Shown here: positions 1 to 64,000 of the stretch, piece by piece
Position numbering within the stretch: the stretch's first letter is position 1
How the letters are laid out: each line of letters opens with the position of its first letter
DNA from: Eledone cirrhosa
Lineage: Eukaryota
Direction: 5' to 3'
Assembly: GCA_964016885.1 (NCBI GenBank)
Contig: CAXHJY010000963.1
Coordinates: 1 to 64,000, forward strand
Length of the DNA: 64,000 nucleotides
Notes under the pieces: generated by a model
Told to the model about the DNA's origin: nothing
Database searches by the model: none
Seen by the model: the letters and a program-made list of their open reading frames with translations, nothing else
Translations under genes and position numbers: made by a program

Positions 1-177
1 AGATGGTTAAAAGAGTTCCATGTATTTTATTATGCGCATTTCAAAAACAAATATCATCATGCAATAACATTTGCGTTTCGTCAGATAAATATCTGACGAA
101 AACGCAAATTTTATTGCATGATGATATTTGTTTTTGAAATGCGCATAATAAAATACATGGAACTCTTTTAACCATCT
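1..177. repeat. Long near-perfect inverted repeat (about 87-bp arms); each arm carries a hammerhead core; probably extends beyond the window start
   Basis: agatggttaaaagagttccatg...tcagata aa tatctga...catggaactcttttaaccatct. Confidence 0.95.
90..150 (+). ncRNA. Type I hammerhead ribozyme motif (family H); mirror copy on the minus strand at about 28-87
   Basis: tat CTGACGA(93-99) aaac...gtttt GAAA(136-139) tgcgca TA ata. Palindromic stem III A-UGCGCA-U; stem I is short. Confidence 0.75.
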
Positions 178-269
178 TTTGATCTTATATATTATGTATG
201 TATATATATATATATTAGATATATTAGATAAATTTCAGTCCGTCTTCAATGATAGTTTAGTTCCTTGTT

Positions 270-358
270 TTATATGTTATCAGAAATTGTTTTCATATCC
301 AGTGTCCGGGTCAGTTGTGGCGACATTGGGGTTGACAGTAGATTAAGGTTTACATGAA
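270..358 (-). CDS. Candidate terminal exon of an unidentified gene (VHVNLNLLSTPMSPQLTRTLDMKTISDNI*)
   Basis: Acceptor cttctattaccaacag; unique sequence; phase-1 frame open to stop; no recognised homology. Confidence 0.2.
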
Positions 359-832
359 CTGTTGGTAATAGAAGTAGAGAGAGGGGTGTGTGGAACGGGC
401 GGTATAGATAGTGTAGGGGTGAATGGGAGGGGGTATAGTGTAGGTGTGAGTAATGTGGGGGGAGTATTGTGTGGTGTGTGTGTGGGGTGGGTGGGTGGGT
501 GGGTGAAGTAATGTGTGTGAAGTGGGGGACTGGGGTGGTGGGATGCAGCACACTAAGTGTGTGTGGGAGTACTGTGTGTGTGTGTGTGTGTATGTGTGTG
601 GTGAAGAAGTGAAGAAGTGGTGTAGTGTAGTGTGGTGTGGTGAAGTGTGGTGTAGTGTGGTGTAGTGTGGTGAAGTGTGGTGTAGTGTGGTGTAGTGTGG
701 TGTAGTGTGGTGTAGTGAGGTGAGGTGAGGTGAGGTGAGGTGAGGTTGGGGTGGGGTGTGGTGTGGTGTGGTGTGGTGTGGTGTGGTGTGGTGTGGTGTG
801 GTGTGGTGTGTTAAGTCAAGTTAACTCCAGTG

Positions 833-876
833 CTGATAAAAGGTAAATTTGACCTCGGCCGGGATTTGAACTCAGA
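833..876 (-). mobile_element. Fragment of tRNA-derived SINE (Meta/MESC-like family)
   Basis: gacctcggccgggatttgaactcaga matches the full copies. Confidence 0.7.
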
Positions 877-1151
877 TAAAAACATTAGAGAGGGCACAGG
901 ACGATACAAAGTGGGTTTTGGTCGCGTAAAAAGGTTATAAAAGACAGAAACGTGTAAAATAAATTAAAATTCAAACAACAAAAATTCCCCAATAAGGGGG
1001 AAGCCTCCGAGGATCACTCATGGCGAAAACCACACAAAAGCCCACGGTCACCCTGATCAGTAAGGCAAGCGCCCTCTCTGTTTTCCCACTCCTCAGTCTC
1101 AGAGTGAGCCATATTCGCTACTTTCACCCACCTTTCAACAAACTTACTAGA

Positions 1152-1318
1152 ATAATAATTGTTTGTACTTTTGGCACAAGGCCAGCAATTACCCCAGTGT
1201 ATTATTGGTACTTTATTTTATCGACTCCGTAAGGACTAAAAGCAAAGCTAACCTCGGCGGGATTTGAACTCTAGTACGTAAAGGGCCATAAGTCCATGCC
1301 GCAAAGTATTTAGGACAA
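1152..1318 (-). mobile_element. tRNA-derived SINE, Meta/MESC-like octopus family (5'-degenerate)
   Basis: Reverse complement has gagttcaaatcccgccgagg (B box region) and gtcgataaaataaagtaccaat; homologous to 21531-21722. Confidence 0.9.
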
Positions 1319-1337
1319 CAGAGGCGGGTAAATTATC

Positions 1338-1620
1338 ATGGAGATTCAGTATGGCATAGTGTGTAGCCTTATATAACACTCAAGGAGATTCAATATGACT
1401 TACTGTGTAGCCTTATATAATACTCAGGGAGATTCAACATACATATTGTGTAGCTTTATATAATACTCGAAGATTTAGTATACATAGTGTGTGGTCTTAT
1501 ATAATACTCAGGGAGATTCAGCATGTCACAGTGTATAGCGTTATATAATTCTCAGGGAGATTCAGTTTAACACAGTAAATCACAAGGCTGGCCCCGTTTC
1601 TCAATCACAGATACAATCCA
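1338..1620 (+). repeat. About 44-bp degenerate tandem repeat (5-6 units), probably SINE-tail derived
   Basis: ggagattca...gtgtagccttatataatactca repeated, ending in cacaaggctggccc. Confidence 0.8.
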
Positions 1621-1731
1621 TTCGAGACGGGCTTCCATGTAGTCACTGTCTACCAAAGGCCAATTACAAGACAAGGAGCGACACGCCAAATGATCAGGAA
1701 ACAGAAGTTATGTAGAGACAATGTTACTTAC

Positions 1732-1812
1732 ATTGAAATGCTCGGGCACTTGACAGACCGGAAGTAGACTGGAGACATATCTTGCGCATGTCATCCGGGA
1801 TTGGCTGTCATT
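1732..1812 (-). CDS. Internal coding exon of an unidentified gene (NDSQSRMTCARYVSSLLPVCQVPEHFN)
   Basis: Strong acceptor tttttcctcttctcacag and consensus donor GTAAGT; 81 nt; only phase 0 is open. Confidence 0.65.
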
Positions 1813-1863
1813 CTGTGAGAAGAGGAAAAATAGAATATTGAAGAATCTGTTTGAGTCATGAGA

Positions 1864-2319
1864 ACACACACACACACACACATACACACATATATACACA
1901 CACATATATATATACATACACACACATATATATACACACACACATATATACACACACACACACATATATATACACACATACACACATACACACACACATA
2001 TACACACACACATATATATACATATATATATATATACACACACACATATATATATACATATATATATATATACACACACATATATACATATATATACACA
2101 CTCATATATACGCACACACACATATACACACATATATATATATATACATACACACACATATATACACACTCATATATACGCACACACACATATACACACG
2201 CATATATATATATATACATACACATATATATACACACATACACATATATATATACACACATACACACACACATATATACACACATATATATACACACACA
2301 TATATATACACATATATAT

Positions 2320-2362
<43 letters not shown>

Positions 2363-2371
2363 TATATATAT

Positions 2372-2436
<65 letters not shown>

Positions 2437-2499
2437 TATATATATACACACATATATGTACGCACACACATATATATATATATACATATATATACACAC

Positions 2500-2566
<67 letters not shown>

Positions 2567-3512
2567 TATATATATACACACACACATATATAACGAAGGA
2601 AGTGTGGTAAGGAATCAGGTGGACCATAACGCAGCAGAGTACTCAATACTTAGGGTACATACATATATATACACATATATGTGTATATATAACTTTACAT
2701 ATATGTATACACATATATGTGTATATGTGTATATGTGTATATATATGTGTATATATATATATATGTGTGTGTGTACGAATGGTGGTGATGTTGGTGGTGG
2801 TGATGGTGGTGGTGGTGGTGGCAGTGGCGGTGGTGATGGTGGCAGTGGTGGTGGTGGCGGCAGTGGTGGTGGTGGTGGTGGCAGTGGTGATGGTGGTGAT
2901 GGTGGTGGTGGTGGTGGTGGCAGTGGTGATGGTGGTGGTGGTGGCAGTGGTGATGGTGGTGATGGTGGCAGTGGTGATGGTGGTGGTGGTGGTGGTGGTA
3001 GTGGTGGCGGCGGCAGTAGCAGTAGTAGTAGTGGTGGTGGTGGTGGTGGCAGTAGCAGTAGTAGTGGTGGTGGTGGTGGTGGTGGCAGTAATAGTAGTGG
3101 TGGTGGTGGTGTGGTGGTTGTGGTGGTGGTGGTGGTGGCTGTAGTAGTAGTAGTGGTGGTAGTAGTGGTGGTAGTAGTGGTGGTAGTAGTGGTGCTATTT
3201 ACAGTAAAAGGTAAAATAGTGTGGTTAGTTGGTTGGTTGGATTGGGGGGTATATAGGTATATTGGGCTAAGTTAAACGGCAGTCTGAGATGTGGGGTGGG
3301 GCAGAGCTGGTGTGGGTAGCTAGGGTGGGAGAGTAGGTAGCTAGGGTGGGCAAGGGGTAGCTAGGGTGGGCAAGGGGTAGCTAGGCCAGATACTCATGGG
3401 GGTGATTTGTGAGTTACGAGGCTGCTTTGTTTGAGCGTGAGTTATTGGTGGGGAGTGATGGCTAAACACTGGCTGAGGGGACCTGTCGGGGGTATATATA
3501 GAGACGAGGGTG

Positions 3513-3544
<32 letters not shown>

Positions 3545-3930
3545 ATATACACACACATATATATACATATATATATATATATTATACACACCCACACATC
3601 TATATACATATATATATACACATACACACACAGCTATATACATATACATCTATATACATATATATATATATACACATACATCTATATACATATATACACA
3701 TACATCTATATACATACATCTATATACATATATATATACACATACATCTATATACATATATATATACACATACATCTATATATATACACACATACATCTA
3801 TATACATATATATATACACACACATACATCTATATACATATATATATACACACACATCTATATACATATATATATATATACACACACATCTATATACATA
3901 TATACACATACATATATATACACATACATG

Positions 3931-3964
<34 letters not shown>

Positions 3965-3974
3965 CACATACATG

Positions 3975-4008
<34 letters not shown>

Positions 4009-4011
4009 CAC

Positions 4012-4042
<31 letters not shown>

Positions 4043-4110
4043 CACATACATATGTACACACACATATATATACATATATATACACACACATATATATACA
4101 TATATATACA
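1864..4110. repeat. Compound microsatellites (CA/TA)n, (GGT)n and (TACA)n
   Basis: Seen directly; source of the spurious ORFs here. Confidence 0.95.
2593..2657 (+). mobile_element. Short dispersed repeat (family F); copies at 27112-27180 (+) and 32461-32540 (-), all flanked by (TA)n
   Basis: gtgtggtaaggaatcaggtggaccataacgcagcagagtactcaatacttag shared among copies. Confidence 0.75.
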
Positions 4111-4501
4111 CCTGTTGAGGGAGAGTAATACTAAAATATCTAAGACATCCTAACCCTAGCCACATGAAAGAGAGAAGAAAATTAATAAACGCAACTGCCT
4201 GCCCCACCCACACCCCGGGGCCTCTACCCCCACCCTCGGGACCTCTAGCCTTACCCACTCTCTCGGCGTTTTTGACCATCAGTCAATCATTCTGCCCCGG
4301 CATTTAGTTCCGCCCACATTAATCTCCTGACCGTCCCATCACCACCACCATCATCACCATCACCATCACCACCACCATCACCACCATCACCATCACCATC
4401 ACCATCACCACCACCATCACCATCATCTATGACCATAGGAACGAAACCCAAATCCTCATTTATGTATTTGCACTTTCTTAATATAGAAACTAATCATTGC
4501 A

Positions 4502-4553
<52 letters not shown>

Positions 4554-4557
4554 AGTT

Positions 4558-4680
4558 TATCCCGGGTTCAATCGGGGGTAACCACAGTAAGGTACTCAAT
4601 ATATAGCAGAGTTTAAATATTTAATATAGAAATGGCTTCTACAGAACTAGAACTATTTCATTCGGGAGAAATCATTAGGA
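4558..4680 (-). mobile_element. HHR family A module, degenerate core (CUAAUGA)
   Basis: Reverse complement ttc ctaatga tttc tccc gaat gaaa tag ttctagtt ctg ta gaa, plus tail homologous to 9300-9380. Confidence 0.75.
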
Positions 4681-4889
4681 ATATATATATATATATATAT
4701 ATATATAGATAATTTAATATATCAACTAACATAGGCGCACAGATGTACGTCCATGCCAGCAAATACACAGGTTATGTCATAGTACCTAGGTGGTTCAATG
4801 CAGGAGGGTGCAGAACAATAATATAAAAGACGTAAAATAAGAAAATATCTTTTAAAAAAATTTTTTTTTAAAAATTTTTTACTTACTTA

Positions 4890-4925
<36 letters not shown>

Positions 4926-4929
4926 TATA

Positions 4930-5200
4930 TATATTGTTATACTTGGGGAGGGTCATATTGTTGTAATAATATTGCCAGAAATAATAACAGAACACACTCA
5001 GTTTGATTGGTTTTCACTTCTGTATCTTTATATCTCCATAGTTAATTTATTTGGCAATCAATGTTTATCGTTGATTGACCAGCGGTGAAAATTACAGATA
5101 TAAATATATATATATATATATAGTCTAACAAACTTCTTTCGTTGCACATCTGTGGCACCATCAGTGGTACTATTATGTTTCCTCCTATTGCGTTGTATTG
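4930..5200 (-). mobile_element. HHR family B module, degenerate core (CUGAUGG)
   Basis: Homologous to 8342-8613 and 26850-27092. Confidence 0.8.
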
Positions 5201-5532
5201 TATGTTCACGCCATTTTTATTTATATACATATATGTAGCTTTGAATAATGGAAAAATAAGACAAGGTGTTGTAAGTGAGTTATTCGACGCAAGCATGGAA
5301 TAACTTACTGTTAAGTCATCGTGATGATGGTTGTGGTGGTGATGATGATAATGATGATGATGATGGTGATGTTAATGGTAGTGAAGATATATATATATAT
5401 ATATATATAAACACAACCGTGAAACAGTCCTATCCCCTGTCAATATTAAGGACTTCTTCCGTAATATTGACCCGGAACAAGAGAGGAAAATGAAACCCAG
5501 TCTCTCTTCTATTGAAAAAATTTCCCCCTCCA

Positions 5533-5632
<100 letters not shown>

Positions 5633-6070
5633 CATATATATATACATATATATATATATATACATACATATATATATATGTATGTTTGTATTTCTTCTAT
5701 CTATTATAATTTCTTTTTCCTTCTTTCTCTCTCCCGTCTCTCTCCTATCTATCGTAATTTCTCTCTCTTCTTCTCATCTTCCCCCTTTCTCTCTCCTGTC
5801 TATCATCATTTCCCTTCCTATAAACAACAACAACAGTAACAATACCACCACCACCACCAACACCACCCCCACCACCTATATAAAAAAAACCCGCCATATT
5901 CCAGGAGGTCTGCTGCCGGAACTCTCAAGTTTAATAAGTTAAAAATAAAACAACTTTATTCCAGATTCCAGCGAAATAAAAGTCAGAGTCACGGGATATG
6001 AAATTTATGGAACTTTAGAAATGTGGAAATGTTAAGAGTTAACCTATATTGACAGATATTTAACATACTG

Positions 6071-6101
<31 letters not shown>

Positions 6102-6210
6102 CATATATATATATACATATATATATACATATATATACACATATATATACATATATATATACATATATATATACATATATATATACATATATATATACAT
6201 ATATATATAC

Positions 6211-6269
<59 letters not shown>

Positions 6270-6429
6270 CATATACACATATATATATAAATATATATAT
6301 AAAAACAAACATAAATGATCGAGAATCGCATTTTGGCCCACGAAATAACGAAAAACAACCTCCGAGATGTGTGGCAAGTGCTCAATGATTTAGATGAACC
6401 AGACCTATAACAAACGTTAAAGGCCAAAC

Positions 6430-6473
<44 letters not shown>

Positions 6474-6478
6474 CATAC

Positions 6479-6517
<39 letters not shown>

Positions 6518-6832
6518 CGTATATATGTATATTAGATATTAATTTAACAATGAAAACAATAAAGTCGAGTAATTTTACCTATATATATATATATATATAT
6601 ATATATGGTTTATCTATATATGTATATATATGTGGTACATATATATATATATGTATGTATGTATATATATGTATATATGTATGTATATATATATATGTAT
6701 ATATGCATATATATTTATGTATATATGCATATATATATATGTATATATGCATATATATATAATATATATATATAGAATGGAAAACGAAAAATCAGCGAAG
6801 CATCGGAACACAATTTAATCCGAAATCACTAG

Positions 6833-6925
6833 ACGTGTCTGAGGAACTTGCGAATCCAGAGTCAGGTTCGAACCACGAACAGATCGCACCTCGATCTGTT
6901 CGCCGGAGAAACAATTGTAATACGT
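6833..6925 (+). ncRNA. Type I hammerhead ribozyme (family C) with 62-nt stem II domain
   Basis: acgtgt CTGAGGA [6846-6907] GAAA caattg TA atacgt. Stem I 6 bp; palindromic stem III ACAAUUGU; internal hairpin cgaacagatcg/cgatctgttcg. Confidence 0.85.
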
Positions 6926-7047
6926 TAATAAAGAGAGAGAGGGGGGACAGCGAGAGGGGGAGAAGCGAGAGAAAGATAGAAAGAGAGAGATAGATAGATA
7001 GAAAGAGAGAGAGAGAGAGAGAAAGATAGAAAGAGAGAGAGATAGAT

Positions 7048-7114
<67 letters not shown>

Positions 7115-7156
7115 TAGAGAGAGAAATATATATAATATATGTGTGTGCGTGCATCT

Positions 7157-7269
<113 letters not shown>

Positions 7270-7273
7270 AGAT

Positions 7274-7307
<34 letters not shown>

Positions 7308-7330
7308 GAGAGAGACAGCGAGAGACAGCG

Positions 7331-7361
<31 letters not shown>

Positions 7362-7444
7362 TGAAGAGAGAGAGAGAGAGAGGTAGATAGATAGATAGAG
7401 AGAGAGAGAGAGATAGAGATTAGTGTCAGAATGTATCCCAATAC

Positions 7445-7565
7445 ATGACTGGTACCTTACTTTATTCAATCACTGTCTGTATGATGAGATTTGATCTCCA
7501 ATATAAATAGCCACAGCCGATACAGATACCACAATGGCATTCTTGCCTGACGCTCTACCGATTCT
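7445..7565 (-). mobile_element. Degenerate SINE (Meta-like family)
   Basis: ctggtaccttactttatt...gagatttga...gacgctctaccgattct. Confidence 0.55.
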
Positions 7566-7971
7566 CTCAACATATATTATGACATTCCCAACATACCTAT
7601 AGTTTATTGATAGGAAAAAAACTGAAATTCGTTAATTGTACTGAGTGACCTTTTCCTTCCTAATATAGTACTGGATATAGAGTTCTTTCCCCCGTCACCA
7701 CCACCAACATCATCATCACCACTATCCAGACAATCATCATCACAAACGTATACACACACACACACACATACACATACATATATATACATATATACATATA
7801 TATATATATACATATACACATATATATACACATATATATATACATATATATATACATATATATATACACATATATACATATATATATACACATATATATA
7901 CATATACATATATATACATATATATATACACATATATATATACACATATATATACATATACATATATATAC

Positions 7972-8002
<31 letters not shown>

Positions 8003-8069
8003 CATATATATACATATATATATATACATATATACATATATACATATATATACATACATATACATATAC

Positions 8070-8100
<31 letters not shown>

Positions 8101-8127
8101 CACATATATACACATACACATATATAC

Positions 8128-8160
<33 letters not shown>

Positions 8161-8165
8161 TACAC

Positions 8166-8198
<33 letters not shown>

Positions 8199-8213
8199 TA
8201 CACATATATACAT

Positions 8214-8613
8214 ATACAGATACAATATAGACACAAACACATATATATAGTTTATCAAAGTTCTTTCGTTGCACATCTGCAGCATCGTCAGTGGTGCTAT
8301 TGTTTCCTCCCGTTACATTGTAGAAAAGATGGCGTAGAAAATACAATGTAACAGGAGGAAACAATAGCACCACTGACGATGTTGCAGATGTGCAACGAAA
8401 GAACTTTGATAAACTATATATATGTGTTTGTGTCTATATTGTATCTGTATTATTTTTGACCGTTGGTCAGTCAATGGCAACATTGAGGACCGAATAAATT
8501 AGATTAACCGATACAAAAGACACAGAAGCGAAAACCAACCAAGCAGTGAGTGTGTTCTGTTATTAATTCTGGCAATATTACACAAATATGACCCCTCCCC
8601 AAGTATAACAACA
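8214..8613 (+). mobile_element. HHR family B module with inverted partial copy (arms 8214-8322 and 8342-8450)
   Basis: 109-bp arms with 19-nt spacer; tail ends in gacccctccccaagtataacaa. Confidence 0.9.
8369..8410 (+). ncRNA. Hammerhead ribozyme motif (family B); mirror copy on the minus strand at about 8254-8294
   Basis: CTGACGA t gttgca gatg tgcaac GAAA gaac TT tga. Perfect 6-bp stem II; weak stem I. Confidence 0.7.
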
Positions 8614-9054
8614 TATACATATACATACATACATATATATATGTATATATATATGTATACATATATGTATACATATATATATGTATACATATATATATGT
8701 ATACATATATGTATACATATATATATGTATACATATATATATACATATATATATGTATATATATATGTATACATATATATATACATATATATATACATAT
8801 ACATATATACATAGATATATACATATATATATACATATACATATATACATAGATATATACATATATATATATATATATGTATACATATATATATACATAG
8901 ATATATACATATATATATATATATACATACATATATATATACATACATATATATATATATATATACATACATATATATATACATACATATATATATATAT
9001 ATATACATACATATATATATATATATATATACATACATATATATATATATATAT

Positions 9055-9117
<63 letters not shown>

Positions 9118-9136
9118 CATACATATATATATATAT

Positions 9137-9173
<37 letters not shown>

Positions 9174-9177
<4 letters not shown>

Positions 9178-9383
9178 TGAGATTCTACAGGACTAGAACT
9201 GTTTCATTCATTAGAAATCATCATTAGAAATCATCATTAGAAATCATCATGATTCCTGATGATTTCTAATGAATGAAACAGTTCTAGTCCTGTAGAATCT
9301 CATCTATATTAAAACTGTTATACTCTGCTATGTATTGAGTACCTTACTTACTGTGGTTACCTCCGATTCAACCCGGAATAACG
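9174..9383 (+). mobile_element. HHR family A module with inverted partial copy (9174-9225 versus 9257-9308)
   Basis: Inverted arms, with a triplicated ttagaaatcatca at the junction. Confidence 0.85.
9251..9299 (+). ncRNA. Type I hammerhead ribozyme (family A), predicted cleavage after GUA at 9294
   Basis: gattc CTGATGA tttc taat gaat GAAA cag ttctagtc ctg TA gaatc. Stem I 5 bp, stem III 4 bp, stem II 3 bp plus a U-U pair. Confidence 0.85.
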
Positions 9384-9487
9384 TACATAAATATATATAT
9401 ATATATACATACATATATATATACATACATATATACATACATATATATATACATACATACATACATATACATACATACACATACATA

Positions 9488-9581
<94 letters not shown>

Positions 9582-9599
9582 CATATATATATATACATA

Positions 9600-9665
<66 letters not shown>

Positions 9666-9736
9666 CATATATATACATACATATATATACATATATATAC
9701 ATACATACATATATATACATACATATACATACATAC

Positions 9737-11620
9737 CTCCAAAACAACATAATGTCCCTCATCAACAATCAGAGAAGAGCTGAAGAGGCCTGGGCCATTG
9801 AGAAGATCAAACTCAATCCCAAAGTGTTCTTTTCATTTGCAAAAAAACACAAAATCACTGGCTCTACTGTTGGCCCTCTAATTGATGAAAATGGCACTCT
9901 TCAAGACAATGCTAAAACCATGGGTGAGATACTGCAGAAACAATACTGCTCTGTTTTCAGCAATCCTGATATGGCCGATCTGGGCTGTATCGGCGATGTT
10001 ACTCCCCATTACACCTTATCGGACATAACGTTTGGCGCCCCTGATGTCTTGGCGGCAATAAAGGAAATCAAGCATAATTCAGCAGTAGGTCCCGATAGGT
10101 TCCCTGCTTGTGTCTTGAAGGCGTGTCAACACCAACTTGCTTCTCCTCTTGCCAATCTGTGGCGGAACTCACTGGATGCTGGATATGTGCCAGAAAACCT
10201 TCTATCCCAGTCTGTTGTCCCAGTTTTCAAAAAGGGAAACAAATCCCTTGCCGTGAATTACCGTCCAATCTCACTCACCTCTCATATCATTAAGGTATTT
10301 GAGCGAGTGGTGAGATCGCGAATGACCCACTTCCTTGAGAGTAACAATATGCTGAACTCCAACCAGCATGGATTCCGTAATGGAAGGGATTGCCTGACGC
10401 AACTACTGCATCACTTTGATGACATTTTGAGAGCCTTGGGAGAGGGTTCCAACACTGATGTTATCTACCTTGATTTCAGCAAGGCCTTTGACAGGGTTGA
10501 TCATAACATTCTACTGAGAAAGCTGTCCAATATTGGTGTCACTGGAAAGCTGCTGCAGTGGATCAAGAGCTTCCTGTCAAACAGAACCCAACATGTTGTA
10601 GTTGAGGGAGTCAAATCAAGCCCAGCCAAAGTCAGTAGTGGAGTCCCACAAGGCACTGTGTTGGGCCCACTTCTCTTCATCATCTATATTAATGACATCA
10701 CTGACATCATCAAACACAGCAACATTAAAATTTTCGCTGATGATTCCAAGCTCCAAAAGGTCATCAATGGCGTGGATGACCGGATAAGCCTTCAGTCAGA
10801 CCTACTGGCTGTTACCCAATGGGCAGAAAAGAACAACATGTTACTGAACGAAGACAAATTCGAACTGATCCACTTTGGAAAAGAGGATGCTCTGAAACTC
10901 CCGTACTCCCTTCCCTCCGGGGAAACTCTCGTGGCATCTAACAACATCAGAGACTTGGGAGTAACCGTGGACAGCAACATAAGCTGGACCACGCATATAA
11001 GCAGCAAAGTTGACATGGCCCGCAGAATGTGTTCCTGGATCCTCAGAACCTTCCAGTCGAGAGATTCCCGCACCATTATCCTTCTCTTCTCTACTTTCGC
11101 CCGACCACACCTTGAATACTGTTGTCCACTGTGGTCTCCCCACACGAAACAAAGTATCATGAAACTTGAAGCTCCTCAAAGGGCAATCACGAAAAAGATA
11201 GATGGCATGTCAGACCTTGACTACTGGGGTCGATTGGAAAACCTGAAACTTTACTCACTCCAACGTCGCCGTGAGCGTTATATTATCTGCATGATGTGGA
11301 AAATGTTCCATCATCACTGCCCAAATGATGTTGGCATCGCCTTCAAGATACACCCAAGGCTTGGGCCCCGTGCTATCCGTCCCATTCAAAAATCTAAATC
11401 GCAACTCATAACAACAATACGGCACAATTATTTCACCTCAATCGGCCCTGCTCTCTTCAACATCACACCAGGACACGTCAAAACAGAAACTGACCACACA
11501 AAATTCAAGAAGTCTTTGGACAAATTCCTCCAAGTAATCCCGGACAAACCACCCACACCCGGATATGTCTCCGCAAACAGTAATTCTCTTCTCGAATGGG
11601 CCATGGTGCCCAAATCCTGA
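9737..11620 (+). CDS. LINE ORF2 reverse transcriptase, CR1-group; 5'-truncated (no endonuclease domain); 627 uninterrupted codons
   Basis: Motifs [74 protein letters not shown]. The upstream part of the track ORF is microsatellite. Confidence 0.95.
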
Positions 11621-11708
11621 ATTGAAAGACTTCGCCAGGTGGTGCTATTAAGTTAGACATGGCCTGGGCCAATACTGGCCAAAACATTTCAAAGTTATTC
11701 AAAGTTAC
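9737..11708 (+). mobile_element. Young CR1-group LINE insertion within (TA/TACA)n
   Basis: ORF2, then a short 3' UTR with ggcca-atac-tggcc hairpin and a (ttcaaagtta)x2 tail. Confidence 0.9.
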
Positions 11709-11792
11709 ATATATATACATATATATACATACATATATATATATATATATACATACATATACATACATACATACATATACATACATACATAC

Positions 11793-11828
<36 letters not shown>

Positions 11829-11933
11829 ATATATATACATACATACATATATATATATACATACATACATATATATATATACATACATACATACATATAT
11901 ATACATACATACATACATACATATACATACATA

Positions 11934-11965
<32 letters not shown>

Positions 11966-12120
11966 CATATATATATATACATACATACATACATACATAT
12001 ATATATATACATACATACATATATATATATACATACATACATATATATATATACATACATATATATATATATATACATACATATATATATATACATACAT
12101 ATATATATATATATACATAC

Positions 12121-12151
<31 letters not shown>

Positions 12152-12273
12152 CATACATATATATATATATATACATACATATATATATATACATACATAT
12201 ATATATACATACATATATATATATATACATACATATATATATATATACATACATATATATATATACATACATA

Positions 12274-12314
<41 letters not shown>

Positions 12315-12469
12315 ATACATACATATATATATATACATATACATACATATACATATACATACATATACATATACATACATATATATATATATACATACAT
12401 ATACATACATACATACACATACATACATATACATACATATACATATATATATATACATATACATATACA

Positions 12470-12507
<38 letters not shown>

Positions 12508-12663
12508 CATACATATATATATATACATACATACATATATATATACATACATACATATATATATACATACATACATACATATATATACATACATACATAC
12601 ATATATATATATACATACATACATACATATATATACATACATACATATATATATACATACATA

Positions 12664-12695
<32 letters not shown>

Positions 12696-12744
12696 CATAC
12701 ATACATATATATATACATACATACATATATATATACATACATAC

Positions 12745-12815
<71 letters not shown>

Positions 12816-12832
12816 CATACATATATATATAT

Positions 12833-12877
<45 letters not shown>

Positions 12878-13069
12878 CATACATATATATATACATACAC
12901 ACATATATATATACATACATATGTATACATTACTATAACCAACTCATATTTCACATTCTACAAGGAAATTCTTCCGTAGTTGTATATTTTCAACATACGT
13001 ACATATCAAGCACGTATGTATAACATCTGTGTATGTGTATATATATGTGTGTGTGTATATATATATATA

Positions 13070-13114
<45 letters not shown>

Positions 13115-13133
13115 ATATATATATATATATATA

Positions 13134-13174
<41 letters not shown>

Positions 13175-13265
13175 ATATATATATATATATAAGTGTGTGT
13201 ATATATATATATATATGTGTGTGTGTATATATATATATATATATGTGTGTGTGTATATATATATA

Positions 13266-13364
<99 letters not shown>

Positions 13365-13508
13365 GTGTGTATATATAGGAAGACGAAAGGAGCCGATCCT
13401 GTGGTCCAACCGAGGAAACAGTAATTCCATTGATAATAGTGAGAACCGGCTGGAAATCCCCGAAGAGGGGTCAAAGTGATATATGTATATATATATATGT
13501 ATACACAC

Positions 13509-13587
<79 letters not shown>

Positions 13588-13644
13588 TATATATATATAT
13601 ACACACACATATATATATATATACACACACATGTATATATATAT

Positions 13645-13717
<73 letters not shown>

Positions 13718-13796
13718 TATATGTATATATGTGTGTGAATGGGCGCGTGTGTCTGTGTGAGGGCGGAAGGAGTATTTATGAATGAAAATATTAAAC

Positions 13797-13934
13797 ACAG
13801 ACAGACAGGCAGAGAGAGACAGAGAGACAGACAGACAGAGAGAGACAGACAGAGAGACAGACAGACAGACAGAGAGACAGACAGACAGACAGAGAGACAG
13901 ACAGAGAGAGAGACAGACAGAGAGAGAGACAGAC

Positions 13935-13979
<45 letters not shown>

Positions 13980-15560
13980 CAGACAGACAGAGAGACAGAC
14001 AGAGAGACAGACAGAGAGACAGACAGAGAGACAGACAGAGAGACAGACAGAGAGACAGACAGAGAGAGAGACAGACAGAGAGACAGACAGAGAGAGAGAC
14101 AGACAGAGAGAGACAGACAGAGAGAGAGAGACAGACAGACAGACAGGCAGAGAGAGACAGACAGGCAGGCAGAGAGAGACAGAGAGACAGACAGAGAGAC
14201 AGACAGAGAGACAGACACAGACAGAAAGAGAGACAGAGAGAGAGACAGACAGACAAACAGAGAGAGACGGGGAGTGAGTCAGAGAGACAGATAGAGAGAC
14301 AGACAGAGAGACAAACAGAGAGACAGATAGAGAGACAGACAGAGAGACAGATATATAGAGAGACAGATAGAGAGACAGACAGAGAGACAGATAGAGAGAG
14401 AGACAGATAGACAGACAGAGAGACAGACAGAGAGACAGACAGATAGACAGACAGAGAGACAGACAGAGAGACAGACAGAGAGACAGACAGAGAGACAGAT
14501 AGAGAGACAGACAGAGAGACAGATAGAGAGAGAGAGACAGATAGAGAGACAGATAGAGAGACAGACAGAGAGACAGACAGAGAGACAGACAGAGAGACAG
14601 ACAGAGAGACAGACAGAGACAGACAGAGACAGAGAGACAGACAGAGAGACAGGCAGAGAGACAGACAGAGAGACAGACAGAGAGACAGACAGAGAGACAG
14701 ACAGAGAGACAGATAGAGAGACAGACAGAGAGACAGACAGAGAGACAGACAGAGAGACAGACAGAGACAGACAGAGAGACAGACAGACAGACAGAGAGAC
14801 AGAGAGACAGACAGAGAGACAGACAGAGACAGACAGACAGACAGAGAGACAGACAGACACAGACAGACAGACAGAGACAGACAGACAGACAGAGAGACAG
14901 AGAGACAGACGGAGAGACAGACAGAGAGACAGATAGAGAGACAGACAGAGAGACAGTCAGAGAGACAGACAGAGACAGACAGACAGACAGACAGACAGAG
15001 AGACAGAGAGACAGACAGAGACAGACAGAGAGACAGACAGAGAGACAGACAGAGACAGAGAGACAGACAGAGACAGACAGAGAGACAGACAGAGAGACAG
15101 ACAGAGACAGAGAGACAGACAGAGAGACAGACAGAGACAGACAGACAGACAGAGAGACAGACAGAGAGACAGACAGAGACAGACACAGACAGAGAGACAG
15201 ACAGAGAGACAGACAGAGACAGACACAGACAGAGAGACAGACAGAGAGACAGACAGAGACAGACAGAGACAGACAGACAGAGAGACAGACAGAGAGACAG
15301 ACAGAGACAGACAGAGAGACAGATAGAGAGACAGACAGAGACAGACAGAGACAGACAGAGAGACAGACAGAGACAGACAGAGAGACAGACAGAGAGACAG
15401 ACAGAGAGACAGACAGAGACAGAGAGACAGACAGAGAGACAGACAGAGAGACAGACAGAGACAGAGAGACAGACAGAGAGACAGACAGAGAGACAGACAG
15501 AGACAGACAGAGACAGAGAGACAGACAGAGACAGAGACAGAGAGACAGACAGAGACAGAG

Positions 15561-15591
<31 letters not shown>

Positions 15592-16996
15592 GAGACAGAC
15601 AGAGAGACAGACACCGACAGAGAGACAGACAGAGAGACAGACAGAGAGACAGAGAGACGGACAGAGAGACAGACAGAGAGACAGACAGAGAGACAGACAG
15701 AGAGACAGACAGAGACAGAGAGACAGACAGAGAGACAGACAGAGAGACAGACAGAGACAGAGAGACAGACAGAGAGAGAGAGACACAGAGATAGAGAGAC
15801 AGACAGAGACAGAGAGACAGACACCGACAGAGAGACAGACAGAGAGACTGAGAGACAGAGAGAGACACAGAGAGACACAGAGAGACACAGAGAGACACAG
15901 AGAGACAGAGAGAGACAGAGAGAGAGACAGAGAGAGACAGAGAGAGAGACAGACAGAGAGACAGACAGAGAGACAGACAGAGAGAGAGACAGACAGAGAG
16001 ACAGAGAGACAGACAGAGAGACAGACAGAGAGACAGACAGAGAGACAGACAGAGAGACAGACAGAGAGACAGATAGACAGACAGAGAGACAGACAGAGAG
16101 ACAGACAGAGAGACAGACAGAGAGACAGACAGAGACAGAGAGACAGACAGAGAGACAGACAGAGACAGACAGAGACAGAGAGACAGACACAGAGAGAGAG
16201 AGACACAGAGAGAGAGAGACAGACAGAGACAGAGAGACAGACACCGACAAAGAGACAGACAGAGAGACTGAGAGACAGAGAGAGACACAGAGAGACAGAG
16301 AGAGACACAGAGAGACACAGAGAGACACAGAGAGACGCAGAGAGACGCAGAGAGACAGAGAGAGACAGAGAGAGAGACAGAGAGAGAGACAGACAGAGAG
16401 ACAGACAGAGAGACAGACAGAGAGACAGATAGAGAGACAGATAGAGAGACAGATAGAGAGACAGATAGAGAGACAGACAGAGAGACAGACAGAGAGACAG
16501 AGAGACAGATAGAGAGACAGACAGAGAGACAGACAGAGAGACAGAGAGACAGATAGAGAGACAGACAGAGACAGACAGACAGAGAGACAGACAGAGAGAC
16601 AGACAGAGACAGACAGAGACAGACAGAGACAGACAGAGACAGACAGAGAGACAGACAGAGACAGACAGAGACAGACAGAGAGACAGACAGAGAGACAGAC
16701 AGAGACAGACAGAGACAGACAGACAGACAGAGACAGACAGAGACAGACAGACAGACAGAGAGACAGAGAGACAGACAGAGAGACAGACAGAGAGACAGAC
16801 AGAGAGACAGACAGAGACAGACAGAGACAGACAGAGACAGACAGAGACACAGAGACAGACAGAGACAGAGAGACAGACAGAGACAGACAGAGAGACAGAC
16901 AGAGAAACAGACAGAGAAACAGACAGAGAGACAGACAGAGAAACAGACAGAGAGACAGATAGAGAGACAGACAGAGAGACAGACAGAGAGACAGAC

Positions 16997-17055
<59 letters not shown>

Positions 17056-17578
17056 GAGACAGAGAGACAGACAGAGAGACAGACAGAGAGACAGACAGAG
17101 AGACAGACAGAGAGACAGACAGAGAGACAGACAGAGAGACAGACAGACAGACAGAGAGACAGACAGAGAGACAGACAGAGACAGACAGAGACAGAGAGAC
17201 AGACAGAGACAGAGAGACAGACAGAGAGACAGACAGAGAGACAGACATAGAGACAGACAGAGAGACAGACAGAGAGACAGAGAGACAGACAGAGAGACAG
17301 ACAGAGAGACAGACAGAGAGACAGACAGAGAGACAGACAGAGAGACAGACAGAGAGACAGACAGAGAGACAGACAGAGACAGACAGAGAGACAGACAGAG
17401 AGACAGACAGAGAGACAGACAGAGACAGAGAGACAGACAGAGAGACAGACAGAGAGACAGACAGAGACAGAGAGACAGACAGAGAGACAGACAGAGAGAC
17501 AGACAGAGACAGACAGAGACAGAGAGACAGACAGAGAGACAGACAGAGACAGAGACAGAGAGACAGACAGAGACAGAG

Positions 17579-17609
<31 letters not shown>

Positions 17610-18876
17610 GAGACAGACAGAGAGACAGACACCGACAGAGAGACAGACAGAGAGACAGACAGAGAGACAGAGAGACAGACAGAGAGACAGACAGAGAGAC
17701 AGACAGAGAGACAGACAGAGAGACAGACAGAGACAGAGAGACAGACAGAGAGACAGACAGAGACAGAGAGACAGACAGAGAGAGAGAGACACAGAGATAG
17801 AGAGACAGACAGAGACAGAGAGACAGACACCGACAGAGAGACAGACAGAGAGACTGAGAGACAGAGAGAGACACAGAGAGACACAGAGAGACACAGAGAG
17901 ACACAGAGAGACACAGAGAGACAGAGAGAGACAGAGAGAGAGACAGAGAGAGACAGAGAGAGAGACAGACAGAGAGACAGACAGAGAGACAGACAGAGAG
18001 AGAGACAGACAGAGAGACAGAGAGACAGACAGAGAGATGGACAGAGAGACAGACAGAGAGACAGATAGACAGACAGAGAGACAGACAGAGAGACAGACAG
18101 AGAGACAGACAGAGAGACAGAGAGAGACAGAGAGACAGACAGAGAGACAGACAGAGACAGACAGAGACAGAGAGACAGACACAGAGAGAGAGAGACACAG
18201 AGAGAGAGAGACAGACAGAGACAGAGAGACAGACACCGACAGAGAGACAGACAGAGAGACTGAGAGACAGAGAGAGACACAGAGAGACACAGAGAGACGC
18301 AGAGAGACAGAGAGAGACAGAGAGAGAGACAGAGAGAGACAGAGAGAGAGACAGACAGAGAGACAGACAGAGAGACAGACAGAGAGACAGATAGAGAGAC
18401 AGATAGAGAGACAGATAGAGAGACAGATAGAGAGACAGACAGAGAGACAGACAGAGAGACAGAGAGACAGATAGAGAGACAGACAGAGAGACAGACAGAG
18501 AGACAGAGAGACAGATAGAGAGACAGACAGAGACAGACAGACAGAGAGACAGACAGAGACAGACAGAGACAGACAGAGAGACAGACAGAGACAGACAGAG
18601 AGACAGACAGAGAGACAGACAGAGAGACAGACAGAGACAGACAGAGACAGACAGACAGACAGAGACAGACAGACAGACAGAGAGACAGAGAGACAGACAG
18701 AGAGACAGACAGAGAGACAGACAGAGAGACAGACAGAGACAGACAGAGACAGACAGAGACAGACAGAGACAGAGAGACAGACAGAGACAGACAGAGAGAC
18801 AGACAGAGAAACAGACAGAGAAACAGACAGAGAGACAGACAGAGAAACAGACAGAGAGACAGATAGAGAGACAGAC

Positions 18877-18919
<43 letters not shown>

Positions 18920-19628
18920 GAGACAGAGAGACAGACAGAGAGACAGACAGAGAGACAGACAGAGAGACAGACAGACAGACAGAGAGACAGACAGAGAGAC
19001 AGACAGAGACAGACAGAGACAGAGAGACAGACAGAGACAGAGAGACAGACAGAGAGACAGACAGAGAGACAGACAGAGAGACAGACAGAGAGACAGACAG
19101 AGAGACAGACAGAGAGACAGAGAGACAGACAGAGAGACAGACAGAGAGAGACAGACAGAGAGAGACAGAGAGAGAGACAGAGAGACAGACAGAGAGACAG
19201 ACAGAGAGACAGACAGAGAGACAGACAGAGACAGACAGAGACAGAGAGACAGACAGAGACAGAGAGACAGACAGAGAGACAGACAGGGAGACAGACAGAG
19301 AGACAGGGAGACAGACAGAGAGACAGGGAGACAGACAGAGAGACAGACACCGACAGAGAGACAGACAGAGAGACTGAGAGACAGAGAGAGAGACACAGAG
19401 AGTCACAGAGAGACGCAGAGAGACAGAGAGAGACAGAGAGACACTGAGAGAGAGAGAGAGAGAGAGAGAGTGAGAGAGACAGACAGAGAGAGAAAGAGAG
19501 ACAGAGAGAGTGAAAGAGACAGACAGAGAGAGAAAGAGAGAGAGAGAGAAAGAGAGACAAAGAGAGAGAGACAGAGAGAGAGAGACAGAGAGAGTGAAAG
19601 AGACAGACAGAGAGAGAAAGAAGACAAA

Positions 19629-19674
<46 letters not shown>

Positions 19675-19695
19675 AAGAGAGAGAGTGAGAGAGAG

Positions 19696-19730
<35 letters not shown>
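13797..19730. repeat. About 5.9-kb (GACA/GA)n compound satellite
   Basis: Seen directly; gives the 1479-2029 aa S/L/C/V pseudo-ORFs. Confidence 0.97.
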
Positions 19731-20742
19731 CATACCTAAGAGACTAAACTGACAGTTAAAACGTGACAATTTTTATGAATTTATTTTAAAACCAACACCA
19801 CCACTACCACTACACCACACCACACCACACCACAACACACCACTACCACTACACCACACCACAACACAACACACTACTACCACCACCACAACACACCACC
19901 ACCACTACACCAACACCACCACTACCACTACACCACACCACAACACAACACACCACTACCACCACCACAACACACCACCACTACCACAACACACCACTAC
20001 CACCACCACAACACACCACCACCACTACACCAACCACCACCGCCACCACCACTACACCACACCACCAATGGTAAATACACCCAACCTATATTTCTATTAC
20101 AAAACTGGAAACTACGAGATTCTACGTAAATCTTCTATTTTTAGTTTTTGGGGGAAAACTCTTCACAGCAGAAATAATCGAGATTTTGGGGCGAGTTTCT
20201 AATATTTTCTCTCTCTCTCTCTCTCTCGATAAGAATCGATAAGAATCGATAAAAAAAAATCCATAAAAATCTTTAATAGGTTTCTCGGACTCCGGGAAAA
20301 GTGTACCACGAGTGGCAAAATATATTTTCTGGTCCCCAATAATAGGGTAGGGTGGCGTGGGTGTTATACGCGGGAAGGGGTTAGGGGGGGATGTTGGAAA
20401 ATCGATAATTTTTTCTAGGTTGTCTTCGTTGATTTTTTTTTCTAAAAAACCAGAATTAGTCGTTTAGTTTACATACGAGACCCCAACCCATCCTAATTAT
20501 TTTATAACTTAGATTTCTAGTAATTTACTTTTTTCTTGTCATGTATAATGTTTTTTTAATGTCTAAAGGACATCAATTGTCGCAGGAATGCTACTACTTA
20601 AAATAATATTTCGCTGGAAATAGATAAGCAAAATTTAATAAATATATGTGTGAGGGGTGGAGTAGAAGGAAAGTAGGTGGAAGGGTCTAAAAATTAATTA
20701 ATAAGCAGATAGGGACGATTATTCGAGACTCGAGAGTGTGTG

Positions 20743-20776
<34 letters not shown>

Positions 20777-20896
20777 TTCACAGGGTGTCCCCAAAATGTC
20801 TACACATTACAACAGCAATCTAATAAATATTGCTTGTACAGATAATCAAAGTGTATAGATTTTTGTGGGACACCATGTACACACACACACACACAC

Positions 20897-21228
<332 letters not shown>

Positions 21229-21386
21229 TATATATATATATATATTTTTTTAAACGTATGTTATTACTCTAAGACTCTACCCTTATTGAATTCTTTGCTA
21301 ACTCATTCATATTGTAGGTCGACTTTGCTTGCTCACAGCCAAAGCTTCGATTTTACTAAGCTTCCACACACACACATATATATATG

Positions 21387-21423
<37 letters not shown>

Positions 21424-21530
21424 CGGTGATAAATTTGTTTTGTGAGGTTTTTGATATGAAATCGTGTGTTGAAACAAATATTGTTATACTTGGGGAGGGT
21501 CATGTTCTGTTATTATTTCTGGCAAAAATT

Positions 21531-21722
21531 AGGGCGGTGGATTGGCAGTATCGGTAGGGGGTCGGATGCCATGCTTTGACGGATAGAGTTACGTCTCTTG
21601 CCATTCTGAGTTCAAATCCCGCCGAGGTTAACTTTGCCTTTCATCCTTACAGGGTCGATAAAATAAAGTACCAGTAATACACTGGGTATTTACTGGCCTT
21701 GTGCCAAAAGTAGAAATAATTA
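21531..21722 (+). mobile_element. Full-length Meta/MESC-like SINE inserted into inverted family B tails
   Basis: ggcggtggattggcagtatcgg...gagttcaaatcc...gcctttcatcc...gtcgataaaataaagtaccag; ttatttctggcaa on both sides (TSD-like). Confidence 0.9.
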
Positions 21723-21879
21723 TTTCTGGCAATATTATGACAACAATATGACCCTCCCCCAGTAAAACAATATATATATATATATATATCTACGTCTTTC
21801 TCATTTCCACACCGTAACCTCTACACTCCCTCTCGCTAAAATAAACCACCACCACCGTCACCAATAATATTAATTATTA

Positions 21880-22005
21880 CACACGTGACCTGACAAACGC
21901 GGAAGTAGTCAACTGTCTTTTTATTATTATTAATTTTGTTTATATAAATATGACTTTTCAATCTCTGATGTAACGGAACCGGAAGTAGCGGAACAATGGC
22001 GGAAC
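21880..22005 (+). promoter_or_regulatory. Candidate housekeeping-type promoter motif cluster
   Basis: CACGTG (21882), GCGGAAGT (21899), CCGGAAGT (21979), CAATGGCGG (21994); CpG-rich unique island. Confidence 0.4.
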
Positions 22006-22043
22006 ACAATACTACGAATACAATCGTAATAAACTAACGTAAA

Positions 22044-22077
<34 letters not shown>

Positions 22078-22614
22078 CATACGTACAAATATACATACAC
22101 ACTGTTTATGTATATATGCATTCTAGGTGTGTACATATGTAAATATATATATATACATATACACAAAAAGATATATATATATATACACATATATATACAT
22201 ACACACATATATACACACACATATATACACACATATATATACACACATATATACACACATATATACACACATATATACACACATATATACACACATATAT
22301 ATACACACATATATATGTGTGTGTATATATATGTACATATACACACACACACACACACATATATATGTGTATATATATGTACATACACACACACATATAT
22401 AATTATATATATATACATATATACGTATCTACATACGTATAAATGATGTACATTATATGACGAAATGAAAATACAAACAGTGTATTTGTTTTCATTTGCC
22501 TCCCTGGGAGTGTTCTGTTATTTCATATATATACACACATATATATATATATACATAATATATATGCATAATATATATACACACACGCACATATATATAT
22601 ATTATTTTACTGTT

Positions 22615-22800
22615 AACTTAAGGTTTGGTAATATAACCCTCTGAGGTCTGTGGTGCCCTAAGTCGCTGCCCAAGTTGGCCTTAATGGTAGCACCACGCCT
22701 ATATAAAACTGTGATGGATCCCTCAGAGAACTGTGGTGCCATTGCTGGTTGCCCTAGTGGGCCTAGGTGGTAGCACCAGCCCTGTATAAATCTGTGACCC
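22615..22800 (+). repeat. Dispersed about 100-bp-unit repeat family; related copies at 52600-53260 (+) and 56190-56810 (-)
   Basis: Shared ttaaggtt...gtagcaccagccctgtataaaactgtga. Confidence 0.7.
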
Positions 22801-22819
22801 TTTCATATACATATAATAG

Positions 22820-22960
22820 GTGGATTCCGGTGTTAATAGGGATGTGACCACAGTTAAAAAGGTACTCAATACATTAAAAGAGTATAGGTGTCTGTAATTT
22901 ATTATAGAAATGACTTCTACAGGACTAGAACCGTTTCATTCGTATGAAATCATCAGGTGT
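22820..22960 (-). mobile_element. HHR family A module (core intact, 5' strand of stem I lost)
   Basis: Reverse complement CTGATGA tttc atac gaat GAAA cgg ttctagtc ctg TA gaag. Confidence 0.8.
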
Positions 22961-22993
22961 TACGAATGAACCAATTCTGGCTCTTTAGAAGTA

Positions 22994-23030
<37 letters not shown>

Positions 23031-23085
23031 ACAAATATTCCAGAGTCGGGCTAGATCGATACAGATCGAACCTTGAGCTGATCAA

Positions 23086-23119
<34 letters not shown>

Positions 23120-23120
<1 letters not shown>

Positions 23121-23192
23121 TTATTAAAATAACAGATTAAAGTTTAAGCAAAGAATCGCTGCTTTCACCCTTAACGGGATCTTCTGAAACTA
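23120..23192 (+). mobile_element. Short dispersed repeat; inverted copy at 41970-42045
   Basis: ttattaaaataacagattaaagtttaagcaaagaatcgctgctttcacccttaacgggatc. Confidence 0.7.
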
Positions 23193-23374
23193 TTTGCTCT
23201 ACGGTTCTTATATATTTGATATATATTTATCTTATCGAGCCCTCTTTGGATTTTACTCTTCACATTTATTATTATTACTATATATATATATATATATATT
23301 AATTAAGCATACAGTATATTGCCAAATATGTATATATATATTTATGTATACATCGCTATTTCAGAGCACCAATT

Positions 23375-23403
<29 letters not shown>

Positions 23404-23406
<3 letters not shown>

Positions 23407-23795
23407 AATATTAAAACAATGAAATTAAACAAAAAAACGGTTAATTCATAGTAAAACTCATTATTTTACGATCGTTTCTGGGGGGTAGTTCCCTGTATGT
23501 CCATTCAATTATTGATCTATGTAAAATATATTACAAAATATCATAGTAAGAAAATATACATACGTCTTCACTACTCGCCGTCTTCAGAAATAAAGATTAT
23601 CTCTGAAGACGGCGGGTAGTGAAGACGTATGTATATTTTCTTACAATGATATTTTGTAATATATTTTACATAGATCAATAATAAAATGGACATACGGGGA
23701 ACTACCCCCCCCCCCCCCCCAGAAACGATCGTAAAATAATGAGTTTTACTATGAATTAACCGTTTTTTGTTTGATTTCATTGTTTTACTATTTCT
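23404..23795. repeat. About 190-bp-arm inverted repeat made of two head-to-head HHR family D modules
   Basis: Arms 23404-23593 and 23597-23795. Confidence 0.95.
23596..23740 (+). ncRNA. Type I hammerhead ribozyme (family D) with 112-nt stem II; mirror copy on the minus strand at 23460-23593
   Basis: attatct CTGAAGA [gggtagt...cgtatgt...acatacg...actaccc] GAAA cgatcg TA aaataat; palindromic stem III. Confidence 0.8.
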
Positions 23796-23966
23796 ATTTT
23801 TGACTCTGTATCTAATGAATTATATCGTTGAAAATTTTGTATTTTAAACTTTGCTTCACGACATCTACATACGGATTACATTGAGTTCTTCATACGGTTT
23901 AGACCCTACCATTAATTGGTGTATTTATCTGTGTATATATGTATATATATAATATGCTACTGGTAA

Positions 23967-24220
23967 CATGTATCCCAGTACAACCTGTCTCATGGTCGGG
24001 TCGTTGGCAACTAAACTGGCAACCCCACCAAGGTTTCTTGGTGAGGAGGGGGACTTTGGACATCCTGCAGGACTAAAAACAAAACCTGTCAAAGGGCAAA
24101 GGAGCTCTTAAGAGTCAATGGCCATCCAAAATCACTGGGAGAGATGACCCCTTAGCCTTTGTCAAGGCAGAATTCTAGGAGAAGGAAAACTCTGATATAA
24201 CACCTGCAACCCTGATGGTA
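23967..24220 (+). mobile_element. Probable RTE-type LINE 5' UTR-derived repeat
   Basis: ctaggagaaggaaaactctga resembles RTE 5' UTRs as I recall them; hairpin caccaag/cttggtg. Confidence 0.35.
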
Positions 24221-24539
24221 TCCAATGATGTTGACTTGTTCTTCTTTTTGGTAAATATCATCTTGGTTAAGAGAGTGGGACTGGCTTTGTGCAGTGCCTT
24301 TGCTCACTATAAAAGCTTCACGGCACAGGCATTGCTTTATATCTGGAGATCTCTCAGCACTTGTCACATGGTACCATGGGCCCAGCACTATGTGTCAATA
24401 ATTGTCACAAGTGTAGTGTTTGTACCAGAGTTTCCAAGTCACTGGCTGGACTAAAAAGTCACTCTTGTTTAGCGCATCGGTGGGGTTCTCCTACATGGAT
24501 ATAAAGTAGTGGCCGTACTCGAAAACGAGTTGGCAGCCA

Positions 24540-24598
<59 letters not shown>

Positions 24599-24717
24599 CC
24601 AATATCAACAGTGTTGGACTATTTATCCGACACAACGTTATCTCAGATAATTCCACTCCCGTTTTAAGTGGTCACAATTATCAGTTCAACAGTTTATCAA
24701 CACAAATTATATCACCC

Positions 24718-25400
24718 CTTCCTCTCTCTCTTACAGTCTGTCTCCCTTCCTCTCTCTCTTACAGTGTCTCTTCCTCTCTCTCTCTCACCGTCAACCTCTC
24801 CCTTACTCTCTCTTACAGTGTCTCCCTTCCTCTCTCTCTTACAGTCTGTCTCCCTCTCTCTCTTACAGTCTGTCTCCCTTCCTCTCTCTCTTACAGTGTC
24901 TCTCTCCCTTCCTCTCTCACAGTGTCTCCCTTCCTCTCTCTCTTACAGTCTGTCTCTTCCTCTCTCTCTCACACTGTCAACCTCTCTCTTCCTCTCTCTC
25001 TCACACTGTCAACCTCTCTCTTCCTCTCTCTCTTATAGTCTGTCTCTTCCTCTCTCTCTCACACTGTCAACCTCTCTCTTCCTCTCTCTCTCACTGTCAA
25101 CCTCTCGCTTCTTCTCTCTTACAGTGTCTCTCTCCCTTCCTCTCTCACAGTGTCTCCCTTCCTCTCTCTCTTACAGTCTGTCTCTCATCCTCTCTCTCAC
25201 ACTGTCAACCTCTCGCTTCCTCTCTCTTACAGTGTCTCTCTCCCTTCCTCTCTCACAGTGTCTCCCTTCCTCTCTCACAGTCTGTCTCTCATCCTCTCTC
25301 TCACACTGTCAACCTCTCGCTTCCTCTCTCTTACAGTGTCTCTCTTCCTCTCTCACACTGTCAACCTCCCTTTCCTCTCTCACTTTTACACACAGTCAGC
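24718..25400. repeat. Pyrimidine-rich minisatellite
   Basis: Repeated ctctcttacagtgtctc and ctcacactgtcaacctc units. Confidence 0.9.
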
Positions 25401-25537
25401 CACACTTCCCCCTCTCTCTATCACAAGGTTTGTATCTCTCGCCCTCTCTCTCTCTCTTACCCCAACAATCTGCCTCTCCCCCTCTCACTGTCACACAAAC
25501 TCATTCTTTCTCTCTCTCGTCCGTTATCATTTGATGT

Positions 25538-25574
<37 letters not shown>

Positions 25575-25700
25575 ACTCTATATATAAACAGAGTTACACA
25601 CATATACACGGTCACACACGCACACATATACACAAGGTCAACCACGCACACATTCACACAAACATAGTCACACTCACACACATATTCACACAAACATTGT

Positions 25701-25799
<99 letters not shown>

Positions 25800-26166
25800 A
25801 TATATCTATTTATATCTGCTGACATCACACAGACGTCAAGAAGACGTCACATCTGTTAAGACAGGAGTTTTCCCTAGTCTCTCATTTAATTACTAATTAA
25901 AACTATATCTACCGTGTTTATCACGCCAGGAGTAATTGCCTACATACGCCTATATATATACTGTGTGTGTATATATATATATAGAGTTAAAATATAATAT
26001 AATTAAATAGCTCTGTTCTATACATAGAGCACTCTTTTTTTCCTTTGCTTTTTAGTCGGAAATACTCCCCCCCCCCACACACACACACATGTATGTAGTG
26101 CATCTAAAGGCATTTTTTCCAATTCCATCCCGCCAGTCCCCTCAATCTATTTTATTTCTCCTTCTT

Positions 26167-26202
26167 TCTTCTGATGAAGGACTAGCGTCCGAAATGTTAA
26201 GA
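26167..26202 (+). ncRNA. Minimal type I hammerhead ribozyme (family G)
   Basis: tctt CTGATGA a ggac tagc gtcc GAAA tg TT aaga. Stem III is probably ACGU decayed at the CpG. Confidence 0.8.
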
Positions 26203-26312
26203 CCCTCTTCCTGCTATATCAAGGGTTAACCTAATATATACCTTCCATATACTGTACCGATTGTGTTATTATTTCTGTTTACCTTTTACATACACACACA
26301 CACATGTATATA

Positions 26313-26365
<53 letters not shown>

Positions 26366-26480
26366 ACACAAAGTAAAACATTTCGTTTTAATCATTCTCT
26401 AACCCAGAAAAAAAGAGAGAGAGAAACAAAAAATGAAAAAAAAAAATTTTTCTTCCTCATAATCATCTTTTTCTCCCTGT

Positions 26481-26516
<36 letters not shown>

Positions 26517-26741
26517 CCTGACTGTATTTTCGTTGCTGTGTTAGCTTCTGTGGCTATGTCCACTTAACTACAGTTTTCAATTTGTCACTCTATTTAACGT
26601 ATGTTTATTAATCTAAGGTGTAACCTATCGATTTATCGATACATTCTTATTGAGTGCTTCATGCAAATCCGAATTGTTACTTCGCGGACATTGGCCAACT
26701 GCCATAACTTCGATTTTACTAACCATCCACTCGTATATATA

Positions 26742-27092
26742 TATCCCGGGTCCAATCGGGGATAACCACAGTAAGTAAGGTTCTCAATACATAGAGTATA
26801 AATATTTAATATATAAATGTCTTCTACAGGACTAGAACTGTTTCAATACATTACAATACAATGGGAGGAAACAATAGTACCACTGATGATGCCACAGATG
26901 TGCAACGAAAGAACTTTGATAGACTATATATATATTTATATCTATTTTTAACCGTTGGTCAATCAATGATAAACATTGATTGCCAAATAAATTAACTATG
27001 GAGATATAAAAGATACAGATGCGAAAAGCCAAACAGTGAGTGTGTTCTGTTATTTCTGGTAATATTACAACAATATGACCCTCCCCAAATAT
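26742..27092. mobile_element. Chimeric junction: family A tail (minus, 26742-26845) fused head-to-head to a family B module (plus, 26850-27092; core CTGATGA at 26883)
   Basis: Homology to 9275-9380 and 8342-8613. Confidence 0.8.
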
Positions 27093-27208
27093 AATATATA
27101 TATATATATATAACAAAGAAAGTGTGGTAAGAAACCAGGTTGAACCATAACCCACCAGAGTACTCGATACTTAGTATTGGTACTCGATATTAAGTATTGG
27201 TGGGTTAG

Positions 27209-27268
27209 TTCGGATCTAGCTGTCGAAACGGCCGGAGTTCAGCCGTCGGGGTGCTGACACTTTTCCTA
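27209..27268 (+). mobile_element. Short repeat family E; copies at 40541-40598 (-) and 42105-42162 (+)
   Basis: tcggatctag..gt.gaaacggc.ggag.tca...gtcggg..ctgac.cttttcct. Confidence 0.75.
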
Positions 27269-27349
27269 TATATATATATATATATATATATAAATTAATA
27301 AAAATAATGAATAAAAACAAAGAAACAGTTCCTTATATTAAAAAATTCA

Positions 27350-27481
27350 TCATTTTACGATCGTTTCTAGGATATATATGTGTGTGTTGGTATGTATATC
27401 ATATAGATCTATGTAAAATTTTTACAAACTATCAGAGGGAATATACATACCTACACATATATATGCTGTCTTCAGAAATAA
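27350..27481 (-). ncRNA. Hammerhead ribozyme (family D) with 101-nt stem II
   Basis: Reverse complement ttattt CTGAAGA [atatatatgtgt..ggtatgtata...tatacatacc..acacatatatat] GAAA cgatcg TA aaatga. Confidence 0.75.
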
Positions 27482-27510
27482 TAATATTATTATAATTCAG
27501 AATAATTTAA

Positions 27511-27547
<37 letters not shown>

Positions 27548-27563
27548 GTATATGTATATATAT

Positions 27564-27608
<45 letters not shown>

Positions 27609-27696
27609 GTATATATATTAAATTTATTAAAATAACAGGTTACATATATATATTATAGATAACGAGGAATCAGTGATGCATCAAAACACAATTTAT

Positions 27697-27798
27697 CAAA
27701 ATATTACATATGTTTCTGCGACGATCAGCTCAAGACAGGATGGATCTGTTACGGATCGAACCTGACTCTGCATTCGCAAGTTCCTCAGATATGTTTTG
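27697..27798 (-). ncRNA. Hammerhead ribozyme (family C) with 65-nt stem II
   Basis: Reverse complement atat CTGAGGA act tgcga...tcgca GAAA catatg TA atat. Confidence 0.8.
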
Positions 27799-27800
27799 CG

Positions 27801-27839
<39 letters not shown>

Positions 27840-27843
<4 letters not shown>

Positions 27844-64000: not shown

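Follow-up and report, generated by a model that had tools for sequence, protein, structure and literature searches.

The window analyzed here, a 64,000-nucleotide stretch of an Eledone cirrhosa contig (CAXHJY010000963.1), contains truncated pseudo-LTRs (pLTRs) of Penelope-like elements (PLEs) that carry a type I hammerhead motif with an arm of ~100 nt. In the reading that we favor with moderate confidence, partly by analogy with published relatives, this hammerhead is likely to be under selection and likely to cleave slowly, and only when its palindromes pair. PLE hammerheads are known, and what appears to be new is the stem II architecture of ~100 nt: full-text literature searches returned no hammerhead with a stem II near that length, the PLE variants of Lunse et al. 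2017 lying outside the comparison.

Hammerhead copies in the window

A first-pass annotation had placed a constant hammerhead motif at 23603 (+), 23587 (-), and 27475 (-), and all three copies, CTGAAGA...GAAACGATCGTA, are there; a gapped long-arm hammerhead pattern matched three times in the window and not once in 100 dinucleotide shuffles. The spacers between the core halves CUGAAGA and GAAA measure 112 nt (23603), 102 nt (23587), and 101 nt (27475), in agreement with the claim that stem II exceeds 100 nt, and the folding z-scores of the three are -3.4, -0.8, and -4.3, respectively. Rfam gave no match at gathering score across the window, and no hammerhead is among the 150 listed of 162 weak matches between 20000 and 31000. 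No remnant of a PLE ORF was found in the window. The features are as follows.

23597..23933, + strand: 5'-truncated PLE pseudo-LTR copy of subfamily D1 plus the 3' tail, whose last stretch is a (TA)n/(TG)n run
23603..23733, + strand: hammerhead with CUGAAGA core, 112-nt stem II, GAAA, and palindrome ACGAUCGU; predicted cut after A23733
23873..23897, + strand: conserved tail motif GGATTACATTGAGTTCTTCATACGG downstream of the hammerhead, common to D1, D2, and D4
23404..23593, - strand: inverted, 5'-truncated second copy of the D1 pLTR end, head to head with the + copy
23467..23587, - strand: hammerhead core whose stem II measures 102 nt; cut predicted after A23467
27292..27484, - strand: solo 5'-truncated pLTR end of subfamily D2 with a complete hammerhead, ending in (TA)n

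The + copy aligns to the pLTR-to-5'UTR region of a full-length element (L064) up to TTTATC, and its ends are identical to those at other D1 loci; the feature had earlier been closed at 23795 and has to be extended to ~23933. Part of its tail motif (TTGAGTTCTTCA) also occurs in family E. The C run in stem II of the 23603 hammerhead has grown to 16. The inverted arms, 23480-23593 and 23597-23710, are 95% complementary over 114 nt, and the stem I 5' strand is truncated at the inversion junction in both the 23603 and the 23587 hammerheads, so that the AU-rich stem I, described earlier as constant, is not constant in these two copies. Their modelled stem I probabilities are 0.00 (23603) and 0.02 (23587), compared to 0.67-1.0 in six other copies. 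Since read-through RNA from either strand is predicted to form a hairpin of ~190 bp (-295 and -288 kcal/mol for the two strands), both copies are predicted to be inactive, and the inverted pair at 23404-23933 is probably the dead by-product of an inverted insertion. The 27475 hammerhead has a 9-bp stem I, a 101-nt stem II with an (AU)n basal helix, and a predicted cut after A27356.

The window holds other hammerheads as well. A second long-stem family is present at 6839 (+) and 27788 (-), with a partial copy near 23040-23082; its stem II spans 62-65 nt and has A·A at the base, and its palindrome is ACAAUUGU or ACAUAUGU. A tight pattern for it has 401 genome matches, and no PLE ORF was found within ~1.5 kb upstream at 25 loci. 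Shorter hammerheads of other families lie at 26171 (+) and 84 (-), with stems II of 13 nt and 35 nt. Between ~14000 and 20000, ~6 kb are almost pure purine on the + strand, with an AT skew of 0.90-0.98.

Genome-wide copies and the host element

The annotation had proposed a genome search with a relaxed descriptor, and this search recovered the motif in abundance: CTGANGA-N(90-118)-GAAACGATCGT has 12,759 matches in the 3.0-Gb genome, compared to 10 for the reversed pattern, a total that takes in the related family E, some family F copies (via a TGA run), and a few spurious matches. A 17-mer taken from the 3' core has 7,065 occurrences (control, 0), family F has 1,057 matches, and D1, the subfamily of the window pair, has 194 exact matches to a 26-nt pattern. 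From the 17-mer matches the first 30 were taken, chosen on the 3' core only and including some that are the two halves of one inverted pair. The 5' core lies 99-108 nt upstream in 24 of these copies, and a matching 5' core is missing in the other 6, mostly via truncation or rearrangement. All 24 two-core copies retain 8 or more of the 9 basal pairs of stem II, and 23 of them 6 or more of the 7 bp of stem I. Most of the copy sets in this work were chosen by core patterns, and most search patterns included the palindrome. Copies of family D occur singly, as inverted pairs, or on either side of an ORF, and the length of stem II stays near 95-116 nt despite slippage-prone repeats.

Upstream of one hammerhead copy lies a GIY-YIG-like frame, whose protein was used to choose 30 further loci. 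Both core halves, 99-105 nt apart, lie downstream on the same strand at 24 of them; the others comprise one internal deletion, two loci with the 3' half only, and three without a hammerhead. The full-length L064 has the order pLTR-ORF-pLTR with one hammerhead per repeat. In a second element (L123:4996-7925 and L239:2460-2874) an 813-aa ORF without stops lies between 415-bp repeats that are 100% identical, and this element is apparently very young and intact. Its 3' hammerhead is ~3.7 kb past the end of the ORF, across sequence that is microsatellite-rich in the part read; the hammerheads are 4.2 kb apart in L064 and 6.7 kb apart in L123/L239, the 3' regions being rich in microsatellites.

By motif search, the 813-aa ORF encodes an RT followed by a GIY-YIG endonuclease at the C terminus (FDIDNYY, YRDD, VYKC...YIGAT), with RWR at residue 37, DKT at 115, CNCRNKTNC at 673, CRLCSQE at 771, and SKRQELIISCNH at 790. 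The linker has CxCX5C, there are CxxC and CxH around the E and N residues, and CCHH is absent by eye. RWK, DKT, CxCX5C, CxxC, CxH, and the lack of CCHH are traits of the Hydra clade (PMC8557442). Pfam found no significant domain in the ORF, and 118 relatives, mostly without a name, are 31-48% identical. Judged from its sequence, the element is Penelope-like with Hydra-clade protein motifs. The layout of that clade is also present, i.e., pLTR direct repeats, inversions, a tail, and (TA)n insertion, and two of its descriptive traits, a canonical short hammerhead and a length generally <3 kb, are lacking. D1 lies downstream of related endonuclease ORFs at 8 of 30 D1 loci (56-68% identity over the main segments), and one D1 locus carries the ORF N terminus at 71-72% identity; relative to the D2 protein, F frames are 51-76% and D4 frames 79-89% identical. 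Other PLE-like RT/GIY-YIG fragments with different Cys/His patterns (L020, L026, L029, and L063) adjoin family D copies.

Of 155 distinct 3' flanks, 75 run into a simple repeat 40-99 nt beyond the cut site and have no tail motif; a longer tail is present in 53, and 27 end elsewhere. The two types of 3' end fit both of the reverse-transcription starts described for an Anolis PLE (PMC11167929). The ATG of the ORF lies 338-354 nt downstream of the predicted cut site.

Other identities were considered and set aside. D copies are not the non-coding head-to-tail tandem units of a non-LTR retrozyme, only the related family E being tandem. A SECIS element has a UGAN/NGAN quartet and ~11-12 nt to the AA loop; here UGAU/AGAU is present with a spacing of ~7 nt, and the L123 ORF has no in-frame TGA that would recall a Naiad selenoprotein. 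Both the SECIS and a K-turn reading of UGAU/AGAU were ruled out on spacing, by eye. The only match of a metagenome scan lies inside an apparent coding sequence (z score of -0.72) and was put down to chance.

Family E itself has a 95-nt stem II with U·U at the base and 359 matches. It occurs as tandem pairs ~720 bp apart (L235, L236, and L237) with TTGAGTTCTTCA downstream; next to one tandem pair there is a Hydra-like RT frame in inverted orientation, and no linked PLE ORF was found at 25 loci.

Stem II architecture and the ribozyme core

Stem II pairs were counted inward from the two core halves, in register and without alignment, in place of a MAFFT alignment of 28 copies that misaligned the basal helix. 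The count covers 137 distinct copies (25 D1, 62 D2, 8 D3, 17 D4, and 25 F), for which the script required a loose four-base stem II start and intact core halves. All five subfamilies share one plan at the base of stem II: a C·A mismatch, 2 bp, a C·C or C·U mismatch, and a long helix. Position 1 is C·A in 131 of the 137 copies; position 2 holds G-C, A-U, or G·U, depending on the subfamily, and position 3 holds G-C; at position 4 there is C·C or C·U, which leaves it unpaired in every copy. Positions 5-11 are paired in 60-62 of 62 D2, 16-17 of 17 D4, 7-8 of 8 D3, 23-25 of 25 F, and 16-24 of 25 D1 copies. The minimum free energy fold closes the stem II base in 135 of 137 copies, and median folding z-scores lie between -2.6 and -7.0, individual copies reaching +0.5. 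Neither of the two fixed mismatches, nor the identity of the motif as the pLTR hammerhead of a PLE, was part of the first-pass annotation.

That annotation had proposed that the base of stem II differs among copies while pairing is kept, and the helices that it quoted are present. Its stronger proposal, wholesale compensatory replacement, holds for the basal helix, of which a third sequence version has come to light: GGGUAGU/ACUACCC in D1, AUAUAUA/UAUAUAU in D2-D4, and UGRUGAU with its partner in F. Swapping arms gives -10.5 to -13.8 kcal/mol within a subfamily and -2.1 to -6.9 kcal/mol between D1, F, and D2-4, with the proviso that (AU)n arms pair mutually in a trivial fashion. Only the basal helix has been replaced, since the second helix, GUAUGU/ACAUAC, is common to D1-D4 and the distal motif, TGATA-TTTGTA...TACATAGATC, shows almost no variation across the 28 aligned copies. 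In the window the second helices, cgtatgt/acatacg and ggtatgt/acatacc, have six base pairs in common and differ by one C-G/G-C flip. The idea that the whole of stem II was built from different low-complexity sequence finds no support here, the distal motif being nearly invariant across subfamilies. Because the distal motif hardly varies, distal pairing is unsupported by covariation. Stem II has no terminal loop near the core, and the position-4 mismatch could serve as a tertiary contact to stem I. Several further hammerhead families of this genome, with 27-79 nt stems II (L014, L039, L097, L121, L011, L038, and others), also have a fourth-position mismatch, often C·C or U·C, ahead of a longer helix; across families this position may be a shared tertiary-contact site.

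How much of this arm is itself selected is the question on which the strongest alternative turns. The core may be a functional PLE hammerhead and the long stem II a tolerated passenger produced by local duplication and template switching, with only closure of the base selected, a reading to which we give somewhat less than an even chance. Template switching can change both stem arms at once, the families of this genome have stems II that grade continuously from 12 to 116 nt, the D4 arm holds an internal 10-nt duplication, and the 95-nt arm of family E has a different predicted fold. A passenger would not, however, be expected to keep the distal TGATA-TTTGTA...TACATAGATC nearly invariant where the subfamily proteins are only ~51-85% identical, nor to hold its length at ~95-116 nt; furthermore, copying from one arm to the other would erase the C·A and C·C mismatches, and these persist.

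The core has the type I order CUGANGA ... GAAA ... NUH or its U3-A8 covariant, with A15.1-U16.1 and a short palindromic stem III of the dimer type. The palindrome ACGAUCGU is kept, as had been noted, and its duplex is worth -10.0 kcal/mol. Family F has UUGANAA instead of CUGANGA (C3-G8 to U3-A8); when positions 3, 7, and 8 were left free, U3 was found in 100 of 100 and A8 in 98 of 100 matches listed of 951, and in a hand count of the same 100, N7 was A in 61, C in 36, and U in 3. The cleavage triplet is GUU in D4 and GUA in D1, D2, D3, and F. The core swap in F supports selection for ribozyme function, and U3-A8, the free N7, and GUA/GUU are changes that a working hammerhead tolerates and are, indirectly, the best sign of catalysis. 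Covariation analysis, also proposed earlier, gave a divided answer. Stem I and pair 10.2 have 26 two-sided-change cells on alignment A1, a count that is reached in 0 of 500 shuffles (slid controls, 3-12) and is inflated by kinship among the copies. Five subfamilies in one genome are few independent events, and two of the four shuffle-tested measures, those based on pairs or types, did not reach significance (175/500 and 425/500). The long-stem-II structure is real and abundant, and it is likely to be selected.

A very common SINE is inserted at a single fixed site of the stem I 5' strand, with 534 exact junctions (L150-L169; L064:7312-7398), with target duplications that vary in length, sometimes twice in a row; downstream of the insertion, stem I and the core are intact. 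The SINE is not dedicated to this site: the junctions are 534 of 152,727 SINE ends, or 0.35%, which points to a hot spot and not a dedicated target.

It is also conceivable, though in our view unlikely, that the motif does not cleave and is kept as a pLTR RNA structure or DNA promoter element, with its core locked in another helix. C·A takes the place of the consensus G10.1-C11.1 pair in 131 of 137 copies, and A11.1 permits a competing helix, UUCUG/YAGAA, that ties up the core. This helix was chosen by RNAalifold on a sequence-only MAFFT alignment of 28 copies, where stem I and the basal helix were not recovered, and it is favored in some single folds: of the eight copies modelled, two give it a probability of 0.87-0.96, another 0.62, and the other five 0-0.29. 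In the model, keeping the core open costs 1.4-4.8 kcal/mol. The genomic copies continue beyond the cut site, and PLE hammerheads that have been tested are very slow (PMC4209133). On the other side, the coupled U3-A8 with N7 free, the GUA/GUU choice at H17, the changes on both sides of stem I, and the retention of the palindrome are all in keeping with the constraints of catalysis. C·A stands at the same place in the PLE-X1_cBra hammerhead (PMC8557442, File S2), and the G10.1-C11.1 pair is a consensus and not obligatory: the PLE descriptor (PMC4209133) permits extra N10/N11 nucleotides, and a natural U-U mismatch has been reported.

Proposed mechanism and relation to known hammerheads

In the favored reading of a slow, palindrome-dependent hammerhead, whose dimer, protein-help, and cut steps are drawn by analogy with tested PLE hammerheads, two hammerheads, from one pLTR-ORF-pLTR transcript or from two RNAs, would form an 8-bp intermolecular stem III. 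The 2-bp stem III would be too weak alone, and pairing through ACGAUCGU would give a double hammerhead, its formation probably aided by the element's own protein. The cut would fall after GUA or GUU, ~340-355 nt upstream of the ORF start, and in the 5' pLTR it would leave an RNA that starts 338-354 nt before the ATG. The template for reverse transcription would be the uncut RNA, since genomic copies run past the cut site. The most speculative step is that the nearly invariant distal loop of the long arm would serve as a protein-docking site. PLE hammerheads act as dimers (PMC4209133, PMC6765202), and other PLE motifs cleave slowly even so (PMC4209133). For the Anolis PLE, cleavage is apparently protein assisted, hammerhead mutants were without effect on in vitro insertion, and no reads end at the cut site (PMC11167929).

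A more ambitious proposal, which we regard as doubtful, is that stem II is a dedicated domain whose distal loop binds the RT-endonuclease, unites two hammerheads, and switches cleavage on, with C·C replacing loop II as the contact to stem I; such hammerheads would form a widespread class and could explain PLE lineages such as Naiads, for which only "half cores" are reported.

About equally improbable is a role for stem II as a splicing switch. GUAUGU would be the donor of a 5'-UTR intron that ends AG/TTGAGCTC ~40 nt before the ATG; folding would hide the donor, and splicing would remove the 3' half of the ribozyme. The donor context is AG/GTATGT in D2-D4, AC/GTATGT in D1, and GTAAAT in F; AG/TTGAGCTC precedes the ATG in three of four full-length 5' ends; both copies checked have six upstream ATGs in the stretch from the cut site to the ORF; and 5'-UTR introns overlap the pLTR in Penelope and Chlamys-3_cRei (PMC8557442). 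The predicted D2-D4 junction is nevertheless found in 0 genomic copies, even though introns tend to be retained in PLEs; the AG is missing from L064, no donor of this kind occurs in family E, and pairing also explains the conservation of GUAUGU. Contigs of four runs, of unknown kind and so not evidence on expression, contain no GT..AG joint at the proposed intron.

The closest published counterparts are the Hydra-clade PLE hammerheads (PMC8557442, File S2), which are likewise type I and lie in the pLTR or close to the 3' end of elements with a C-terminal endonuclease (EN+) and (TA)n insertion, and which have a short palindromic stem III and often an unpaired nucleotide on each side of the stem II base. 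Their listed stem II, Hydra-1_oBim included, is 3-7 bp with a loop of 3-10 nt, whereas here it spans 95-116 nt in several helices with fixed C·A and C·C mismatches and includes a U3-A8 subfamily. The stem III motif of the present family was not found in the text of the Craig et al. 2021 supplement (PMC8557442), in which long runs are cut. The minimal PLE hammerheads and Schistosoma Cercyon, which has U3-A8 (PMC4209133), share the pLTR site, the dimer-type stem III, and the U3-A8 covariation, and pairs on opposite strands 100-700 bp apart also occur there; they differ in a helix II of 7-8 bp and a highly conserved G10.1-C11.1, and their descriptor excludes family D. Non-canonical longer stems II are listed for PLE-X1_sMoe, PLE-X1_sTam, and PLE-X1_cBra, with loops of ~29-35 nt that are the longest PLE stem II regions in File S2 (PMC8557442), and in PLE-X1_cBra, C and A flank stem II as they do here. 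These elements are plant or algal and EN negative, with arms about half as long or less and no long multi-helix arm described in that file. "Long helix II" in PMC13725137 means 6-8 bp. The discontinuous mammalian Clec2 hammerhead (PMC6155905) also has a core split by a long insertion, of 150-1500 nt, but it is type III, with the insertion in helix I and in a host 3' UTR, compared to type I, stem II, and a retroelement here. The PAc Poseidon hammerhead (Frangieh et al. 2024, PMC11167929) shares the pLTR site and a tail beyond the pLTR, and its use of uncut RNA as template and apparently protein-assisted cleavage are what we propose here; in PAc Poseidon, the ORF starts at stem II and the cut falls 26 nt past the start codon, whereas here the ATG is 338-354 nt downstream.

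The earlier suggestion that length-limited searches would overlook these ribozymes is borne out by published limits, which are far below ~100 nt: the Cervera 2014 descriptor allows a stem of 3-7 bp and a loop of 3-10 nt (PMC4209133), and the Craig 2021 core search a spacer of 7-17 nt, with half cores noted at 35-50 nt (PMC8557442). Hammerheads may merely parasitize PLEs, and they have been reported absent from Naiads on the basis of searches with 7-17 nt spacers (PMC8557442). With >12,000 copies missed by short-spacer rules in this genome, calls of hammerhead absence in PLEs hinge on the length limit. The family also presents microsatellite-like sequence kept at a fixed length as a helix beside a hammerhead core. 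The young, intact element and its natural variants (three basal helices, U3-A8, and GUA/GUU) are ready test constructs, and if the dedicated-domain proposal is true, long-armed hammerheads would be a widespread class that short-spacer descriptors miss.
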